A stretch of 63,101 nt of DNA, taken from positions 1 through 63,101 of the forward strand of contig CADBTQ010000061.1 in the NCBI GenBank assembly GCA_902797685.1. Reading direction: 5' to 3'. Numbering within the stretch: position 1 is the first letter of the stretch; each line of letters starts with the position of its first letter. A program made the translations under genes and the position numbers. Shown here piece after piece: positions 1 to 63,101 of the stretch. The DNA comes from an uncultured Eubacteriales bacterium (GTDB lineage: Bacteria > Bacillota > Clostridia > Christensenellales > CAG-1252). Under the pieces are notes generated by a model. That model was not told where the DNA came from. It did not search any database and saw nothing but the letters and a program-made list of their open reading frames with translations.

Positions 1-357
1 CTCCTTCGTGATTTATATATATATAAATTAATACTGCATCCCCAAAAAAACAATATAATATACATATTGTGTATAAAAATGTATTCTGCGCTTAACTTTC
101 TTAATGCGCTCTTAATCTCGTTTTCACCGATTTGTCACACGGCACCAGTCCCGCAAACGATGCGTAGGCAAATACTCGTGACTCGTAGCGTCTACACAGC
201 ACTCTACAAGCCATTTCCTCGTGCAATATCGGGTTTGTTGGACCATTTTGCAAAATCTTGCTTCTTGTTCTCGACATCCACCATTCCCTCGAAGAGGCAA
301 GGGCACATGCGTACGCAAAATCTTAATCATCATTTAAGGAACACAACGTCGATTATA

Positions 358-366
358 TGCTATAAT
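358..366 (+). promoter_or_regulatory. candidate extended -10 (TGcTATAAT) for the 401..3246 operon
   Basis: tgctataat read at 358-366, shortly upstream of RBS AAAGGAG (389-395). No convincing -35 seen. Confidence 0.3.
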
Positions 367-400
367 ACCAGTGAAATATTATGCAATCAAAGGAGCGTCT

Positions 401-1291
401 ATGCAACCTAACGCACGCAAGCATCTATTGTGGATGTTGATCCGCACGGGAGTCGTCCTCATCGCCATCGTGGCGGTGTCGGTCTCTTTTGCCTGGTTTC
501 GGGCGGCGGGCGCGCAAAAGGTAGGCGTAGAGCCCCTCACTATCTCGGCAGCCGAGGCGGAGGTAGTGGAAGTGGAAGGGGGCACCAGTTATAGTCTGCG
601 CGGAGACTACAACGGCCAAACGGGACTGACCGACGACGGATCGGAGATGCCCTTTTTCGTGGGAAAGGACGTGCCTCTCACTCGCAAAATGACCGACAGT
701 ACGTACAATCCCGCCACCTACAAGTTGACCAAGCTGACGATCACGGCTGTCCTTAGTCTCGATCAAGTGCTTGCTACCTTTGGAGAGAAGGAATTGCTCA
801 ATTCCGCGTCATTAGAACCCGGAAAATGGGATGATGATTATGGTGAATATTTCAAAGGTCCGCGGGACTACTGTTTCGATTCTTTTTGTTGGCGCATCGC
901 CTTACTCAAGGAGCCGCATCCTGTCGGCGAGACCGGCGCGGCAATCAGCAACCCCACCTACGTTGCTCCCAAGGATTGGTCCTGGAGTACGAGCAATTCG
1001 TCCACACTCACCAAATTGTACGGCAAAGACGTGGTGCTGGAATTCGGCATCCGACTCTATTTTTTGGACGCAGAGAGCCTTGATCAGACCGGGGATGACC
1101 TTTATCTACGAAATGCTTTTCGATATAGCGGGTACAGTGGCGGTCTTCACGACTATGTGGATTACACCTACTGCGGCGCTACGTTTAGTTTTGCCTATTC
1201 GATCGGTTGCAACTATAAGTTTAGCAAAACCAAGATCATCCAGCCGCCCGAGCCTTCCACAGGAGGGTCGTCTACAGGAGGTGGATCATGA
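401..1291 (+). CDS. exported hypothetical protein with TasA/camelysin-like N-terminal signature
   Basis: ATG at 401 preceded by AAAGGAG; the track start at 371 is a GTG without RBS. N-terminus is a basic region, a hydrophobic helix ending VSVSFAWF, then EPLTIS. C-terminal Gly/Ser tail. Confidence 0.6.
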   Translation: MQPNARKHLLWMLIRTGVVLIAIVAVSVSFAWFRAAGAQKVGVEPLTISAAEAEVVEVEGGTSYSLRGDYNGQTGLTDDGSEMPFFVGKDVPLTRKMTDSTYNPATYKLTKLTITAVLSLDQVLATFGEKELLNSASLEPGKWDDDYGEYFKGPRDYCFDSFCWRIALLKEPHPVGETGAAISNPTYVAPKDWSWSTSNSSTLTKLYGKDVVLEFGIRLYFLDAESLDQTGDDLYLRNAFRYSGYSGGLHDYVDYTYCGATFSFAYSIGCNYKFSKTKIIQPPEPSTGGSSTGGGS

Positions 1292-3246
1292 AAATGAGTC
1301 TTCGATTGGGCGGGGCATTGCTTGCCCTCGTCCTGATACTGACGACCGTCGTGTTCGTATCCCTTGCCTGGTACGAAGTAACGCCCGTGGCGCCCGACGG
1401 ATTGGCAATCACGTCAAAAGGATACGTGGCGCTGTCTTATCAGGCAGCCCTTCAATACAATACGTCCACGGGTTTTGTGGACGCAGCGTTAGACTATTCG
1501 GTCATACCGACCGCTTGGGTCGCTCCGACTACTGCCAACGCCATGACGCCCGCCAAGGTGGGTGTGGACGCTATCCGCAATTCGTTGACCGTCGCGGACG
1601 TCACGCAAGCGGATGGCGCAATCGTCACCCAAGCCGCCAGGCCGGCGACTTTCCGCTCCAGTTTGCAATACGTCAACCGTTTGGACTTAGGAAGCGAGGC
1701 CAAGTTACGCATCGGCGCTATTGCGTATGCCGTAGCCAAAACCAACGGTGTAGTGACTTCAAAACGCCGGACATCTTTGCAGGGGGATATTTTGCTGCGC
1801 TCTACGGTGGACGTAGACTATACCGACCAGTCTGTTGAGGACGACCACTTTGAGTTTGAATACTCTCCCTCCACCGTCGCTATCCCCATGGATCACTACG
1901 ACATCACCATTCAAAACAAGGACGCATTGTTGACCATTACGACCAATTGCTATTTTCGACAAGTGGACGAATTGATCCCCGGCTATTTGAGGACGGCAGA
2001 CGAAATACTGCTCGATCTGCAAGTCTCCGTCCCCAGCCATACCCACACGGTTTATTTCCGGGACGAAGCCAACTGGGGTACGGGTAGAGCGTATTCTTAC
2101 GGATATGCGCGCGTACCCGTATCCACTACCCGAGGGAGTTATCTGTTGGCTGGGCAAGAGGGCGACAACGACCTAGGTGTGGTAATGCGTATGGATCCAC
2201 ACGCGGAAGAAAACACCAAATTCGTGTACTACGGACTGCACATCTCCAAACCAACCAATATTTCTTTGTGGTACAACAATGAAAAGCAGACCGTGACTTC
2301 TAACTACAGCGTCACCACTAACGGTGTGCGAATCAATGCCACCGGCAATTACGACGTGACGCTTACCATATCCAGCAACGGTAAACTCAATTTGGCTTTT
2401 AGTCAAAGTACGATGAGCGTGCCGTTGACCGAATACACGGGCGAGTGGCGCAACGACGCGATGCACCCGTTGACGGGATTTCCGGGGTGGTACACGATAG
2501 ACGTGCCTACCGACGCGGAGAGGATCATTTTCCACGGCGACGCATACAGCATAACAACAAAAAAAACAGAGTCAATGCGCATCGATTTTGACAAGCCCTT
2601 CTATTGGGAGGGAGAGTGGCATGACGCCATGCCCGCGCCGTGGGATGGTATGATCACGGTGGACGTCAGCAATATCGACTGGTTTGGCAACGACGGCTGC
2701 ATACCCTACCTCTACGTATGGTACGACGACGGCACCAACAACGGCGCCTTCCCCGGCGTGGCGATGGTCTCGCAAGGTAACGGCAAATATGAGGTATTGA
2801 CAGACCCCGATAAGGAGATAATCGGCGCAATCGTAATGCGCGGTAACACGGCAGGAACGAGGATGTTTAACCGCACTGCCGACATAACAACGATCACCGA
2901 TCACGTCATCACCTTAGGCGAGAGCGACTTCCAAAACTGCTTCGTGGCGACCTTTACGGTGGACGTAAGCGCGATCGATTGGTTTGAAAACGACGGCGCG
3001 GTGCCTTATCTGTACGCATGGAAAGACGACGGCGACACCTACAAAAACGGCGACTGGCCCGGCGTGGCGATGAGCAAGGTGGGCAACGTGTATAAGTGCG
3101 TGGTCGACAGTTGGCAAGGGATAGACGCCATCATCATTTCGCGCAGCGACGGCACCAACGTGTGGGGACAAACGAGCAATATCACCGATTTTGGCAACTA
3201 CACGCTCGTATTTGACCAGTGGGACAGCAATAGCAATGCAAACTAA
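1288..3246 (+). CDS. exported multi-module protein with TasA-like N-terminus and four aromatic CBM-like modules
   Basis: ATGA overlap with the upstream stop and AGGAGGTGG RBS at 1277-1285. N-terminus ..FVSLAWYEV..DGLAITS. Repeated DWF.NDG..PYLY.W.DDG...PGVAM modules. Confidence 0.7.
   Translation: MKMSLRLGGALLALVLILTTVVFVSLAWYEVTPVAPDGLAITSKGYVALSYQAALQYNTSTGFVDAALDYSVIPTAWVAPTTANAMTPAKVGVDAIRNSLTVADVTQADGAIVTQAARPATFRSSLQYVNRLDLGSEAKLRIGAIAYAVAKTNGVVTSKRRTSLQGDILLRSTVDVDYTDQSVEDDHFEFEYSPSTVAIPMDHYDITIQNKDALLTITTNCYFRQVDELIPGYLRTADEILLDLQVSVPSHTHTVYFRDEANWGTGRAYSYGYARVPVSTTRGSYLLAGQEGDNDLGVVMRMDPHAEENTKFVYYGLHISKPTNISLWYNNEKQTVTSNYSVTTNGVRINATGNYDVTLTISSNGKLNLAFSQSTMSVPLTEYTGEWRNDAMHPLTGFPGWYTIDVPTDAERIIFHGDAYSITTKKTESMRIDFDKPFYWEGEWHDAMPAPWDGMITVDVSNIDWFGNDGCIPYLYVWYDDGTNNGAFPGVAMVSQGNGKYEVLTDPDKEIIGAIVMRGNTAGTRMFNRTADITTITDHVITLGESDFQNCFVATFTVDVSAIDWFENDGAVPYLYAWKDDGDTYKNGDWPGVAMSKVGNVYKCVVDSWQGIDAIIISRSDGTNVWGQTSNITDFGNYTLVFDQWDSNSNAN
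2650..3243 (+). repeat. two tandem ~97-101 aa coding modules (2650-2940 and 2941-3243)
   Basis: MITVDVSNIDWFGNDGCIPYLYVWYDDG..FPGVAM.. aligns with FTVDVSAIDWFENDGAVPYLYAWKDDG..WPGVAM.. Confidence 0.8.
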
Positions 3247-3271
3247 ACGAAATAAGACAAGCAAAACAAAA

Positions 3272-3301
3272 ACAGGTGCGAACGTTCGCACCTGTTTTTT
3301 T
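3272..3301. terminator. bidirectional intrinsic terminator between convergent genes
   Basis: Perfect hairpin acaggtgcgaacgttcgcacctgt flanked by an A-run and a T-run. Confidence 0.85.
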
Positions 3302-3320
3302 ATTGTGGGGTAAGGAGTAC

Positions 3321-4283
3321 TTACGCTTTGCCGGCGCAACCGAGTACGTCCACCAACTTGTGGCGCACCAATTCCTTGATGTTGGCGCGGGCGGGTTTGA
3401 GGTACTCGCGGGGGTCAAACTTGTCGGGATGCTCGTCGAAGAATTGACGAATGGTGCCGGTCATGGCAAGACGGAGATCGCTGTCGATGTTGATCTTGCA
3501 CACCGAAAGGCGAGCGGCTTGACGGAGTTGTTCCTCGGGCACACCGATGGCGTTGGGCATTTTGCCGCCGTGCGCGTTGATCATCTTGACGTACTCTTGG
3601 GGCACCGAGCTGGAGCCGTGCAACACGATGGGGAAGCCGGGCAAACGCTTGCTCACTTCCTCGAGGATGTCAAAGCGGAGCGCGGGGGGCACCAAGATGC
3701 CTTGCTCGTTGAGGGTGCATTGTTCGGGTTTGAACTTGTAAGCGCCGTGGGACGTGCCGATGGCGATCGCCAAGCTGTCCACGCCCGTCTTGGACACAAA
3801 CTCTTCCACTTCTTCGGGACGGGTGTACGAGCCGACCGCGTGGCTGACTTCGTCTTCGATGCCCGCCAAGGTGCCGAGTTCGCCTTCCACCACCACGCCG
3901 TGATCGTGCGCGTATTGGACGACTTTGCGGGTGACTTCGATGTTGTCGGCAAAGCTAAGCGCCGAGCCGTCGATCATGACCGAGGTGAAGCCGCCGTCGA
4001 TGCAGCTCTTGCAGGTCTCGAAGTCGGGACCGTGGTCGAGGTGCAGCACGATGGGGATCTCGGGGCACTCGTGCACCGCCGCTTCCACCAATTTGACGAG
4101 ATAGGTGTGGTTGGCGTAGGCGCGGGCGCCTTTGCTGACTTGCAGGATCACAGGGGCTTTTTCCTCGCGGCAAGCTTCGGTGATACCTTGCACGATTTCC
4201 ATGTTGTTGACGTTGAAAGCGCCGATGGCGTAACCGCCGTTGTAGGCTTTTTCAAACATTTCTTTGGACGTTACTAAGGCCAT
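3321..4283 (-). CDS. fba: class II fructose-1,6-bisphosphate aldolase
   Basis: MALVTSKEMFEKAYNGGYAIGAFNVNNME.. is typical class II FBA. GGAGG RBS favours the ATG at 4283 over the track start at 4298. Confidence 0.92.
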   Translation of the reverse strand: MALVTSKEMFEKAYNGGYAIGAFNVNNMEIVQGITEACREEKAPVILQVSKGARAYANHTYLVKLVEAAVHECPEIPIVLHLDHGPDFETCKSCIDGGFTSVMIDGSALSFADNIEVTRKVVQYAHDHGVVVEGELGTLAGIEDEVSHAVGSYTRPEEVEEFVSKTGVDSLAIAIGTSHGAYKFKPEQCTLNEQGILVPPALRFDILEEVSKRLPGFPIVLHGSSSVPQEYVKMINAHGGKMPNAIGVPEEQLRQAARLSVCKINIDSDLRLAMTGTIRQFFDEHPDKFDPREYLKPARANIKELVRHKLVDVLGCAGKA

Positions 4284-4384
4284 AAATGGTACCTCCATAA
4301 AGATTTTCGATATTTGGGGCTTTCGCCTACCTTAGTGTAGCACACCCCCGCCAAAAGCGCAAGCGGTTGAGACAAAAAGGAGAA

Positions 4385-4800
4385 GGGGCAAGTGGATCTC
4401 AAGGACAGCACTGCCTTGGGTAGCGGCACAAGGCGCATGAATTGTCGCATGGCGACATGAATTGACCTCACGGTCATGAATTGGGACTCCGCCCCATGAA
4501 TTCTCGCTTCGCTCCATTGCGGTGGGATAGATTGTTGTTTCACCATCGTTACGCCGTCGCTTCGCTTCGGGTAATAGACCATTCCGAGCCGATGCCACAA
4601 GTGGCAACGTGTCGAGGAATCTCAAGGGCTATGCTTACTTGGTGAGTGGTACCATGAGTGAGTGCTTTCCTTGAGACCCTTCGACTACGCTCAGGGTGAC
4701 AGGCGTAGAACGTCTTTCATCATCATAAGCAGAGCGCAAAGCGTACTGCGCTCAGAATGGTCTATTGCCCGGAGCATTGCAACGGTGCAACGGCTTCCCC
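4385..4800. repeat. intergenic mosaic of short interspersed repeat modules (region R1)
   Basis: Shares modules with 5986-6640, 7470-7760, 26760-27100 and 62105-62520. Example: 4619-4666 is the inverted copy of 6026-6073, with 4 mismatches in 48 nt. Confidence 0.85.
4436..4503 (+). repeat. tandem array of 4 x CATGAATT(G/C) cores alternating with short hairpin spacers
   Basis: Cores at 4436, 4456, 4475 and 4495, period 19-20 nt. Spacers tcgc-atg-gcga and acc-tcac-ggt are self-complementary. Confidence 0.85.
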
Positions 4801-4812
4801 GCCGACGGGTAC

Positions 4813-4844
4813 AAAAAAATCCCGCCGAAATCGATCGACGGGAT
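4813..4844 (-). terminator. intrinsic terminator downstream of tRNA-Pro
   Basis: atcccg..cgggat stem followed by a T7 run on the minus strand. Confidence 0.7.
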
Positions 4845-4847
4845 ATT

Positions 4848-4924
4848 TGGTCTGGGTGAGAAGATTTGAACTTCCGACCTCTTGAACCCCATTCAAGCAC
4901 GCTACCAAGCTGCGCTACACCCAG
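4848..4924 (-). tRNA. tRNA-Pro (anticodon GGG)
   Basis: Hand-folded cloverleaf. Acceptor stem CTGGGTG/CACCCAG, T-arm GGAAG-TTCAAAT-CTTCT, anticodon stem CTTGA/TCAAG with loop ATGGGGT, encoded CCA end. Confidence 0.9.
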
Positions 4925-5035
4925 AGAACGAGCCTATTGTACCGCAAAAAACATGATCCGTCAACTATTTACACCTACTTTGCAAAAACCTTTTTGCGCC
5001 CGCCGCTTTCGGACAAACGCTATAGCGCGAGCCGT

Positions 5036-5842
5036 TTAGAGGAACAGCATCGCCAAAGCGATAAGGAATTGGGCGAAGTAGTAGGTCGCATGATTGGCGA
5101 CGATCATCAATTTGCTCTCGGGATTGAGAGGACCGGGCTTGGCGTAGTCCTCCGGCTTGCTGAAATAGGTCATGGAGAGGATAAGGTCGGACACGATAAA
5201 GAGGATCGACCCCACCAGCAGCAAGATGGATGCGGTACTCGCGCCCGAGGCGAGTTGCCAAGCGGATAAGGCGATAAACCAACACAGCAAAAAGGCGTAG
5301 CCAATCGAGGGGAGCAGGAACTTGCCGAACTTCATCTTGAGCAGGAAGACGGCGACGCCAAAGATCAAACACACCGCACCGACGGCGGCAAGCGCCGACC
5401 ACAACAGGCGCATTTGCTGATCGGGGAAGCGCATGACGGTGGCGACGATATACAGCACGTGCCCCAAGCCAAACGCCGCCATGCCCGCATAGGTCATGAT
5501 ATCCGCATCCCGCTTGGCGCCCTCGTACGAGCGATTGGCAAGGAAGATCTTGAAGTCCAATAGAATATCGCCGATCAAGCCCAACACGAGCCCGCCGACG
5601 AAGAGGGGGGCGACGTTGAGCACGACGTTGACGTCGTGGGGGTGCCGAGGTATCGAGGACATATAGACCTGCCGTAGTGCCTCGTTGCCGTTGTAGAGGA
5701 AAGCGCTGATCGCCGTGGCGATAAAGAACGCCGACGTCAGACTTTTGACGGCGATCGCCAACACCGAGGACTTTTTGTCCCGCAAGATACAAAACACGGC
5801 GAGGGAGATCATCCCCAACGCCAACATAACGAAAGTGACCAT
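5036..5842 (-). CDS. YhhN-family (lysoplasmalogenase-like) membrane protein
   Basis: Polytopic membrane protein with GLIGDILLD and GSILFIVSDLIL motifs typical of YhhN/TMEM86. AAAGGAGG RBS. Confidence 0.65.
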   Translation of the reverse strand: MVTFVMLALGMISLAVFCILRDKKSSVLAIAVKSLTSAFFIATAISAFLYNGNEALRQVYMSSIPRHPHDVNVVLNVAPLFVGGLVLGLIGDILLDFKIFLANRSYEGAKRDADIMTYAGMAAFGLGHVLYIVATVMRFPDQQMRLLWSALAAVGAVCLIFGVAVFLLKMKFGKFLLPSIGYAFLLCWFIALSAWQLASGASTASILLLVGSILFIVSDLILSMTYFSKPEDYAKPGPLNPESKLMIVANHATYYFAQFLIALAMLFL

Positions 5843-5985
5843 ACGCTACCTCCTTTGAGTATCTTCATTATACGGCAAAGGGGGCACATAGTCAATAGGG
5901 GCAAAATGGAAGAATTGAGTGCAAAACGCTTGCATCGCGCGCAGGAAGTGGTATAATAAGGGCGCTCGGGCGGTGGGTGCGACGA

Positions 5986-6640
5986 CAATCGTCATTCTGA
6001 GCCAACGGCGAAGAATCTCTATGGCAGCACTCACTAACGGTACCGCTCACCAAGTAAGCATAGTCCTTGAGATGTTTCGATGCGGACGATGTCCTTACTC
6101 AACATGACAATGGTGGGAAATAGAGCTTAGATTCGCTCCACTCGCTTACGCTCGGTCGGAATGACCACTACTCGTCAACCGGTCTATTGCCCGGAAGCAC
6201 AACGTGCTGATGGCGCAACGGCAGTATCGCTTGCACCCGATTGGAGCGTATCTCATCCGCTTACCAATCGTCATTCTGAGCCAACGGCGAAGAATCTCTA
6301 TGGCAGTGCTTAACTTGGGGAATCCCTTCGCCTCGTCGCAATTCGACCTAATGGTTGGTTGACGATTGGGGCGTCAACTGCACTTTGTTGTCGATTGCTC
6401 CTCTTTGCCTCACACATTGCAAGCAATGCGCGCGGCAATTATATCAAGGCGTGAGTAGTAGACCTTTGCCCTCTTCTCCTTTAGTCTATTGCCCGGAGTG
6501 CAAAGCACGATGGCGCAACAAGGGACGCTTGGTGCCACTCACCAAGTAAGCATAGTCTTTGAGATTCTTCACTTCGTTCAGAATGACTGTGACACAGAGA
6601 CGCTCATGCGGTGGGGTGATTTGACTGAAGAGCCCTTGGC
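5986..6640. repeat. intergenic mosaic of short interspersed repeat modules (region R2)
   Basis: 846-bp gap without a credible CDS. 42-nt perfect direct repeat at 5986-6027 and 6265-6306. Modules are shared with R1, R3, R4 and R5. Confidence 0.85.
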
Positions 6641-6688
6641 GTATAGGCGGAGCAAAAAAGACAAACATTACTCTATGGAGGTAACAAT

Positions 6689-7405
6689 ATGAAAGATTTA
6701 GTCAAAAAGATGGTTGCCGAGTGCGTCGGCACCTTCGTACTCGTGTTCGTCGCGTGCGGCGTGGCGGCTTTGACCGGCGGCGACTTGGTGCCTACCGCTT
6801 TGGCGTTCGGTTTGGTCATCGTGGCGATGGCTTACTCGGTCGGCAGAGTGTCGGGTTGCCACATCAACCCCGCCGTGTCCTTGGGTTGTGCCTTGGCCAA
6901 GCGGATCACTTGGAAAGAGTTCGCTTTCTACGTCCTCGCTCAATTCGTGGGCGCCGTGGTGGGCGGTATCGCCATCTTTGGCATCGCCAAAATGGCAAAC
7001 CTCAATCTCCTTGGCGACGCCAGCAACTACGCCGTCAACTTTGCGTTGGAAGGCTTGACCGCGGGCACGATCTTCGCGTCCTTGTTGACCGAGATCATCC
7101 TCACCTGCATCTTCGTGTACGTCATCCTCAACGTGACCGATCACGACTCGGGCGCGGGCAAAAAAGCCGGCTTGATCATCGGTTTGACCTTGACTTTGGT
7201 GCACTTGGTGGGCATCCGCTTGACCGGTACATCGGTCAACCCCGCTCGTAGCTTCGGTACCGCCGTGGCTGCCGCTATCTTCAACGGCGAAGTCGAGGCG
7301 CTCAAACAATTCTGGATGTTCTTGGTCGCTCCCTTGCTGGGTGCCGCCTTGGCGGTGGTGTTGTTCAACCTGCTCAACCGCAAGAAGGAAGGACAAATCG
7401 TCTGA
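6689..7405 (+). CDS. aqpZ: aquaporin / MIP-family channel
   Basis: Two NPA boxes (HINPAVSLG, VNPARSFG), six-TM layout, GGAGG RBS. Confidence 0.92.
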   Translation: MKDLVKKMVAECVGTFVLVFVACGVAALTGGDLVPTALAFGLVIVAMAYSVGRVSGCHINPAVSLGCALAKRITWKEFAFYVLAQFVGAVVGGIAIFGIAKMANLNLLGDASNYAVNFALEGLTAGTIFASLLTEIILTCIFVYVILNVTDHDSGAGKKAGLIIGLTLTLVHLVGIRLTGTSVNPARSFGTAVAAAIFNGEVEALKQFWMFLVAPLLGAALAVVLFNLLNRKKEGQIV

Positions 7406-7422
7406 GTTTAAGGACGCAAACG

Positions 7423-7455
7423 AGCCCCGAAAGCGAGTCTTTCGGGGCTTTTTTG
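7423..7455 (+). terminator. intrinsic terminator of aqpZ
   Basis: agccccgaaag..ctttcggggct stem followed by a T-run. Confidence 0.85.
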
Positions 7456-7469
7456 TTTGGAAAAACGTT

Positions 7470-7760
7470 GCGCCGATGGCGCGTGAATCGGCGCTTTGCG
7501 TCATGAATTGGGGCTTTGCCCCATGAATTGGAGCGGGCGTGCCACCGCTCCGTTGTGGTAAGGAATAGAGCTTAGATTCACTCCACTCGCTTACGCTCGG
7601 TCGGAATGGTCTATTGCCCGGAAGCACAACGTGCTGATGGCGCAACGGCGGTGGGTGGATAGAGCATAGATTCGCTCGACACGATGCCACGCGTGGCATC
7701 GGCTCGGAATGACGTTGGCGTGGGTTTCCTCGACAAGTTCGGAATGACAAGCCCTTCACC
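7470..7760. repeat. intergenic mosaic (region R3) including a 3-unit CATGAATTG array
   Basis: Cores cGTGAATCG at 7482 and CATGAATTG at 7502 and 7522. Positions 7564-7648 repeat 6119-6221. Confidence 0.85.
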
Positions 7761-7894
7761 TTGCAAAAAAGGAGCGGCGGTGCGGTTTGGGAGAGGTTTT
7801 TGTTGACTTTTTGCGCAAAACGGGGGCAAATCGTTAGGATAATAACAATCTAAAATGCTAAAATGGAAGTAGAAAAGCAAAAGGAGATACTTTT

Positions 7895-9595
7895 ATGCAA
7901 AAGTTTTGTGATTTGGAATACAAACGCCCCGACGTCAAAGGGTTGACCAAGCAACTCAAGGGCTCGTTGAAAAGCATCAAAAACGCCAAGAATTACGCCG
8001 AATTGCGCAAGGCTTACGTGGATATGTCGAAGGGGATGGAAGAGCCCCAGACCATGGGCGCCATCGCGCATATCCGCAACACCTTGGATATGAACGACAA
8101 GTTCTACGAAGAAGAGGTACGCTACCTCTCCACCGCCATGGCAAAGCAAGCGCTACTTGCCCAAAAGATCAACAAAGCGTTGCTTGCTTCCCCCTTCCGC
8201 AAGGAGATGGAAGAGGAGTTCGGCACCCTCTTTACCCACGATATGGAAGTCAGTCTCAAATTGATGAGCGCCAAGATCATCCCTTTGATGATCCAAGAGC
8301 AAAAGCTGACCCAACAATACTCCAAAGAAGCGGCGATGGCGACTGCCGATTTCCGCGGGGAAAAGTGCAATTTTTACGGCTTGCTCAAACACATGAGTTC
8401 CACCGACCGTGCCGAGCGCAAAGAGGCGTTTGAAAAGTGGGCGGCGCTGTACGAGTCCATCGCCCCCAAGTTGGACGAAGTGTACGACAAATTGGTGGCG
8501 TTGCGGGTCAAAAAAGCCAAAGCGTTGGGCTTTGACAACTTTATCGACTACGTGTATCTCGCTCGCCAACGCTACGATTACAACGCCAAAGACGCCGCCA
8601 AGTTCCGCGATCAGGTGCGGGACGAGATCGTGCCCATCTGCGCCAAGTTGTACGCCGAGCAAGCCAAGCGGTTGGGCGTGGACAAACTGCGTTTTTACGA
8701 CGAGTCGCTCGTCTTCCCCGACGGCAACGCCAACCCCAAAGGGTCTACGGACGAATTGGTGCAAAAGGCGTTGGAAATGTACAAAGCCATGTCCCCCGAG
8801 ACGGGCGAATTCTTTGAGTTTATGGTGCAAAACGAGTTGTTTGACCTGGAGACCAAGCCCGGCAAACACATGGGCGGTTACTGCACCTTCCTTCCCTCGT
8901 ACAAAGCGCCCTTTATCTTTTCCAACTTCAACGGCACGCCCGCCGACGTGGACGTGCTGACCCACGAAGCGGGACACGCCTTCGAGTCGTATATCTGCTC
9001 TCGCACCCAACCTTTGACCGACTTCGTGTGGTCCACCAGCGAGATCAACGAGATCCACTCTATGTCGATGGAACACTTTGCCTACCCCTACATCGGGGGC
9101 TTTGTGGGCGAAGATCAAGCGGACAAGTACCGTTACGGCCACTTGGTGGGCGCGTTGACTTGCATCCCCTACTTGGTGGCGGTGGACGAGTTCCAACACC
9201 GCGTGTTCGAAAATCCCACCATGTCCGCCAAGGAGCGCCGCGCCGCTTGGCACCGCATCGAGGAGATCTATCTCCCCTGGCGGGACTACGACGGCAACGA
9301 GTTTTTGGCGGAAGGTGGTTTTTGGATGCAAAAACAACACATCTTCCTCTACCCCTTCTACTACATCGACTACGCCTTGGCGCAGGTGTGCGCTTTCCAA
9401 TTCTTTGCCAAAGAACGCAAAGATCACAAGACGGCGTGGGCGGACTACCTCACCTTGTGCAAAGCGGGCGGCAGCAAAGGCTATTTTGACCTGCTCGAAT
9501 TGGCGCATTTGGACAACCCCTTCGCGCCCGACACGGTGGGCAAGGTCGCCAAAGAGGTGGAGCAAGCCATCGCCGAGTTTGCGAGCAAACTGTAA
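7895..9595 (+). CDS. pepF: M3B-family oligoendopeptidase F
   Basis: HEAGHAFE zinc motif, about 566 aa, overall PepF-like sequence. AAGGAG RBS. Confidence 0.88.
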   Translation: MQKFCDLEYKRPDVKGLTKQLKGSLKSIKNAKNYAELRKAYVDMSKGMEEPQTMGAIAHIRNTLDMNDKFYEEEVRYLSTAMAKQALLAQKINKALLASPFRKEMEEEFGTLFTHDMEVSLKLMSAKIIPLMIQEQKLTQQYSKEAAMATADFRGEKCNFYGLLKHMSSTDRAERKEAFEKWAALYESIAPKLDEVYDKLVALRVKKAKALGFDNFIDYVYLARQRYDYNAKDAAKFRDQVRDEIVPICAKLYAEQAKRLGVDKLRFYDESLVFPDGNANPKGSTDELVQKALEMYKAMSPETGEFFEFMVQNELFDLETKPGKHMGGYCTFLPSYKAPFIFSNFNGTPADVDVLTHEAGHAFESYICSRTQPLTDFVWSTSEINEIHSMSMEHFAYPYIGGFVGEDQADKYRYGHLVGALTCIPYLVAVDEFQHRVFENPTMSAKERRAAWHRIEEIYLPWRDYDGNEFLAEGGFWMQKQHIFLYPFYYIDYALAQVCAFQFFAKERKDHKTAWADYLTLCKAGGSKGYFDLLELAHLDNPFAPDTVGKVAKEVEQAIAEFASKL

Positions 9596-10509
9596 TGGAC
9601 AGAGGGGAATTAGCCTTTACGTTGACCCAAGCCATAGCGCGGGCGATCAACGAGGGGAGAGCGACAGCGGATCTCTCCCCTCTTTTGACGTCCACCTACC
9701 CATATCGACTGCAAGGGGACGCCAAACGGCAGTGGGAAAGACAACTCGCTTTGGGTGCGGATCGCACCCTCGTCGTGGGGATGTTTGAGGTCCTCGACCG
9801 AGTGGGGATACTGTCCGCCTGCCCCGATTGGTACTTGGACAAGTTGTTGGAGCGGGCAAAGTTACTCGACGCAGACGAGTTTGAAGCCAACCCCTATATC
9901 CGGGCGGTGGGCAAGGTGTCCGCCGCGGTAGGGGACGTGCGGCTTGGGATCGAACGATACAAGGCGGGCGAATGGCTGCAATACGATATGCCCGATCTTG
10001 AGGAGGAGGAGATCGTGCCCTACCTCGGCTTTTTCCCTCGCGCGGTGTCCTTTCCTACCGTCACCCAAGAGGGCGCGCCCTGGATGAGCGTGATCCCAAG
10101 CGAGATCAATTCGATGAAAGAGGATATTGCCCAAGCCCGTGGGCGGGTGCTCGTATTGGGGCTTGGTTTGGGCTACTACGCCTATATGGTATCGAGATCG
10201 CCCGAGGTGGAATCGATCACGGTGGTGGAAGTGCAAAAGGAAGTCATCTCCCTCTTTAACGACCATATTCTGCCCCGCCTCGACACCAAAGACAAGATCA
10301 AAGTGGTCAAAGCGGACGCTTTGGACTATTTGGAAAGGCTGACCGACGGGCAATACGACTACTGCTATTGCGATATATGGGAGGACCAAGTGGACGGCGC
10401 GGAGTACTATCTCGCCATCCGCCCGCACGAAAAGAGGCTGTCGTCCACCCGTTTTGCCTATTGGATCAAGCCCCAAATCGAGGCGTATCTCAAACTTACC
10501 GCGCAATAA
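9595..10509 (+). CDS. spermidine-synthase-like class I SAM-MTase-fold protein
   Basis: VLVLGLGLGYYA..ITVVEVQKEVI..KVVKADALDYL..YDYCYCDIW matches the SpeE-like Rossmann layout. The start overlaps the pepF stop (TAATG). Confidence 0.55.
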   Translation: MDRGELAFTLTQAIARAINEGRATADLSPLLTSTYPYRLQGDAKRQWERQLALGADRTLVVGMFEVLDRVGILSACPDWYLDKLLERAKLLDADEFEANPYIRAVGKVSAAVGDVRLGIERYKAGEWLQYDMPDLEEEEIVPYLGFFPRAVSFPTVTQEGAPWMSVIPSEINSMKEDIAQARGRVLVLGLGLGYYAYMVSRSPEVESITVVEVQKEVISLFNDHILPRLDTKDKIKVVKADALDYLERLTDGQYDYCYCDIWEDQVDGAEYYLAIRPHEKRLSSTRFAYWIKPQIEAYLKLTAQ

Positions 10510-10531
10510 GGGCAACAAATCTCAGTTTTTG

Positions 10532-10560
10532 TTGACAAACCGCCCGAAATATGGCACAAT
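10532..10560 (+). promoter_or_regulatory. candidate sigma-A promoter of scfA
   Basis: TTGACA (10532-10537), 17-nt spacer, then TGgCACAAT (10552-10560), about 30 nt before the scfA ATG. Confidence 0.45.
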
Positions 10561-10591
10561 AATTAAGTACAAAGATTTTTGGAGGTGTAAT

Positions 10592-10735
10592 ATGGAACAC
10601 ATCAAAACGATCAATACCCGTGACCTTTGCGAAAGCGCTCAAAACGGCGGCTGCGGCGAATGCCAAACCAGTTGCCAATCCGCTTGCAAAACCAGCTGCG
10701 GCATCGCCAACCAAAAGTGCGAAAACAACGACTAA
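10592..10735 (+). CDS. scfA: SCIFF ranthipeptide precursor (six-cysteine peptide family)
   Basis: 47 aa MEHIKTINTRDLCESAQNGGCGECQTSCQSACKTSCGIANQKCENND. The GGCGECQTSCQSACKTSC core is the SCIFF signature. GGAGG RBS. Confidence 0.92.
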   Translation: MEHIKTINTRDLCESAQNGGCGECQTSCQSACKTSCGIANQKCENND

Positions 10736-10744
10736 TCGTCTGAA

Positions 10745-10776
10745 AAATGCCGCCACCGCAATCGGTGGCATTTTTT
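10745..10776 (+). terminator. hairpin plus T6 between scfA and scfB (partial terminator / attenuator)
   Basis: ccaccg-caat-cggtgg stem extended by A:T pairs, followed by tttttt. Confidence 0.55.
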
Positions 10777-10783
10777 ATTACCT

Positions 10784-12160
10784 ATGATCCATCAATATCA
10801 ACAAAACGGATACAACATCGTGCTGGACGTGGCGTCCGGCTCGGTACACGCGGTCGATATCGTCGCCTACGACCTGATCGCCGCCTATCTTGGCGGGGAC
10901 AAACAAAAGGTCGTGGACGAGATCTACGCCAAACACGCCGACCAAGCCACCAAAGAAGAGATCGCCGACCTGTACGACGAAGTGACCGCTCTCAAAGAGG
11001 CGGGCAAACTCTTTGCCGAGGACAACTACGAGCGCATCGCCGGTACCCTCAAAGCCCGCACCTCGGGCGTGGTCAAAGCGCTGTGCTTGCACGTGGCGCA
11101 TACTTGCAACCTCAACTGCTCCTACTGCTTCGCTTCCCAAGGTCGCTACCACGGGGAGAGAGCGGTGATGAGTTACGAGGTGGGCAAACGCGCTTTGGAC
11201 TTTCTCGTCGAAAACTCGGGAAGCCGACACAATCTCGAAGTGGACTTTTTCGGCGGGGAACCGCTGCTTAACTGGGACGTGGTCAAACGCTTGGTGGAGT
11301 ACGCCCGCTCTATCGAAAAGGCAAAGGGCAAGCGTTTCCGCTTTACCCTCACCACCAACGGCGTGGCGATCGACGACGACGTGATCGAGTTTTCTAACCG
11401 CGAAATGAGCAACGTGGTGTTGTCTTTGGACGGGCGCAAAGAGGTGCACGACCGCTACAGAGTGGACTTGGCGGGCAAAGGGAGTTGGGACAAGATCGTA
11501 CCCAAGTTCCAACGCTTCGTCAAACTGCGCGGGGGCAAAAACTACTATATGCGGGGCACCTTCACCCACGCCAATCCCGACTTTTTGGAAGATATCAAGA
11601 CCATGCTCGACTTGGGCTTTGACCAACTGTCGATGGAGCCTGTGGTGTGCGACCCCCACGACCCTTCCGCCCTCACCGAAGAGGACAAAGCGGTGGTGTA
11701 TCAGCAATACGAGGAATTGGCAAACCTGATGATCCAAAGAGATCGAGAGGGCAAACCCTTTACCTTCTACCACTACATGATCGACTTGACAGGCGGGCCT
11801 TGTATCTACAAGCGCATCTCGGGCTGCGGCTCGGGCACCGAGTACATGGCGGTCACCCCGTGGGGGGATCTCTATCCTTGCCACCAATTCGTAGGGGACG
11901 ACAAGTTCAAATTGGGCGATATCTGGCAAGGCGTCGTCAACAAAGAGGTGCAAGACCAATTTGCCCAAGTCAACGTCTACGCCCATCCCGAGTGTCGCGA
12001 CTGCTGGGCAAGGCTGTACTGCTCGGGCGGCTGCGCCGCCAACGCTTACCACGCCACCGGCAAGGTGACGGGCACCTATCAATACGGGTGCGACCTCTTC
12101 CGCAAACGGATGGAGTGCGCCATCATGGTCGCCGTCCATCGGGAACTCAACAAGCAATGA
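10784..12160 (+). CDS. scfB: SCIFF radical SAM/SPASM maturase
   Basis: CNLNCSYCF radical-SAM cluster and C-terminal SPASM cysteines (CGSG..C..C; CRDCWARLYCSGGC). Lies immediately after scfA. Confidence 0.9.
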   Translation: MIHQYQQNGYNIVLDVASGSVHAVDIVAYDLIAAYLGGDKQKVVDEIYAKHADQATKEEIADLYDEVTALKEAGKLFAEDNYERIAGTLKARTSGVVKALCLHVAHTCNLNCSYCFASQGRYHGERAVMSYEVGKRALDFLVENSGSRHNLEVDFFGGEPLLNWDVVKRLVEYARSIEKAKGKRFRFTLTTNGVAIDDDVIEFSNREMSNVVLSLDGRKEVHDRYRVDLAGKGSWDKIVPKFQRFVKLRGGKNYYMRGTFTHANPDFLEDIKTMLDLGFDQLSMEPVVCDPHDPSALTEEDKAVVYQQYEELANLMIQRDREGKPFTFYHYMIDLTGGPCIYKRISGCGSGTEYMAVTPWGDLYPCHQFVGDDKFKLGDIWQGVVNKEVQDQFAQVNVYAHPECRDCWARLYCSGGCAANAYHATGKVTGTYQYGCDLFRKRMECAIMVAVHRELNKQ

Positions 12161-13491
12161 AAGCATCTACCCTCACCCCTATCTGTGACTTTTTGACGCG
12201 CTATCGGGACGCCGACGGCGTGCGATTGCACATGCCCGGTCACAAGGGCAAAGGGGAGTTGGGGGTGGAAAGCATCGATTTGACCGAAGTCGAGGGCGCA
12301 GACAGTTTGTACCACGCTCACGGCATTATACGCGAGAGCGAAAGGATCGCCTCAAAGATATGGGGATGCCATACCTTCTACGTGACCGAGGGGTCTTCGC
12401 AAGCCATACGCGCCATGGTTTATCTCGCCGCCTTGCACGCCAAGGAAAGGGGCAAGCACCCCCGCTTATTGGCGGGGCGCAACGCCCACAAAGCGTTTGC
12501 CTCCGCCGTGGCTTGGGTCGGCTGCGACGTGGAGTGGCTCGCAGGCGACGGCTCGTATCTCTCCTGCCCCGTCACTCCCTCTATCTTGGAGCGCGCTTTG
12601 GACAAAACGCCCGCCACCGCGGTGTATATCACCTCGCCCGATTACTTGGGCAACCGAGCGGATATCGCCGCTCTGTCGGCGGTTTGCCACCGAAAAGGCG
12701 CGCTTTTGATGGTAGACAACGCGCACGGGGCGTACCTCAAATGGATGACCCCCTCCATGCACCCTGTGGACTTGGGGGCGGATATGTGTTGCGACTCGGC
12801 GCACAAGACCCTGCCCGCCTTGACGGGATGCGCTTATCTCCACGTAGCGTGGGAAGCGCCCGAGGGCTTGGCGCAAAACGCCAAGACGGCGTTGGAGTCG
12901 TTTGGCTCCACTTCGCCGTCCTACTTGCAGTTGGCGTCACTGGATGCGCTCAACGGCAAATTGCCCGCTATGGGCGAGGATATCCGCAAGACCGCCGCCA
13001 CCCTCACCCTACTCAAAAATACCTTGCTGTACAAGGGAATGGAATTGGCGGGAGACGAACCCTGCAAACTGACCCTTGCCCCCAAGAGTTGGGGCTACAC
13101 GGGAGAAGGGGTGGCGAACATTTTGAGGGAAAGGGGGATCGAGCCCGAGTTTGCCGACCCCGATCATCTCGTGCTGATGCCGTCCGCTATGACCTCGGAT
13201 CACGACTGGGACAGGCTCAAAGAGGCGTTGCTCGACTTGCCGAGATTGGCGCCCATCGACCGCCGTCCGCCCGTAATGAAGTTGCCGCGCTTTGCTATGA
13301 GCCTGCGCCAAGCCATGCTCTCCCCTTCCGTCGAGATACCCGTATCCCAAGCCGAAGGGAGGGTGCTTGCCTATTCCACCATCGGTTGTCCGCCCGCCGT
13401 GCCCATCCTCGTGGGGGGCGAAGTGGTAGACCAAGAGGCGATCGCCGCCTTCCGCTACTACGGGATCGAGAGGATCAAAGTAGTGAAATGA
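12157..13491 (+). CDS. Orn/Lys/Arg decarboxylase-family PLP enzyme (SpeA/YaaO-like)
   Basis: N-terminal ..LHMPGHKGKG.. and SAHKTLPALTG (PLP lysine). The ATG overlaps the scfB stop (ATGA). The upstream part of the track ORF is the wrong frame over scfB. Confidence 0.8.
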   Translation: MKASTLTPICDFLTRYRDADGVRLHMPGHKGKGELGVESIDLTEVEGADSLYHAHGIIRESERIASKIWGCHTFYVTEGSSQAIRAMVYLAALHAKERGKHPRLLAGRNAHKAFASAVAWVGCDVEWLAGDGSYLSCPVTPSILERALDKTPATAVYITSPDYLGNRADIAALSAVCHRKGALLMVDNAHGAYLKWMTPSMHPVDLGADMCCDSAHKTLPALTGCAYLHVAWEAPEGLAQNAKTALESFGSTSPSYLQLASLDALNGKLPAMGEDIRKTAATLTLLKNTLLYKGMELAGDEPCKLTLAPKSWGYTGEGVANILRERGIEPEFADPDHLVLMPSAMTSDHDWDRLKEALLDLPRLAPIDRRPPVMKLPRFAMSLRQAMLSPSVEIPVSQAEGRVLAYSTIGCPPAVPILVGGEVVDQEAIAAFRYYGIERIKVVK

Positions 13492-13572
13492 CGTTGTGCC
13501 GCCAAGGTGGCATGATGCCATTGGCTCGCGCCGATATTGATGTCTTCTTTGCGCGTGCAAAGAAAAGTATGG

Positions 13573-13596
13573 AAGCCGCAAAATTGCGGCTTTTTT
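13573..13596 (+). terminator. intrinsic terminator after the decarboxylase gene
   Basis: aagccgcaa-aat-ttgcggctt hairpin followed by T6. Confidence 0.75.
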
Positions 13597-13622
13597 GACG
13601 CTTGAGTCGTCTCCAAATCAAT

Positions 13623-13654
13623 AAAAAAGCCCCGAAACTTCGGGGCTTCCTTTT
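13623..13654. terminator. bidirectional terminator
   Basis: gccccg..cggggc stem flanked by A6 and T4. Serves the minus-strand CDF gene. Confidence 0.7.
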
Positions 13655-13693
13655 GTGGGCTGTGTACTGCACCATCTACACGGCGCGCGGCGC

Positions 13694-14806
13694 TCAATCC
13701 GAGTAGTCCACGTCGTAGTTGATATGCACTTGGTAGTCGGGATAGATCAAATTGATCTCGTTTTTGATCCGCTCGCCCAAAGCCGCCTTGTCCTTGACGG
13801 CGAAGTCGCTGACCATATCGAAAGAGATGACCTTGTGTTCCAAGTCGGCATAGATGGCGTGGACGTTGATGATCTCTTCGTTTTCCTCGGCAATGCGTTT
13901 GACCAGCGCGCGGATGGCGTGTTGCTTGCCGTCCTGCTCGTTGACGGCGTAGATACCCACCGTCAAAAAGACGTGGAAGCGGTCGTACACCGCTAGCTGT
14001 ATCTTTTGGGACAAAGCGTGGATTTCATCCGCGGTCATAGCGCCGTCCACTTCCACGTGCACCGAGCCGATCGCCGTCTCGGGTCCGTAGTTGTGCAACA
14101 CCAAGTCGTATGCGCCCTGCACCCCGTCGATGGACTCCACCATCTGTCGTATCTCTTTGGTGACCTCGCTGTCGGGGCGCGCGCCCAACATTTGCCGTAA
14201 GGGCGAAATGAGGATATCGAAGCCCGCTTTGACGATAAAGAGGGAGATGATCACGCCCACAATGCCGTCGATATTGAAACCGGTGCCCATCATCACGCCC
14301 ATGGCGATCAAGGTCGAAGCGGACACGATGGAGTCGAACAAAGCGTCGGTACCCGAGCCGACGAGCGCGTCGCTTTGGTACTTTTTGCCCTGATGGCGCA
14401 CGTACAAACCCAGCAATATCTTGACGACCACGGCGACCGCCACCACGACGATACTGTACCAAGCGTAATTGGCGCCCTCGGGGGTGATGATCTTTTTGAC
14501 CGACTCCACGCCCGACACGATACCGGTCGCTAAGATGATGGCGGCTACGATGACCGCGCTGAAATACTCCACCCTGCCGAATCCGAACGGATGGCGACGG
14601 GTGGGAGCGTGATGGGAGAGTTTGATCCCCAGGATACTGACTACCGACGAGATAGCGTCGGTGAGGTTGTTGACCGCGTCCAAGACCACGGCGATAGAGC
14701 CCGCGATCAAACCGATCGCCGCCTTAAACCCCACCAAAAAGAGGTTGGTGACGATGCCGACTATCGAAGTCTTGGTGATTTGTTTTTCCCTTGTCTTACT
14801 GTCCAT
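13694..14806 (-). CDS. cation diffusion facilitator (CDF) family metal efflux transporter
   Basis: Six-TM N-terminal domain plus a cytoplasmic C-terminal domain. Sequence is typical of CzcD/YdfM-like CDFs. Confidence 0.85.
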   Translation of the reverse strand: MDSKTREKQITKTSIVGIVTNLFLVGFKAAIGLIAGSIAVVLDAVNNLTDAISSVVSILGIKLSHHAPTRRHPFGFGRVEYFSAVIVAAIILATGIVSGVESVKKIITPEGANYAWYSIVVVAVAVVVKILLGLYVRHQGKKYQSDALVGSGTDALFDSIVSASTLIAMGVMMGTGFNIDGIVGVIISLFIVKAGFDILISPLRQMLGARPDSEVTKEIRQMVESIDGVQGAYDLVLHNYGPETAIGSVHVEVDGAMTADEIHALSQKIQLAVYDRFHVFLTVGIYAVNEQDGKQHAIRALVKRIAEENEEIINVHAIYADLEHKVISFDMVSDFAVKDKAALGERIKNEINLIYPDYQVHINYDVDYSD

Positions 14807-14825
14807 ATAACCACCTTATATGCAC

Positions 14826-14849
14826 AAAGCCACCTTAGCAGGTGGCTTT
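14826..14849 (-). terminator. hairpin downstream of the PAP2 gene
   Basis: aaagccacc-ttagca-ggtggcttt. The T-run is weak. Confidence 0.5.
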
Positions 14850-14872
14850 ACAATCGCAATTCGTTGATCGTT

Positions 14873-15964
14873 TTATTCCGCTTGTTCGTTTTGCTCGCTC
14901 TCCGACAAGGGCTGCTCGCTTTCCTTTTGAGGTTGCTCCTTATCTTGAGCGGATTTGCCCTTAATGCCAAACATAGCCTTGAAGTGACTGCCCTTGCACA
15001 CGAAGATCTCTCTGCCTATGATGGCGCCCACAAACCCGATGGTACCGCCGAACAACACGTCCGAGAAGTAGTGCGCACCCGCCACGATACGCGAGACGGC
15101 GACCACGGCGACATAAGCTATACAACTGCACCACACGGCGATCTTGACGCCTTTTTTGTTGAGTTTGTCGTCGAGATAGGGGATCGCCAACAAGCTATAT
15201 ACCATTGCCGCCGAGAAGGTATGCCCCGAGGGGAAGGACTTGGCGTTGTCGGTGGCGATCGCCACGTTGTAGACCTCTTTCATCCAATCCCGCTTGCCGT
15301 TGGCGACGTACCAAGGGGTGTAAGCGTCAAAGTTGCCGACGTAATTCATGGCGCGGAAACGCACCCTGCCCACGGGGCCCTTGACGAAGTGCACGACGAG
15401 ATAGAACGCCACGGCGCAGAGGATGGCAAATGCCCACCACACCATTTTGTCGTTGACCTCGGGTTTGATATGCTTCCATGCCAAAGCGGACAGAACAGTG
15501 CCCACCGCGCCGAACACAAAGGATAGCCCGAGGATATACATACTGCCGGCGGCTTTTTTGCTCGCCAACACGTACAAAGCGTCGTCTCCCAACTGCGCGC
15601 CCAAGTACTCGGCAACGTAGGAGAAAGCGTCCTTAAACACCATCGTGATACCGCCCACCGTGAGGATGAGGGAGAAGCAAGCGGCGATACGCCATTTGCC
15701 GCCCTTACGCCATGCCGCCCAAAACCAAATGAGACCGACCACGGCGACCATCAAATACAAAGGAGCGGAGCCGATCGCCTCGAAGAAGAGGGCAAACCCG
15801 CTGTGCGAGATGTACTCGCCCGAATCCAAACTGTGTTTGGTGAGGAGTTTGCTGATCTGCAGATCGTAAAAACTCGCCAACGTCGCCAATCCCGCAAACA
15901 CCACGGCAAACAAGCACACCGCGATCCAAGACTTGGCGCGAAGGGACAAACCTTTCTTTTCCAT
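14873..15964 (-). CDS. PAP2-family membrane phosphatase
   Basis: PSGH (SFPSGHTFSAA) and SRIVAGAHYFSD motifs. AGAGGT RBS supports the ATG at 15964 (MEKKGLSL..). Confidence 0.85.
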   Translation of the reverse strand: MEKKGLSLRAKSWIAVCLFAVVFAGLATLASFYDLQISKLLTKHSLDSGEYISHSGFALFFEAIGSAPLYLMVAVVGLIWFWAAWRKGGKWRIAACFSLILTVGGITMVFKDAFSYVAEYLGAQLGDDALYVLASKKAAGSMYILGLSFVFGAVGTVLSALAWKHIKPEVNDKMVWWAFAILCAVAFYLVVHFVKGPVGRVRFRAMNYVGNFDAYTPWYVANGKRDWMKEVYNVAIATDNAKSFPSGHTFSAAMVYSLLAIPYLDDKLNKKGVKIAVWCSCIAYVAVVAVSRIVAGAHYFSDVLFGGTIGFVGAIIGREIFVCKGSHFKAMFGIKGKSAQDKEQPQKESEQPLSESEQNEQAE

Positions 15965-16001
15965 AAGACTACCTCTATAATATAGGATAACCATATTATA
16001 C

Positions 16002-16931
16002 CTATTTGACGGGGGATTTGTCAATAGTCCGCTTGATCTCGCGAGGGGACAAAACGGTCACTTTTGCCCGCATTTTGACCCAATCGGCGGCAAAACGAGA
16101 TAGGGATACCTTCTCCCCGTCCAAACACCAATCCAGTTTGGGAGCGTCGACCGTCACCTCGTCCACCTTGCGCCAAATATAGCGCGAAGTCTCCCTATCC
16201 GCTTAGACTCCTACGAAAAACACCCGAAAAAGAGGAAAGAACAATTTGATCCGAGCGCGCAATCCGTCCCGACCCGTAGACGGCAGCAACAGTAGGTATC
16301 CGCCCCCTTTCTCCTTGTCGTAGGCGCGATTGAAACGCAACCCAAAGCAGGTGGACGAGTGAATGAGCATGATCAAGGCGTACTGCCCGCAATAGGTCTT
16401 GCCGCCCGAGACGACTTGGGCGGGGATAGAGGGGACTTTGTACTCTCCCCACACCTTGGCAAGGTATGCCAGTCTCCCCCACCGCTTTTTGTCCCGCTCG
16501 CTCGCCACCCAACCCAACGGACAAAAAATGCCCGTCGCCAATACGTAGCCAAACGCCCGCTCTCCCGCCAGTCCAAGGTAAGGGGAAGCGCCCTGTTTGC
16601 CCCGCTCGTTGAGAGTGCCCATGGGGAGATAGAGTATCTCCACAGGATAGCGATACGCCCACTCTAACACCGTACTCAACGTGCCGTCGCCCCCCACGAC
16701 GAGTACCTTGTTTGAGGGGATAAAACGTTCCAACTCCCAAGGGGCGACCACTTGATACTCCCCCTTCAAATACCGTTTGCCTACCGCGTCGGGATCGACT
16801 CGGTGCGCTCTTCCCGACAGGGGATTGTACACGACGTAATCCACCCCTAAGGATATGAGCGACAAAGCAAAGTTGACATCGCGGCACCCAAACTCGCTTC
16901 GTTTCCCCTCGTCTATTGGGCAAGCCGGCAA
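16002..16931 (-). pseudogene. YegS/BmrU-type lipid (diacylglycerol) kinase interrupted by an in-frame TAA at 16203-16205
   Basis: GGDGT motif (VVGGDGTLS). The same frame continues after the TAA as ..IWRKVDEVTVDAPKLDWCLDGEKVSLS..VKMRAKVTVLSP, the family's C-terminus. Combined length is 309 codons. Confidence 0.7.
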
Positions 16932-16986
16932 AAAAGAACAAAGCGCTCCAAAGACAACGCCGACGTCTAATCAAATGCAAAACCAC

Positions 16987-17023
16987 ACAAAAACGCTCCT
17001 TCCGCAAAAACGAAAGGAGCGTT
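16987..17023 (-). terminator. intrinsic terminator after the DUF1292 gene
   Basis: aacgctcctt..aaggagcgtt stem with a T-run on the minus strand. Confidence 0.75.
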
Positions 17024-17045
17024 CGTACTTGTCTCTCGGGTCGTA

Positions 17046-17351
17046 TCAATCCTCGGCTTGATCGTACTCGTCCAACAATTTGTCGTACTCGGCAAACACT
17101 TGGTCGATGATATCGTCGTCCAACACCAGTTGGAAGTTGTCCCCTTCCTCGCCCTCGGTCACTTCAAAGACCAGCGCCTCGTCTTCCTCCATGCCGTCCA
17201 ACAGTTCCACGGGTTGCAGAATGCTGTAATACTTGTCGCCCAAGCTGATGCCCGCGATCTCGATAAAATCCACTTCTTCCCCGTCGGGACCCGCCAAGGT
17301 CAACACGTCTTCGTTGTCTTCGTCTACCACAAACTCTTCTCTGTCGCTCAT
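17046..17351 (-). CDS. DUF1292 (UPF0473) family protein
   Basis: Acidic small protein, ..GEEVDFIEIAGISLGDKYYSILQP... GGTGAGGA RBS supports the ATG at 17351. Confidence 0.8.
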   Translation of the reverse strand: MSDREEFVVDEDNEDVLTLAGPDGEEVDFIEIAGISLGDKYYSILQPVELLDGMEEDEALVFEVTEGEEGDNFQLVLDDDIIDQVFAEYDKLLDEYDQAED

Positions 17352-17358
17352 AATGTCC

Positions 17359-18408
17359 TCACCATTTGTTATGTACGTGCTCGGCAAAGCACATTTTGTC
17401 CTTGATCTCGATCACCTTGCCGTCGTCCAACACCGCCTTACCGCTGATCCGCCCAAACACTTGGTGGGGGATCATGCACATGATACCCAAATCGATGGGA
17501 TCCTGACGGTCGATGACGGGGACGAAACTCATTTCAAACCGCCCGTCGTTGGAACTGAACGTCCAAGGGTCGGTATAGCGATACGCGCCTTTGTCGTCCT
17601 TGGGAATGTTGAAGGTCACCTCGTCCAACTTGTGGGATCTGCCCTTGTAAAACAGCATATTTTCGGTGGCGGCGGACGTGTTGCCAAAGCCGTAGCCGAT
17701 GTTCCAACCAAAGGTATTGCCGTCCTCCAATTCCACCTGACCGCTGCCCCAGTACCAGGTGTTGTCGTACGTCCAAACGCCTCTGCCCCAGTCCAAGGTC
17801 GCCAAAGAGCCGTTGTCACGGCCGAAGTGATACTCTTGTCCGTCGAACTTGCACCAGCCCTCGGCTTTCATACAGTTGATCTTTTGGTTGTAATAGAAGT
17901 GCGCCTTTTTGTCGAAGGGGGTGGCGATGACCATGCTCTCCTCGGGGAACTCGGTCAACAGCACGTCGAAAGTAAACGGCTTGCCGCTCTTGCAGTAGTC
18001 TTCCAATTTGCCAAAGAGGTGGCGCGTTTTGCCGTCGTTGGTAAAGGTCATTTCGGCGCGCTTGCCCTTGATGGATACATCCCCTTTTTCGGACGTATTG
18101 GGCATACCCACTTTACCCAAAGGCAGGATCCCCATATCCCCGTCGTTGAGTTGGAAGGGCTTGTCCCCAAACCCCAACAGGGAGATGGACGCGGTGGACG
18201 CATAGCCCACGTCGCTGATGGTCAAACAAAGTCCCACTTCCTGATTGCCGATATAGTAGTAGTCCCACTCTTTGATGCGCATTTTGCCCGCCTTGATGGC
18301 TTTGCGGTCGTATTGCCAGTACAACTTTTTGGCAAATCCCGGCTCGGCGATGTTGCCTTTGGCGTCCAACAAGGGTTGGGGGGCGGTGATCTCGTGTTGT
18401 TTGCTCAT
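17359..18408 (-). CDS. DUF2804-like protein
   Basis: N-terminal ..KEWDYYYIGNQEVGL.. and overall beta-rich composition resemble DUF2804. AAAGGAG RBS. Confidence 0.5.
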   Translation of the reverse strand: MSKQHEITAPQPLLDAKGNIAEPGFAKKLYWQYDRKAIKAGKMRIKEWDYYYIGNQEVGLCLTISDVGYASTASISLLGFGDKPFQLNDGDMGILPLGKVGMPNTSEKGDVSIKGKRAEMTFTNDGKTRHLFGKLEDYCKSGKPFTFDVLLTEFPEESMVIATPFDKKAHFYYNQKINCMKAEGWCKFDGQEYHFGRDNGSLATLDWGRGVWTYDNTWYWGSGQVELEDGNTFGWNIGYGFGNTSAATENMLFYKGRSHKLDEVTFNIPKDDKGAYRYTDPWTFSSNDGRFEMSFVPVIDRQDPIDLGIMCMIPHQVFGRISGKAVLDDGKVIEIKDKMCFAEHVHNKW

Positions 18409-18478
18409 AGTTTTCTCCTTTGGAGCGCTATGCTCCGATCGTTAGGCGACCCGGATGGGTCTATCTTGTATGGTTTGA

Positions 18479-19183
18479 CTAAATCTTACTATCCAACTTG
18501 CCGTCTTGGGCAAGCAAAAACACTCGTCCGTATATCCAACTCGCCTTGATGGGGCCGTAGTCCTCGCTGTCGTTGCTGTTGCCGCGGTTGTCCCCCAAAA
18601 TAAAGTACTCCCCCTCGGCCAACTTGTAGTTGTAGTTGTTGGAAGTGTGGTCGGTCACGCCCAAGGTCGACCAAGTATAGACGAACTTTTCTTCCTTGAC
18701 GTTGTTGACGTACAACTCCCCGTTGACGAAAGCGATCGTGTCCCCGGGGCAACCCACGACCCGCTTGATGACCCTCTTGTAGCCGTTTTCGCCCGTATCC
18801 TCTCCCGCTTGGAGATTGCGAACGAACGGAAGCGAGCGGATAAAGTCGCTGAACGTGGTCTTTTTGGTGGCGGGACAAACCTCTTTGTCGTCGGCAAAGT
18901 CCGCCAAAGTGTACTTGGTGCCGTTGGGCTTAAAACTGCCCAACTCTTCGGGGATATACACCACGACGACGTCCCCTTTTTTGAGGGACTTGTACGCCTT
19001 GTTGATGTACACCTTGCTGCCCGACGACTTGATGGTCGGGGACATACTCGACCCGACCACGCCGATAGACCCGACCCAGTACAACTGGATCAGCCCGACC
19101 GCCACGAAAGCCAAGATAACGACCAACAGTATCTCGACTATGATGACCAACAGTTTTTTCGGTCCAAACTCTTGATTACTCAT
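18479..19183 (-). CDS. lepB: signal peptidase I (S26, bacterial P-type)
   Basis: GSSMSPTI (Ser box), KRVVGCPGDTI (Lys box) and GDNRGNSNDS. Confidence 0.9.
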   Translation of the reverse strand: MSNQEFGPKKLLVIIVEILLVVILAFVAVGLIQLYWVGSIGVVGSSMSPTIKSSGSKVYINKAYKSLKKGDVVVVYIPEELGSFKPNGTKYTLADFADDKEVCPATKKTTFSDFIRSLPFVRNLQAGEDTGENGYKRVIKRVVGCPGDTIAFVNGELYVNNVKEEKFVYTWSTLGVTDHTSNNYNYKLAEGEYFILGDNRGNSNDSEDYGPIKASWIYGRVFLLAQDGKLDSKI

Positions 19184-19184
19184 A

Positions 19185-20810
19185 TTATACCCACAACATA
19201 TTGTTGAACAATATTCCTTCGGCGTGATCGAATTCTATCTTTTTCATGCCGCTCCAGTCTTCCATCGACAAGCGATCTTCGTCGCGGAAGTCGTCCGCGT
19301 CCAACACGAAGCGTTGCCACTCCTTACGTCCTTCGAGGTAGGGGTGGGCGGTATAGACGCGGTATTCGCCCTCGCGGTAGACGGTCATTTTGACCTCGAA
19401 CTCGCGAGTCGAGGTGGTGTACGCCCATATCTGCAAACTGCCCGAGGGCAGCAATCTGCGCTTTTCGCCCACGCAATAGGAGATCAATTTGCCCTCTTTG
19501 GTGACTATGCCTTGTATCCCCTCGGGATCGTGCCCCACCCCGAACACGTCGTCGGGAATGGTAACACCCGTAGTCTCGGCAAAGAAGGTGATATCCATAC
19601 TCGTATCGAACAGCAGTTTGGTGGGCGTGAGCCTCTTGCGGGGCATATCGGGGGTAAGGGCGATGGTGATGGGGGTGGAAGCGATCTCCACGCCGTCGCG
19701 ATACCTGACGCACGCATACGCCACCAACTCCTTGTCACACTCGGCGATATCCACCGTAAAGAGGGTGGACTCCTCTTCCGCGCGGGCGGATTGGCTCTGC
19801 CACGAACGGTACTCGGGATCCTTTTCGTCGTAAGTGAAAAACAAAGATACCGAGGACGCTTTTTTGTCGCTTTGGTCGGGCGTCACGGCAAATTGTATGC
19901 CTTCTTCCCCCACGGTATACGTGAGTTCGGGATTTTGGGGCAACTCCTTGCGGGCGAAATACCGTCCCTCGATCCAACGCCACAAGGTGTGATACGAAGT
20001 GCCGCTCATCTGCGAGTGCAGACGGTTGGACACCACGGTGGCGCACATACTCGCCTCGGGCAACAAAGTCATCAACTTGTCCAAGTTGTCAAAAGCGTGG
20101 GACTCGTGATTGGTAGAGGTAACGATCAACATGGGACACACCGTGTACATGGCGTACGCCGAGGGAGACAGAGCGATCTCCCACTTGTGCACGTTTTCGT
20201 CCTCTTCCAAGGACAAATGCTCCTTGTGTACGGTCATCCCCCAACCGAGCAAGCTGACCCCGCCGTAGAGGCGATCGTCCATGGCGCACAAAGGCCACAC
20301 GATCTCGTTGGCTTGCCTTGCGCCGATCACGATGGGCTTGACCTTGGGAAACAGATCCATCACCAAGGTCACAAAGCGGGAGATCATCCTCGTCCACAAA
20401 AACACGGGGCTGGCTTGAGCCGAAGGCAAACAGTTGTGAAGACCGTGTTGGGCTCTACTCCAACGGCCGTACTCGTAGTCGCCCGAATACTCGGTGCATA
20501 CGCCCCCCTCGCCGATCAAATCGACCACGCCCACGTTGTAGCCCATTTGGGCGATCTCTTTCACCGCGTCCAGCGAGGGATCGCCGAAGTCGGACACGTA
20601 GACGATCATCTTTTTGCCCTTGGGATCGGGCAAATAAAGTCGGGCGAGGGCGCGCACTTTGCCGCCCTCGTCCGCAATGGCGTTGTAAAACAGGGTTTTG
20701 ACGGCGATACCGTCCACCGTCTCGTTGGAGACGTAGTTGACGTCCAAAGGCTGTTTGGTGGGATCGAAGTCCTGCCAAAGCTGTACGGGCGTCAAAAATC
20801 TTGCTTCCAT
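19185..20810 (-). CDS. AXE1/dienelactone-hydrolase-like alpha/beta-fold protein with a degenerate nucleophile elbow
   Basis: N-terminal layout ..LWQDFDP..VRALARLYLPDP..MIVYVSDFG..GYNVGVVDLIGEG. The expected GxSxG position reads VIGARQAN. Confidence 0.4.
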   Translation of the reverse strand: MEARFLTPVQLWQDFDPTKQPLDVNYVSNETVDGIAVKTLFYNAIADEGGKVRALARLYLPDPKGKKMIVYVSDFGDPSLDAVKEIAQMGYNVGVVDLIGEGGVCTEYSGDYEYGRWSRAQHGLHNCLPSAQASPVFLWTRMISRFVTLVMDLFPKVKPIVIGARQANEIVWPLCAMDDRLYGGVSLLGWGMTVHKEHLSLEEDENVHKWEIALSPSAYAMYTVCPMLIVTSTNHESHAFDNLDKLMTLLPEASMCATVVSNRLHSQMSGTSYHTLWRWIEGRYFARKELPQNPELTYTVGEEGIQFAVTPDQSDKKASSVSLFFTYDEKDPEYRSWQSQSARAEEESTLFTVDIAECDKELVAYACVRYRDGVEIASTPITIALTPDMPRKRLTPTKLLFDTSMDITFFAETTGVTIPDDVFGVGHDPEGIQGIVTKEGKLISYCVGEKRRLLPSGSLQIWAYTTSTREFEVKMTVYREGEYRVYTAHPYLEGRKEWQRFVLDADDFRDEDRLSMEDWSGMKKIEFDHAEGILFNNMLWV

Positions 20811-20824
20811 CTATTGTCCTCCGA

Positions 20825-21448
20825 TTAGATCAGACCGAGTATTTGTTGATCGGTCAGTTTGAGTTTGCCCGCCTCTCTCAATAGGGCGCTCACCTCGGGC
20901 AAAGCCTTCGCCAACTCCTCCCGATTTACGCCGCAAGCTTGCACCATCGCCTTGACGAAGGGGGCTTTGCGAGATTCGGGCACGTCCTTTTCGCTAAGCA
21001 CCGAGCACACCGCGTCCGCCACTTCTTCCGCCAAAGTGCCCGTGAGCACGCAGTCGAAATCCATCGCCACGAGGCTGGTGCCTTTGACGATATAGCTGCG
21101 AAGATCCACGTTGCCGATGCGCTTGTCGGGGATGGCGGCGACGAAACCCGTCAATATCTTCGCCAAAGCCTGCGCAAGCAAGGTGACCTTAAAGACGGGA
21201 CCTTGGCTCAACTCCTCGTACAAAGTCTTGCCTTCCACGTAATCCACCAACACTTCGTCGTCGGTACGTTGCACCACTTTGGGAACTTTGACCCCCCTCA
21301 AACGCAATAGAGACAGCATATTGTACTGCATCTCGCAAGCGTCTTTGGTGGCGTAAGCCAACAGATAGTACTTGGTGTTTTGTTTTTCCACCAACAGGAT
21401 CTTGCATTTTTTGGCATGCAAGCCACTGATCTCTTTACATCCCAACAT
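20825..21448 (-). CDS. small atypical protein-kinase-like fold protein
   Basis: Hinge-like LVDYVEGKTLYE, IGNVDLRSYIV in place of HxDxxxxN, and AMDFD in place of DFG. Weak assignment made by eye. Confidence 0.3.
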   Translation of the reverse strand: MLGCKEISGLHAKKCKILLVEKQNTKYYLLAYATKDACEMQYNMLSLLRLRGVKVPKVVQRTDDEVLVDYVEGKTLYEELSQGPVFKVTLLAQALAKILTGFVAAIPDKRIGNVDLRSYIVKGTSLVAMDFDCVLTGTLAEEVADAVCSVLSEKDVPESRKAPFVKAMVQACGVNREELAKALPEVSALLREAGKLKLTDQQILGLI

Positions 21449-21451
21449 AGC

Positions 21452-22174
21452 TCATTCCTCCTTATCCGTTTGAGAAAACACCACTTTGCTCACGGTGCCT
21501 TCCCGACCCAAGATACACACGTCGCCGTGGTACCAATATATGAGGGAATCCCCCTCAACGGAGGCGTCGATCGACTCCCCCGTCGTCAACTCGATCACGC
21601 AACGAGCCCCTTTGGCAAACGCCGACAAAGTAAGGGTCTTGCGGTGATAGCACTCGATCTTGTACTCGCGATGGGTGACGCCGCTGGAGACGTGCTCCCA
21701 CAGCCCCGAGCCCACGCAAAAGTCCTTGATCCCAAACTGTCTCTCGCTCCCGTCGACAGTGACGGAGATGGTCTTGCCCATGCCGCCCAAAGCGTCCACC
21801 GAAGGAAGGGGAACGAACACGTTGTCGAGCGACTCGAACGAGGTATCGGGATCGGCTCTTAGGGTGTACAACCCTTTGCTCGTCTCCTCGAGATAGCATT
21901 TGGAGCAAGCGGCGGGGCTAAGGACGACCAACTTGTTGCCCCTATCCGACGCCCAAACGTCGGTCGAGGTCTCCCCCAAACTCGCGCGAACGTCGTCGAC
22001 TCTGCACACCCCGTCTTGGGTCAGATCTCCCCAATCCACCGTCTTGACTTCGGCGCCCGAAAGCACCAACACGGGCTCTCGTTGGGGAGCGTACTCCCGA
22101 CAAGCGGGCAAAAGGAGAACGCCGCACAAGGCGACCAGCCAAATCAATATACGCAGGATAGGTTTGGCTTTCAT
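21452..22174 (-). CDS. lipoprotein, function unknown
   Basis: Signal peptide with lipobox LLPAC. Confidence 0.65.
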   Translation of the reverse strand: MKAKPILRILIWLVALCGVLLLPACREYAPQREPVLVLSGAEVKTVDWGDLTQDGVCRVDDVRASLGETSTDVWASDRGNKLVVLSPAACSKCYLEETSKGLYTLRADPDTSFESLDNVFVPLPSVDALGGMGKTISVTVDGSERQFGIKDFCVGSGLWEHVSSGVTHREYKIECYHRKTLTLSAFAKGARCVIELTTGESIDASVEGDSLIYWYHGDVCILGREGTVSKVVFSQTDKEE

Positions 22175-22245
22175 ACTTCTCCCCCTACTACACTATACCA
22201 CAATACCTAAGGTATTGTCAAGACAGCCCTTTGGGATTGCGATAA

Positions 22246-23829
22246 TTAAGATAGACCCAGCAAAACGCCGAGTAAAATACCCCCTGCCGTTACGCCCAAG
22301 CCCAAGGGATATTTGACCTTGGCGGGATAGCGGCAATAAGGGGAAACGAAAGCCAACCCCAAGTAGTAAACGGGGATACCGTACACGGCAAAACGAAACC
22401 GCAAAAAGCCGCCGCCCGCAACCCACATCATGGTACGGTTGACCAACAGAACGACCCACTGCACGGGGTACAATACGACCGACAGTCCCGACCAAACGAG
22501 CCCTGACAACGTACCCCAAAACAGCACCGTGTACACCAGGCTCATCAGGGGGACGAACACGAGATTAAAGGGAATGGTCAGCCACGAAATGCCCCCGAAG
22601 AAATAGACGGACAAAGGCGTCACGGACAAAGTGACCGCCAAATTGATGACCAACGCTTCCCGCAAAAAGGAGGGGACTTTGTTAAGAAAGGACAGTTTGG
22701 GAAGCCCTGCCAACCGATCGAACCCACGGCGGAAATAGGGCAACAGCACGATGATCCCGAAGTAGGCGGCAAAACTCAACAAAAAACTGACGTCGAATAG
22801 CCACAACGGCTTGATCAACAACAAAAGTAACGCCGCTCCCGCCCAAGCGGAGGGCGGGTCGTATCGTCTGCCCAAACTTTTGGCGACAAGGAGAGTCATT
22901 GCCATAGTGCCCGCCCGCAATACCGAGGGGCTCCATCCGCACAACCAAGCGTAGGGCAACCATACGACCAAAGTGGGCAACCACCGCCACCTTGCGGGAC
23001 AGCGACACAGGCGAAGAAGCAAGAGTACCGCTCCCACCAACAGTCCTACGTGCAATCCCGATACCGCCAAAAGATGGGCGATCCCCGCCGAACGATAGCC
23101 GGTGACTACGTCGTCGGTCAGTTTGCCCGTCTGCCCCAACAGCATGGCGTAAGATAGACCGCCCGCGTCCCAACCCATGCGGTCGACCAGCACTTTGAGA
23201 ATGGCTTTTTGCGCCTTTTCGTAGGCGTAGAGGACGGGCGTGGTGGACTGGATGTAGATCTCCTCGGCATCCTGCCGATAAAACGTCGAGTCCAACACTT
23301 GGTGCATAGGGTAAGACTTGTAGTAGTTGAGCCTGACGGTAGACACCTTGCCCCACACTCTCACCCAAGCGCCCGCTTTGAGCGGGGTGCCCACCACGTA
23401 GGGCGCGTCGTCGTCCCCGTCCACGTAGCCGTCCAAGTCCACCGTCACCGAGCACTTGCCGGACACCTTGTCGCCCCGTATCGTCAACGAGTCGAGCACC
23501 AGTCCTTCCACGTATCCGTCGGACGAGCGTACCTCGGCGATCCTACCCACCACGGCGGCTTTGCCCGAGTAGTAGGAGGAGCGGCGCACGGTGGTCTCGA
23601 CAGAGAGGACACCGACGGCGGTCGCAAGGAGCAAGACGAGGGCGATCAATCCCATCATCACCTTCTTTCGCACGATCGCCACCACAAAGAGGGGGATGGC
23701 GAGGACGAGAGAAAGGCTAAGCGTGATCCACCACACGTCGATAGACACCGCCAAGATCCCGACTACCGCCGCGACCAACATAAGCGGCAACAGTCGAAAA
23801 GAAAAGGGGATCCAAGCGGCATTTTTCAT
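22246..23829 (-). CDS. comEC: ComEC/Rec2-family membrane protein (no metallo-beta-lactamase domain)
   Basis: GIAHLLAVSGLHVGLL competence motif, polytopic. ATG at 23829 lies just after the upstream terminator; the track start at 23850 is a TTG inside that hairpin. Confidence 0.8.
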   Translation of the reverse strand: MKNAAWIPFSFRLLPLMLVAAVVGILAVSIDVWWITLSLSLVLAIPLFVVAIVRKKVMMGLIALVLLLATAVGVLSVETTVRRSSYYSGKAAVVGRIAEVRSSDGYVEGLVLDSLTIRGDKVSGKCSVTVDLDGYVDGDDDAPYVVGTPLKAGAWVRVWGKVSTVRLNYYKSYPMHQVLDSTFYRQDAEEIYIQSTTPVLYAYEKAQKAILKVLVDRMGWDAGGLSYAMLLGQTGKLTDDVVTGYRSAGIAHLLAVSGLHVGLLVGAVLLLLRLCRCPARWRWLPTLVVWLPYAWLCGWSPSVLRAGTMAMTLLVAKSLGRRYDPPSAWAGAALLLLLIKPLWLFDVSFLLSFAAYFGIIVLLPYFRRGFDRLAGLPKLSFLNKVPSFLREALVINLAVTLSVTPLSVYFFGGISWLTIPFNLVFVPLMSLVYTVLFWGTLSGLVWSGLSVVLYPVQWVVLLVNRTMMWVAGGGFLRFRFAVYGIPVYYLGLAFVSPYCRYPAKVKYPLGLGVTAGGILLGVLLGLS

Positions 23830-23835
23830 AGGTAT

Positions 23836-23858
23836 AAAAAAGGGGCGCAAAGCGCCCC
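23836..23858 (-). terminator. intrinsic terminator after the oxidoreductase gene
   Basis: ggggcgc-aaa-gcgcccc hairpin with T6 on the minus strand. Confidence 0.8.
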
Positions 23859-23866
23859 GTCAAAGA

Positions 23867-25174
23867 CTATTTGAGAAACTTATGTAATTTGGCTTCCCAC
23901 CGGGAGATGGCTTCTTCGTCGTACACTTCGGGGATGGCAAGCGCCACCTTTTTGGCTTTTTCGCCCTTCTTCATCACGCCCGCGATCGCCAACAAAACGT
24001 GCAAACGAGAGATGCCTTTGCAAGCCTTTTGAATGATCTGTTTGACGGTCAGTTTGAAGGGTTCGCCCGTGGCGACCGCACCGAAATCGCTCTCCGCCAA
24101 CACGCCGCTGTCCACCACCCAACGAATATCGTCGGGGTTGCAGTTCAACAGCCAGCGTTTGAGCACGTCCACCGAGCAGAAATCGGCGCCCACTTGTTTG
24201 AAAAAGCGCACTTGATAGTGCCACAGCGCTTCCTTAGACACGCTTTGGTGTTGCACCAACACCTCGGATAGGATCTGCGCCGCGTCCAAGGACGCCGCCA
24301 TGCCCGAGCCGAGCATAGGAATGGTCATAAACGCCGCGTCGCCGATGGCGACGTAGCCGTCCGCCACCATGCGGGTCAAGGGATAACGGATGGGAATACG
24401 GCATACCTTGCCGCCCGAGACGAGCTTGTCGCTCAACACGGGGTTGTCCTCTCTCAACGACTCCAACAACACGTTGAGGGTATTGTCGTCCAACCCGTCC
24501 GCGCGACCGATGAGGATATCCACTTCCTTATCCGCGGGGTCGGCGATACACCAACTGATGCCCTTGCCCCCTTGGTGAAGCAAATACGCGCGGTTGGTCT
24601 CGTGATCGGGAACTTCCACTCCCTCGTTGCGCTCGAAGAAGCCGCGAAACGCCGAAAACACTTCGTATTGATCGGGTTTTTGTTGGATCTTGTACACCTC
24701 GGGCACCATCTCGCGCAGACGGCTGTCCACGCCCGTGCAGTCGATGACCAAGTCGGCTTTGACGTTGTGATCGTCCACGGCAAGACCCAACACCTTGTCC
24801 TCTTTGACCCACAGTCCCACCGTGGTCTCAAACTCGAACTTGGCGCCCGCCTCGCGAGCCAAACCGATCAACCAATGCAACAGAGGACGGCGCATGATGG
24901 TGTAGTCGGTCGCCACTTCCAAGGGGACGAACAAATGTTTGGGCGAGCCGGGGACGACGAACGTCCAGTTGCGTTTTTCCCTGCGCATACTCTCGTCGGG
25001 TTGGGGCAAGCCCACTCGGGCAAACACGTCTTTGGCGATGTCGTCGTGCCAATCGTACGTCACCTTGTCGTAGCTTTTCGCTTCGTACACGGTCACGTCA
25101 AACCCGTTTTGCGCCAATCTGTAAGCTGCCATTACGCCGCCGATGCCCGCACCGGCTACCAACACTTTTGCCAT
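23867..25174 (-). CDS. FAD-dependent oxidoreductase (geranylgeranyl-reductase-like)
   Basis: N-terminal GAGIGG dinucleotide fold (KVLVAGAGIGGVMAAYRLAQNG). GGAGG RBS. Confidence 0.75.
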   Translation of the reverse strand: MAKVLVAGAGIGGVMAAYRLAQNGFDVTVYEAKSYDKVTYDWHDDIAKDVFARVGLPQPDESMRREKRNWTFVVPGSPKHLFVPLEVATDYTIMRRPLLHWLIGLAREAGAKFEFETTVGLWVKEDKVLGLAVDDHNVKADLVIDCTGVDSRLREMVPEVYKIQQKPDQYEVFSAFRGFFERNEGVEVPDHETNRAYLLHQGGKGISWCIADPADKEVDILIGRADGLDDNTLNVLLESLREDNPVLSDKLVSGGKVCRIPIRYPLTRMVADGYVAIGDAAFMTIPMLGSGMAASLDAAQILSEVLVQHQSVSKEALWHYQVRFFKQVGADFCSVDVLKRWLLNCNPDDIRWVVDSGVLAESDFGAVATGEPFKLTVKQIIQKACKGISRLHVLLAIAGVMKKGEKAKKVALAIPEVYDEEAISRWEAKLHKFLK

Positions 25175-25183
25175 AGTATCCTC

Positions 25184-26098
25184 CTAAAATCCGTAGTTGC
25201 CGGGGGTGACGAACCACCCGGTGATGAGCGCAAGTAGCGCCGCAATGATGACTTGATGTATGACGACCACCCACAACGTGTGCCTACCCACGAAGGAAAC
25301 GGGGCGTTGCCAACCCCTGTCCAGACGGGGCAACAAACTGCGCTTGGCGGGGTACAACAGCCCGACCAACCCCACCCCGAACAACACGCGGGAAAGGTAG
25401 GGGAAACATACGGCGGGATATTTGTCCGCCAAATAGACGTTGGACCCCAGTATCGGGAAACCGTCGCCGGGAGTAAAAGCGTACATATCCCCCATCTTTT
25501 CGGACAAAATACAATTCCAAACGGGCGTAGTCGGGTAGGCGGTGGGGCGTATGACCAACCAGTTGACGAGATACAGCCCAAACGCCAGTCCCCAAGCGAC
25601 TGCTGTCCTAACGTAGGGTCTATCGGGGAAAGCGGCGTACACCAACGCGCCGAAAGCGGCGCATACCGCCAACATGTGCAACACGCCGAAGCGGACGGCA
25701 AACCCCTCTCCCCCAAACACCAACGCTTCCAACGTAGTGGTAGCGGCGGTGATGACCACCGCGCAAGCGGCGATCTTGAAGATACGAATGGGGTTGTTGC
25801 GGCTAAACGCCACGCTCATACCCGTCAGAGTGCAAAAGATCCACAATACGATATCCTGCACCCAATAGCGCAATTCCCAGTAGCAGTACTGCTGACACAA
25901 TACCGCGATGGTCTTAGCCGCGCCCCCCGCCGATACCCAGTTGTCGCCGAATATGTACCATATATCGAACAGGGTGTGGTCGAGGATCATCAACAGCACG
26001 CAGATCCCTCTCAAAAAGTCCAACTCCCATATCCGTCGACGAACAGGGGGAAGTAACCGACTGTCGGGGATCGCCACCCCGTCCACAAAGATCGTCAT
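25184..26098 (-). CDS. DUF1624 / heparan-alpha-glucosaminide N-acetyltransferase-like membrane protein
   Basis: RIWELDFLRGICVLLMILDH N-terminal signature, polytopic. Confidence 0.65.
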   Translation of the reverse strand: MTIFVDGVAIPDSRLLPPVRRRIWELDFLRGICVLLMILDHTLFDIWYIFGDNWVSAGGAAKTIAVLCQQYCYWELRYWVQDIVLWIFCTLTGMSVAFSRNNPIRIFKIAACAVVITAATTTLEALVFGGEGFAVRFGVLHMLAVCAAFGALVYAAFPDRPYVRTAVAWGLAFGLYLVNWLVIRPTAYPTTPVWNCILSEKMGDMYAFTPGDGFPILGSNVYLADKYPAVCFPYLSRVLFGVGLVGLLYPAKRSLLPRLDRGWQRPVSFVGRHTLWVVVIHQVIIAALLALITGWFVTPGNYGF

Positions 26099-26673
26099 GC
26101 GCCCTGCCCGGGTTTTTCTTCCCTTCGCAAAAACTGCACCGAGTTGTGGTCGTCGTAGTACACGTCAAAGTGATCGTCGTACTCTTGGATGAGCAAGTTG
26201 GGGTTGACCTCGCTGTGATACACAAACAAGGGCTGCCCCGCCCCCTGCTCCCTCTCGGGACGTTTGACTTCCCGCACCACGCGGCGTTTGCGCTGCCTCT
26301 TGGGGGGCACGGCGGCACGGATAGCGGCGCCCGAGCCCGCCACGATGGTGTAGACGGGTTTGTTGGAATAAGAGTGAATGAACAAACAGACGGACACCCC
26401 AAAGCAAAGGGCAAGTCCCACGTAAAAGAGGATGCTGTCCACCGACACGACCTCGAAGTCGAAAGCGCCGACGGCGACCAAGATCACCCCAAAGAGAAAA
26501 TAGCCGAAGGGCACGTACAACCCAAAATACACGATCACTTTGGCAAGGATCTTGACAAACTCCTTGACGATCGTGTAGGTCAGTTTAAGGGCGGCCAATA
26601 GCGCGACTATCAGCACCAGTCGAGTCCCCGACTTGCCCTCCGTAGCTTTGTTGGTGATCAGCGATTCCAGCAT
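26095..26673 (-). CDS. hypothetical membrane protein
   Basis: Three predicted TM helices and a basic linker. The stop overlaps the downstream start (ATGA). Confidence 0.5.
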   Translation of the reverse strand: MLESLITNKATEGKSGTRLVLIVALLAALKLTYTIVKEFVKILAKVIVYFGLYVPFGYFLFGVILVAVGAFDFEVVSVDSILFYVGLALCFGVSVCLFIHSYSNKPVYTIVAGSGAAIRAAVPPKRQRKRRVVREVKRPEREQGAGQPLFVYHSEVNPNLLIQEYDDHFDVYYDDHNSVQFLRREEKPGQGA

Positions 26674-26759
26674 AACGTACCTTGCTCGGTATAAGAAAAA
26701 CGCTCTCCCTTATACCGATTATAACCATTATACCACGTATCGACACCGAGTTCAACAAA

Positions 26760-27100
26760 AAGTTTGAAATATGCTCCGCATCACGCAAGCGATTTGCGCC
26801 CTTCCCAAGCGAAGCGAGGAGGAAAGGGTATAAAGCGCGCCGACGGCGCTTACATGGATAAGATACGCTCCAATCGGACTTTGTCCTCCCTCGGTATGAC
26901 GAGACTTCATAGACGGTCAGGCGGTATCTCATCGCCAAGGCGCACGCCTTCCTTATCAAGGGGGTCCCCGCAAAGCGCAGAGCCAAAGGCGAACGCTTTG
27001 TGGGGGCGTTTGCCGCAAGGTGCAATTCACGCCGTTAGGTCAATTCATGCCGAAGGCAATTCACGCTCCGTTAGGAGCAATTCATCCACCTGTCGGTGAG
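26760..27100. repeat. intergenic mosaic (region R4) ending in an inverted-orientation CAATTCA(C/T) array
   Basis: 26856-26877 is the inverted copy of 6237-6258 (1 mismatch). Cores at 27023, 27041, 27057 and 27078. Confidence 0.85.
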
Positions 27101-27101
27101 A

Positions 27102-27617
27102 TCACATCACCCTGCACACCCAGCACGCCAACACGCTGGAAAAGAAGGTCACCGCCAACGCCACGGGTAAGGCGTAGCGGAGTTTTTTGCCCTTCGCTCC
27201 CGCAAAATACACCGCCAACACGTAAAACACCGTTTCGCTGCCTCCCACCAACACCGAGGCGCACCGACCGACGTAACTATCCACCCCGTAACGGGCGTAA
27301 ATATCTTCCAACACAGCCAGAGACCCCGCTCCCGACAGGGGGCGAATGACGAAAAGGCGGGTCAAAGGGGACGGCACGCCCAAAGCGGTGAGGACGGGGG
27401 AAAGCATACTATCCAATCCGTCTCCCAACGGGCTTTGGTTGAGCAACACGATGCAGATAAAGATGCCCGCAAGGTAGGGGAAAATGCTTGCGATCAATTT
27501 GAGGGCTTTGGTCGCCCCCGTCACGAAGGCGTCGAACACGGGCACTTTTTTGAGCGCTCCCAACCCCAAAATCCCCAGTACGGCAAGGGGCAAAATATAA
27601 TCGGCGAGATTAGGCAC
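27102..27617 (-). CDS. spmB: spore maturation protein B (nucleoside-recognition/Gate domain)
   Basis: Membrane protein paired with spmA, 8-nt overlap. Confidence 0.75.
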   Translation of the reverse strand: MPNLADYILPLAVLGILGLGALKKVPVFDAFVTGATKALKLIASIFPYLAGIFICIVLLNQSPLGDGLDSMLSPVLTALGVPSPLTRLFVIRPLSGAGSLAVLEDIYARYGVDSYVGRCASVLVGGSETVFYVLAVYFAGAKGKKLRYALPVALAVTFFSSVLACWVCRVM

Positions 27618-28188
27618 GGCGAGCCCTCAACTTGCGGGAGACGGCGCGGCAAGCAAGGCACAATCCCACCCCGAAGAGGGCGCTTGCCACCGAACACACC
27701 AACGTGGGCAAAATGACGTCCCCCGCACTCATACTGCCCTCCGCCGCCCGCATGGATACCACGGTGGTGGGGACCAGTTGCACGGCGGTGATGTTGAGGA
27801 CGAAAAAGAGGATCATGTTGTCGCTGACCGCGTTTTTCTCCCCCGTCATACTTGCCATGGCGTCGATCCCCACGGGGGTCGCGGCACCCCCCAGCCCCAA
27901 GAAGTTGGCGGCGAGGTTTAGACCGATTAACGCGTGCGTTCTGGGACTTTCTCCCTTAAAAAGCCGGCCGAACACCTTGCCGAATAGTTTGGATAACTTG
28001 TCCTGTACGCCGCTTTGCTCCAACACTTCCATCAGCCCCACCCACAGTGCGTACACCGAGGTCAACTTGAGGGAAGTGTCCACTCCCTGCTTGGTGCCGC
28101 TAAGCAAAGTGGGCAGCACCGCCTGCGGATCGGAGAGGGTCAAAGACAACACGCCCAACCCAAACAAAATGACGAAGACGAGGTTCAT
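27610..28188 (-). CDS. spmA: spore maturation protein A
   Basis: Gate-domain membrane protein, ..SVYALWVGLMEVLEQSG... Confidence 0.75.
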   Translation of the reverse strand: MNLVFVILFGLGVLSLTLSDPQAVLPTLLSGTKQGVDTSLKLTSVYALWVGLMEVLEQSGVQDKLSKLFGKVFGRLFKGESPRTHALIGLNLAANFLGLGGAATPVGIDAMASMTGEKNAVSDNMILFFVLNITAVQLVPTTVVSMRAAEGSMSAGDVILPTLVCSVASALFGVGLCLACRAVSRKLRARRA

Positions 28189-28267
28189 ACCCTACCCTAT
28201 TCGGCAGCCCTTAGGATTATGCTTGCCAATAGCCAAAGTATGTTGTAAACTATTGGCGAGGTGCATT

Positions 28268-29386
28268 ATGGATAGATCTCAATTACTACTGACCCTACTC
28301 AAAGACAAGCCCGCCAAGTTGGTGTTCAGCCGCCCCGTCAAAGGCAAAGACAAGACGGTGGTGGTCAAGATGGAAGGGAGCAAGTTTCCCTACCAAGCCC
28401 AACGATACAGCGGTACGCAAGTTTTCCACACGTCGGTATTCGATCTGGAAGGCTTCGTCCAAAAGACCGCTCCCTACTACAAGGAGTTGCACGTGTTATC
28501 CGACTACGACCACTCCTTCTTGCTCAAAGACGGCGTCCCCGTGGGCTACCAAAAGGGCGGGGCATACTCAGGTGGCGCCACCACGCACAACCGCGTCAAA
28601 CCCTACATCATCAACGAGGGAGACGATCTACCCATCCTCGTCAAGTTGGGGATATTCACCCAAGATCGCAAAGTCGTGGCGTCCAAGCAGGACAAGTTCC
28701 GTCAGATCAACCGCTATATGGAAATGCTCCGCGACGTGCTGGCGGACGACCCCAAAGAGGAGCTGTACGCGGTGGACTTTGGGTGCGGCAAGAGCTACTT
28801 GACCTTTGCCGTCTACTATTACCTCACCAAAGTCCTTGGCAAAAAGGTGACTATGGTGGGAGTGGACCTCAAAGCGGACGTCATCGCCAAATGCAACGAG
28901 TGGGCGAAAGAGTTTGGCTACGAAGGGTTGAGTTTTGTGTGCCAAAACATCAAGGACTTTACCCCTGACCGCCATATCGACTTGGTGATCTCCCTGCACG
29001 CGTACGATATCGCCACCGACTACGTGCTGTACGGCGCGATCGTCAACCGTGCCGACGCCATCTTTGCGGTGCCTTGCTGTCAACATGAGGTCAACAAGCA
29101 ACTGGATCGCGACTTTTTGCCCCTGCTCACAAGGCAGGGGATCGTGCGGGAACGCTTGGCGGCGTTGCTCACCGATTCCATCCGCGCCGCCGTGTTGGAA
29201 CAAGAGGGCTACAAGGTGGATATGATGGAGTTTGTGGACTTGACCGACAGCCCCAAAAATATCCTTATCCGCGCCACCCGTACCAACCACTCCGCCGCGT
29301 ATCAGAGGCAAAAACGGCAAGAGATACAACAAACGCTTTCTCTTACCGGCGCCAAGCCGACCTTGATCAAATTGTTGGAAGAATAG
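28268..29386 (+). CDS. class I SAM-dependent methyltransferase
   Basis: AVDFGCGKSYLTF motif I. ATG at 28268 (MDRSQLLL..). The upstream part of the track ORF is antisense to spmA. Confidence 0.7.
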   Translation: MDRSQLLLTLLKDKPAKLVFSRPVKGKDKTVVVKMEGSKFPYQAQRYSGTQVFHTSVFDLEGFVQKTAPYYKELHVLSDYDHSFLLKDGVPVGYQKGGAYSGGATTHNRVKPYIINEGDDLPILVKLGIFTQDRKVVASKQDKFRQINRYMEMLRDVLADDPKEELYAVDFGCGKSYLTFAVYYYLTKVLGKKVTMVGVDLKADVIAKCNEWAKEFGYEGLSFVCQNIKDFTPDRHIDLVISLHAYDIATDYVLYGAIVNRADAIFAVPCCQHEVNKQLDRDFLPLLTRQGIVRERLAALLTDSIRAAVLEQEGYKVDMMEFVDLTDSPKNILIRATRTNHSAAYQRQKRQEIQQTLSLTGAKPTLIKLLEE

Positions 29387-29442
29387 TTTTTTGCAAAACC
29401 CCTCGCAATCGGTTATGCGCACGTGCATAATGAGTGTATAAC

Positions 29443-30010
29443 GTACGACAAGTTTTTACTATACAACGCTTTTGTTGAAACCCAAACTTGTTCGAAGACG
29501 AGTTTTACTTGTACAACGCTTTTGCGGAAAACCAACACTCGCTCGAACGTTTTTACTACACAACGCTTTTGCGGAGAAACAACGCTTGTTCGAAGACGAG
29601 TTTTTACCTAAGCTTTGCTTTTGCGGAGAAAAGCCAAGAGTGCGGTAATTCAAACGAACGAATCGAGGGGCAAGTGTATTAGACATACACGCGCCGAGTG
29701 GAGTTTAAGTACCAACGCTTGTTCGAAGACGCGTTTTTGCGCATAATCGGATGAGAGCGGAGTAATACCAACGAGAGAGCACAAACCCAATGTACTACTC
29801 GTACATGATTTGTGTGAACGAGCGGATTGCCCCAAGTGGAGTTTAAGTACCAGCACTCATTCGAAGACGAGTTTTACATATACAACGCTTTTGCGGAGAA
29901 AAGTCAAGAGTGCGGTAATTCAAACGAGCGAATCGAGGGGCAAGTGTATTAGACATACACGCGCCGAGTGAGTGAGCGGATTGCCGTAATATTGGCTTTT
30001 CTCCGCAAAA
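29443..30010. repeat. non-coding repeat field with ~49-nt tandem units plus an 84-nt duplication
   Basis: GTTTT(T)AC anchors at 29452, 29502, 29549, 29600 and 29871. Positions 29617-29700 and 29887-29970 differ at 2 positions. Confidence 0.85.
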
Positions 30011-30016
30011 GAACGT

Positions 30017-30052
30017 AACAAAAATCCGACCGAGCAAACCTCGGTCGGATTT
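30017..30052 (-). terminator. intrinsic terminator of rplL
   Basis: aaatccgaccgag..ctcggtcggattt stem with a T-run on the minus strand. Confidence 0.85.
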
Positions 30053-30068
30053 GTTTGTTGTACTACAA

Positions 30069-30443
30069 TTACTTGATTTCGATCTCGGCACCGGCAGCCT
30101 TCAAAGCCTCAGCAACCTTGTCAGCCTCGTCCTTAGCCACGTTCTCTTTGATAGCTTTGGGAGCGCCGTCGACCAACGCTTTGGCTTCCGCCAAACCCAA
30201 ACCGGTCAATTCACGCACGGTCTTGATGACTTGCAGTTTGCTAGCACCGGCACCCTTGAGCACCACGGTGAACTCGGTCTTTTCCTCTTGAGCGGGAGCA
30301 GCACCGGCAGCGGGAGCAGCAGCGACAGCCACGGGAGCGGCAGCGCTCACGCCGAATTCCTCTTCCAAAGCCTTCACGAGGTTGTTGAGCTCGAGAACGG
30401 TCATACCTTTGATAGTTTCGATAATGTTGTTGATATCAGCCAT
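30069..30443 (-). CDS. rplL: 50S ribosomal protein L7/L12
   Basis: [32 protein letters not shown]... GGAGGA RBS supports the ATG at 30443. Confidence 0.95.
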
Positions 30444-30505
30444 TTTTGTATCCTCCAAATATTTTCTAATTAGTTGAGTGCAACCTTACGTTGCCAATGT
30501 GTTGT

Positions 30506-31045
30506 TTACGCTTCCTGTTTGTCAGCGATCGCCTTGAGGGCGATAGCCAAACCGCCGATAGTACCGTTGAGCACGCGCACGAACCCGGTGATGGGGGCTT
30601 GCAACATACCCAGTACTTTGGCGACCAAGATCTCCTTGGGAGGAAGATCCGCCAGTTCTTTCACGCCGTCTGCCGAGATAGCGACCTTGTCGACCATACC
30701 GCTCTTGATTTCGATCTTGCCGAATTTGCCGACGTATTCGTTGAGGATCTTAGCGGGAGCCACAGCGTCGGCGTGACCAAACGCCAAAGCGGTGGGGCCT
30801 TCCAGATCCTTGTCAAACTCGGTGTAGCCAAGCTCGTTGAACGCGATGCGGACCAAACGGTTTTTGAGCACCTTGTATTCAACGCCGGCTTCACGCAGTT
30901 TTGCACGCAATTCGGTGTCTTGGGCGGCGGTCAGTCCTTGGTAGCTCATCAACACAACGGATTGGGCGCCTTGGATCTTATCTTTGATCTCGTCAATGAT
31001 CTCTCTCTTTGCGCTCAAAATGCTTTCCGATGCTTTCGATGCCAT
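30506..31045 (-). CDS. rplJ: 50S ribosomal protein L10
   Basis: Sequence and its position upstream of rplL. Confidence 0.93.
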   Translation of the reverse strand: MASKASESILSAKREIIDEIKDKIQGAQSVVLMSYQGLTAAQDTELRAKLREAGVEYKVLKNRLVRIAFNELGYTEFDKDLEGPTALAFGHADAVAPAKILNEYVGKFGKIEIKSGMVDKVAISADGVKELADLPPKEILVAKVLGMLQAPITGFVRVLNGTIGGLAIALKAIADKQEA

Positions 31046-31256
31046 TTCCTAACCTCCTGTGATATTCCACTTACGTGGTAATAAATAATCCTCTTGCCCA
31101 ACAAAGACAAGAGGATACCAAATACTTACATTATGATGTCGTATTCACCTCGGTAAGCGGATTTTGAGACCCTAAGGTCGCTTACTGTCTTTGTATGAAC
31201 GAACTTATTGTAAAGCCAAACGGTCGGATTGTCAACCGTTTGGCACAACAATTTTG
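31046..31256 (-). promoter_or_regulatory. rplJ 5' leader region (possible L10-leader autoregulatory RNA)
   Basis: 211-nt non-coding gap between rplA and rplJ, with a hairpin gccaaacggt..accgtttggc near rplA. Structure not verified. Confidence 0.35.
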
Positions 31257-31943
31257 TTACTTATTATAAGCAACTTTGATGCCGGGGCCCATCGTGGAGC
31301 TGACGGCGATACTCTTGAGGTAAACGCCCTTAGCGGCGGCGGGTTTGGCTTTGACGATAGCGTCCATGACGGTCTCGAAGTTCTCTTGGAGTTTGTCCGC
31401 GCCGAAACTCACTTTGCCGAAGGGCACGTGAATGATGGCGGCTTTGTCCAATCTGTACTCCACTTTACCGGCTTTGATATCATGGATGGCTTTGGTGATG
31501 TCTTGGGTAACGGTACCGCTCTTGGGGTTGGGCATCAAGCCTTTGGGACCAAGCAAACGGGCGATACGGCCGACCAAGCCCATCATGTCGGGAGTGGTGA
31601 TACAGGCGTCAAAATCAAACCAGTTTTCCTTTTGGATCTTGGCGATCAATTCCTCGGCGCCCACGTAGTCCGCACCGGCGGCTTGGGCTTCGTCAGCCTT
31701 GGCGCCTTTGGCGAACACCAACACGCGCACCTTTTTACCGGTACCGTGAGGCAACACGCACACACCACGAACTTGTTGATCGGCGTGACGGGGGTCGACG
31801 CCCAATCTGACGTGCAACTCCAAGGACTCGTCAAACTTGGCGGTAGCGGTCTCCACAGCCAATTTGATGCCCTCGGCGTAGTCGTACAATTTGCCGTTTT
31901 CGACTTTGGCGGAAGCTTCGTTAAATCTCTTACTCGTTTTCAT
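31257..31943 (-). CDS. rplA: 50S ribosomal protein L1
   Basis: Sequence and synteny. Confidence 0.95.
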
Positions 31944-31956
31944 CTCTACTTCCTCC

Positions 31957-32382
31957 TTAGTCCACGACGACGATGCCCATCGAGCGGGCGGTACCGGCGA
32001 TCATGCTGCAAGCAGCTTCCAAACTACCGGCATTGAGGTCTTGCAACTTCATCTTGGCGATCTCTTCGACTTGCGCTTTGGTGATGTTGGCAACTTTGAC
32101 CTTGTTGGGGGTGGAAGAACCCTTTTCGATGCCGCAAGCCTTCAAGATCAGCACGGGCGCGGGAGGGGTCTTCAAAACGAACGAGAAGGTGCGGTCGGCG
32201 TAAATGGTCATCACCACAGGGATCACCAAGCCGGCGTTTTTGGCGGTTTTCTCGTTGAATTCCTTGACGAATGCAGGAATGTTGATGCCGTGGGGGCCAA
32301 GGGTCGAACCTACGGGTGGACCAGCAGTGGCTTTACCGGCAGCAAGTTGCAATTTGACGATTGCTTTTACTTTCTTTGCCAT
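31957..32382 (-). CDS. rplK: 50S ribosomal protein L11
   Basis: [25 protein letters not shown]... AGGAGG RBS supports the ATG at 32382. Confidence 0.95.
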
Positions 32383-32473
32383 AGTATTTCCTCCTAGCAA
32401 ATCATGGTACAAACGAGGGACATTGGATAGATTTTATCCCTCTCCCAAGCGTCAAAAGACGCATATTGTTGAA

Positions 32474-33004
32474 TTAGGCGCGTTCGATCTGGTTGAACTC
32501 CAACTTGATGGGAGTGGGCTTACCGAACATCTGCAACACGACCTCGGCGACGCCTGCGTCGGTATCGATCTTGCTGACTTCGCCATAGTACCCCTCGAAG
32601 GCGCCCGCGATGATGCGGACTTGCTCGCCCTCGCTGATACCCAAGTCCTCTACCTTGATCTTTTCCAACCCCATGCGACGGATCTCGTCTTGGGTCAAGG
32701 GTTCGGGTCTACCGCCGGCACCCACAAAGCCCGTAACGCCACGAATGGAAGTGACTTTGTAGTAGACGTGATCCGAATAGATCATCTTGATAAAGGCGTA
32801 GGTGGGGAACTTCTTCTTCATCACCACTTTACGCTTGCCCGAAGGGGTCTCCACGACTTCCTCTTCCTCCAAGACTTTGACGTCGAAGATCTGGTCTTGC
32901 AGACCGTTGTTTTCGACCATCTTGAGGATGTTGTCGCGCACGACCGCCTCGCGCTGAGAACTGGTGTGAATGATATACCAGCACACTTCTTTCTTCCCTT
33001 CCAT
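32474..33004 (-). CDS. nusG: transcription termination/antitermination factor NusG
   Basis: NGN domain plus KOW (GEQVRIIAGAFEGYYGEV), and synteny. Confidence 0.93.
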   Translation of the reverse strand: MEGKKEVCWYIIHTSSQREAVVRDNILKMVENNGLQDQIFDVKVLEEEEVVETPSGKRKVVMKKKFPTYAFIKMIYSDHVYYKVTSIRGVTGFVGAGGRPEPLTQDEIRRMGLEKIKVEDLGISEGEQVRIIAGAFEGYYGEVSKIDTDAGVAEVVLQMFGKPTPIKLEFNQIERA

Positions 33005-33012
33005 GATGCCTC

Positions 33013-33270
33013 CTAAGCTCGCACCAACAGACGGAACAAGGCGTTGAGACCGATATCAAACGCTCCCAACACCACAAGGAAGAACAGCACAACCACGAGC
33101 ACCACGCCCGTTTGCGCCATCACCTTGCCAAAAGTGGGCCAAGTCACCTTTTTGAGTTCGGAAACGATCGCCTTGCAGCCGTCGCCGATCTTTTTGAAGA
33201 ACGCGACGAACTTGTTGGGCTTGTTGATCTCCTTACTCTTGTTGTTGTTTTGGTTATCTTTCTTAGCCAT
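33013..33270 (-). CDS. secE: preprotein translocase subunit SecE
   Basis: ..KKVTWPTFGKVMAQT.. plus a single TM helix, and synteny. Confidence 0.88.
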   Translation of the reverse strand: MAKKDNQNNNKSKEINKPNKFVAFFKKIGDGCKAIVSELKKVTWPTFGKVMAQTGVVLVVVLFFLVVLGAFDIGLNALFRLLVRA

Positions 33271-33281
33271 AAAGCCTCCGA

Positions 33282-33446
33282 TTACTTAGCTTCCTTGTGA
33301 AGGGTGTGCTTTCTGCAGAAAGGACAATATTTGGAAAACTCGAGCCTGTCGGGAGAGTTTTTCTTATTCTTTTTGGTGTTGTAATTGCGTTGTTTGCACT
33401 CGCTGCACGCCAACGTAATTCTAGCCCTAGCCTCTTTCGCTGCCAT
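33282..33446 (-). CDS. rpmG: 50S ribosomal protein L33 (not in the ORF track)
   Basis: Hand translation gives [63 protein letters not shown]. Confidence 0.93.
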
Positions 33447-33493
33447 ATTCAAAACTCCTTGAAAAAATTACACCCCGCTTTGAGGTGCATAAC

Positions 33494-33522
33494 AACTATA
33501 TCATCTTTGGTGGGTCTTGTCA
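33494..33522 (-). promoter_or_regulatory. sigma-A promoter for rpmG-secE-nusG
   Basis: Minus strand: TTGACA, 17-nt spacer, TATAGT. Confidence 0.6.
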
Positions 33523-33652
33523 ACAAAATACGGCAAAATGCTAAAACTTTTTTATATATAATATAAAGGCGTCGCTTTGGCAACGATTTCGACGGGGAAC
33601 CCCCACGCAAACTACCGCATACGCTTCCTTAATGGGTACGCCATCAAAAAGT

Positions 33653-33682
33653 TACGCCCTCGGCAAGAGCCGAAGGCGTAAT
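33653..33682 (-). terminator. hairpin terminator after the 33695..34507 gene
   Basis: acgccttcggc-tctt-gccgagggcgt on the minus strand, followed by a T-rich tract. Confidence 0.6.
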
Positions 33683-33694
33683 ACTCTTTGTCGT

Positions 33695-34507
33695 TTAGCG
33701 TTTTTGGTCTTTGATCTCGATGAGTCTTGCGCCGAATTGCTGCACGAAGCGATCCAATTCCCTCTTTTTGCCGGGCATCGCCCAAATGACGGTGTTGAAT
33801 TGGTCCCCGCGGGCAGCGCCTTGGTTGCGGATGGACACCGCTTGTTCCAGACTATCGGTGATGATGTTGACCACAAAGCGCATCCTGCCGCACTTGCAAA
33901 GCATAGCGAGGGCGATGATACCGAACACGATACCCAACCCCAAAGCGATCCAGTTGATCCAGTCGTAAGACTCCAACAGCGCTTGATACGGGGGGATGAG
34001 ATCGGGCTTGACGAACAGCACGATACACGCCGCGCACAGCGCCAAAAAGACGGCGCCGAAGATGAGTTTGCCCCAGCGGATGTCGCTCGCTTTGACTGCG
34101 CTGATCCCTTGCACCCTATCGATGGGGAGATCGGCGCGGGTGTAGGTGTCAAACAGCAACCTGCGATTGGTCATATACACCTTGCCCCCGCTGATAAACG
34201 AGTAGGTGTCGCACACCTCCTCTCCGTCGGCGAGCAAAAAGCCTCCCGCCATACCGCCTTGAGGCGCTTCCGCCCTCTCTTTGCGAGGTTTGGGCTCCTT
34301 CTTGGGCTTGGGCTCTTTTTCCTTGACCGGTTGGGGCTCCTCCTCCCGTTGGGGCGCCGCGTCCTCTTGGGGCGCGGGTTCCTCTTGGGGCGCGGGTTCC
34401 GCTTCGGGAAGGGGATCTTCCCTCAAAGGCTCTTGAGGCGCTTCGGGGGCGGGGTTTTCGGCGATGGGCTCCACGTCCAACAATTCTTCCATATCCAAAT
34501 TATCCAT
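33695..34507 (-). CDS. membrane protein with Pro/Glu-rich N-terminus and bacterial PH-like domain
   Basis: About 90 aa of P/E/K-rich low complexity, then ..GKVYMTNRRLLF.. and two TM helices. Confidence 0.5.
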   Translation of the reverse strand: MDNLDMEELLDVEPIAENPAPEAPQEPLREDPLPEAEPAPQEEPAPQEDAAPQREEEPQPVKEKEPKPKKEPKPRKERAEAPQGGMAGGFLLADGEEVCDTYSFISGGKVYMTNRRLLFDTYTRADLPIDRVQGISAVKASDIRWGKLIFGAVFLALCAACIVLFVKPDLIPPYQALLESYDWINWIALGLGIVFGIIALAMLCKCGRMRFVVNIITDSLEQAVSIRNQGAARGDQFNTVIWAMPGKKRELDRFVQQFGARLIEIKDQKR

Positions 34508-34570
34508 ACTATTCTCCTTTGGAGGGTTACTCCTATATTGTGCGTTTGGGGGTCGTACGGCTATGATGTT

Positions 34571-36313
34571 TTATCCCAAAAAGATCTTGCTGAGCGCTTG
34601 GATCAGCACCTCGGCTTTGGCGTTGGCGGCGTCTTTGGAGTCGCCTTTGGCGGACACGTACACCTTGAGTTTGGGCTCGGTACCCGAGGGACGAGCACAC
34701 ACCCAATCGCCCGAAGAGAGGGCGTAGTACATCACTTGGCTCTTTGGCAGCGTAATGGGCTCCTCGCGTCCGTCCGCATAACGGCGGATGCGCGCGTTGT
34801 AGTTGTCGGTATAAGCCACCTCGATACCCGCCAAAGAATCGATGGTCGTCGCTTCCAACTTAGCCATCTTGTCCGCCATATCCTTCATGCCGCTAAGCCC
34901 CGGGAACACAGTGGACTGGCTCTTTTCCACGTAATAACCGTGTTTGGCAAACAACTGTTGCAGGCGTTGATAGACGGATACGCCTTGATCCTTGTAGTAG
35001 CACACCATCTCGGCAAACAACATGGCGCTGACTACCGCGTCTTTGTCCTTGGCATGGGTGCCCGACAGGTATCCGTAGGATTCCTCGTAACCGAACATAA
35101 AGGTATGTTCGTGGGTGACCGCCCAGGTGTTGATCTTTTCGCCGATGAACTTAAACCCGGTCAACACGTCCATGCACTCCACCCCGTACGAGGCGGCGAT
35201 GGCTTTGGCAAGCGAGGTAGTCACGATGGTCTTGACCACGGCAGCGTTGGAGGGAAGATCGCCCCGCTCGGTATGCCGCAACAGGATGTAGTCCATCAAC
35301 AGCGCGCCGATCTGATTGCCGTTGAGCAAAGTAAACTCCCCTTTGTCGTCTCTGACCGCCACACCCATACGGTCGGCGTCGGGGTCGGTGCCGATCACCA
35401 CGTCGCTGCCCAGCTCGTTGGCGAGCGCCACGCCCATGGAGAGGGCTTCGGGTTGCTCGGGATTGGGCACTTTGACCGTGCTGAACTCGGTGTCGGGCTT
35501 GGCTTGCTCGGGCACCACGTCAAAGGGAATGTGCATGCGGGACAAAATAGTCGTCACGGGGATAGCGCCCGTGCCGTGAATGGGCGTGTACACGATCCTG
35601 AGGTTTTTGCCTTGTCTCGCCACCGCTTCGGGAGAGAGGGACAACTTTTCGATACGGGCGAAATACGCCTCGTCGATCTGTTTGCCCACCACCGTGATAT
35701 GCTCGCTGATGGGGACGTTGTCAAGTCCCATCACCTCTTGGCGAGAGGAGACGTTGATCTCCTCTTGAGGGATGCCGAAGTAGTCAAGCCCCTCGATGAA
35801 CTCCACCACTTTGGCGGTGTGCTCGGGGCTCATTTGCGCGCCGTCCGCGCCGTAGACCTTGTAGCCGTTGTACTCCTTGGGATTGTGACTGGCGGTGATC
35901 ATGATGCCCGCGATCGCCTTAAGATATCCCACCGCAAACGAGCAGAAGGGCACGGGGCGCACGTTTTCAAATAGGAACGCGCGCACGCCCGCGGCGCCCA
36001 ACACGCGCGCGGCGGTCAGGGCGAATTCGTAGGACATACGGCGAGTGTCGTAAGAGATCAACACGCCCGCCTGCTTGGCGTCCTCGCCCAAGGTCTCGAT
36101 CCAGTTGGCAAGCCCTTTGGTGGCGCGAGCGACGGTATAAACGTTCATGCGGAAAGTACCCATGCCGATGGTGCCGCGCATACCTGCGGTACCGAATGCC
36201 AAAGGCAAACTAAAGCGATCGGCGATCTCGGCGTCGTCTATTCCTTCCAGTTCCGCCCGCTCGGACGGGGAGACGTGTTGTTTCCAATACTCATAAGCGG
36301 CGATATAATCCAT
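34571..36313 (-). CDS. pgcA: phosphoglucomutase/phosphomannomutase (PgcA type, 580 aa)
   Basis: TASHNPKEYNGYKVY phosphoserine loop and GTDPDADR Mg site. Confidence 0.9.
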   Translation of the reverse strand: MDYIAAYEYWKQHVSPSERAELEGIDDAEIADRFSLPLAFGTAGMRGTIGMGTFRMNVYTVARATKGLANWIETLGEDAKQAGVLISYDTRRMSYEFALTAARVLGAAGVRAFLFENVRPVPFCSFAVGYLKAIAGIMITASHNPKEYNGYKVYGADGAQMSPEHTAKVVEFIEGLDYFGIPQEEINVSSRQEVMGLDNVPISEHITVVGKQIDEAYFARIEKLSLSPEAVARQGKNLRIVYTPIHGTGAIPVTTILSRMHIPFDVVPEQAKPDTEFSTVKVPNPEQPEALSMGVALANELGSDVVIGTDPDADRMGVAVRDDKGEFTLLNGNQIGALLMDYILLRHTERGDLPSNAAVVKTIVTTSLAKAIAASYGVECMDVLTGFKFIGEKINTWAVTHEHTFMFGYEESYGYLSGTHAKDKDAVVSAMLFAEMVCYYKDQGVSVYQRLQQLFAKHGYYVEKSQSTVFPGLSGMKDMADKMAKLEATTIDSLAGIEVAYTDNYNARIRRYADGREEPITLPKSQVMYYALSSGDWVCARPSGTEPKLKVYVSAKGDSKDAANAKAEVLIQALSKIFLG

Positions 36314-36424
36314 AATATCCTCCTATCCTTTTTATTATATCAAAATCGCTTACCCTTTTTCAAGGGCTAATGCAAAATTGCCCGCAAATTCGCATACGAT
36401 TTGCGCACCCCTATCCGCCCGCGC

Positions 36425-36453
36425 TTGCTTTTGGCGTGGCTTCGTGCTATAAT
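36425..36453 (+). promoter_or_regulatory. promoter of trmL
   Basis: TTGCTT, 17-nt spacer, TGcTATAAT, 17 nt before the ATG region. Confidence 0.5.
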
Positions 36454-36470
36454 GGCGCGAGAGGTAAAGT

Positions 36471-36959
36471 ATGAATATCGTTTTGTTAGAACCCGAGATC
36501 CCCCAAAATACCGGCAATATATCCCGCACTTGCGCCGCAACGGGCGCCACTTTGCACCTGATCAAGCCCTTGGGCTTTTCGTTAGACGAAAAGTCGCTCA
36601 AGAGGGCGGGGTTGGACTATTGGGACAAACTCGACCTCAAAGTATGGGAAAATTGGGAAGACTTTATCTCCCACAACGAGGGCGCACACCTTTGGTTTGC
36701 TTCCACCAAATCCGCCAAATGCTACTCGGACGTGACCTACGGCAAGGACGACTACTTGGTATTCGGCAAGGAGACGAGGGGCTTGCCCGAGCCCTTGCTC
36801 AAAGCCAATTACGACCGCTGCGTGCGGATCCCCATGCGCCCCACCTTGCGCTCTCTCAATCTCTCCAACTCGGTGGCGATCGTGCTGTACGAAGCCTTGC
36901 GCCAACAATCTTTCGAGGGATTGCAAGAGGAAGGACAACTGACGGGAAGAGAAGATTGA
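36471..36959 (+). CDS. trmL: tRNA (cytidine/uridine(34)-2'-O)-methyltransferase
   Basis: MNIVLLEPEIPQNTGNISRTCAATGATLHLIKPLGF.. is a SpoU/TrmL signature. Confidence 0.9.
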   Translation: MNIVLLEPEIPQNTGNISRTCAATGATLHLIKPLGFSLDEKSLKRAGLDYWDKLDLKVWENWEDFISHNEGAHLWFASTKSAKCYSDVTYGKDDYLVFGKETRGLPEPLLKANYDRCVRIPMRPTLRSLNLSNSVAIVLYEALRQQSFEGLQEEGQLTGRED

Positions 36960-36963
36960 TTTT

Positions 36964-37281
36964 TGTTCCGTCGGAACAAAAATCAGTGATATTTATCCCT
37001 GCGGGATAAGTGATATTGCGCGTTGCGCAGTGATATTCACGCTACCGCGTGAGTGATATTTGCGCCAAAGGCGCAAGTTGAGGTTAAAAAAGATGGTTCG
37101 AGTACGATACATAGTCAAGTACCCCAACCATCTGTTTTTTTCCATAACTTGCCTAACAGGCAAATATCACTCGCACTTCATGCGAATATCACTTTGCGTT
37201 AGCAAAATATCACTTGCGCCCTCGGCGCAAATATCACCCAAACAAAAAGGCTTCGCACTCGTTTGCGAAGCCTTTTGTTTG
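36964..37281. repeat. mirror-symmetric array: 4 x AGTGATATT-hairpin, central terminator, 4 x hairpin-AATATCAC(T/C)
   Basis: Cores at 36985, 37009, 37029 and 37052 (+) and 37163, 37185, 37206 and 37230 (inverse). All spacers are small GC hairpins. Confidence 0.9.
37086..37141. terminator. bidirectional terminator at the centre of the array
   Basis: A6-agatggtt..aaccatct-T7. Confidence 0.75.
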
Positions 37282-39708
37282 TTAGTCGTTGTCCCCTTGG
37301 AGTTGCTTGATCAAATAAGCGTATCCTTTGGGATAGTAGTCGATATTGGAGTCGGCGTATTGATCGTAGAACGCCTTTTGGAAGCTACCCGTCGCCGTGG
37401 ACACCGCTTCGCTGTACAAAGTATCGAAGATGGAAGCGCCCAAGGTACCTTTGGCGAGGTAGTAGGTGCTGCCGTCCGCTTTGACGACCTTGTACTCGTT
37501 GCCCTCGGTCACGACTTCGTATTCAAAGGCGTTGGTGACGTAGTTGAGACCCAATTCGACGTAGCCGTCTCTGCCCAACTTGACGTTGCCGTCGGCGTCG
37601 GCTTGGTTGGGATAGTAGTAGGTCAAAGCCACCAAGTGGATGCCGTAAGTGGACACGCAGTAAGCGTAGCTGCCTTCGCCGCCCTTATCCGAGAGGATGT
37701 ACACGCCTTCCTTCTCCAATTCGGCTTTGACGGTATCGGGGATATCCTTGCCGTCGTACTCGGCAAGCGTATCGCAAGCCTTTTCGAAAGAGGCGACCAT
37801 ACCGCTGTCGACGCCCTCGGGAGTCATCAGATAGCCGTACTTGTTGTCGGTGATATAAGTGAACACGCCGTCGTCCTCGTTGGCTTTGTACGACCAACCG
37901 TTGATCACGTCGAGGAAGTTGGCAAGATCGAAATCGTTGCCGGCGTCTTTGAGGTCAGCCACGATATCGTCAATGGACCCCATCACGTTGACGGGAGTGT
38001 CGTTGAGGTACTTGTTGGAGGGGCAAGCCACGCAGGTGCAGCCGTCCACGCAGGAGTACCACTCGTCCAAAGTGGTGTATTCCACTCTCTCGCCCTTGTA
38101 GTTTTGGCAATGGGGGCAGTTGCAGTCCTCGTCCTCGCATTCGGCTTCCGCGTCGTAGTCGGGGTTGGAGTACCACACGCCGATCTGCTTGGCAAGAGTA
38201 CGGGAATACTCGTCCAAAGCCTCTTGCGAAGCGGTCTTTTCCTTTTTGAAATCGTCGAGTTTCTTGCTCAATTCGTCGGTGAACTTGAAGAGGATTTGGG
38301 CGACGTAGTAGAAACCGTAGGTGGGTTGATCGTTGTCGTCGGTATAGACCTTGTGCACGATGGTGTTGCGATCGCTCAAGGTGTCCTTACCGTAGGGAGT
38401 CGACAAATACTTTTCGTATTCGGCGGCGACCAAACGGTCGTACTCGGCGTTGAGTTGCTCTTCGGAGATGGTCACGGTAGCCGTGATGAGGTCGGAAGCG
38501 GCGTTGCGGATCTGGGTGGTCAAGTTGCCGTACAAATAGTTGTCGTAAGTGCGGTAGTTGTCCTCGAGATACTTGTTGAGACGAGCCATCGCGGTACGGG
38601 CGAACTTGTATTGTTGCAACCCCTCCGCCCGCTCTTCTTCGGTCATGTCGGCGTTGACGTAATCCGACTCTTTGACTTCAAACACAAAGCGAGCTTCCTT
38701 GACGGTGTTGTCCTCTTCTTCCTCCTCTTCCTCTTTGGCGGGAGTCTTGCGAGTGGGACGAGCCGCCACGACCGAGATGTCGAAGGACTTACTGAAGTCG
38801 CCGTAGGTCACGCTGACGGTCAGGGACTCGGCGGCCTTGCTGACGGCAAAGTCTTTGACGGTGAGGTAGTCGTTGGGAATGACGACGGCTTTGTAGGTCG
38901 TCTCGCCGTCAACGTAGTCCTCGCTGACGATATCCTCGTCAAAGGTGGTGTCATTGGGATACAGCGCCACGACTTTGAGCCCCAGTTTGTCCAAACTGAC
39001 GTCGGAGTCCGAGCTGACTTCGTACACCAAGCGGATGGGTTTGTCGACGATACGGATATCGGTGTAACCCGAGGGAGTGGTGTCCCCCTTGACGGTGGCG
39101 TCGCTGGCTTCCGCCTTGACCTCGGAGAGATAATCGTCGTACAACGATTGAATAGAGTCGTTGGTCGCGCGGATGGCGGCGTTGACGTACGAATAATCCT
39201 TGTAGCAAGCCAAGATCGCTTCCATCTCGGCGTTGCGCTCCGCAAAGTAGCGGTTGAGTTCGTCCATCTTCTTCCAGTTGTAGGTGTGACCCTTGGTGGA
39301 AGCGGCTTTCATGGCGGCTACCTTGTCGGCCCCGCCGTTTTGCGCATAGTAATCGGACAGATAGTCGATGCACTTGAGAGTGTAGAGAGCGGTACGGCCC
39401 AAAGACTCGTTGCTATTTTTCAAGGTCTCGTCCAAATTGCTGAGATAAGATTGGAAAGTAGCCGCGTCGATAATCCTGTTCTGATAATAGTAGTACAGAT
39501 AGTTGTAGTAATTTTGGAAGGAAGCGTACACGTCGTTGACGTCCACGATACCCACTCTGTCGCCGAAAGACGCGACCGCGGTCACCTGTTTGCCGGCGCG
39601 TTCCTCGTTGATGCGGAACATACCCGAATCGGTGCTGCAAGCCGTAGCGGTCAACAAAGTCGCTACCAAAACTGCCACAATCAGGATAGAAAGAACTGTT
39701 TTTTTCAT
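37282..39708 (-). CDS. large PrsA/SurA-like lipoprotein with Cys-rich insert
   Basis: Lipobox LTATAC; GAGGAG RBS supports the ATG at 39708. ..STYGIHLVALTYYY resembles the parvulin core. 8-Cys cluster CEDEDCNCPHC..CVDGCTCVAC. Confidence 0.5.
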   Translation of the reverse strand: MKKTVLSILIVAVLVATLLTATACSTDSGMFRINEERAGKQVTAVASFGDRVGIVDVNDVYASFQNYYNYLYYYYQNRIIDAATFQSYLSNLDETLKNSNESLGRTALYTLKCIDYLSDYYAQNGGADKVAAMKAASTKGHTYNWKKMDELNRYFAERNAEMEAILACYKDYSYVNAAIRATNDSIQSLYDDYLSEVKAEASDATVKGDTTPSGYTDIRIVDKPIRLVYEVSSDSDVSLDKLGLKVVALYPNDTTFDEDIVSEDYVDGETTYKAVVIPNDYLTVKDFAVSKAAESLTVSVTYGDFSKSFDISVVAARPTRKTPAKEEEEEEEDNTVKEARFVFEVKESDYVNADMTEEERAEGLQQYKFARTAMARLNKYLEDNYRTYDNYLYGNLTTQIRNAASDLITATVTISEEQLNAEYDRLVAAEYEKYLSTPYGKDTLSDRNTIVHKVYTDDNDQPTYGFYYVAQILFKFTDELSKKLDDFKKEKTASQEALDEYSRTLAKQIGVWYSNPDYDAEAECEDEDCNCPHCQNYKGERVEYTTLDEWYSCVDGCTCVACPSNKYLNDTPVNVMGSIDDIVADLKDAGNDFDLANFLDVINGWSYKANEDDGVFTYITDNKYGYLMTPEGVDSGMVASFEKACDTLAEYDGKDIPDTVKAELEKEGVYILSDKGGEGSYAYCVSTYGIHLVALTYYYPNQADADGNVKLGRDGYVELGLNYVTNAFEYEVVTEGNEYKVVKADGSTYYLAKGTLGASIFDTLYSEAVSTATGSFQKAFYDQYADSNIDYYPKGYAYLIKQLQGDND

Positions 39709-39820
39709 GTTTTCTCCTCTTCTCGCGTACACTTGCACGCGTGTATATGCGATTATACAGGTCTATTATAGCCAAAAAGTAGGTAAGACGCAATCGTTTT
39801 GACCTATCTTTTGCACTTTA

Positions 39821-42800
39821 TTAAGTATAATTTCCGTTACAATAACGCAAAAACCGCTTGACGACTTGCATTTTGTACCCCACCAAGTTCTTGACGGGCA
39901 TGATCTCGACGAACTCGGGCGTGGATACCAAGCGGCACTCGTCCCCTATCTTGCGCAAAGCCGATTGCACCCCTAAAGAGGCGGGATAATCGGGCGAGAC
40001 CCAGCGCACGCGGCAAAAACGATTGTCGATCTCCACCTTAGAGACCCCCACTCGGCTGCCCAACACGCGCAGCAAGGACACGTCCACCAGCCGCTCCACC
40101 TCTTTGGGCGGTTTGCCGTAGAGGTCGGTCATATCCGCAAGGAGCGCCTCTCCCTCCTTTTCGTCGGGCAAGGACGCGATGCGTTGGTACAACCGTAGCC
40201 TCTCCCTCTCGCTCGACACGTAGGTATCGGGGATATACGCGTCCACCGATACCGCCACTTCGGTATTGGTGGCGGTCGCCACCACCTCGCCTTTGAGAAG
40301 GGCGATGGTCTCTTTGAGCAGACGACAGTACATATCGTAACCGATGCGCTCCACGTGCCCGTGTTGTTCTCTGCCCAATACGTCCCCCGCGCCGCGGATT
40401 TCCAAGTCCATCAACGCCAAGCGATACCCCGCGCCCAGTCCCGCGTTGTCGGTCAAGGCGGTCAACCTCTTTTCCACGTCTCCCGTGGGGACGTACCCTT
40501 CGGGATAGGTAAAATAGGCTTTGGCTTGGCGGGTGGAGCGTCCGACACGCCCTTTGAGTTGGTACATTTGGGACAAGCCCAGTCGATTGGACTCCAACGC
40601 GATCAAGGTGTTGGCGTTGGGTATATCGATGCCGTTTTCGATGATGGTGGTCGCCACCAACACCTGCGCCTCTTTGGAGAAAAACTTGTACACGTTGCCC
40701 TCCAACTCCTTGGCGCTCATTTTGCCGTGCCCCAGTACGAACGTGACGTCGGGCATCAACTGTTGGAGCCTTGCGACGTAGCCGTAGATCTTTTCCACGC
40801 TGTTGTACAATACGAAGGCTTGTCCGCCGCGGTCGATCTCGGCTCGGATGGCGTCCTCGACCAAGGCGTCGCTGTACTCGCACACCACCGTCTCCACCTC
40901 TTGTCTGCCCTTGGGCGGGGTGTCCAACACGCTGACGTCGCGGATGCCCGACAACGCCATGTGCAAGGTGCGGGGGATGGGCGTGGCGGACATGGAGATG
41001 ACGTTGACGTTGTTGCGCATGGTCTTGATCTTTTCCTTGTGTTCCACGCCGAAGCGCTGCTCCTCGTCCAAAACGAGTAGCCCCAAATCGAAAAACTCCA
41101 CGTCCTTGCTGAGCAGTCTGTGGGTACCCACCACCACCGAGATGGTGCCGTTTTGCACGCCGGTCAATATCTCTTTGACCTCTTTGGGGGTGCGGAAGCG
41201 GCTGAGACACGCCACCTTGACCCCAAAGGGCTGCAATCTCGACAGCACGGTCATATAATGTTGCTCCGCCAAGATGGTCGTGGGCGCCAAAAAAGCGGCT
41301 TGCTTGTTTTGCATCACCGTCTTAAAGACGGCGCGCAAAGCGACCTCGGTCTTGCCGAAGCCCACGTCCCCGCAGATCAGTCGATCCATCACTTTGCCCG
41401 ACTCCATGTCCCTCTTGATATCCGCGATGGCTTGCAACTGGTCGGGCGTCTCCTCAAACTCAAACGCCGCCTCGAACTCCTTTTGGAAAGCGGTGTCGGC
41501 GGGATAGCGATAGCCTTGGGTCTGCTCTCTCTTGGCGTACAATTCCAACAAGTCGAACGCCAATTTGCGGATACCCGCTTTGGCTTTGGCTTTTTGTTGT
41601 TTGAACTCCTCTTTGTTGGGGTTGGACAGCTTGGGGGTGGTTTCGGCGCCCGCATACAGTTTGAGCAGACTCATTTGGTGCATGGGGACGTAGATCTTGT
41701 TTTCGCCCGCGTATTGCAGCACGAGGTAGTCCATCTCCCCCACGTAACTCTTGACGTGCTGTACCCCCAAGCACCTGCCGATACCGTACTCGTCGTGCAC
41801 CACGTAGTCCCCCGCCTTGGGCGCTTCCACCCTGCGAGATACGGCGTCCTCTTTGACGGCGACGGTAGACAAACTCATGTCGGCGGTGCCGACAACCACT
41901 ACTTTGGCTGTTGAATGGATAAAGCCTTTGTCCAAGCGGTCGGGAAGAAGAGTGACGGCTACCCCGTGCAACAACTCCCCCATGGTCTTAGCCCATTCGG
42001 GAGTGCCGCAGTAGAGCCTCACGTCGTACCCTCTGTGAACGTATTCGGCAAGGTCCTTTGCCATCAGATTGACGTCGCGGAAGTAATCGGGCAAATTGGT
42101 GGAGCCAAAGGCAAACATACCCTTGTCCTCGTCCACGTGTCCCGCCACCAAATTGGAAAAACCGAGCGTGGGGACCGCCTTGAGCAAAGCGCTCACCTCG
42201 TCCACCGAATAGATACTCTCCACGTGCTTGCGCAACACTTCCCCGTCCGCGACCAATTTGCTCACCCGCTCCTTGTGGGCGCGGCTCAATTCGGACAGCA
42301 GATCGAAGATCTGTTGGGAGCCGTCTATGGTGACGAATCCGTTAGTGGGTAGGTACTCCAATACCGACCCAAAACCCTCTTTGACAAAGGGCAACAGCCA
42401 ATGCAGTCCCGCGTCTTTGGGATTGGCGGCAAGGCGCAAACTCACGTCGTCCAAGATCTCCCCCGTGCGGGCGGCGGCTTTGGGATTTTGCAACTGGCGG
42501 GACTTGGCGATCCTATCCATGATCTTGTCGGTCGCCACGTCCGCCAACATTTCGGACGCGGGAGGCAGGGTCAAAGAGTCCACCCTTCCCATCCCTTGCA
42601 TGGTCTCGGGAGCGTAATATTTGATGCTTTCCACCGTGTCGAAGTCGGACACGATGCGCACGGGCATCTCCTCGGACGGAGCAAAGATCTCCACCAAGTC
42701 GCCGAACACGGCGTAGGTGCCCTTGACCTCGGCGCGGAAGGCGCGGGTGTAGCCCATCGACGCGAGTTTTTCGCCCAACGCCACGGGATCGAGGGTATCC

Positions 42801-43207
42801 CCGACCGAGATGGTCAGGACGCTACCCAGTAGCAAGTCCTTGTGCGGGACGTATTGCAGCAAGCTCTTGGGGCTTAGGACCAATACGTCGATATCCCCTT
42901 TGGCAAAGCCCAAGAGGGCGCCCACACGCGCGCTGACGTTGGACAAATTGGCGTTGAGCCGATGGATGAGGATATCGAATTGGGCGGGCAATACCGCCGC
43001 TTTGACCCCCAATTGGGTCAGGGTTTTGGCGACAGCTTCCACCTTTTCGTCCGCGACGACGTAGATGGACTGCCTACCTAGCGTTGCGACCAAATGCGCC
43101 TTTTGGGTGTTGGCGCACGAAAAAACCACCGCTCTACCCAGTCGGTCGAGGGCGGTCGCTACGGTGGAATATCGTTTGGCGAGTTGGGGTAAGTCGAGTA
43201 TCGTCAT
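39821..43207 (-). CDS. mfd: transcription-repair coupling factor
   Basis: 1128 aa with helicase motifs (GDVGFGKTEVA, DEEQRFG) and a CarD-like domain. Confidence 0.93.
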   Translation of the reverse strand: MTILDLPQLAKRYSTVATALDRLGRAVVFSCANTQKAHLVATLGRQSIYVVADEKVEAVAKTLTQLGVKAAVLPAQFDILIHRLNANLSNVSARVGALLGFAKGDIDVLVLSPKSLLQYVPHKDLLLGSVLTISVGDTLDPVALGEKLASMGYTRAFRAEVKGTYAVFGDLVEIFAPSEEMPVRIVSDFDTVESIKYYAPETMQGMGRVDSLTLPPASEMLADVATDKIMDRIAKSRQLQNPKAAARTGEILDDVSLRLAANPKDAGLHWLLPFVKEGFGSVLEYLPTNGFVTIDGSQQIFDLLSELSRAHKERVSKLVADGEVLRKHVESIYSVDEVSALLKAVPTLGFSNLVAGHVDEDKGMFAFGSTNLPDYFRDVNLMAKDLAEYVHRGYDVRLYCGTPEWAKTMGELLHGVAVTLLPDRLDKGFIHSTAKVVVVGTADMSLSTVAVKEDAVSRRVEAPKAGDYVVHDEYGIGRCLGVQHVKSYVGEMDYLVLQYAGENKIYVPMHQMSLLKLYAGAETTPKLSNPNKEEFKQQKAKAKAGIRKLAFDLLELYAKREQTQGYRYPADTAFQKEFEAAFEFEETPDQLQAIADIKRDMESGKVMDRLICGDVGFGKTEVALRAVFKTVMQNKQAAFLAPTTILAEQHYMTVLSRLQPFGVKVACLSRFRTPKEVKEILTGVQNGTISVVVGTHRLLSKDVEFFDLGLLVLDEEQRFGVEHKEKIKTMRNNVNVISMSATPIPRTLHMALSGIRDVSVLDTPPKGRQEVETVVCEYSDALVEDAIRAEIDRGGQAFVLYNSVEKIYGYVARLQQLMPDVTFVLGHGKMSAKELEGNVYKFFSKEAQVLVATTIIENGIDIPNANTLIALESNRLGLSQMYQLKGRVGRSTRQAKAYFTYPEGYVPTGDVEKRLTALTDNAGLGAGYRLALMDLEIRGAGDVLGREQHGHVERIGYDMYCRLLKETIALLKGEVVATATNTEVAVSVDAYIPDTYVSSERERLRLYQRIASLPDEKEGEALLADMTDLYGKPPKEVERLVDVSLLRVLGSRVGVSKVEIDNRFCRVRWVSPDYPASLGVQSALRKIGDECRLVSTPEFVEIMPVKNLVGYKMQVVKRFLRYCNGNYT

Positions 43208-43755
43208 GAAAGCATCGCTTTGGCGACGTCACCCGTCGCCACGTATTGAAGGAGCACTTTGACCGCATGATCGGTCGCCTGCTCCAACGTATCTAGCTTG
43301 TCCCCTTTGGGACGGGACAGCACGTAGTCGTAGAGGGGTATTTGCCCTTGGGGCTTGCCGATACCCACCCTTAGTCTCGGGATGTCCTCTCCCACTTCGG
43401 CGACGACCGAGCGCATACCGTTGTGGGTGCCCGCGCTTCCCTTTGCGCGGAAACGAAGCGCCCCGCAATCCAAGTCGATATCGTCGTAGACTACGACCAT
43501 CTCTTGAGGGGTGCAGTGATAGGACGCCATCAGTTGCTTGACCGCCGTGCCCGACAGGTTCATATAGGTCTGCGGTTTGGCAAGGACGATCTTTTGCCCG
43601 CCCACTTGGGTCTCCCCCACCTTGGCGTCGCATTTCTTTTTGTCCACCTTGACTCCCCACTCCTTGGCGAGCTTGTCCACGGTGACAAATCCCATATTGT
43701 GATAGGTCCCGCGATAGGTCAATCCGGGATTGCCCAGTCCTACGATGATCAACAT
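43204..43755 (-). CDS. pth: peptidyl-tRNA hydrolase
   Basis: MLIIVGLGNPGLTYRGTYHNMGF... AAGGAGAAAGG RBS. The stop overlaps the mfd ATG. Confidence 0.93.
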   Translation of the reverse strand: MLIIVGLGNPGLTYRGTYHNMGFVTVDKLAKEWGVKVDKKKCDAKVGETQVGGQKIVLAKPQTYMNLSGTAVKQLMASYHCTPQEMVVVYDDIDLDCGALRFRAKGSAGTHNGMRSVVAEVGEDIPRLRVGIGKPQGQIPLYDYVLSRPKGDKLDTLEQATDHAVKVLLQYVATGDVAKAMLS

Positions 43756-44237
43756 AATCCTTTCTCCTTGTCGGCTTTTGCCTGTTTGATCTCGGCGCGT
43801 TTGGCGGCGAAAAAGTCGCTGAGCAGCTTGCCGCATTCCTCTTGGCGAATACCGCCTTCCACCGTCATGCGGTGATTGAGTTTGCCCTCGCCCACTAAGT
43901 CGTACACCGAGCCAAGTGCCCCGCTCTTGGGGTCGTATGCGCCGAAGTACACCGCACGCAAGCGGCTGTTGATAATGCCCCCCGCGCACATGGGGCAAGG
44001 CTCTAAGGTGACGTAGAGGTCGCAGTCGTCCAAATACCAGTTGCCCACCTTGCGGCACCCTTCGCCAATCGCCAGCATTTCGGCGTGCGAGAGGGCGCAG
44101 TTGTCCCGCTCTTTGCGGTTGGCGGCGATCGACAGCACCTCGCCGTCCCGCACCAAAACCGCCCCCACGGGGACTTCGTCCGCTTGCGCCGCTTCTTCGG
44201 CCGCTCGGATGGCTAACTCCATATATTTTTGTTCCAT
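43749..44237 (-). CDS. tadA: tRNA-specific adenosine deaminase
   Basis: HAEMLAI and TLEPCPMCAG CDA zinc motifs. GGAGGAAAT RBS. Confidence 0.9.
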   Translation of the reverse strand: MEQKYMELAIRAAEEAAQADEVPVGAVLVRDGEVLSIAANRKERDNCALSHAEMLAIGEGCRKVGNWYLDDCDLYVTLEPCPMCAGGIINSRLRAVYFGAYDPKSGALGSVYDLVGEGKLNHRMTVEGGIRQEECGKLLSDFFAAKRAEIKQAKADKEKGLC

Positions 44238-45079
44238 ATTTCCTCCGCAAGACGCACGCCGTCTCGCTCGTGTAATGCGATCAATCGCGGTATATCCCCC
44301 TCGGGGTAGGGGTGGGGATAGTCGTCTTTGCCTACCTCGACCGTCAAGCAAACCCCGTCGGGATGGGTCAAAGCATACCAATCCTTGTAGCCCCCGTGGC
44401 TGCCCTCGCTCGTCAAAGGGGTATACCCCCACTCGGCGCAAAGGGCGCGCGCCGTTTTTTCGCTATGGCGGGTCAAGTCCTCTCGCCCGTCGATGGGACG
44501 GTAGCCGTAATAGGCGACCTCCCCTTTGCAATGGTAACACAGTACCCCGCGGTAGTTTTGCTTGAGGGTCAAGTTTACCAAAGCGGTGGTCTCCCTCTCG
44601 CTTGAGGGGTACAACCCCACGTACGAGGCGGGAGAGGGCGCAAACACGTTGCCTTTGCCCTTGCCCCAACCCGCGTCGAAGTTGACGTTGGGATCTACCC
44701 CTCTGCCGTTGGCTTTCCAAAGAGAGAAGTCCTCTCCCCCGTTGATACGGGCAAGGTAGGGGCGCACGATCGGCGGTGCGCTCTTAAGTCCCCTTCGCGC
44801 CAGTTCCACCCCGTCGGGGTTGACCATGGGCAGGAAGTCGGCGCCGGGGAGATCCCCTCGGGAGGCTTGCCACGCGGCAAGGTAGCGGCGGTACGCCGCC
44901 AACACCACGGGGACGGTACACCACTCTCTTGCGTGGATCCCGCCAAAGAGCAATATGCCTTTGCCGTCTCCCACTCGCAAAGCGACGATATGCCGACCAA
45001 ACGCCGAACGCCCCACGCTCAACGCATGGGGGTCTTGTCTCAATAGTTCTCGTATCGCCAAGTAGCCGTATGGATCCAT
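44213..45079 (-). CDS. M14-family zinc carboxypeptidase (gamma-D-glutamyl-meso-DAP peptidase-like)
   Basis: GGIHAREW zinc-binding motif and overall M14 layout. Confidence 0.75.
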   Translation of the reverse strand: MDPYGYLAIRELLRQDPHALSVGRSAFGRHIVALRVGDGKGILLFGGIHAREWCTVPVVLAAYRRYLAAWQASRGDLPGADFLPMVNPDGVELARRGLKSAPPIVRPYLARINGGEDFSLWKANGRGVDPNVNFDAGWGKGKGNVFAPSPASYVGLYPSSERETTALVNLTLKQNYRGVLCYHCKGEVAYYGYRPIDGREDLTRHSEKTARALCAEWGYTPLTSEGSHGGYKDWYALTHPDGVCLTVEVGKDDYPHPYPEGDIPRLIALHERDGVRLAEEIWNKNIWS

Positions 45080-45109
45080 ACAGCATACTATGATCTTCGC
45101 TTAAATTGT

Positions 45110-46141
45110 TTACTTGCGCTCCACCAAGGGTATGGTCGCTCTCGCGTCCAAGGTATCGGGAGCAAAGGGCGCGCCCGCTCTCACTTGCACCAAGGCTTCC
45201 ATGCCGATCATCGAGGCGTTGTCGGTGCAGTAGCGCTTGGGCGGGAAGTAGGTCTTGATCCCATGCGGATACGCCTTGTTGTTGAGCACTTCCCGGAGCC
45301 TTCCGTTGGCGCCCACGCCGCCGGCTATCGCGATCTTGTCGATACCGCGCTCCATAGCCAACTCGACCGCATGATCCGCCAACACCCCGACCGCCGCGTC
45401 TTGGAAGGACGCCGCCACGTCGGCGGGGACGTATGGTTCCCCTTTTTGCTCGTGGGTGTGCACGTAGTTGATGACCGCAGTCTTTAACCCCGAATAGGAG
45501 AAATCGTACCCCTCCATCTTGGCGCGAGGCATGGGGATATTCGCTTTGCCCTCTCTTGCCAACTTTTCGATCTCGGGACCGCCCGGATAGGGCAAGGACA
45601 GCACTCTTGCCACCTTGTCAAACGCTTCCCCCACCGCGTCGTCGGCAGTCTGTCCCACCACTTCCAGGGTAGTGTAGTCCTTGACCACCGCCACCGCCGT
45701 ATGCCCGCCGCTGACGATGAGGGCGACGTACGGGGGTTTGAGGTCGGGGTGCGCCAAGTAATTGGCGGCGATGTGTCCGCGGATATGGTTGACCGCCATC
45801 AAGGGTTTGCCCCAAGCGTACGCCAACCCTTTGGCGTAGGACACGCCCGTAAGGAGCGCGCCGATCAGCCCCGCCCCGTAGGTGACCGCCACCAAGTCGA
45901 TATCCTCTTCGGTAACGTTCGCTTGGGAGAGAGCGTCGGCGACCACGGTATTGATATTGACCGCGTGATTGCGCGAAGCGATCTCGGGCACCACGCCCCC
46001 AAAGAGGCGATGGATGGGCACTTGGGAAGAGATGCACTCCCCCAATACCACCCCGTCACGCACGATAGCGCAAGCGGTCTCGTCGCAGCTCGACTCGATC
46101 GATAGTACCGTCAACGATTCTTTATCCCAAAGACTGTTCAT
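45110..46141 (-). CDS. tsaD: tRNA N6-adenosine threonylcarbamoyltransferase
   Basis: ..VLSIESSCDETACAIV.. Kae1/TsaD signature. The ATG at 46141 shares 1 nt with the prfB stop. Confidence 0.92.
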   Translation of the reverse strand: MNSLWDKESLTVLSIESSCDETACAIVRDGVVLGECISSQVPIHRLFGGVVPEIASRNHAVNINTVVADALSQANVTEEDIDLVAVTYGAGLIGALLTGVSYAKGLAYAWGKPLMAVNHIRGHIAANYLAHPDLKPPYVALIVSGGHTAVAVVKDYTTLEVVGQTADDAVGEAFDKVARVLSLPYPGGPEIEKLAREGKANIPMPRAKMEGYDFSYSGLKTAVINYVHTHEQKGEPYVPADVAASFQDAAVGVLADHAVELAMERGIDKIAIAGGVGANGRLREVLNNKAYPHGIKTYFPPKRYCTDNASMIGMEALVQVRAGAPFAPDTLDARATIPLVERK

Positions 46142-47238
46142 CAGGATTTCCTCAAATACTCGGTCACGAATCCTTCCAGATCCCCGTCCATCACGGCGGT
46201 GATATTGCCCGTTTCGTAACCCGTGCGATGGTCTTTGACCATCGTGTAGGGGCAAAAGACGTACGAACGGATCTGACTGCCCCATTCGATACGTTTGAGT
46301 TCCCCTTTGATCTCGTTGGCTTTTTCCAACTGTTCCCTCTCCTTCTTTTCGGCGAGTTTGGCGCGCAACATGGTCATCGCCACCTCGCGGTTTTGGATCT
46401 GAGAACGCTCGTTTTGACACTGCACCACGATCCCCGTGGGCAAGTGGGTGATACGCACCGCCGAGTCGGTACGGTTGACGTGCTGTCCGCCCGCCCCGCC
46501 CGAACGATAGGTGTCGATCTTGAGATCCTCGGGGTTGATGACGATGTCCCCGTCGTCGGGGATCACGGGCATGACCTCGAGGGACGCGAAGGAAGTGTGG
46601 CGGCGGGAGTTGGCGTCAAAGGGGGAGATACGCACCAAGCGATGCACCCCTTTTTCGGCTTTGAGATAGCCGTACACGTTGTCGCCCGACAGCTCGAAAG
46701 TCACCGATTTGATACCCGCTTCGTCGCCGGGAAGGAGATCGATGGTCTTGACGGCATACCCTTTCTTTTCGGCGTAACGGGTGTACATGCGGTAGAGCAT
46801 ACTCACCCAATCCTGCGCCTCGGTACCGCCCGCGCCCGCGTGCAAAGTCAAAATGGCGTCGCACGAGTCGTACTCGCCCTTGAGCAGCGCGGCAAGGCGC
46901 ATTTCTTCCACCTTGGCGGCGATCTTGCCCAATTCTTCCTTGATCCCTTCCGCCTCTTGTTCCTCGCCCATTTCGTCGGCGATGGCGGCAAGGTCGATCA
47001 AGTCCAAGATACTTTGGCGCAGTTTGTTATAGGCGCCCAACTTGTTGCTCACCTTTTTGGCTTCCTGCGCGATGGACTGGGCTTTTGCCATATCCGACCA
47101 CAGGTTGCTGTCGTCGAGTTGGGCTTGCAACTCTTTGCTGCGCGCCTCTAAGGCGGGCAAATCCAAAGATACGCCCACCCCGTCAAGGATGGACAACTGC
47201 TCGTTGAGTTGTGCTTTGAGGTCTTCGAAACTGATCAT
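46141..47238 (-). CDS. prfB: peptide chain release factor 2 (uninterrupted ORF)
   Basis: SPF (RISPFD) and GGQ (GGAGGQHVN) motifs. Full 365 aa in one frame. Confidence 0.93.
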   Translation of the reverse strand: MISFEDLKAQLNEQLSILDGVGVSLDLPALEARSKELQAQLDDSNLWSDMAKAQSIAQEAKKVSNKLGAYNKLRQSILDLIDLAAIADEMGEEQEAEGIKEELGKIAAKVEEMRLAALLKGEYDSCDAILTLHAGAGGTEAQDWVSMLYRMYTRYAEKKGYAVKTIDLLPGDEAGIKSVTFELSGDNVYGYLKAEKGVHRLVRISPFDANSRRHTSFASLEVMPVIPDDGDIVINPEDLKIDTYRSGGAGGQHVNRTDSAVRITHLPTGIVVQCQNERSQIQNREVAMTMLRAKLAEKKEREQLEKANEIKGELKRIEWGSQIRSYVFCPYTMVKDHRTGYETGNITAVMDGDLEGFVTEYLRKS

Positions 47239-47247
47239 AACTTCTCC

Positions 47248-47931
47248 TTAACTCAAAGGTTGGGTACGGGGCTTGTTGCCCATACGAGGATAGGCTTTGG
47301 GGGTGGATTTGACCTTGGCAAACACCACGATCGCACGGCGGAATCCGTCCAGATCGTACTCTTCTTCCGACTCCACTTTAAGCCCCAATTTGTGCAAGAT
47401 GGGTTGCGCGGTGGCGATCTCCATCTTGGCGTCCGTCTTGTACAACACCACTCTCCCGCCCACTCGTGCCAAAGGCGCCAAGTATTCGAGCAGGGTGTTG
47501 GTGGGAGCGACGGCGCGCGCCGTCACCGTGTCGAACTCTTCGCGAAAATCCCCTCTCCCCGCCTCTTCGGCGCGAAGGTGATAGGCTTTGACGTTGTCAA
47601 GTCCCAAGCGAAACGCCGCTTCTTCCAAAAAGTTGACCTTTTTGCCCACGCTGTCGAGGAGCACGTAGTCGTGCGCCACCTTAGCGATCGCCAAGGGCAG
47701 CGAGGGGAAACCCGCGCCCGCGCCCACGTCGCAGACCGAGCCGCGGAAGACTTGCCAACCGAGCAAACTGTCGGCAAAGTGCTTGATGTACACCTCTTCC
47801 CGCTCGGTGATGGCGGTGAGGTTGAATTTGGCGTTCCATTCCAACAGCAGTTGATAGTACCTTTCAAAAGTGTCCTGTTGCTCCTTGGTCAAATTGAGCA
47901 ACGCCACTTGGGGGATCTGAGTCCAGTTCAT
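47248..47931 (-). CDS. rsmG: 16S rRNA (guanine527-N7)-methyltransferase
   Basis: GidB family sequence and synteny after mnmG. Confidence 0.9.
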   Translation of the reverse strand: MNWTQIPQVALLNLTKEQQDTFERYYQLLLEWNAKFNLTAITEREEVYIKHFADSLLGWQVFRGSVCDVGAGAGFPSLPLAIAKVAHDYVLLDSVGKKVNFLEEAAFRLGLDNVKAYHLRAEEAGRGDFREEFDTVTARAVAPTNTLLEYLAPLARVGGRVVLYKTDAKMEIATAQPILHKLGLKVESEEEYDLDGFRRAIVVFAKVKSTPKAYPRMGNKPRTQPLS

Positions 47932-49799
47932 GCGCCCTCCTTGCCCCGCTTCACGAGGCAGATGATCAATACGTTGACGTCGGCGGGCGAGATCCCGCTG
48001 ATACGAGCCGCCTGCCCCAAGGTGCGGGGACGGATGGCGTTGAGTTTTTGTCTGGCTTCCAGACGCAAATTGTCCAAGGTGTTGTAGTCGATGTCGGCGG
48101 GCAAGACCTTATCTTCCAACGCCCGCATTTCGGCTTGCATCTCCCTCTCTTTGGCGAGATAGCCGCGATACTTGTTGTCGATTGCCGCCTCGTAAAACAC
48201 CTCGTAGGGGAAAGAGGCAAACTCAGGCAGGGCGTACACCTCTTTGACGTCCACGCCTTGGTGGACGAATATATCCTTGGCTTTGATGCCCGTCTTGGGC
48301 ACTTCCCCTCCCTTTTGCAGCAAGGGCGCGGTGACCTTGGGGGGCAATATCTCCTCAAGCGCGGCGTCCAGAGCGGCGCGAGTGGCGCATTTTTGCACAA
48401 ACTCGTTCCACCTCGTATCGTCCACCAAACCGATCTCCCGCCCTAAGGGGGTAAGACGACGGTCGGCGTTGTCTTGGCGCAGGGTAAGCCGATACTCGGC
48501 GCGCGCGGTCATCATGCGGTAAGGCTCGTTGGTACCGCGGGTGACGAGATCGTCGATCAGCACCCCGATATAGGCTTGGTCGCGACCCAACACCACGGCC
48601 TCTTTGCCCTCGAGATAGCGATGGGCGTTGATACCCGCCATCAATCCTTGGGCGGCGGCTTCCTCGTAGCCCGAACTGCCGTTGACCTGCCCCGCCGTAA
48701 ACAATCCTTTGACCGCCTTGGTCTCCAACGAAGGGTACAAAGCGAGAGGGTCGATACAGTCGTACTCGATGGCGTAGGCGTATTTGACGAAGCGACAATG
48801 CTCCAACCCGGGTATGGTGCGATACATTTGCTCCTGCACGTCGCGAGGGAGCGAACTGCTCATGCCCTGTATGTACATGGTGTCGCCCGTTAGGGTCTCG
48901 GGTTCCACGAAGATCTGGTGGCGGGGATGATCGAAGCGCATCACCTTGTCCTCGATACTGGGACAGTAGCGGGGTCCCACCCCTTTGATGGTGCCGTTGT
49001 ACATGGGCGCGCGGTCAATATTGGCGCGAATGATGTCGTGGGTCCGCTCGTTGGTCCAAGTGAGATAGCAGGGCTGCTGCTCGACGAGTTTGGTGTGGGT
49101 GAGGTAGCTAAAACAGTACACGTCCGTATCTCCCTCTTCCACTTCCATCTTGCTATAATCTATACTGTCGCGCGCAATACGCGCGGGCGTACCCGTTTTG
49201 AAACGACGAATGGGAACGCCCAATCGCGCGAGCGCCTTGGATAGACCGCTGGCGCGTTTAAGCCCCGAGGGACCCTCTTGATAACTCTCTTCCCCGCGGA
49301 TAATGCGGGATTCCAAATACACGCCCGAGGCGATCACCACGGTATGGGCGGCGATCTCCACCCCCGTGGACAACACCACGCCCGCCACCTTGCCCTCCTC
49401 GACGATTAGATCCACCGCTTCGGCTTCGGTCAAGGTCAAACGGGGGGTGTGGGCGATCACGTCCAGCATATAGCGGTGATAGACCTCTTTGTCCGTCTGC
49501 CCCCGCAAACTCTGCACGGCGGCGCCTTTGGTGGCGTTGAGCATTTTGATCTGCAAAAGAGAGTGGTCGGCGGCAAGACCCATCTGTCCGCCCAAGGCGT
49601 CGATCTCCCGCACCAAGTGTCCTTTGCCCGTGCCGCCCACGTTGGGGTTGCAGGGCATCATGGCGACCGACTTCTCCTCGATGGTAAGTAGCAGCGTCTC
49701 TTCTCCCAAGCGGGAGAGAGCGAGCGCCGCTTCCATACCGGCGTGGCCTGCGCCTATGACGATGGCTTGATACTCTCTTTTGATCATTTTCCTATACAA
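47928..49799 (-). CDS. mnmG: tRNA uridine 5-carboxymethylaminomethyl modification enzyme MnmG
   Basis: 623 aa, N-terminal GAGHAG FAD fold, GidA family. Confidence 0.95.
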   Translation of the reverse strand: MYRKMIKREYQAIVIGAGHAGMEAALALSRLGEETLLLTIEEKSVAMMPCNPNVGGTGKGHLVREIDALGGQMGLAADHSLLQIKMLNATKGAAVQSLRGQTDKEVYHRYMLDVIAHTPRLTLTEAEAVDLIVEEGKVAGVVLSTGVEIAAHTVVIASGVYLESRIIRGEESYQEGPSGLKRASGLSKALARLGVPIRRFKTGTPARIARDSIDYSKMEVEEGDTDVYCFSYLTHTKLVEQQPCYLTWTNERTHDIIRANIDRAPMYNGTIKGVGPRYCPSIEDKVMRFDHPRHQIFVEPETLTGDTMYIQGMSSSLPRDVQEQMYRTIPGLEHCRFVKYAYAIEYDCIDPLALYPSLETKAVKGLFTAGQVNGSSGYEEAAAQGLMAGINAHRYLEGKEAVVLGRDQAYIGVLIDDLVTRGTNEPYRMMTARAEYRLTLRQDNADRRLTPLGREIGLVDDTRWNEFVQKCATRAALDAALEEILPPKVTAPLLQKGGEVPKTGIKAKDIFVHQGVDVKEVYALPEFASFPYEVFYEAAIDNKYRGYLAKEREMQAEMRALEDKVLPADIDYNTLDNLRLEARQKLNAIRPRTLGQAARISGISPADVNVLIICLVKRGKEGA

Positions 49800-51097
49800 A
49801 AACGGCTGAATATACCGTCCAATACCCGATCGGTAGCGGTAGCGCCGTCCACCTCGCCCAAAGCCGAGTACGCGGCGCGAAGATCGATGGCGACAAGATC
49901 CAGTGTCTCCCCCGCCCGATAAGCGGAGTTGGCGCTGTCTAAGTGCTTGCTTGCTATGGTGACCGCCTCAAGATGGCGTTCCTCACTCAATACCCCCTCG
50001 CTGACCACGTCTGTTTTGACTAAGGACGCGATGTCTTTGAGTAGGCGATCGACCCCTTCGCCCGTCTTGGCGGAAAGGGCAAAATAGCCTTGGGGCGCCT
50101 CCGTCAAGTCGATCTTGTTGTACACCAATTTGACTCGCTTGCCCGTGAACCTTTGGAGCAACTCCTCGTCGGGGGTCTCCCCGCGGTCGGCGTCCAACAA
50201 ATACACCACCACGTCCGCTCGCTCGGCGGCGGACAAAGCGCGCACGACCCCGATGGATTCCACCCGGTCGTCCGTCTCGCGTATCCCCGCGGTATCCAAT
50301 AGATTGAGCCTAACTCCTTCCACCGACACGCTCTCCACTATGGTGTCGCGGGTAGTACCCGCCACGTCGGTGACGATGGCTCTGTCCTCGTGCAGGATGG
50401 CGTTGAGCAAACTCGATTTGCCCGCGTTGGGGCTGCCGATGATGGCGACCGAAACGCCGTAGCGCAGCAGTTTGCCGTTGTCGGCGGTGGCAAGCAAAGC
50501 ACGGAGTCCCTCGCTCAATTGGTTAAGTTTGGGCAAAAACCCCTCGTCCAACTCCCCTTCCATCTCGTCGGGATAGTCGAGAGAGGCTTCCACCAACCAG
50601 ATCAGCTGTTGCAATTCGTCCAACAAAGGTTGGATGCGGCGATGCAAACTGCCGACAAGCAGCGACCCCGCCGCCGACAGTTGGCTCTTGCTTTGGGCGT
50701 TGATGACCCCCAATATCCCCTCGGCTTGGGACAACGACACCTTGCCGTTGAAGAAGGCGCGGCGACTGAACTCGCCGGGGGCGGCAAGTCTCGCGCCCCC
50801 CTCGAGGAGGGTCTTGAGCACCGCGTCGGTCACGGTGACCCCGCCGTGGAGTTGCAACTCCACCACGTCCTCTCCCGTATACGAACGAGGCGCGGCGAAG
50901 TAGACCGCCATACATTGTTCCACGAAGTCCTTGCCGTGGAATCGCCCCAAGTACATCATATTGGGAGTGGGCGACCCCTCGATCCTTTTGGACGAAAAGA
51001 AGCGTGAAACCAAGTCCCACGCGCCTTCGCCCGACAGCCGAACGATACTGATTGCGCCCACACCTAAGGGGGTTGCTATGGCGGCGATAACGTCCAT
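49784..51097 (-). CDS. mnmE: tRNA modification GTPase MnmE
   Basis: GSPNAGKSSL, DTAG and C-terminal CIGK. The first ATG is at 51097; the track start at 51106 is a TTG. Confidence 0.92.
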   Translation of the reverse strand: MDVIAAIATPLGVGAISIVRLSGEGAWDLVSRFFSSKRIEGSPTPNMMYLGRFHGKDFVEQCMAVYFAAPRSYTGEDVVELQLHGGVTVTDAVLKTLLEGGARLAAPGEFSRRAFFNGKVSLSQAEGILGVINAQSKSQLSAAGSLLVGSLHRRIQPLLDELQQLIWLVEASLDYPDEMEGELDEGFLPKLNQLSEGLRALLATADNGKLLRYGVSVAIIGSPNAGKSSLLNAILHEDRAIVTDVAGTTRDTIVESVSVEGVRLNLLDTAGIRETDDRVESIGVVRALSAAERADVVVYLLDADRGETPDEELLQRFTGKRVKLVYNKIDLTEAPQGYFALSAKTGEGVDRLLKDIASLVKTDVVSEGVLSEERHLEAVTIASKHLDSANSAYRAGETLDLVAIDLRAAYSALGEVDGATATDRVLDGIFSRFCIGK

Positions 51098-51132
51098 ATC
51101 GTGCAAAAAGGCACATCGCTGTGCCTTAATTG

Positions 51133-51816
51133 TCAGAACCTACGTTTTTTGCCACCGAACGAACGAGTCTTCAACCCACCCGTGCGGAATGCTTTGTTGG
51201 TCCCGTAAGTGATCTCTCTTTCCTTGGGAATGACCGACACGTAGCGGTTGGGCTCCTCCCCTTGGCTCTCGGTCTTGACCCTTTCGTCGTCCGCCAAGGT
51301 CTCGTGGATAATGCGACGATCTTGGTTGTTCATGGGCTCGAGGTCAACGGGTTTGCCGCTCATCACGGCTTGATCCGCCACCCGCTTGGCGAGGGCTTTG
51401 AGGGTGTTGGCTCTTCTCGAGCGGTACCCCTCTACGTCCACCGTCAACTTGGTGTAAGACTTTTCGTTGTGATTGAGGAAGATGGTGCCCAAGTATTGCA
51501 ACGCGTCCAACACTTCCCCGCGGTAACCGATGGCGGAAGCACTGTCACGCCCGCTGATCTCGGCGGCAAAACCGCCATCGATTTCCCTAACGTCCAGTTC
51601 GCAATCCAACCCCATGCGCTCCAAAAGCCCCTGCAAATAGTCGTATACGTCGTCTTTGAGGGTGCGCTTGACGGTCAATCTCACCTTTGCTTTGGAGAGC
51701 AAGCCGCCCTTTTTGAGCACTTCGATCTCCACGTCGTCTTCGTCCATGCCCAACTGTTCCAGTCCCAAGGCGATGGCTTCCTCGACGGTTTTAGCTTCTT
51801 TTTCGATAAAAATCAT
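51133..51816 (-). CDS. jag: Jag/KhpB RNA-binding protein (Jag_N, KH, R3H)
   Basis: Sequence and position after yidC. Confidence 0.88.
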   Translation of the reverse strand: MIFIEKEAKTVEEAIALGLEQLGMDEDDVEIEVLKKGGLLSKAKVRLTVKRTLKDDVYDYLQGLLERMGLDCELDVREIDGGFAAEISGRDSASAIGYRGEVLDALQYLGTIFLNHNEKSYTKLTVDVEGYRSRRANTLKALAKRVADQAVMSGKPVDLEPMNNQDRRIIHETLADDERVKTESQGEEPNRYVSVIPKEREITYGTNKAFRTGGLKTRSFGGKKRRF

Positions 51817-51826
51817 AATATCCTCT

Positions 51827-52942
51827 CTATTTGGTCCCTCTGCGATAGGGGGCGGCGGCGAGCGCCGCGTCCTCGCGAGCGTCTTTCTTTTTGGTAACCA
51901 GGTTGAAAATCAAGTTGATGAGCACGGTGGTCAAACTGTTGGTAAACATATAAATACAGAACGCCGCGCTGTAAAAGAGGGAGAACACACCGATCATAAT
52001 GGGCATGATCCACATCATCATCTTCATGGACATCCCGTTATTGACGGGTTTGCCGTCCGCGCCCACTTGGGTGGGTTGCTCGGGTTGGTTGCCGCGCATG
52101 AGGAAGGTGGACAAGATGGACAACGCCAAGGACAAAATGGGCAGGATCAAGTATCCGTTCCAATGTTTGACGTCCCAAAAGCGTTTCCACGCGGTGGCGC
52201 CCGTCTTGTTGTAGGCGTCCATAGCGGGGCCCAACAGCGCGTCGTACACCCCTTCGCGGTTGGAAGCCGAGCCCAAGTTGAAGTTGGTGTCGGGGATGGT
52301 GGAATTGAGCTTGCCCAATCCCGACCCGGTGTAGGTGGCGATATCGGGCACACGATTGGCCCAAGTATCCGCCATAAACACGTTGTCGATCCACAACCAT
52401 TTCCACTTTTGGCGGCCTTTGGCGTCTACCGACAAGTCGTTGTAAGCGTCCAACATGATGCCGTCGATCTGTTCGGCGGTACCCGTCTCGGCGATGCCCG
52501 TCTCCACCACTTGGGTCTTGTAGGTCTGCGCCAAGTTGTAGACGATCAACTGGTTTTCGTATTTCACGCAGGCGTTAAAGCCCGAAAACACCACAAAAAA
52601 GATGACGATGGTGATCAAACTGGGCAAGCAAGCGCCGACCATCGAGTAGCCGTGTTGCTTGTATAATTGCATCGTCTTTTTTTGCAGCGCCGCTTGGTCG
52701 GAAGCGTAGGCTTGTTGCAAGCGCTCCAACTCGGGCTTCATCGCCTTCATCGCGCGGTTGTTGCGACGAGTGGCGATTTTTTGCCAGATATCAAAAGGCG
52801 AAACGATCACCTTAAGACACAACGTAAAGATCACGACCGTCCAACCAAAACTACCTATGGCTTGATACAGCGCATAGAGGGCTTTGCCGATCCAGTTGGA
52901 CAGTTGCGGCGCTTCCGCCATCAAAAAGTTTAGAGTAACCAT
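51827..52942 (-). CDS. yidC: YidC/Oxa1 membrane protein insertase
   Basis: Conserved YidC core and synteny. Confidence 0.9.
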   Translation of the reverse strand: MVTLNFLMAEAPQLSNWIGKALYALYQAIGSFGWTVVIFTLCLKVIVSPFDIWQKIATRRNNRAMKAMKPELERLQQAYASDQAALQKKTMQLYKQHGYSMVGACLPSLITIVIFFVVFSGFNACVKYENQLIVYNLAQTYKTQVVETGIAETGTAEQIDGIMLDAYNDLSVDAKGRQKWKWLWIDNVFMADTWANRVPDIATYTGSGLGKLNSTIPDTNFNLGSASNREGVYDALLGPAMDAYNKTGATAWKRFWDVKHWNGYLILPILSLALSILSTFLMRGNQPEQPTQVGADGKPVNNGMSMKMMMWIMPIMIGVFSLFYSAAFCIYMFTNSLTTVLINLIFNLVTKKKDAREDAALAAAPYRRGTK

Positions 52943-53172
52943 TTTGCTTTTCCTCTATAATTTTCCCTAACGGGGTCAAAGCCGCCCTTGGCAAAAGGAT
53001 TGCATCGCAATATCCTCAACCCGCCAAGCACGCACCCTATCAATACGCCGTATTTGTCGATGGCTTGATAAGTGTACGACGAGCAGGTGGGGACGTAAAT
53101 GCACTTGGACCCCTTGAGGGGAGAAATGTATTGCTTATAAAAGCGCAACAGCGCTCGAGCTAACCAACGCAT
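52930..53172 (-). CDS. yidD: membrane protein insertion efficiency factor YidD
   Basis: ..YKQYISPLKGSKCIYVPTCSSYTYQAI... Starts at MRWLAR. Confidence 0.88.
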   Translation of the reverse strand: MRWLARALLRFYKQYISPLKGSKCIYVPTCSSYTYQAIDKYGVLIGCVLGGLRILRCNPFAKGGFDPVRENYRGKAKWLL

Positions 53173-53510
53173 CAGTGCAATTTGCCTACTTTGACCAACA
53201 GCCCCTCTAAGGAACTCGCCAAGGTGTGATAATCCGCTTGTCCCGCCTTGCTGCGGGCGACGACCACGTAGGACGTGTTGCCCTCGAGACGCGGAATGAG
53301 CGCGTAAAACGCCTCTCTCAATCTCCGCTTGACTTTGTTGCGACAAACGGCTTTGCCCACCTTTTTCCCACACACAAAACCCACCTTGAGGGTGGGATAT
53401 TTGCCGGGCAACTGGGTGACGACGAGGTACTCGTCCGACACCGAGCGCCCACGCTTATACACGACCTCGAAGCTACGATTGCTCCTCAGTCGGTAAATCG
53501 CGGGGATCAT
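53172..53510 (-). CDS. rnpA: ribonuclease P protein component
   Basis: Basic 112-aa protein immediately after rpmH. Confidence 0.9.
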   Translation of the reverse strand: MIPAIYRLRSNRSFEVVYKRGRSVSDEYLVVTQLPGKYPTLKVGFVCGKKVGKAVCRNKVKRRLREAFYALIPRLEGNTSYVVVARSKAGQADYHTLASSLEGLLVKVGKLH

Positions 53511-53650
53511 TAAGCGGAAAGTTGTTTTCTACCCTTAGCGCGGCGACGAGCCAACACGTTGCGGCCGCCCTTGGTGGACATACGAGCGCGGAAACCGTGC
53601 ACTTTGCTGCGATGACGTTTTTTGGGTTGATAAGTTCTGAACATTGCCAT
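53510..53650 (-). CDS. rpmH: 50S ribosomal protein L34
   Basis: [55 protein letters not shown]. Confidence 0.93.
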
Positions 53651-53818
53651 AAATCTATACCTCTCTTTGTTATAGTCAAAAATGCCTATTGCTAACAATA
53701 GTCTTGATAATTATATAGCAATAATACTCCCCTGTCAACTGATTTTTTGGGGGCATACGCCACAACCCGTTTCATACACTATATAGACCCAAGTACCGCT
53801 AAGGAATAGGAGGCTAAG

Positions 53819-55042
53819 ATGTTTGGAACGGATGGAATAAGAGGTTGCGCCAAAATCCTCGACAAAGAGGGCTACAAACTCGGTAGAGCATTGGAAGGCG
53901 CGGAAACGGTGTTGGTCATAGGGGACAATCGCCCCTCGCACGAACGATTGGTATCCGCGCTCGTACACGGGTTGACGGACGCAAAAGTCAACGTCATCTA
54001 CGGGGGCGTGCTGCCCACCCCCGCCGCTTGCGAATGCGTCGACTATTTTGCCGCGGATTACGCGGTGGTCGTCACCGCCTCGCACAATCCGCCCCAAGAC
54101 AACGGCTACAAATTGATCGGCAAAGGGGGCGCAAAAGTGGAGCGCACGATCCTTGACGAGATAGAAAAGCGCATGAGCACGGTCTCGTTGCCCGATCGCT
54201 TCGGCGCGCCCTTGCCTCCCGTGACCAAAGAGGTCGCCAGGGTCTACCTCGACCGCGTAACGCCCGAGAGCGTACCCCAAGGCGAGTACGTATTCGACTG
54301 CGCCAACGGCTCGACCTACCCCATCGTCAAACGGGTGTTTGGAGGGGGTCGATATATCAATCACGGAGAGGGCAAAAAGATCAACGTCCTATCGGGCGCC
54401 ACCCACCCCGAGACGGTCGAAGCCGCCCGCCAAGCGGGCGAGTGGGGGTTTTCGTTCGACGGGGACGGGGACAGGTTGATCGCGGTCAGCCCCTTAGGGC
54501 GAGTGATGGACGGGGACGCGATACTGTACGCCTTGGCGGTCGCCTATCACCGAAGGGGCAAACTTGCCAAGGATATCGTCGTGGGAACGGTGATGTCCAA
54601 CGGCGGGCTGGACTTGGCGCTCGCCAAAGAGGGGATCCACTTGGTGCGCACCGAAGTGGGCGATCACCACGTCGCCGCCAAAATGAAAGAGGAAGGGGCG
54701 ATATTGGGGGCGGAGCCGTCGGGACACGTGTTGCTCAACGCCCCCTCGGACGGCATTAAAACCGCCCTTGCCTTGGCGGCTTTGTCCGAGCTAACGGACG
54801 TGGATACCCTACTCGAAGGGTACGAGCCTCTCCCCCAAGTCCACCGCACCGTTCCCCTTGCCGTCGGGATAGACAAGATACAAAAACGCGCCGACTTGTG
54901 GCGGGGATACTTGGGCGGGACGGGCAGGATCGTGTTGAGAGCGAGCGGCACCGAGCAGGTATATCGGGTGATGGTCGAGTGCAAAGACCCGCACCTTGCC
55001 GCCGAGATCGCCGACGGCGTCGCCTTGGGAAAACAGAATTAA
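53819..55042 (+). CDS. glmM: phosphoglucosamine mutase-like phosphohexomutase (407 aa)
   Basis: MFGTDGIRG, TASHNPPQDNGYK, FDGDGDRL and GAEPSGH. AGGAGG RBS. Confidence 0.8.
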   Translation: MFGTDGIRGCAKILDKEGYKLGRALEGAETVLVIGDNRPSHERLVSALVHGLTDAKVNVIYGGVLPTPAACECVDYFAADYAVVVTASHNPPQDNGYKLIGKGGAKVERTILDEIEKRMSTVSLPDRFGAPLPPVTKEVARVYLDRVTPESVPQGEYVFDCANGSTYPIVKRVFGGGRYINHGEGKKINVLSGATHPETVEAARQAGEWGFSFDGDGDRLIAVSPLGRVMDGDAILYALAVAYHRRGKLAKDIVVGTVMSNGGLDLALAKEGIHLVRTEVGDHHVAAKMKEEGAILGAEPSGHVLLNAPSDGIKTALALAALSELTDVDTLLEGYEPLPQVHRTVPLAVGIDKIQKRADLWRGYLGGTGRIVLRASGTEQVYRVMVECKDPHLAAEIADGVALGKQN

Positions 55043-55080
55043 ACGAAACCGTTTGTTGGAAAGCGGACGATCAAAAACAA

Positions 55081-55113
55081 ATATCCCTCGCGGACAACGT
55101 CCTCGAGGGATAT
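55081..55113. terminator. 10-bp hairpin between convergent genes
   Basis: atatccctcg..cgagggatat with a T-rich tract on the minus strand. Confidence 0.6.
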
Positions 55114-55154
55114 ATCGTATCACAAAGTGATATCCTTGTCTAAACTCGGCTTCG

Positions 55155-56768
55155 TCAGAACGCCAGCATGCCCGACAGCACCACGAACCCCAACACGAAC
55201 ACCAACACGAACGCGGTCAGGCAATACAAGCCCACCCGTTTTTTGCCGCAAGGTTGTTTGCGAGCGATAAAGGGTAAGACCACGACGTGTCCCAACGCGA
55301 CCAAAGCAAGCCCGAACAGCACCCAGGACTTCCACAGCATGCTGCTCAAGTGGAAGTTGCCCAACGCCACGGTGACGTATGCCAAGCTCATGATGAGGTC
55401 GATCAACAAGATGGTGCCTGCGGCAGTGGTTTGCCAACGTTGCAACCTGACGGGATAATCCGCGATGGGGTGGCAAGCGCGGGCGATCGCCGCAAGCGTG
55501 TTGACGACCAACACGACGAAGGCGTAGGCGACGGAGAGCGCAAACAGAGCGATAAAGACACCGTACACCGCCAATTCGTGGGTGGGAATGGGCTCGTACA
55601 CCCCGCTCTCGGTCAAGAGCGTGCCGTCGGAATTGACCGCCAAGCACACGATCGCCGAATCCTTGCCGAGCAGGCGCACGTCAAGCAGGTTGACCCAACC
55701 GAACGCGGTGGCTTGATTGACCTTGCCTTGGGGACGGTAAAAGCCCAAAGGAATATCCGCGTTGACGTTGCCGAACACCTTGGCGATCATGCCTTCCGCC
55801 AAACTTCTTTGGGGGCTGTTGGTCAAAATGACCAAACCTTTTTTGGAAGCGAAGTCGATGGCGATAGCGGCTTGCGAAGATTGAATCGTGGAAACGCGAA
55901 TGCCGACGTCGCCGTTAAGCTCGTTGAGTCCGTTACGGATCAACAATCCGTCCGCGATGGCTTGCGCCACAAGGTACAGATCGCGAATGGTACCCGCGGC
56001 GCCGATGGCGGGATAGTAGTCGCTGAGCAAACGGCTGATACCCGCCGAGTTGCCCAAAGCGTCGTAAGTCACGGTAAGATTGCGCGAAGCGTGGGTTTGG
56101 GCGTTGTCCCAAAGGTCCGCGCCGACGGCGGTGCGTTCCAAGCCCAAAGGCACGATCAGGTTTTGACGGACATAGTCCTCGTAAGACAATCCGCTGACCT
56201 TTTCGACGATGTAGGCGCCCAAGGTGGCGTCGTACACCGAGTAAGCGACCTTTTCGTGGGGAGCGTACAGCTGATCGGGCGTGCGCAAAACGGTCTCGGA
56301 TAGGGGCTTGACGTCCTCGTCGTCATCCGCATAGAGGTCGGCGACGATATTGGCAAAACCCGCGGTGTGGGACATCAGGTCGGCGACGGACGGCTCGCCC
56401 TTGGGGGTCTTGATCCCCTGAACGTACGTGCCGATGGGTTGGGACAAATCGATCTTGCCCCCCGCCGCGAGATGGTTAAGGCTGTACCACACGAAGAGTT
56501 CGCTCAATTCTCCCCAGTCGTATACGGTCGACCAAATATCGGTCTCGCCCTTGTTTTGGGCGTCGAAATAGCCCACGCCGTAACCGCCGGACTGATTGTC
56601 GTCAAACACGTAGTACGCCACGCCGACGTACTCGGCTTGACGCTCTTCGAGATACGTCGAGAGAGTTTGCTCGACGTTGCCCTCCGCCAAAGCAAACGCC
56701 GTCGGGAGACACCCGACCAACGCCGCCACGACGATACATATTGAGATAAAAACTAAACTTTTTTTCAT
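55155..56768 (-). CDS. beta-lactamase-fold (PF00144-like) protein lacking SxxK/YxN, with a C-terminal polytopic membrane domain
   Basis: ..GGKIDLSQPIGTYV, DLMSHTAGF and YSVYDATLGAYIVEKVSGLSYEDY match the fold. There is no S-x-x-K anywhere in the 537 aa. Confidence 0.65.
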   Translation of the reverse strand: MKKSLVFISICIVVAALVGCLPTAFALAEGNVEQTLSTYLEERQAEYVGVAYYVFDDNQSGGYGVGYFDAQNKGETDIWSTVYDWGELSELFVWYSLNHLAAGGKIDLSQPIGTYVQGIKTPKGEPSVADLMSHTAGFANIVADLYADDDEDVKPLSETVLRTPDQLYAPHEKVAYSVYDATLGAYIVEKVSGLSYEDYVRQNLIVPLGLERTAVGADLWDNAQTHASRNLTVTYDALGNSAGISRLLSDYYPAIGAAGTIRDLYLVAQAIADGLLIRNGLNELNGDVGIRVSTIQSSQAAIAIDFASKKGLVILTNSPQRSLAEGMIAKVFGNVNADIPLGFYRPQGKVNQATAFGWVNLLDVRLLGKDSAIVCLAVNSDGTLLTESGVYEPIPTHELAVYGVFIALFALSVAYAFVVLVVNTLAAIARACHPIADYPVRLQRWQTTAAGTILLIDLIMSLAYVTVALGNFHLSSMLWKSWVLFGLALVALGHVVVLPFIARKQPCGKKRVGLYCLTAFVLVFVLGFVVLSGMLAF

Positions 56769-56914
56769 AGAGTCTTACCTACCTTTTACCATTATACACC
56801 ATCTTTGGCAAAAAGCAAAGATAATTTTTCGTTTTGCACTCGTTACTTTGCGTTTCTCCCTCTCTCTCCAAGACGATTTGCCACGTCTTGTGAGGACAAA
56901 ACTCGATTTTGCAC

Positions 56915-56938
56915 GAAAAAACGGCTCAAACGAGCCGT
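56915..56938 (-). terminator. intrinsic terminator of the HTH gene
   Basis: acggctc-aaac-gagccgt hairpin with T6 on the minus strand. Confidence 0.75.
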
Positions 56939-57313
56939 TCAACGATAGACCACGACGCTTTTCAAAAAATCCTCGAAACGATCCCCGTAGCCTGTGATTC
57001 GGGCGTAGAGATACAAAGCGTCCAAAGGCACGGGGGTACGTCCCGTCTCCCAATTGCGCACCACGCTCTCGCTCTCCCCGAACACCCGGGCAAGTTCGGC
57101 GCAACTGGTACTGGGGTCCAACCCGCGTTCCCCCTGCTGGCGTTTGTACGAGGTCGTCTCCAAACAGCCGTCGCAATCCTTGCTACATTCCCACTCCAAA
57201 CGATGGCAAACGTAGCAAGCGTAGCGCCTTAGCGCCAAGTCGTTTGTGCGCAAATACGCCAACTTTTCGCCCGTTTTGATCCAGTCGATGGACTTACGCT
57301 CAATGGGTTGCAT
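56939..57313 (-). CDS. XRE-type HTH protein with a Cys-rich insertion
   Basis: ..CAELARVFGESESVVRNWETGRTPVP.. is the HTH. GGAGGGAG RBS supports the ATG at 57313. Confidence 0.6.
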   Translation of the reverse strand: MQPIERKSIDWIKTGEKLAYLRTNDLALRRYACYVCHRLEWECSKDCDGCLETTSYKRQQGERGLDPSTSCAELARVFGESESVVRNWETGRTPVPLDALYLYARITGYGDRFEDFLKSVVVYR

Positions 57314-57382
57314 ATCTCTCCCTCCGTCTTTTACGAAAAACAGCACGTTTGCACGTGCTGTCCTTTGCCTTGCGTTGCCTGA

Positions 57383-57673
57383 TTATAGGGGCGCGACCAC
57401 GAAGAACACGATCGCCAACACCGCCAATACGCAGCTGAACACGATGGTGAGAATGCGCAGCAAGCGTTGGGTGCGATTGCCCTTGTTTTTGGAGAAAAAG
57501 CTCTCTTGGTTGCCGCCGGTGATCGCGGTGACGCCGCCGTCGGCGCTGCGTTGCATCAAAATCACCACCACCAAAGCGATGGACAACAAAGCCACGGCGA
57601 TCATGATGACGCTCGCGGCGATAATACGACTATCGGTAGCGGACAGAGCCGCCAAAACGTTGTTCAAAATCAA
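57383..57673 (-). CDS. secG: preprotein translocase subunit SecG (probable)
   Basis: ..VVVILMQRSADGGVTAITGG..RLLRILTIVFSCVLAVLAIV.. matches the SecG layout. TTG start with GGAGGG RBS. Confidence 0.65.
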   Translation of the reverse strand: MILNNVLAALSATDSRIIAASVIMIAVALLSIALVVVILMQRSADGGVTAITGGNQESFFSKNKGNRTQRLLRILTIVFSCVLAVLAIVFFVVAPL

Positions 57674-57870
57674 GGATATGACCCTCCGTATAACATTTTG
57701 CTTATCTATTCTATCATATCGCTACCAAAATAACAAGCGTTTTTACAAGATTTTTGCAACCTTATCTTGCGTCTTTTATCTTGACCTTACCGCTAAGACA
57801 AGCTTGACCCTTTCTGCCGTTTGTCCTTTGTTTTGGACCGCGCAAATTGCTTATGGACGAAAGCGGTGGG

Positions 57871-57900
57871 TTGACACGCCCATAGGCGATGATATATAAT
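57871..57900 (+). promoter_or_regulatory. sigma-A promoter placed for a leaderless transcript
   Basis: TTGACA, 18-nt spacer, TATAAT. The -10 ends 6 nt before the ATG at 57907. Confidence 0.5.
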
Positions 57901-57906
57901 GGTTTT

Positions 57907-59565
57907 ATGAAAAAAGCAATTGTTACAATACTTATACTTGCTTTGACAATCGCGGTTGCTTTGTCCGCCTGCTCCAAAGCGAGCGCGAGTCCTTCTTTCG
58001 CGGGGGAACTCGATGTGGTGGATCACGTGCTGTATTGGCAAGCCCAAGAGGGTGCCGACCACTATTTGGTCAGGGTGTCTTACGACGACTACAACGGCTA
58101 CGAAGTGCCCGTCAAAGGGACATCGTATCCCCTCAATTTGTACCAAGCGGGCACATACAGCCTGTCCGTGCGTTACGCCACCCAAGAGGGCGGTTATTCG
58201 CAATACGCTCCCGCCTACTCCTACCGAGTGGAAGCGGACGTACCCGTCACTCCCTCGGGCGAAGAGGGGGTCGTCCTAAGAGGCGACGGCACCAAGGAAA
58301 ACCCCTTGCTCGTCTACACCGCCAAGGAACTGGCGACCTTGAAGACGGGGCTCAAAGAGGAAGAGGAGGGCACCTTGCGGCAGTTGTACTACCGCTTGAT
58401 GGCGGATATCGACTTGGATCGCGCCGAGTGGACGCCCATCGGGGATTACGGCAATCCCTTCGAGGGGATTTTCGACGGCAACGGGCATACCATCAGCAAC
58501 TTCGTGCAGACCAAACCCTACGGGACTTCTTCCTATCGCCACGACGGCTTGTTCGGCTGGCTCGTCAACGCCACCGTGGTCAATCTGCACCTCGAGGGCT
58601 TTGAGATCGACCCCGGGCAGATCAACAGCACCGTGGATATCGGCGGCCTTGCGGGCGGTATGCGCAATTCGGTGATCGAAAATTGCAGCGTCAAAGGCAA
58701 CATCACCGTCAACCGCACCTTGGAAAGCGATCAAAGGGTGCGCATCGGTATGCTCGTCGGCACCGTCACTCAAAGCAGCAACGGCGCGCGTATCGAACGC
58801 TGCCGTACCGAAGGAGATATCCACGCTCGCTTTGCTTTCGTGTATGCGGGCGGTATCGTAGGCACCTTGCAAGCGTCCTACGCCGAGATCCTCAACTGCG
58901 TTTCCGAGGTCAACGTCACCTCTCACTGCACCGCGGCGCGCACCACGTCGATCGAGCCGGTGTCGTTTGCGGGACAAGCGATAGGCTACGCTTCGGCGGT
59001 AAAGACCCTATACGGCTTGGTTGGATTGGGGACGGTCAAGGCGACCGGTCGCGACGGCACCTCGGCGGGCAACATCGGGCAAGGACTGCTGGGCGGCGCG
59101 GCGCATTCCTCGGCGAACAACACCTGCAACCTCGTTTTGTCCGACGTGTATTTCGACTACCAAAAGGCGGGCGTGACTTTGGGCGAGCCCTTCGACACCG
59201 AAGAGGAGATCGCCGACTACTACATAGTGGGCGGCTCGACCATCAAGCAAAACAACCGCTCCACCGTGTACGCGCGTACCACCGAAGAGTTGGCGGATAT
59301 GCAAAACCTGACGGGACTGGATCCCGAGGTGTGGGAGATCAAAGAGGGTCTACCCTCTCTTAAGGAATATTTTACCGAGTTCTTTACGGTCACCTATATG
59401 GTGGGCGACCGCAACGTAGGCACCCAAGTGGTGCTCAAAGGGCAACCCGCCACCTGTCCCTTTACCTACGACGGCGACGACGTCGTCGTGGTCAAGTGGG
59501 ACTACGACGACAGCCCCATCACCCAAGATACGATCATCAACGCGATCATTCGCCAAGGAGAATAA
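57907..59565 (+). CDS. surface lipoprotein with GLUG-type domain and C-terminal Listeria-Bacteroides (Flg_new) repeat
   Basis: MKKAIVTILILALTIAVALSAC lipobox, GNPFEGIFDGNGHTISNF GLUG-like motif, and C-terminal FTVTYMVGD..V..G. Confidence 0.65.
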   Translation: MKKAIVTILILALTIAVALSACSKASASPSFAGELDVVDHVLYWQAQEGADHYLVRVSYDDYNGYEVPVKGTSYPLNLYQAGTYSLSVRYATQEGGYSQYAPAYSYRVEADVPVTPSGEEGVVLRGDGTKENPLLVYTAKELATLKTGLKEEEEGTLRQLYYRLMADIDLDRAEWTPIGDYGNPFEGIFDGNGHTISNFVQTKPYGTSSYRHDGLFGWLVNATVVNLHLEGFEIDPGQINSTVDIGGLAGGMRNSVIENCSVKGNITVNRTLESDQRVRIGMLVGTVTQSSNGARIERCRTEGDIHARFAFVYAGGIVGTLQASYAEILNCVSEVNVTSHCTAARTTSIEPVSFAGQAIGYASAVKTLYGLVGLGTVKATGRDGTSAGNIGQGLLGGAAHSSANNTCNLVLSDVYFDYQKAGVTLGEPFDTEEEIADYYIVGGSTIKQNNRSTVYARTTEELADMQNLTGLDPEVWEIKEGLPSLKEYFTEFFTVTYMVGDRNVGTQVVLKGQPATCPFTYDGDDVVVVKWDYDDSPITQDTIINAIIRQGE

Positions 59566-59567
59566 TT

Positions 59568-60398
59568 ATGAGTTATGCCGATCAAGTGTTTAAGCAAAAC
59601 ATCGAACAGATTTTGTCGACCGGTTTCAGCGACGAAAATCTGCCCGTGCGCCCCCATTGGGACGACGGCACCCCCGCCCACACCATCAAATGTTTTGGCA
59701 TCGTCAACCGTTACGACCTGTCAAAGGAGTTTCCGATCATGACCTTGCGCTACACCAATTTCCGCGCGGCTGTGGACGAGATCCTTTGGATATGGCAAAA
59801 AAAGAGCAACAACGTACACGATTTGGGCTCGCACATTTGGGACTCTTGGGCGGACGAAAGCGGCTCGATCGGCAAAGCGTACGGGTATCAGTTGGGGGTC
59901 AAATCCCGCTATCCCGAGGGGGACTTCGACCAAGTGGATCGGGTCTTGTACGACCTCAAACACAATCCCCAATCCCGCCGCATTCTCACCAACATCTACG
60001 TGCACAAAGACCTCAACGAAATGCACCTCTATCCTTGCGCGTACTCCATGACCTTCAACGTGTCGGGCAACAAGCTCAACGCCATCCTCAACCAACGCTC
60101 CAACGACATGCTCACCGCCAACAACTGGAACGTGGTGCAATACGCCGTCTTGGTACACATGATGGCGCAAGTGTCGGGGCTCGAGGTGGGCGAACTGGTC
60201 CACGTGATCGCCGACGCGCACATCTACGACCGCCATATCCCCTTGGTCAAAGAGGTCATCGAGCGCCCCCAACTCGAGGCGCCCAAACTGATCATCGACC
60301 CCTCCGTCAAGGACTTCTACGACTTTACGGTGGACAGTTTCCGTTTGGAAGGCTACAACGCCCCCAAGTTGGGCAAAAAACTGCCCGTGGCGATCTAA
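59568..60398 (+). CDS. thyA: thymidylate synthase (ThyA)
   Basis: ..ILWIWQKKSNNVHDL.., ..LYPCAYSMTFNV.., RSNDM. AAGGAG RBS. Confidence 0.93.
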   Translation: MSYADQVFKQNIEQILSTGFSDENLPVRPHWDDGTPAHTIKCFGIVNRYDLSKEFPIMTLRYTNFRAAVDEILWIWQKKSNNVHDLGSHIWDSWADESGSIGKAYGYQLGVKSRYPEGDFDQVDRVLYDLKHNPQSRRILTNIYVHKDLNEMHLYPCAYSMTFNVSGNKLNAILNQRSNDMLTANNWNVVQYAVLVHMMAQVSGLEVGELVHVIADAHIYDRHIPLVKEVIERPQLEAPKLIIDPSVKDFYDFTVDSFRLEGYNAPKLGKKLPVAI

Positions 60399-60417
60399 CG
60401 ATAGCCAATAGATAGTA

Positions 60418-60462
60418 CAAAAATCCGTCCCTCGGGTTACCGATGGGACGGATTTTGATTTG
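60418..60462 (+). terminator. intrinsic terminator of thyA
   Basis: aaatccgtccc..gggacggattt followed by a T-run. Confidence 0.8.
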
Positions 60463-60550
60463 CGACACTATTACTTGGTAAAAGCCGTTAGGATCGATCA
60501 AACGATACTTACGTATATCTTGGAGCGGATCATCCGTCGATTTGTCCGAT

Positions 60551-61180
60551 CTACTCCCGCCCGAACAAATAGCGCAATCCGTCGATTTGGGTAAGCGCAC
60601 GCTGGATAGACAAGTACATCTTGACCGTGTCGTGACGGGCGTCGTGCGCGTCGCGGTCGGCGTGATACAGCCATTCCATCTCCATACGGACGGCTTGATC
60701 GTCGATCCCCCAGTAGGCAGCCAACTCGGCGAGCGAGGGGAACTTATACAGACTGTTGCGACCCCCCGGCAAACGCAAAATGGGGGCAAAGCCGCGCATA
60801 CTGCACCACCCTTTTTGGCTGAGATCGAAGGTATATCCGCAGCGATCCATCTCCACTTTCATAAACTTTTCGTCAAAAGAAAGATTGTGCGCCACCACCA
60901 AGTCGGCGGCGGCAAAATCGGCGGCGATCTCCTCCACGTCGTCGGCAAAGCGGCGACCGTGAGACAGTGCGGCGACCAAAGGCACGCTGAGCCCGGTGAC
61001 TCGGGCGGCGCCCGGCTCGATGTACTCCACCGCAAAATAAAAGTTTTTGGCGACCAACTCCGCCCCGTCGTCAATGAGATAGGCGAGCTGGCATATCTGC
61101 CCGGGGTAGGTGTGCCCCTGCACGTAATTGCCCGCGGGGGACAGCCCCGTGGTTTCGGTATCAAAATAAAGGACTTTCAT
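60551..61180 (-). CDS. DEDDh 3'-5' exonuclease (DnaQ/epsilon-like)
   Basis: MKVLYFDTETTGLSP (Exo I), VAHNLSFDEKF (Exo II), HDARHD (Exo III). Confidence 0.8.
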   Translation of the reverse strand: MKVLYFDTETTGLSPAGNYVQGHTYPGQICQLAYLIDDGAELVAKNFYFAVEYIEPGAARVTGLSVPLVAALSHGRRFADDVEEIAADFAAADLVVAHNLSFDEKFMKVEMDRCGYTFDLSQKGWCSMRGFAPILRLPGGRNSLYKFPSLAELAAYWGIDDQAVRMEMEWLYHADRDAHDARHDTVKMYLSIQRALTQIDGLRYLFGRE

Positions 61181-61293
61181 AGCCCGTCTATTGTACCACC
61201 TATGTCAAGTTTTGTCAATTCTTGTCCCAAAAGGAGTGGCGGCGCATATCCCATACCCCCTCGTCATAGCGTGTAGCGAATAGGAGGACGGAT

Positions 61294-62103
61294 ATGCAAC
61301 TGACCGAATTACTGGCAAAACCATTGATCAATCCCTCTGCCGCCGCTCACTTGGGCAGCGTGTACGCCTTTTGGACGGACAACAAAATGCGCCGAGTGCG
61401 CTATCTCGTGGCGGTGGACGAGGACACCTACGCGGACACCCTCGCCTACCCGTTTGGCAAGGTGTACTTTGGCAAAGACGCCGTATTGGCGACGGGAGAG
61501 TCCCAAACGGCAAACGGCGTGGCGGTGCCCTTTAAGGGGGAAGTCTACGACACGGACGGCAATCACCTCGGCTACTTGCAGGACGTGATCTGCACCGACA
61601 AAGGGTACGTCGAACACCTTTTGCTGACCGACGGCAGCACCAAGACCCCCGAGCAAGTGGTGGCGATAGGCGGGCTCGTGATCGTGCAAGGGACGCGCAA
61701 GGTGGGTAGATCCCGCCCCAAGCCCCAAAGAACTCCCGCTCCCGCCGAGGCGTTCAATCTCCCCGTCAAAACGACGCCCGCCGAGCAACTCTCCGAGAGG
61801 GAGCCTATCGAGCCCGACCCGATCGATTCTCCGTCGACCGATCCCGCCGAAATCGAGCGGGAGCCCCTCCAACCCGTGGCGCTTACTCGTGCGCCGTTGC
61901 CCCAAGAAGTCAACGCTCTGCCGCAAGGGCTTAACGTGCGATTGGTGGGCGACTACTCCTTTTTGTTGGGGCGCACCTTGGCGGGCGACCTCACCCATCA
62001 CGGGCGCACGCTGCTTGCGCAAGGGAGCGTTATCGACGAGACCGCCGTCGCCCTTGCCCGCGCCAACGGGCTATTGGTGACGTTGACGGCATTGTCGGTG
62101 TAA
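61294..62103 (+). CDS. hypothetical protein with PRC-barrel-like N-terminal repeats and a Pro-rich linker
   Basis: ..GEVYDTDGNHLGYLQDVICTDKGYVEHLLLTDG.. resembles PRC-barrel/YlmC. AGGAGG RBS. Confidence 0.4.
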   Translation: MQLTELLAKPLINPSAAAHLGSVYAFWTDNKMRRVRYLVAVDEDTYADTLAYPFGKVYFGKDAVLATGESQTANGVAVPFKGEVYDTDGNHLGYLQDVICTDKGYVEHLLLTDGSTKTPEQVVAIGGLVIVQGTRKVGRSRPKPQRTPAPAEAFNLPVKTTPAEQLSEREPIEPDPIDSPSTDPAEIEREPLQPVALTRAPLPQEVNALPQGLNVRLVGDYSFLLGRTLAGDLTHHGRTLLAQGSVIDETAVALARANGLLVTLTALSV

Positions 62104-62104
62104 G

Positions 62105-62520
62105 GGGGCGCCATCAGCACGTTGTGCTTCCGGGCAATAGACCGAGATGACGAGACCCATCACACGCCATTGTCACCCTGAGCGGAGCGTAGCGCAGTCG
62201 AAGGGTCTCAAGGACAGCACTTGCTTTGGGCGGTGAATCCCTACACCGCTGAAGCGGTCCCCTTCCCTTTAACACTTGCTCCGCAAGCACAAGGGACGCT
62301 TATGCGGATGAGATCTCTCGACGCGTCGTTCCGACTTGCTCGAGATGACGAAGGAAAGCGGATGAGATACGCTCCACGCGGCACAAATGCCTTGGTCGGT
62401 ATGACGAGTAGTGGTCATTCCGACCAAATGAACAAAGTGAATGCGTGGAGCGAATCTATGCTCTATTCCCCACCGCAGTTGCGCCATTGCGCCTAAAGGG
62501 CAATAGACCGATAGACATAG
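62105..62520. repeat. intergenic mosaic (region R5)
   Basis: 62108-62143 is the exact inverted copy of the first 36 nt of 6181-6221 and 7608-7648. 62171-62233 relates to 4660-4704 and 4397-4424. Confidence 0.85.
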
Positions 62521-62543
62521 AATCAATTCAAATGACAGACAGC

Positions 62544-62571
62544 AAAAAAGGGGCGCGGTCGCCCCTTTTTG
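62544..62571. terminator. bidirectional terminator
   Basis: aaaaaggggcg-cggt-cgccccttttt. Confidence 0.8.
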
Positions 62572-62582
62572 CTTTGCGTTGG

Positions 62583-63101
62583 TTACTCCAACGGTAATTC
62601 GCCGTACTCTTCCGTCAATATATACAGTTTGCCGTCCACCAAAACGTACCAATGGTCTTGGTACACAAAGGGTACTCCCTCGGAGCCTCCACCGCTCATC
62701 GTCCCCTCGGGTATCTCGATATTGTCGTGAACGATAGGCACACCTACTACCCGTTTTCCGCACTTGGTACAACGGTACGCTATCATGCTTTGCTGTTCCC
62801 AAACATGTAGTTGGTCGACAGAGACATTGCACAATTGACAATGGGCATAGTGATACGTATCGTTGTGTTGAAGATAGGTAAATATTCCCGTTTCCAAATG
62901 GCTGTATCCGCATACCCCGCACGACTCCAAATGCCCTTCCGGATAGTGCCCCACGGTGATAGTATGCGCCTGGGGAAAAATCGTATAATCACACTGCGTA
63001 CATCCGTAATAGTGATTGGTAGCATCATAACGATAGCCTATCGTGTGGCTTTGAGTAATCGAATAATCGCATAACTGACAATAAAGTGTATGTGTGCCGT
63101 C
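62583..63101 (-). CDS. Cys/His-repeat protein, 5'-partial (open to the window edge)
   Basis: The track 'M' at 62954 is an internal GTG. Hand translation of 62955-63101 in the same frame has no stop (DGTHTLYCQLCDYS..HYYGCTQCDYT..). Confidence 0.6.
   Translation of the reverse strand, partial: DGTHTLYCQLCDYSITQSHTIGYRYDATNHYYGCTQCDYTIFPQAHTITVGHYPEGHLESCGVCGYSHLETGIFTYLQHNDTYHYAHCQLCNVSVDQLHVWEQQSMIAYRCTKCGKRVVGVPIVHDNIEIPEGTMSGGGSEGVPFVYQDHWYVLVDGKLYILTEEYGELPLE

Follow-up and report, generated by a model that had tools for sequence, protein, structure and literature searches.

A Gut-1-type array of constant linkers and variable hairpins in a gut Clostridia genome and its possible link to PF05635 proteins

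Array 1 and related repeats of the window

Upstream of the fba gene in this genome lies a short tandem array in which a constant core alternates with self-complementary spacers of changing sequence. The questions raised by this locus are to which class of elements the array belongs and what could read it. The window, i.e., the whole stretch of 63,101 nucleotides that was analyzed, contained the following features, of which the first was read from the sequence:

4413-4434, plus strand: flanking hairpin GCCTTG-(10 nt)-CAAGGC, just ahead of the first linker of array 1
4436-4503, plus strand: array 1, four linkers and three hairpins
4504-4515, plus strand: TCGCTTCGCTCC module, which reads GGAGCGAAGCGA on the minus strand
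4819-4844, minus strand: terminator-like hairpin of tRNA-Pro, context of array 1
4848-4924, minus strand: tRNA-Pro, context of array 1
7470-7558, plus strand: array 2, linkers GTGAATCG, CATGAATTG, and ATGAATTG, terminal CGTTGTGG
27023-27098, minus strand: array 3, linkers GATGAATTG, CGTGAATTG, CATGAATTG, and CGTGAATTG on the minus strand
36984-37064, plus strand: canonical Gut-1 arm of another linker class, four copies of AGTGATATT and four hairpins, RF01706 score 60.4 bits
37159-37239, minus strand: inverted partner arm of the Gut-1 pair, RF01706 score 45.7 bits

The initial annotation listed four cores in array 1. Those at 4436, 4456, and 4475 are exact copies of the linker CATGAATTG, while the one at 4495 is CATGAATTC, with one mismatch. 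Six exact copies of CATGAATTG were present in the window versus 0.54 expected, and none of 100 shuffles contained six or more. The spacers form the hairpins TGTCGC-ATG-GCGACA (4443-4457, 6 bp), TGACC-TCAC-GGTCA (4463-4476, 5 bp), and TGGG-ACTCCGC-CCCA (4482-4496, 4 bp, weak). The mini-hairpins noticed initially are therefore present, including the weaker third one, but their stems are longer than first written because the terminal TG of each core pairs with the initial CA of the next. Compared with shuffled sequences in the window alone, the three spacer hairpins had P values of 0.033, 0.031, and 0.147 (0.007 combined), and the combined value for all 11 units of arrays 1-3 was 1e-4. The minimum free energy of the whole array 1 segment showed no gain over shuffles (z = -0.15), so the signal consists in hairpins placed exactly between the cores and not in bulk stability. 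Chance occurrence or a simple tandem repeat was ruled out by these copy-number and hairpin shuffle tests.

Array 1 is located downstream of the tRNA-Pro terminator and upstream of fba (3321-4283, minus strand). Read on the minus strand, it consists of CAATTCATG-hairpin units directed toward fba. The adjoining GGAGCGAAGCGA contains the mini-hairpin GCGAAGC (literally present at 4506-4512 on the minus strand), which was also found in many arrays. The TCGCTTCGCTCC module recurs after the T-variant linker in the gene-proximal arm of PF05635 leaders, and the minus-strand order GGAGCGAAGCGAG-AATTCATG-hairpin-CAATTCATG... matches the gene-proximal arm of loci L164, L119, L121, and L030. Array 1 recurs without a single base change ahead of the same fba gene in an independent ENA assembly (L243). 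The array is unchanged between the two strains, while its surroundings differ and neighboring repeat modules were gained or lost. This second copy, together with the arrays in many other assemblies, rules out an assembly artefact.

Both recurrences of the core reported in the initial annotation were verified as arrays 2 and 3. Array 2 opens with the hairpin GCGCC-GAT-GGCGC, followed by three more, and starts 14 nt past the terminator (7422-7450) of an aquaporin-like gene. The first hairpin of array 3, CACC-GACA-GGTG, is in sense orientation 3 nt past the stop codon (27102-27104) of the upstream minus-strand gene. Each of arrays 1-3 stands alone as one arm, and no inverted partner lies within 250 nt of it. 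The arms of the Gut-1 pair converge on a terminator-like hairpin with A-run and T-run flanks at about 37088-37140. No PF05635 gene was found in the window (tblastn, E<=10); its arrays are therefore orphan copies, and their tie to PF05635 is one of family membership only. Five orphan arms were present in the 63-kb window, and genomes carry many. No rRNA was found in the window by Rfam search, and the window arms enclose no ORF. The terminator search called no array hairpin terminator-like on the strand reading CATGAATTG. The sole such call inside an array was the first hairpin of array 2 (7470-7482) on the opposite (minus) strand, and the other calls in the region were the separate hairpins at 7422-7450 and 4819-4844.

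Gut-1 identity and selection on hairpin structure

The initial annotation knew of no described element class with this architecture. Such a class exists, since the Rfam motif Gut-1 (RF01706) is built in exactly this way: it consists of three hairpins on a constant linker, and its function is unknown (Weinberg 2010, PMC2864571). Gut-1 was described as an sRNA from the "human gut only" and without gene association (PMC2864571). Membership requires that the covariance model reach at least its gathering score, 50 bits, and the 36984-37064 arm, with 60.4 bits, is a member. Array 1 had no match to the model at E<=5, array 2 matched at 7461-7534 with 31 bits (E=0.0026), below the gathering score, and the match of array 3 was weak (17.5 bits, E=1.1). 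The arrays possess the Gut-1 architecture of at least three short free-sequence hairpins on a repeated constant single-stranded linker, and they also share with Gut-1 the TNC or TNNC loops closed by C-G and the occurrence in gut metagenomes. They depart from it in the linker, which is CAUGAAUUG in place of the consensus GUGAAAU (or GUGAUAU). The inverted second arm and the PF05635 gene of the complete element are both absent from the description of Gut-1. The CATGAATTG arrays are a linker variant of Gut-1 that scores under its threshold, and the 36984-37239 pair represents a second linker class.

A genome scan, proposed in the initial annotation, revealed at least 120 stretches, and nearly all of them came from MAGs of gut or rumen Clostridia, so the arrays are not restricted to one assembly. 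The array set comprised 140 arrays from more than 100 gut or rumen Clostridia MAGs, among the matches listed; 11 pattern matches from other phyla, which were plain tandem repeats with identical spacers, were left out. The pattern TGAATTG-N-CRTGAATTG-N-CRTGAATT is common to array 1 and the 140 listed arrays, and array 1 is one of a large family of gut-Clostridia intergenic repeats. In the family unit, a constant linker of 7-9 nt (consensus RTGAWWY) occurs about four times, each time followed by a short, variable, near-perfect hairpin, and TGAATT is one of at least five linker classes. Four linkers per arm were found in 93 of the 140 arrays among the matches listed; in gene-linked composites, four linkers occurred in 33 of 64 left arms and 38 of 64 right arms, and never more than five. 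About 90% of the arrays in the 120 listed loci are orphan copies. Phage origin was rejected, since 2.9 million viral contigs contained only 24 stretches, several of them at contig ends.

Analysis of the 278 unique spacers of the 140 listed arrays showed an anchored stem of 4 bp or more in 88%, and the mean anchored stem was 5.18 bp versus 2.62 bp in the shuffled controls that had been suggested at the outset. Divergence between related copies was 0.31 per loop position versus 0.06 per stem position, and half of the changes in stem pairs were compensatory. The original proposal that hairpin potential is kept while stem sequence varies was thus supported across the family. In three copies of a composite of about 290 bp from one MAG, the differences in the arms were almost confined to the hairpin loops. 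The stems are 97% Watson-Crick. On the CAATTCA strand the loop tips are C(GNA)G or C(GNNA)G, with a pronounced polarity (GNA 40 vs TNC 2; GNNA 29 vs TNNC 1) that is identical across all linker classes, and the closing pair is C-G in 126 of 157 loops. The corresponding mini-hairpins GCGNAGC and GCGNNAGC have a melting temperature of 76.5 C as DNA versus 39 C as RNA (PMC13037366).

Linker variants between arms were compensated in 3 cases and uncompensated in 102, so the linker is conserved as sequence and not as a pairing partner. For composites, RNAfold predicted long-range pairing of left-arm with right-arm linkers into a four-way-junction ladder, which was rejected as a selected feature given these counts and the frequency of solo arms. 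Determination of the folded strand from G.T versus A.C pairs (3 vs 13 in one count; 10 vs 4, gene strand, in another) was dropped because the numbers were too small.

PF05635 genes beside the arrays

In its complete form, the element comprises two inverted arms directly upstream of a PF05635 gene. Such a gene was present in 12 of the 120 array-selected listed loci and adjoined arrays in 10 of these 12. Clustering of 762 proteins from the 120 listed loci showed PF05635 to be the sole family specifically adjacent to arrays, with no enrichment of transposases or Y1/RAYT-like proteins. For PF05635 genes sampled independently of arrays, a 260-nt region was scored as positive if a 6-mer and its reverse complement occurred at least five times. 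Positive regions were found upstream of the gene in 68 of 78 loci, downstream in 8 of 83, and at -940 to -1200 in 0 of 49. The order sense arm, antisense arm, PF05635 gene was observed in 51 of 64 cases, and only in L041 was the gene located between the arms. RF01706 reached the gathering score just upstream of the PF05635 gene in 16 of 20 loci. One Gut-1 seed sequence differs by few bases from the region upstream of the gene in L168, and at least one seed contig stops short of the PF05635 gene. Our literature search found no paper tying Gut-1 to any protein.

Linker class tracks PF05635 clade: protein identity was 0.71 within a linker class versus 0.54 between classes, and none of 2000 permutations gave as large a difference. 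This co-variation could result from plain co-inheritance of neighbors. For most classes, the top-scoring sigma-70-like promoter is located downstream of the last linker and ahead of the ATG, and the arrays are preceded by a terminator. Among the 55 loci with a best promoter score of at least 9, 42 had the -10 element within 40 nt upstream of the ATG (mostly at -23 to -34). Leaders of the CATGAATTG class often have their start at a RumA-like stop codon and lack a strong promoter ahead of PF05635, so the array there is probably transcribed, which favors RNA. Neighbors of PF05635 genes included RumA-like genes, tRNA genes, DUF7336, and DMP19. An obligatory link to the RumA-like methyltransferase was rejected, since it was found in only part of the TGAATT class and other classes follow tRNA genes.

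Structures have been solved for the very large PF05635 family, and we know of no function for it outside diversity-generating retroelements (DGRs). The protein is assigned to the 23S-rRNA-IVS / S23p / "four helix bundle" group and is a homologue of the DGR accessory protein Avd. It matched PDB entry 2RLD, which has five chains, with E=1.5e-44, and a search with one query revealed 7995 close homologues (E-value <=1e-5). S23p assembles into a homopentameric toroid (PMC4990558). The ligand of the Avd pentamer is a stem-loop whose flipped-out bases sit in the crevices between protomers, and identical residues of different protomers are used for them (bioRxiv 10.1101/2023.10.23.563531). Avd, the sole structural precedent, binds RNA, which counts against a DNA reading of the arrays.

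We tentatively interpret array 1, with somewhat less than even confidence, as an orphan Gut-1-type arm whose linkers are a candidate binding array of the cognate PF05635 pentamer; arrays 2 and 3 would be orphan arms of the same kind. The hairpins would fold out of single-stranded nucleic acid, more likely DNA than RNA. As DNA, they would be extruded or transiently single-stranded, and C(GNA)G or C(GNNA)G would cap them on the CAATTCA strand. Since the ends of a hairpin are adjacent at any length, consecutive linkers would be held at a fixed through-space distance. The repeat period varies from 15 to 30 nt across the family (median 20 nt), and with such variation only folding can give constant spacing. 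The absence of fixed phasing also removes the iteron-like period of about two helical turns suggested in the initial annotation; its hint of protein binding may hold in another form, the arrays being the conserved upstream partner of PF05635 pentamer genes. The repeated linkers may be read by the repeated subunit interfaces of the cognate pentamer. Four linkers and five subunits are an inexact match, which counts against a pentamer reading.

At the PF05635 gene itself the array abuts the promoter, an arrangement that suggests autoregulation. Most genomic copies, including all those of the window, would be dispersed orphan sites, spread by duplication or by recombination at the constant linkers and related to the PF05635 gene as REPs are to the RAYT gene. 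More broadly, Gut-1-type arrays and stand-alone PF05635 pentamers may form an unrecognized partnership, a "REP-RAYT without a transposase," in which the toroidal pentamer would read four or five identical single-stranded linkers kept at constant spacing by extruded DNA mini-hairpins, both next to its own gene's promoter and at orphan sites that would number hundreds per genome. This general proposal is possible, and we advance it with more reserve than the reading of array 1.

The hairpin-linker architecture was already known from Gut-1, while the paired inverted arms directly upstream of PF05635 genes are new. An orphan motif since 2010, Gut-1 now appears as one arm of a dyad-symmetric PF05635 leader, and two unknowns, the motif and the protein family, become one testable system. 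If the proposal is true, the large uncharacterized PF05635 family and the ancestor of Avd gain a sequence-specific nucleic-acid ligand and a genome-wide role. It would likewise account for a major class of the intergenic repeats at which assemblies of uncultured gut and rumen Clostridia break, and may reveal the role of Avd-like proteins before their recruitment by DGRs.

Alternative readings and known systems

The alternative that survives best, although we regard it as unlikely, is a structured non-coding RNA. In this reading, the transcribed arms would constitute an sRNA, an intercistronic leader, or a 3' UTR and would act alone or as an RNA ligand or sponge of the PF05635 pentamer; an RNA stem-loop is indeed the ligand of Avd. 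Weinberg et al. rated Gut-1 as "certainly RNA" on the basis of covariation (PMC2864571); covariation, however, is blind to the distinction between RNA and DNA hairpins. The left arm of the CATGAATTG class spans the interval from the RumA-like stop codon to the PF05635 start with no clear promoter, whereas the arrays of most classes are preceded by a terminator and followed by the promoter of the gene itself. Array 3 is sense-oriented 3 nt past a stop codon, but orphan arrays showed no orientation preference relative to flanking genes (13 vs 19, either way round, with genes from a codon-usage caller). The T-G closing pair formed where CG precedes TGAATTG (24% of units) would be a legal U.G in RNA, but G.U is nearly missing from the variable stems (3 in 715). 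Moreover, loop polarity goes with the orientation of the arm and not with the direction of transcription, so the loops of a single transcript would be UNC in one arm and GNA in the other.

We consider it rather improbable that the arrays are selfish REP- or MITE-like repeats spread by another transposase or by recombination, with PF05635 as a neighbor or cargo and the hairpins as recognition structures for that other enzyme. Such mobility is consistent with near-identical copies on different contigs of one MAG and several per locus, with the breaking of assemblies at arrays (short contigs, one N gap), and with the strain-to-strain gain or loss of neighboring repeat modules, but array 1 itself is the same in two strains with differing surroundings. 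Like REPINs and BIMEs, the arms form inverted pairs (40 convergent vs 3 divergent among the listed arrays), and 135 of the 140 listed arrays are intergenic, rarely between divergent genes. However, PF05635 was the only specifically adjacent family in the 120 listed loci, its clade follows the linker class, and no target-site duplications were found at the three compared copies of the 290-bp composite. Arrays as inverted transposon ends around cargo were rejected, since the arms in L013 flank a housekeeping uronate isomerase-like gene and the arrays in L115 fill successive intergenic regions.

Recognition of the 9-mers on duplex DNA, as iterons or operators at about two-turn spacing with incidental palindromes, appears very unlikely. 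The median period agrees with it, and the arrays touch the -35 region of the PF05635 promoter; hairpin-free tandem heptamers occur at some PF05635 genes (AGTTGAC x4 in L213), and GACAGAT x3 is present in the Coxiella IVS (PMC4990558). Helical phase is nevertheless lost, since the period varies within and between arrays, and a duplex reading needs neither hairpins far above chance nor compensatory changes nor polar mini-hairpin loops. The least probable reading of all is a passive role as stacked RNA hairpins in the termination or insulation of transcription or in mRNA 3'-end protection, as proposed for REPs: gene ends or terminators often precede arrays (arrays 2 and 3), and the listed arrays are more frequent between convergent than divergent genes (15 vs 5), but the hairpins lack following U-tracts, array 1 is antisense and upstream of fba, and the co-variation of a class-specific linker with the protein is left unexplained.

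Returning to the pentamer-bound array as the preferred reading, several known systems can be compared with it. CRISPR arrays likewise alternate constant and variable units, but their repeats are 23-50 nt and their spacers are 26-72 nt, foreign, and non-palindromic, with cas genes; here a non-palindromic unit of 9 nt is constant, self-complementary hairpins of 7-19 nt vary, nearly all arrays stop at four or five units, and cas genes are absent. Iterons are direct repeats in constant helical phase beside a rep gene or an origin; the sites differ from them in being dispersed over chromosomal intergenic regions at a period of 15-30 nt, and from intrinsic terminators in lacking a GC-rich hairpin followed by a T-run. 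Arrays 1-3 are also not PF05635 leaders in the strict sense, which requires a pair of inverted arms, each with about four linkers, immediately ahead of the gene. The C(GNA)G and C(GNNA)G loop tips of the CAATTCA strand are like those of the d(GCGNAGC) and d(GCGNNAGC) mini-hairpins (Hirao; PMC13037366), although the latter are a structural motif and not a genetic element, with single natural examples in ssDNA replication origins and phage N4 promoters.

The 23S rRNA IVS of Coxiella and Leptospira also combines PF05635 with upstream heptamer repeats of strain-variable number and with inverted repeats accompanying the ORF, and is regarded as selfish (PMC4990558). The IVS is inserted in helix 45 or 25 of 23S rRNA, and a 28-bp RNase III stem encloses its S23p ORF; no such arrangement was found in the window. 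In our arrays, both arms are usually on one side of the ORF and outside rRNA genes, the repeats are parted by hairpins, and most copies have no ORF. Avd partners a reverse transcriptase and a template repeat and binds one 11-bp stem-loop, whereas the PF05635 genes studied here are stand-alone and the putative ligand is a four-unit array. Nevertheless, as a homologous, pentameric, positively charged barrel that binds a nucleic-acid hairpin (bioRxiv 10.1101/2023.10.23.563531; PMC6182149), Avd supplies a physical model for the reading of repeated linkers.

The remaining comparison is with the REP, BIME, and REPIN repeats and their RAYT (Y1 transposase) genes, reportedly described by Nunvar in 2010, Bertels and Rainey in 2011, and Ton-Hoang in 2012. 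In REPs the imperfect palindrome is conserved and uniform across a genome, and the head is 4 nt (GTAG), whereas our palindromes differ even inside one array and constancy is confined to the linker. As a 117-aa four-helix bundle, the partner protein is without HUH/Y1 nuclease motifs or evident transposition chemistry. In both systems, however, abundant intergenic hairpin repeats, often in inverted pairs, have a short constant motif beside the hairpin, the cognate repeats flank a protein gene of low copy number, and the repeat class co-varies with the protein clade.

Linker arrays in the window

The window has six exact copies of the 9-mer CATGAATTG where 0.54 would be expected, a count that no shuffle out of 100 attained. 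With one mismatch permitted, added copies filled out three clusters, at 4436-4503 (+), 7483-7530 (+) and 27023-27086 (-), which confirms both the tandem array of a constant 9-mer reported in the initial annotation and its recurrence at two further sites, one of them inverted. The window genes were mapped by codon usage, and Rfam and ARAGORN scans were added. The arrays, in which about four constant linkers (cores) are separated by variable hairpin spacers, and the arms matching the Rfam family Gut-1 (RF01706) are as follows.

4436-4503, + strand: array 1, CATGAATTG-tcgcatggcga-CATGAATTG-acctcacggt-CATGAATTG-ggactccgccc-CATGAATTC; between the tRNA-Pro terminator (4819-4844, - strand) and fba (3321-4283, - strand), antisense to both
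7470-7558, + strand: array 2; begins 14 nt past the terminator of an aquaporin-like gene
27023-27098, - strand: array 3; sense orientation, begins 3 nt past the stop codon of a - strand gene
36984-37064, + strand: Gut-1 arm, 60.4 bits, linker AGTGATATT
37159-37239, - strand: inverted Gut-1 partner arm, 45.7 bits, linker AGTGATATT

In all three spacers of array 1, the core-final TG pairs with the CA opening the next core, and the hairpins are therefore 6, 5 and 4 bp long. When spacer interiors were shuffled, these hairpins had P values of 0.033, 0.031 and 0.147 (combined 0.007), and the same test on the 11 units of arrays 1-3 combined gave 1e-4. The bulk folding energy of the array 1 segment is ordinary (z = -0.15); the signal lies in hairpins placed exactly between cores. 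Assembly artefact is ruled out for array 1, since an independent ENA assembly (L243) has an identical copy of it, again upstream of fba. A literal GCGAAGC occurs at 4506-4512 on the - strand of the window.

The two Gut-1 arms form a canonical pair and bring another linker class into this 63-kb stretch. They lie between two convergent genes and converge on a terminator-like hairpin with A-run and T-run flanks (about 37088-37140).

The intergenic regions holding arrays 1-3 are also crowded with other modular repeats. Mosaics of short repeats fill 4504-4847, 5850-6690, 7552-7890 and 62100-62480, and include ATAGAGCTTAGATTCRCTCC..., GGTCTATTGCCCGGAAGCACAACGTGCTGATGGCGC (inverted copies at 6180 and 62108, 100% identical), GGTACCGCTCACCAAGTAAGCATAGTCCTTGAGAT and CAATCGTCATTCTGAGCCAACGGCGAAGAATCTC (42 nt, duplicated exactly at 5986 and 6265); here too, several resemble constant flanks enclosing a variable hairpin. 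Relative to window positions 4284-4860, L243 has 87 nt of CTCGGAATGAC / GGTCTATTGCCC-type modules inserted between the identical array 1 and the fba promoter, and the tRNA-side modules also differ. Such modules, unlike array 1, are gained and lost between strains. A separate block at 29436-30011, within intergenic region 29387-30068, is built from tandem repeats of 47 nt together with direct and inverted repeats of 99 nt (TTTTGCGGAGAAAAG... units) and has no sequence relation to the arrays.

Hairpin spacers across genomes

A scan of one genome per species with the pattern TGAATTG-N6-16-CRTGAATTG-N6-16-CRTGAATT matched at least 120 stretches. Hosts among the matches listed were nearly all uncultured gut or rumen Clostridia (Oscillospiraceae, Acutalibacteraceae, Christensenellales, Ca. 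Scatosoma), placing the arrays well beyond this assembly. After 11 plain tandem repeats were left out, the matches listed comprised 140 arrays with 278 unique spacers. Among these 278, 88% had anchored stems of 4 bp or more, with a mean stem of 5.18 versus 2.62 in shuffled spacers and an MFE of -4.8 versus -0.96 kcal/mol. Hairpin potential therefore exceeds the shuffled expectation. Related arrays diverged by 0.31 per position in loops and 0.06 in stems, where 6 compensatory and 6 pair-breaking changes were counted, in line with the earlier proposal that hairpin potential is kept while stem sequence varies. In a composite (two inverted arms) of about 290 bp present in three copies in one MAG, arm differences were almost confined to hairpin loops.

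Among the matches listed, 93 of the 140 arrays had four linkers per arm and 135 were intergenic. Between co-directional genes, solo arms in the same set took either orientation (13 versus 19), and 5 lay between divergent versus 15 between convergent genes; neighbouring arm pairs were convergent in 40 cases and divergent in 3.

Stems among the matches listed were 97% Watson-Crick, with 3 G.T and 13 A.C in the variable stem part on the TGAATTG strand. On the CAATTCA strand, again among the matches listed, loops were GNA rather than TNC (40 versus 2) and GNNA rather than TNNC (29 versus 1), and the loop-closing pair was C-G in 126 of 157. This strong polarity was seen in every linker class (loci grouped by linker 6-mer) and tracks the orientation of the arm, not of the neighbouring gene. 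The tips, C(GNA)G or C(GNNA)G, are those of the mini-hairpins d(GCGNAGC) and d(GCGNNAGC), which have a Tm of 76.5 C as DNA, compared with 39 C for r(GCGAAAGC) (PMC13037366).

Association with PF05635 genes

The most useful result is that Gut-1-type arrays are robustly linked to PF05635 genes, an association not found described in the searchable literature. Clustering of 762 predicted proteins from the 120 loci listed by the family scan left a single family specifically beside arrays, a 117-aa PF05635 protein (23S rRNA-intervening sequence protein, or "four helix bundle protein"). By tblastn, it was found in 12 of these 120 listed loci, adjoining arrays in 10, while the window gave no tblastn match.

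To remove ascertainment bias, PF05635 genes were then sampled independently of arrays (two close homologues in their own contigs and 80 metagenome loci, 48-85% identity). A 6-mer and its reverse complement occurred at least 5 times in 68 of 78 distinct upstream 260-nt regions, versus 8 of 83 downstream regions and 0 of 49 regions 940-1200 nt upstream. Linkers followed the PF05635 clade (TGAAAT 26, TGAATT 16, TGATAT 10, TGAAGT 6, TGATGT 3, others); protein identity was 0.71 within and 0.54 between linker classes, a difference reached in 0 of 2000 permutations. The order sense arm, antisense arm, gene was observed on the gene strand in 51 of 64 loci, and each arm peaked at four linkers, with a maximum of five. 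Of 20 loci tested, 16 had a Gut-1 match exceeding the gathering threshold immediately upstream of the PF05635 gene, the second arm being marked by a weaker reverse-strand match. One Weinberg seed sequence, BAAZ01025322.1/307-1, agrees with the upstream region of a PF05635 locus (L168) save for a few base differences; its contig stopped short of the gene.

tRNA genes precede many PF05635 cassettes. Cassettes with a Gut-1 leader very often lie directly downstream of tRNA genes or clusters (L168, L189, L192, L201, L204, L206, L212, L219, L228, L230); array 1 is likewise downstream of tRNA-Pro. TGAATT-class cassettes often adjoin a RumA-like methyltransferase gene and start at its stop codon. The final codons of this gene (HVExVxxLxRQ) fold as a hairpin with a stem covarying between species (L119, L021, L045, L164, L121, L131). 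The first linker supplies the stop codon through its TGA in several loci (L119, L021, L164), so the first array hairpin is embedded in coding sequence.

Other arrangements were also seen. In L121-L130, partly identical composites on both sides of the PF05635 gene form direct repeats about 150 bp long. An N gap interrupts this region in one assembly, and strains are distinguished by a deletion of about 70 nt within the downstream composite. In L032 (364-560), at least six tandem copies of the 17-nt ATCAATTCTGCATTTGT, which includes CAATTC, follow a PF05635 gene that is more divergent (38% identity). The 13.6-kb IMG/VR contig L160 has inverted arrays at both ends, 16-71 (+) and 13544-13599 (-), most likely from assembly breaking at repeats, although they may be terminal inverted arrays of a linear element.

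Proposed reading of the linkers and comparison with known systems

Folded single-stranded or extruded DNA is favoured over RNA. For most classes, the best sigma-70-like promoter falls after the last linker and before the ATG, with the arrays downstream of a terminator; among the 55 loci with a best promoter score of at least 9, the -10 starts at most 40 nt upstream of the ATG (mostly at -23 to -34) in 42. Orphan arrays (those lacking a PF05635 gene) are orientation-independent, G.U pairs are almost absent, and the mini-hairpin tips are of DNA type with a polarity tracking the arm rather than the transcript. RNA is a close second, since TGAATT-class arrays are intercistronic, array 3 is in a 3' UTR position, and Avd offers a precedent. 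An iteron-like reading on straight duplex DNA, proposed earlier from a period of about 20 nt, is disfavoured because the period varies from 15 to 30 nt in PF05635 leaders. Inter-arm linker pairing is not the selected feature, given 3 compensated versus 102 uncompensated linker variants. Together these observations lead to the preference for folded DNA, on which a PF05635 pentamer would read the array linkers.

The PF05635 profile matched PDB 2RLD, which has five chains (E = 1.5e-44), and Xanthomonas S23p is a homopentameric toroid built of four-helix bundles (PMC4990558). The diversity-generating retroelement (DGR) accessory protein Avd, a pentameric barrel with positive charge (PMC6182149), resembles PF05635 (PMC10053308). 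A cryo-EM structure of bRT-Avd with its RNA shows all five protomers touching one stem-loop, and flipped-out bases occupy the inter-protomer crevices, contacting the same residues each time (bioRxiv 10.1101/2023.10.23.563531). The adjacency of arrays and PF05635 genes suggests, without proving it, that the repeated linkers are a candidate ligand of the pentamer. The Coxiella IVS similarly carries short repeats right upstream of its S23p ORF, tandem heptamers GACAGAT x2-3 (PMC4990558). Plain tandem heptamers instead of hairpin-separated linkers also precede the PF05635 gene in L213 (AGTTGAC x4, overlapping TTGACA -35-like boxes), L241 and L226, and such leaders, including that of Coxiella, may be a simpler version of the hairpin-linker leader.

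The initial annotation knew of no described element class with this architecture, but Gut-1 has it, with GUGAAAU linkers joining three hairpins, and the window itself contains a Gut-1 pair. Weinberg et al. described Gut-1 from human-gut metagenomes only and considered it a likely sRNA, assigning it neither a function nor an associated gene. The Gut-1 model scored array 2 at 31 bits (E = 0.0026) and array 3 at 17.5 bits (E = 1.1), with no match to array 1, so the CATGAATTG arrays are a linker variant beyond the reach of the Rfam model. The finding at 4436-4503 is real but is not a new class: arrays 1-3 share the Gut-1 architecture, differ in having CATGAATTG in place of GUGAAAU, and so extend the Gut-1 kind by a new linker variant; in the window they are orphan arms.

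Follow-up and report, generated by a model that had tools for sequence, protein, structure and literature searches.

The window, by which we mean the whole 63,101-nucleotide stretch of DNA analysed, carries at 36471..36959 (+ strand) a trmL-like gene for a SpoU methyltransferase (Pfam PF00588, E 1e-36), the homologues of which are named tRNA 2'-O-methyltransferase. Converging on it from 37282..39738 (− strand) is a gene whose product of about 817-818 amino acids looks like a lipoprotein; the product gave no Pfam hit, and the label "PrsA-like" attached to it in the initial annotation found no Pfam support. The synteny of this gene is kept at loci L246, L248 and L249. The intergenic region is occupied by two facing arrays of short cores and hairpins.

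The array between trmL and the convergent gene

The left array (36985..37075, + strand), defined by an RF01706 match, a core search and a shuffle test, consists of four units of AGTGATATT plus a hairpin, the cores starting at 36985, 37009, 37029 and 37052 and the hairpins reading TATCCC-TGC-GGGATA, GCGC-GTT-GCGC, CACGC-TACC-GCGTG and TGCGCC-AAA-GGCGCA. The right array (37150..37238, − strand), which is Gut-1-like (see below), consists of GGTGATATT and then three copies of AGTGATATT, each followed by a hairpin (on the − strand TGCGCC-GAG-GGCGCA, TTGC-TAAC-GCAA, CGCA-TGAAG-TGCG and TGCCT-GTT-AGGCA); the exact cores lie at 37163, 37185 and 37206, and the eighth core, the variant GGTGATATT, at 37230-37238. 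All coordinates and sequences given for the array in the initial annotation proved correct on re-reading, and its period of 20-24 nt was borne out. The same annotation had called the spacers unique, which did not hold, as the fourth left and the outermost right hairpin have the common stem TTGCGCC/GGCGCAA, and the A-arm hairpins of the main family described below are conserved across genera.

Seven exact AGTGATATT cores were observed where 0.21 were expected, and seven or more appeared in 0 of 100 shuffles. All eight spacers are self-complementary, with Watson-Crick stems of 4-6 bp each that total 40 bp, whereas the totals of 20,000 shuffles averaged 18.6 and peaked at 28, and no shuffle had all eight stems at 4 bp or more; random window segments used as a spacer control reached a stem total of at most 26. 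Because the stems are far above those of the shuffles, composition does not explain the hairpins. This shuffle test of the spacers had been proposed with the original description of the array, and together with the core shuffles it upheld the claim that the array is non-random and ruled out chance or composition as its source. When the 331-nt stretch was folded and compared with shuffles, z was −13 to −15 on either strand, with RNA or DNA folding. Ordinary tandem or coding repeats were also rejected; the remaining periodic 7-mers of the window are hairpin-free and part of coding sequence.

A GTTRRGG motif, GTTGAGG, follows the last left hairpin (37077..37083, + strand; the centre consensus is GTT(A/T)(A/T)nGG in 43 members), and direct reading and alignment placed another, GTTATGG, after the right array (37142..37148, − strand). 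Between them is a central hairpin (37086..37141) with A6 and T7 flanks and 20-nt arms, which was recognized from the inverted-repeat listing, folds and alignment. Its arms are 85% complementary, with three mismatches and a loop of 13 nt, and it forms in all folds. The hairpin is terminator-like on both strands; with a loop longer than 8 nt and three mismatches, it escaped a simple terminator scan. Relative to the main family, in which the centre is about 29 nt, the central hairpin is an insertion.

The element is flanked by two further palindromes. The perfect 14-bp palindrome TGATTTTTGTTCCG-t-CGGAACAAAAATCA (36957..36985) overlaps the trmL stop codon and is a poor terminator on either strand, since its T-run lies 5' and its A-run 3'. 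On the other side, inverted repeats and the terminator scan identified a strong bidirectional intrinsic terminator, CAAACAAAAAGGCTTCGCA-ctcgtt-TGCGAAGCCTTTTGTTTG (37239..37281), immediately beyond the stop codon of the 37282..39738 gene. Ancestrally, both convergent genes probably shared this one terminator, and the window element sits between it and the trmL stop; an "empty" orthologous site has one such terminator only. The right arm lies after the terminator of the − strand gene and the left arm after the trmL stop. It had been proposed that each convergent transcript would carry the repeats in the same sense. GUGAUAU-hairpin units do precede the central terminator-like hairpin in each direction, but the transcript of the right-hand gene reaches the strong terminator before the array. 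Our scan found no promoter inside or before the window element, and a candidate promoter within it was rejected; initiation from the "TATATT" in the first core would fall within the structure itself.

Relation to the Gut-1 motif and architecture of the family

The left arm matched the Rfam model RF01706 at 36984-37064 (+ strand) with 60.4 bits (gathering score 50), and the right arm at 37159-37239 (− strand) with 45.7 bits (E 9e-8), just short of that cut-off; in the model alignment all three Gut-1 stems are paired and the heptamers read GUGAUAU. The element class, which the initial annotation had presented as undescribed, is already catalogued under this entry as Gut-1 RNA (PMC2864571). The Gut-1 consensus has three short covarying hairpins with the heptamer GUGAAAU between them (Weinberg et al. 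2010, Genome Biol 11:R31, PMC2864571); it was published as a single 77-nt unit from human-gut metagenomes with no sequenced organism, and the paper is silent on its function. The window element has the same three hairpins and the heptamer, here GUGAUAU, and its left arm passes the covariance threshold, but the element as a whole comprises two opposed units with a terminator-like hairpin between them. Compared with the human-gut origin of the published motif, the present relatives come almost without exception from metagenome-assembled genomes (MAGs) of gut or rumen Clostridia or from human-gut metagenome contigs. The data support well the assignment of the window element as two convergent Gut-1-family units around an inserted hairpin that resembles a bidirectional terminator, and equally its status as a solo member, lacking the protein gene, of a modular repeat found widely among Clostridia of gut and rumen and in some of their phages. 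For annotation, the trmL intergenic region represents a known repeat type and not a new regulatory system.

The suggestion that a general class of elements is involved was correct in that many gut and rumen Clostridia carry the repeat, and the grammar of the array described here recurs in the CATGAATTG/GTGAATTG arrays at other positions of the window. The 63-kb window holds five arrays, four of which follow a co-oriented gene, and the array at 7461-7534 gave a weak Gut-1 match (31 bits, E 0.0025). About 200 related loci formed the comparison set; one genome scan yielded at least 120 loci, about 110 of them in Clostridia MAGs, and its non-Clostridia matches were discarded as plain tandem repeats. 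Gut-1, an Rfam entry since 2010 without function, organism or context, can now be placed in gut Clostridia and some phages. The published motif turns out to be part of a larger conserved architecture and to lie with strict polarity behind terminators and tRNA operons; to this are added evidence of spread with rapid turnover and a candidate protein partner from a large Avd-related orphan family. In the literature searched, we did not find the closing helix, the GTTRRGG centre or the reversed B-arm of Gut-1, nor its placement after terminators and tRNA genes, its mobility or its link to PF05635; on Gut-1 function or solitary PF05635 proteins the search returned only the original 2010 description and one review, which deals with diversity-generating retroelements.

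The canonical order of the family begins with the intrinsic terminator of a co-oriented upstream gene, in many cases the final tRNA of an operon; A-arm, GTTRRGG centre and B-arm come next, directly followed in the complete form by a PF05635/TIGR02436 gene. The A-arm is the Gut-1 part (91 nt in alignments of 43 distinct variants) and has three to four GTGATAT-like heptamers between short hairpins; a 10-bp helix that covaries, P1, closes it. The B-arm has four reversed heptamers (ATATCAC) with variable hairpins between them, the loops of which are of the GNA or GNRA type (GAA, GCA, GTAA, GCAA and GAAA on the A-to-B strand). Conservation is distributed differently in the two arms: the A-arm combines conserved hairpins with degenerate cores, the outermost (left terminal) core being the most degenerate, and the B-arm combines invariant cores with variable hairpins. 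The unit period of the family clusters at 22-25 bp, with a range of 16-27 bp. In at least 36 loci with arm pairs besides the window, the order was always + then − and the opposite order was seen in none; the four forward and then four reversed cores of the window have the same polarity, and at every locus checked the RF01706 match fell on the A-arm, in A-to-B orientation.

Of the P1 pairs, 420 were Watson-Crick; the exceptions were 6 G.U pairs, as read on the A-to-B strand, and 4 further non-standard pairs, with A.C counted 0 times. Position 2 covaries (A-T 17, T-A 13, C-G 11), and P1 covariation was also seen in other core families (L230, L117, L212 and L336). In the window, GTGATATTTGCGCC at 37053..37066 is perfectly complementary to GGCGCAAATATCAC at 37224-37237 (14 bp), and the inverted repeat spanning this pairing has 29-nt arms that are 90% complementary; the pairing is the window counterpart of P1, the long-range closing helix of the family. 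Unlike in the main family, the distal copy of the window pairing can pair locally as well. For the window, folding predicted that the cores of the two arms pair with each other into a chain of four-way junctions, but this was rejected as a conserved feature because the A-arm cores of the main family are degenerate (GTTATAT, GTTCTAT) without a compensating change in the B-arm.

The hairpin stems were 98-99% Watson-Crick, with G.U nearly absent and no clear strand asymmetry (G.U versus A.C was 7 versus 4 in the B-arm, 0 versus 1 in the A-arm, and 6 versus 11 overall in each arm's own orientation). Wobble asymmetry was rejected as a discriminator between RNA and DNA, as non-Watson-Crick pairs were too few and the terminator-hairpin control was too noisy. 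The 6 G.U versus 0 A.C pairs of P1 are a weak RNA-side signal and the sole such signal in the wobble comparison.

The feature upstream was co-oriented with the element in 38 of 44 cases; in 13 of the 44 it was a tRNA, always co-oriented, and in 11 of these 13 the gap between tRNA and element was 34-40 nt, which equals one terminator length. At L157 and L141 the order was gene, array, terminator. One could envisage from such positions a passive 3'-end module that blocks 3' exonucleases and catches read-through polymerases with no specific partner; E. coli REP elements are used comparably, as 3'-end modules. The location directly after terminators or stop codons in sense orientation, the order at L157 and L141, and the window element's possession of its own putative bidirectional terminator between convergent genes are all consistent with this. 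A passive role leaves unexplained, however, the strict conservation of the heptamer, the GTTRRGG centre, the covarying P1, the conserved A-arm loops and the near-obligatory link to one protein family, and the hairpins each precede GUGAUAUU and not a U-tract. We consider a purely passive module decidedly improbable.

Spread, turnover and DNA-level readings

Two near-identical copies with unrelated flanks were found at L177, and copies also occur in phage contigs. At the trmL locus of L003, which belongs to the window's species, the left arm has 8 units instead of 4, giving an 8+4 array, and there is a compensatory change from TATCCC/GGGATA to TATCCT/AGGATA. The orthologous site in L249 has the same gene order and a 58-nt intergenic region with the terminator only, that in L248 has 137 nt with a stub, and that in L246 has 512 nt with ATGATAT cores in 4+4 units. 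There is good support for spread of the module, both inside a genome and from one genome to another, and for gain and loss of units. The initial annotation had considered that absence of the array at an identical gene order would count against it. Such absence was found in a related species (80% TrmL identity), but it does not imply a chance origin; absence at a syntenic site argues that the element is dispensable or mobile there, and its presence at the trmL site is dispensable in close relatives. A search of JGI metagenomes with the trmL 3' end as query gave no match to the locus.

These properties would also be expected of a selfish repeat acting at the DNA level, MITE or REP/BIME-like, in which the inverted arms would serve as sites for a recombinase or transposase supplied in trans, possibly on single-stranded DNA, and which would home to positions distal to terminator hairpins; there would be no RNA function, and the four-helix-bundle gene described below would be cargo or accessory. 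The invariable inversion of the arms, the near-identical copies at unrelated sites, the differences in presence between orthologous loci and in unit number within a species, and the copies in phage genomes all fit, as do the near-perfect Watson-Crick stems with no wobble excess, the GNA triloops typical of stable DNA hairpins, and the many copies in apparently untranscribed spacers between terminator and promoter. Folded as single-stranded DNA, the window element gave a branched, fully paired cruciform. Against this, no target-site duplication was found around the window element or the two L177 copies, and no transposase, RAYT or integrase was among the 25 families most often matched by 148 neighbouring proteins. 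The left terminal core is the most degenerate, unlike transposon ends, the A-arm and the B-arm evolve very differently, and G.U pairs in P1 occur on one strand only (6 versus 0). Taken together, we regard a DNA-level selfish repeat as unlikely.

Membership in known repeat classes was considered as well. The element resembles REP/BIME sequences in being made of extragenic palindromes at 3' or intergenic positions, with inverted pairs, variable tandem numbers and strain differences. In REP sequences the stems are the conserved part, with one sequence per genome, and RAYT transposases are associated; in the element described here the linkers are conserved and the stems all differ, which speaks against membership; no RAYT/Y1 transposase was found among the 25 families mentioned above. 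MITEs and Tn7- or Mu-like transposon ends were rejected because no direct repeat flanks the window element or the two L177 copies and because degeneracy is greatest in the outermost core of the A-arm. Class C group II introns of bacteria are placed, in sense orientation, directly after intrinsic-terminator hairpins, and the target preference of the element is alike, but it has no intron or reverse-transcriptase features. With CRISPR arrays it shares short repeats alternating with variable spacers and a strain-variable unit number; a CRISPR array was nevertheless rejected, as the repeats are 7-9 nt, the spacers are 9-18 nt and self-complementary, and there are no cas genes. CRISPR repeats measure 23-55 bp and alternate with non-palindromic spacers of foreign origin, whereas the window element has repeats of 9 nt and spacers of 11-15 nt; the spacers have no other match within the window, and two of the eight match a few fetched loci.

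The linked four-helix-bundle gene and a possible mode of action

The PF05635/TIGR02436 gene, which encodes a four-helix-bundle protein (Pfam E 2e-28, TIGR02436 E 9e-32, PDB 2RLD E 4e-37; pI 6.7-9.3, neutral to mildly basic), was found immediately behind the B-arm in 6-7 of about 46 elements; at no other position did these loci contain it. Viewed from the protein side, 66 of 70 loci carry at least two exact reversed cores upstream, and inspection by eye of the sequences upstream of the gene revealed the full element in 28 of 28 distinct cases; within one PF05635/TIGR02436 subfamily, all members seen have the element immediately upstream. In viral contigs, a homologue with only 50% identity is found in an identical arrangement, here with ATGATAT cores. 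Neither the gene nor a remnant of it was found in the 63-kb window, beside its arrays, and no remnant was found in the centre of the L246 element. As the gene is absent, the window copy is the solo form, like about 85% of the copies sampled.

PF05635 has been related to Avd and to the ORFs of 23S rRNA intervening sequences (PMC10053308). Like the latter, the gene rides a stable-RNA operon beside a strongly structured element. In contrast to diversity-generating retroelements, there is no reverse transcriptase and no template/variable repeat pair nearby, and the element is therefore not such a retroelement.

Three of the four-helix-bundle genes start 20-30 nt after the last core and must therefore be transcribed through the element. 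The polarity of the family, the G.U pairs of P1 and these three genes, whose spacing is too short to fit a promoter, lend indirect support to the possibility, read from the sequences, that Gut-1 is expressed as a non-coding RNA. Our preferred reading, held tentatively, is that the window element is a solo copy of a spreading module that undergoes read-through transcription and in which the heptamers between hairpins are putative multivalent binding sites, a function that we infer. Transcription of the element would follow the A-to-B strand, with polymerase reading through the upstream terminator or with the element forming part of a 3'UTR or leader; in the window, the trmL transcript would most plausibly continue past the weak 36957-36985 hairpin, cross the left array and end at the central terminator. 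The short, strong hairpins may keep the heptamers single-stranded at regular intervals, so that the spaced heptamers could form a multivalent platform for an oligomeric partner, for which the best candidate is predicted to be the four-helix-bundle protein of complete copies. Solo copies may be relics of complete copies or trans-acting decoys, and would supply the 3' ends of neighbouring genes with extra hairpins and a terminator. In its possible mode of working, such a platform would resemble CsrB/RsmZ (bound by CsrA) and the TRAP-binding trp leader, in which a short motif is likewise repeated among different hairpins; the analogy does not extend to family membership, and GGA lies mostly in hairpin loops in CsrB, whereas the heptamer lies in linkers here.

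Several observations weigh against an RNA platform. Most family members and the right arm of the window element lie behind strong terminators, and the window scan for promoters was negative. The near-pure Watson-Crick stems fit DNA palindromes as well as RNA stems, and the element has GNA-type triloops; GNA triloops are classic stable DNA mini-hairpins. As regards the step involving a protein partner, the protein is no more than mildly basic, and its gene is missing in most elements as well as in the window.

In a broader and rather doubtful form of the proposal, Gut-1 arrays and Avd-like TIGR02436/PF05635 proteins would make up an unrecognised self-spreading nucleic-acid-protein module that settles behind the terminators of stable-RNA and other operons, with a protein oligomer reading the heptamers and solo arrays being non-autonomous. 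If true, this would give a partner and a testable function to both an orphan Rfam motif and a very large orphan protein family that is also present in 23S rRNA intervening sequences. The findings turn the Gut-1 catalogue entry into questions that can be addressed experimentally, namely binding, transcript ends and insertion polymorphism.

At many loci the four-helix-bundle gene has its own promoter, TTGACT-17-TATAAT, just after the last core, and a promoter abutting the last core means that a DNA operator would also fit. The heptamers would then form an operator or iteron-like array in double-stranded DNA, bound about two helical turns apart by a protein, perhaps the four-helix-bundle protein, that regulates the adjacent promoter. 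The clustering of the period at 22-25 bp and the many complete copies in which the last core abuts the −35 box (ATATAAC-TTGACT) are in agreement with this arrangement, whereas the full period range of 16-27 bp, the self-complementarity of the spacers, for which an operator offers no reason, and the lack of a promoter beside the window copy and many others are not; we judge it highly improbable. The likeness of TATCAC(T) to known operator half-sites, namely those of lambda and the WATCACW heptads that omega protein binds, would favour an operator. We give no evidential weight to such likenesses: those to omega heptads and lambda half-sites, like the resemblances to phiX174/pC194 nick sites, the RNase E consensus, box C and the integron GTTRRRY core, concern short motifs only.

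The window's array and the Gut-1 motif

The intergenic region between trmL and the convergent gene at 37282..39738 (minus strand) contains seven copies of the core AGTGATATT, located at 36985, 37009, 37029 and 37052 on the plus strand and at 37163, 37185 and 37206 on the minus strand, compared with an expected 0.21; none of the shuffles reached seven. An eighth core (37230-37238) is one base off AGTGATATT. The cores follow each other with a period of 20-24 nt, and each of the eight, when read on its own strand, has a different short hairpin on its 3' side. The initial annotation had described this arrangement across 36964-37281 and regarded the hairpin spacers as non-random. Its sequence and positions proved exact on re-reading, and the shuffle test bore out the second point, since the eight spacers contain 40 stem pairs in total whereas 20,000 shuffles averaged 18.6 and never exceeded 28, and all eight spacers were paired in none of them. 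Folding of the whole element, whether as RNA or DNA, yielded z ~ -14 for both strands. The array is a real, highly non-random feature.

At the center of the array (37086-37141), A6 and T7 flank a hairpin whose arms are 20 nt long. A strong bidirectional terminator on the right flank (37239-37281) directly adjoins the 37282..39738 gene at its stop codon, and a perfect palindrome on the left flank (36957-36985) spans the trmL stop codon but has its T-run 5' rather than 3', which suits termination poorly. The label "PrsA-like" that had been attached to the right-hand gene was not supported, as the product has no Pfam match. This product starts with a lipoprotein-type signal (…LLTATACS); its orthologues (806-834 aa) occupy the same place beside mfd, and one of them shows a weak Big_3 match.

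An Rfam scan identified the left arm as Gut-1 RNA (RF01706) at 60.4 bits, the gathering score being 50, and the right arm matched the same model on the opposite strand at 45.7 bits (E 9e-8). The Gut-1 consensus is CAaUGAAAU-hairpin-GUGAAAU-hairpin-GUGAAAU-hairpin-UGAAAU, and the window cores are a GUGAUAU variant of GUGAAAU. Weinberg et al. 2010 (PMC2864571), who reported the motif, list 43 representatives and consider it a probable non-coding RNA; they detected it in environmental sequence from the human gut but not in any sequenced organism, and we found no literature on it after that paper. Given that RF01706 matches the left arm above its gathering score and the right arm just below it, and that the motif is listed in the 2010 work, the class is already catalogued and is not, as had been proposed, an undescribed one. 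We conclude that the window's element is a convergent double copy within the known Gut-1 family; what is added here concerns the architecture of the family as a whole, its polarity, its mobility and a candidate protein partner.

Family architecture and polarity

Species-representative genomes scanned for runs of three GTGATAT cores spaced as in the arrays gave at least 120 loci. About 110 of the 120 matches listed came from gut or rumen Clostridia MAGs (Oscillospiraceae, Acutalibacteraceae, Ruminococcus, Christensenellaceae and Lachnospiraceae), and the few listed from other phyla were rejected as ordinary tandem repeats. At 36 loci or more, a reversed array (the B-arm) began within ~30 nt after a forward one (the A-arm), the opposite order was not seen among the loci listed, and many seemingly single arrays were the better-conserved arm of an A+B pair. 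The canonical order was taken from family alignments A2 and A3, the latter with 42 sequences from ~40 MAGs. It begins with a terminator hairpin, CAGT and a degenerate first core, TATAT, followed by the half-stem TTCGCC, a loop and GGCGA; then come GTGATAT, the hairpin TGC-TwC-GCA, GTGATAT, a second hairpin, GTGrTAT and a third hairpin, the center GTTwwnGG and GGCGAATAwA, and a B-arm of four ATATCAC cores, each with a variable hairpin, that ends in TAAC. The RF01706 model spans the A-arm only, and at every locus checked its match is in the A-to-B orientation.

A closing helix, an unequal evolution of the two arms and a loop asymmetry are additions to the motif as published. In the closing helix (P1), the two ends of the A-arm pair with each other over 10 nt. 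The 43 variants comprised 420 Watson-Crick pairs, 6 G.U pairs (on the A-to-B strand), no A.C pair and 4 non-standard pairs of other kinds; covariation is seen at position 2 (A-T in 17, T-A in 13, C-G in 11), and the helix is re-formed from unrelated sequence in three loci of other subfamilies, L230 (GATATGAACC/GGTTCATATC), L117 (GAAATAAATCC/GGATTTATTTC) and L336 (GATATCCGTTCC/GGAACGGATAT). The same half-stem is contested between this helix and the local first hairpin. In the A-arm, hairpins are kept across genera while cores drift (GTTATAT, GTGGTAT, GTTCTAT); in the B-arm, cores are near-invariant and hairpins vary even between two copies in one genome. Loops read on the A-to-B strand are UUC, UAC and UUU in the A-arm, and GAA, GCA, GUAA, GCAA and GAAA in the B-arm.

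On its own strand, each arm of the window's element has an A-arm-like array followed by a center motif, GTTGAGG (37077-37083, plus strand) or GTTATGG (37148-37142, minus strand), so that the element reads array, center and reversed array on either strand. The center holds an extra terminator-like hairpin of ~70 nt, compared with a main-family center of ~29 nt. A counterpart of the closing helix is formed by 37053-37066 (GTGATATTTGCGCC), which is exactly complementary to 37224-37237, and both partners have local mates as well. With both arms A-arm-like and bearing the center motif around the extra hairpin, the element is most aptly seen as a convergent pair of Gut-1 units with a putative bidirectional terminator in common.

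Polarity was determined for 46 oriented family members, 44 of which had a called upstream feature. This feature was co-oriented with the element in 38 cases and opposed in 6, and the downstream feature had no orientation bias (22 versus 14). Elements were enriched behind tRNAs and terminators: the upstream feature was the last tRNA of a cluster in 13 cases, all co-oriented, with a gap of 34-40 nt, corresponding to one terminator, in 11 of the 13, and no tRNA was found downstream in any of the 46. Several copies sit between a terminator and a promoter, since the sigma-70-type promoter of the next gene comes after the element. That the element is a passive 3'-end or termination module seems improbable to us.

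The linked four-helix-bundle gene and a possible role as RNA

PF05635 (23S rRNA intervening-sequence protein) was the commonest Pfam family among 148 neighboring proteins, with five members. TIGR02436 ("four helix bundle protein") and PDB 2RLD are further matches of the linked protein, whose family is related to the Avd protein found in diversity-generating retroelements. The gene (~118 aa) lies directly 3' of the B-arm of complete elements (L133, L135, L147, L219, L222, L226 and L224; L256-L335; L336 and L338), and each sampled member of the protein subfamily has a Gut-1 element before it, usually behind a tRNA gene. In the neighbor survey, the gene starts 40-55 nt 3' of the B-arm on the same strand at five loci, in a copy cut by a contig end and in a remnant, with no copy elsewhere in the surveyed loci. 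Neither gene nor remnant is present in the window. From the protein side, we collected 80 metagenome loci at 74-97% identity, most of them from human gut; 70 had sufficient upstream sequence. A simple core count was passed by 66 of the 70, a terminator, A-arm and B-arm were seen by eye directly before the gene in all 28 distinct upstream sequences, Rfam Gut-1 scored above threshold upstream on the gene's strand, and a co-oriented tRNA lay just upstream in 51 of 69 loci. A 50%-identical homologue on two viral contigs shows the same architecture on ATGATAT cores, which L246 also has at its site orthologous to the window's element. In the stable-RNA cluster L326:892-1860, the order is tRNA, 6S RNA, tRNA, Gut-1 element and four-helix-bundle gene. 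At L335:1-358, upstream of the gene, at least 12 near-identical units of the form GAGTGTTAT-TCGCC-nnnn-GGCGA stand in place of the A-arm, as if a single unit had undergone runaway tandem amplification. The ribosome-binding region of the gene, GAGGTGATATTATG, holds a core-like heptamer.

In three loci the last core is only 20-30 nt from the start codon, so the mRNA of these genes must be transcribed through the element. The lack of room for a promoter before some downstream genes, together with the polarity, the one-sided G.U pairs of the closing helix and the GNRA-type B-arm loops, leads us to infer a transcript on the A-to-B strand. We tentatively suggest that the element acts as this transcript, in which the hairpins would keep the heptamers single-stranded and thereby create a multivalent platform, with an oligomer of the four-helix-bundle protein as its candidate partner. 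Counting against such a role are the strong terminators ahead of most copies and the computed pI of the protein, which is not markedly basic. The stems, 98-99% Watson-Crick with hardly any wobble pairs, and the GNA triloops, which fit DNA hairpins equally well, also count against it and favor a purely DNA-level selfish repeat, a reading we consider rather unlikely. At other four-helix-bundle loci a TTGACT-17-TATAAT promoter abuts the last core; this contact with the -35 box, again unfavorable to an RNA role, would suit a duplex-DNA operator, which appears decidedly improbable. If the element does act as RNA, trmL transcription in the window is predicted to continue past the weak 36957-36985 hairpin and to stop at the putative central terminator, giving an RNA with four GUGAUAU units; polymerases would get to the right arm only by reading through the strong terminator at 37281-37239. 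The earlier proposal that each convergent transcript carries the repeats is thus predicted for the trmL side, but the transcript of the right-hand gene meets the terminator at 37239-37281 first.

Turnover, and other repeats in the window

Within the window's species, two contigs encoding an identical TrmL protein have an identical intergenic region. In a further locus of this species (L003:1896-2312), the left arm has 8 units instead of 4; the extra units are duplicated two-unit blocks, which include a compensatory change (TATCCC/GGGATA to TATCCT/AGGATA), and the right arm and center are unaltered. Orthologous sites sharing the gene order PGM, trmL, large protein and mfd were compared. L246 (TrmL 91% identical) has a 512-nt intergenic region with 4+4 arrays of ATGATAT/ATATCAT cores, other hairpins and a 280-nt center, L248 (89%) a degenerate stub in 137 nt, and L249/L250 (80%) a single bidirectional terminator and nothing else in 58 nt. 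Absence at an identical gene order, which the initial annotation would have held against the array if no fitness or expression effect came with it, was therefore found in L249/L250, although the shuffle tests exclude chance. Copies also occur at unrelated sites: L177 contains a pair of nearly identical copies whose flanks are unrelated, each of L212 and L171 has two copies with lineage-specific features in common, and in phage contigs copies follow a head-tail connector gene or phage-borne tRNAs, precede terS, or separate the portal gene from that of the Prp protease. Because unit number, orthologous sites and unrelated-site copies vary in this way, we conclude that the element multiplies, moves and decays, and that it is dispensable at the window's locus. 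No target-site duplication was seen at the window's element or the two L177 copies, and no transposase-like family stood out among the 25 most-matched families of the 148 neighboring proteins. In the phage contig L255 (1600-2600), a complete A+B element is flanked by a small Cys-rich ORF on one side and the terS-terL-portal block on the other, the usual position of cos or pac sites.

Three arrays with CATGAATTG or GTGAATTG cores in the window have the same grammar as the AGTGATATT element, as had been noted. One (4436-4504, plus strand) lies between fba and tRNA-Pro and has no RF01706 match; another (7461-7550, plus strand), 3' of the MIP gene terminator, gave a weak Gut-1 match (31 bits, E 0.0025); the third (27020-27109, minus strand) starts at the stop of the 27102..27617 gene, with a marginal match. 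Of the five window arrays, only the one at 4436 lacks a co-oriented gene ahead of it; the other four follow, in the same orientation, the MIP gene, the 27102..27617 gene, trmL and the 818-aa gene. No periodic hairpin array of any other kind was found across the window; the periodic TTGGGGC repeats at 34331-34393 were rejected as coding, being in a Pro/Glu-rich repeat region of an ORF (33695..34507, minus strand) without a Pfam match. A second, unrelated interspersed repeat family consists of 20-50 nt mosaic pieces (92-100% identity) in several intergenic regions (4568-4690, 4755-4773, 6026-6073, 6119-6222, 6530-6567, 7564-7711, 62108-62221 and 62445-62487), some of them adjoining CATGAATTG arrays; a piece in the L246 intergenic center, CATTCCGAGC...GTCGAAGAATCTCAA, resembles this family by eye, unaligned. 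Ordinary features of the window include a ribosomal protein L10 leader (RF00557, 56.5 bits; 31074-31212, minus strand) and tRNA-Pro(GGG) (4848-4924, minus strand).
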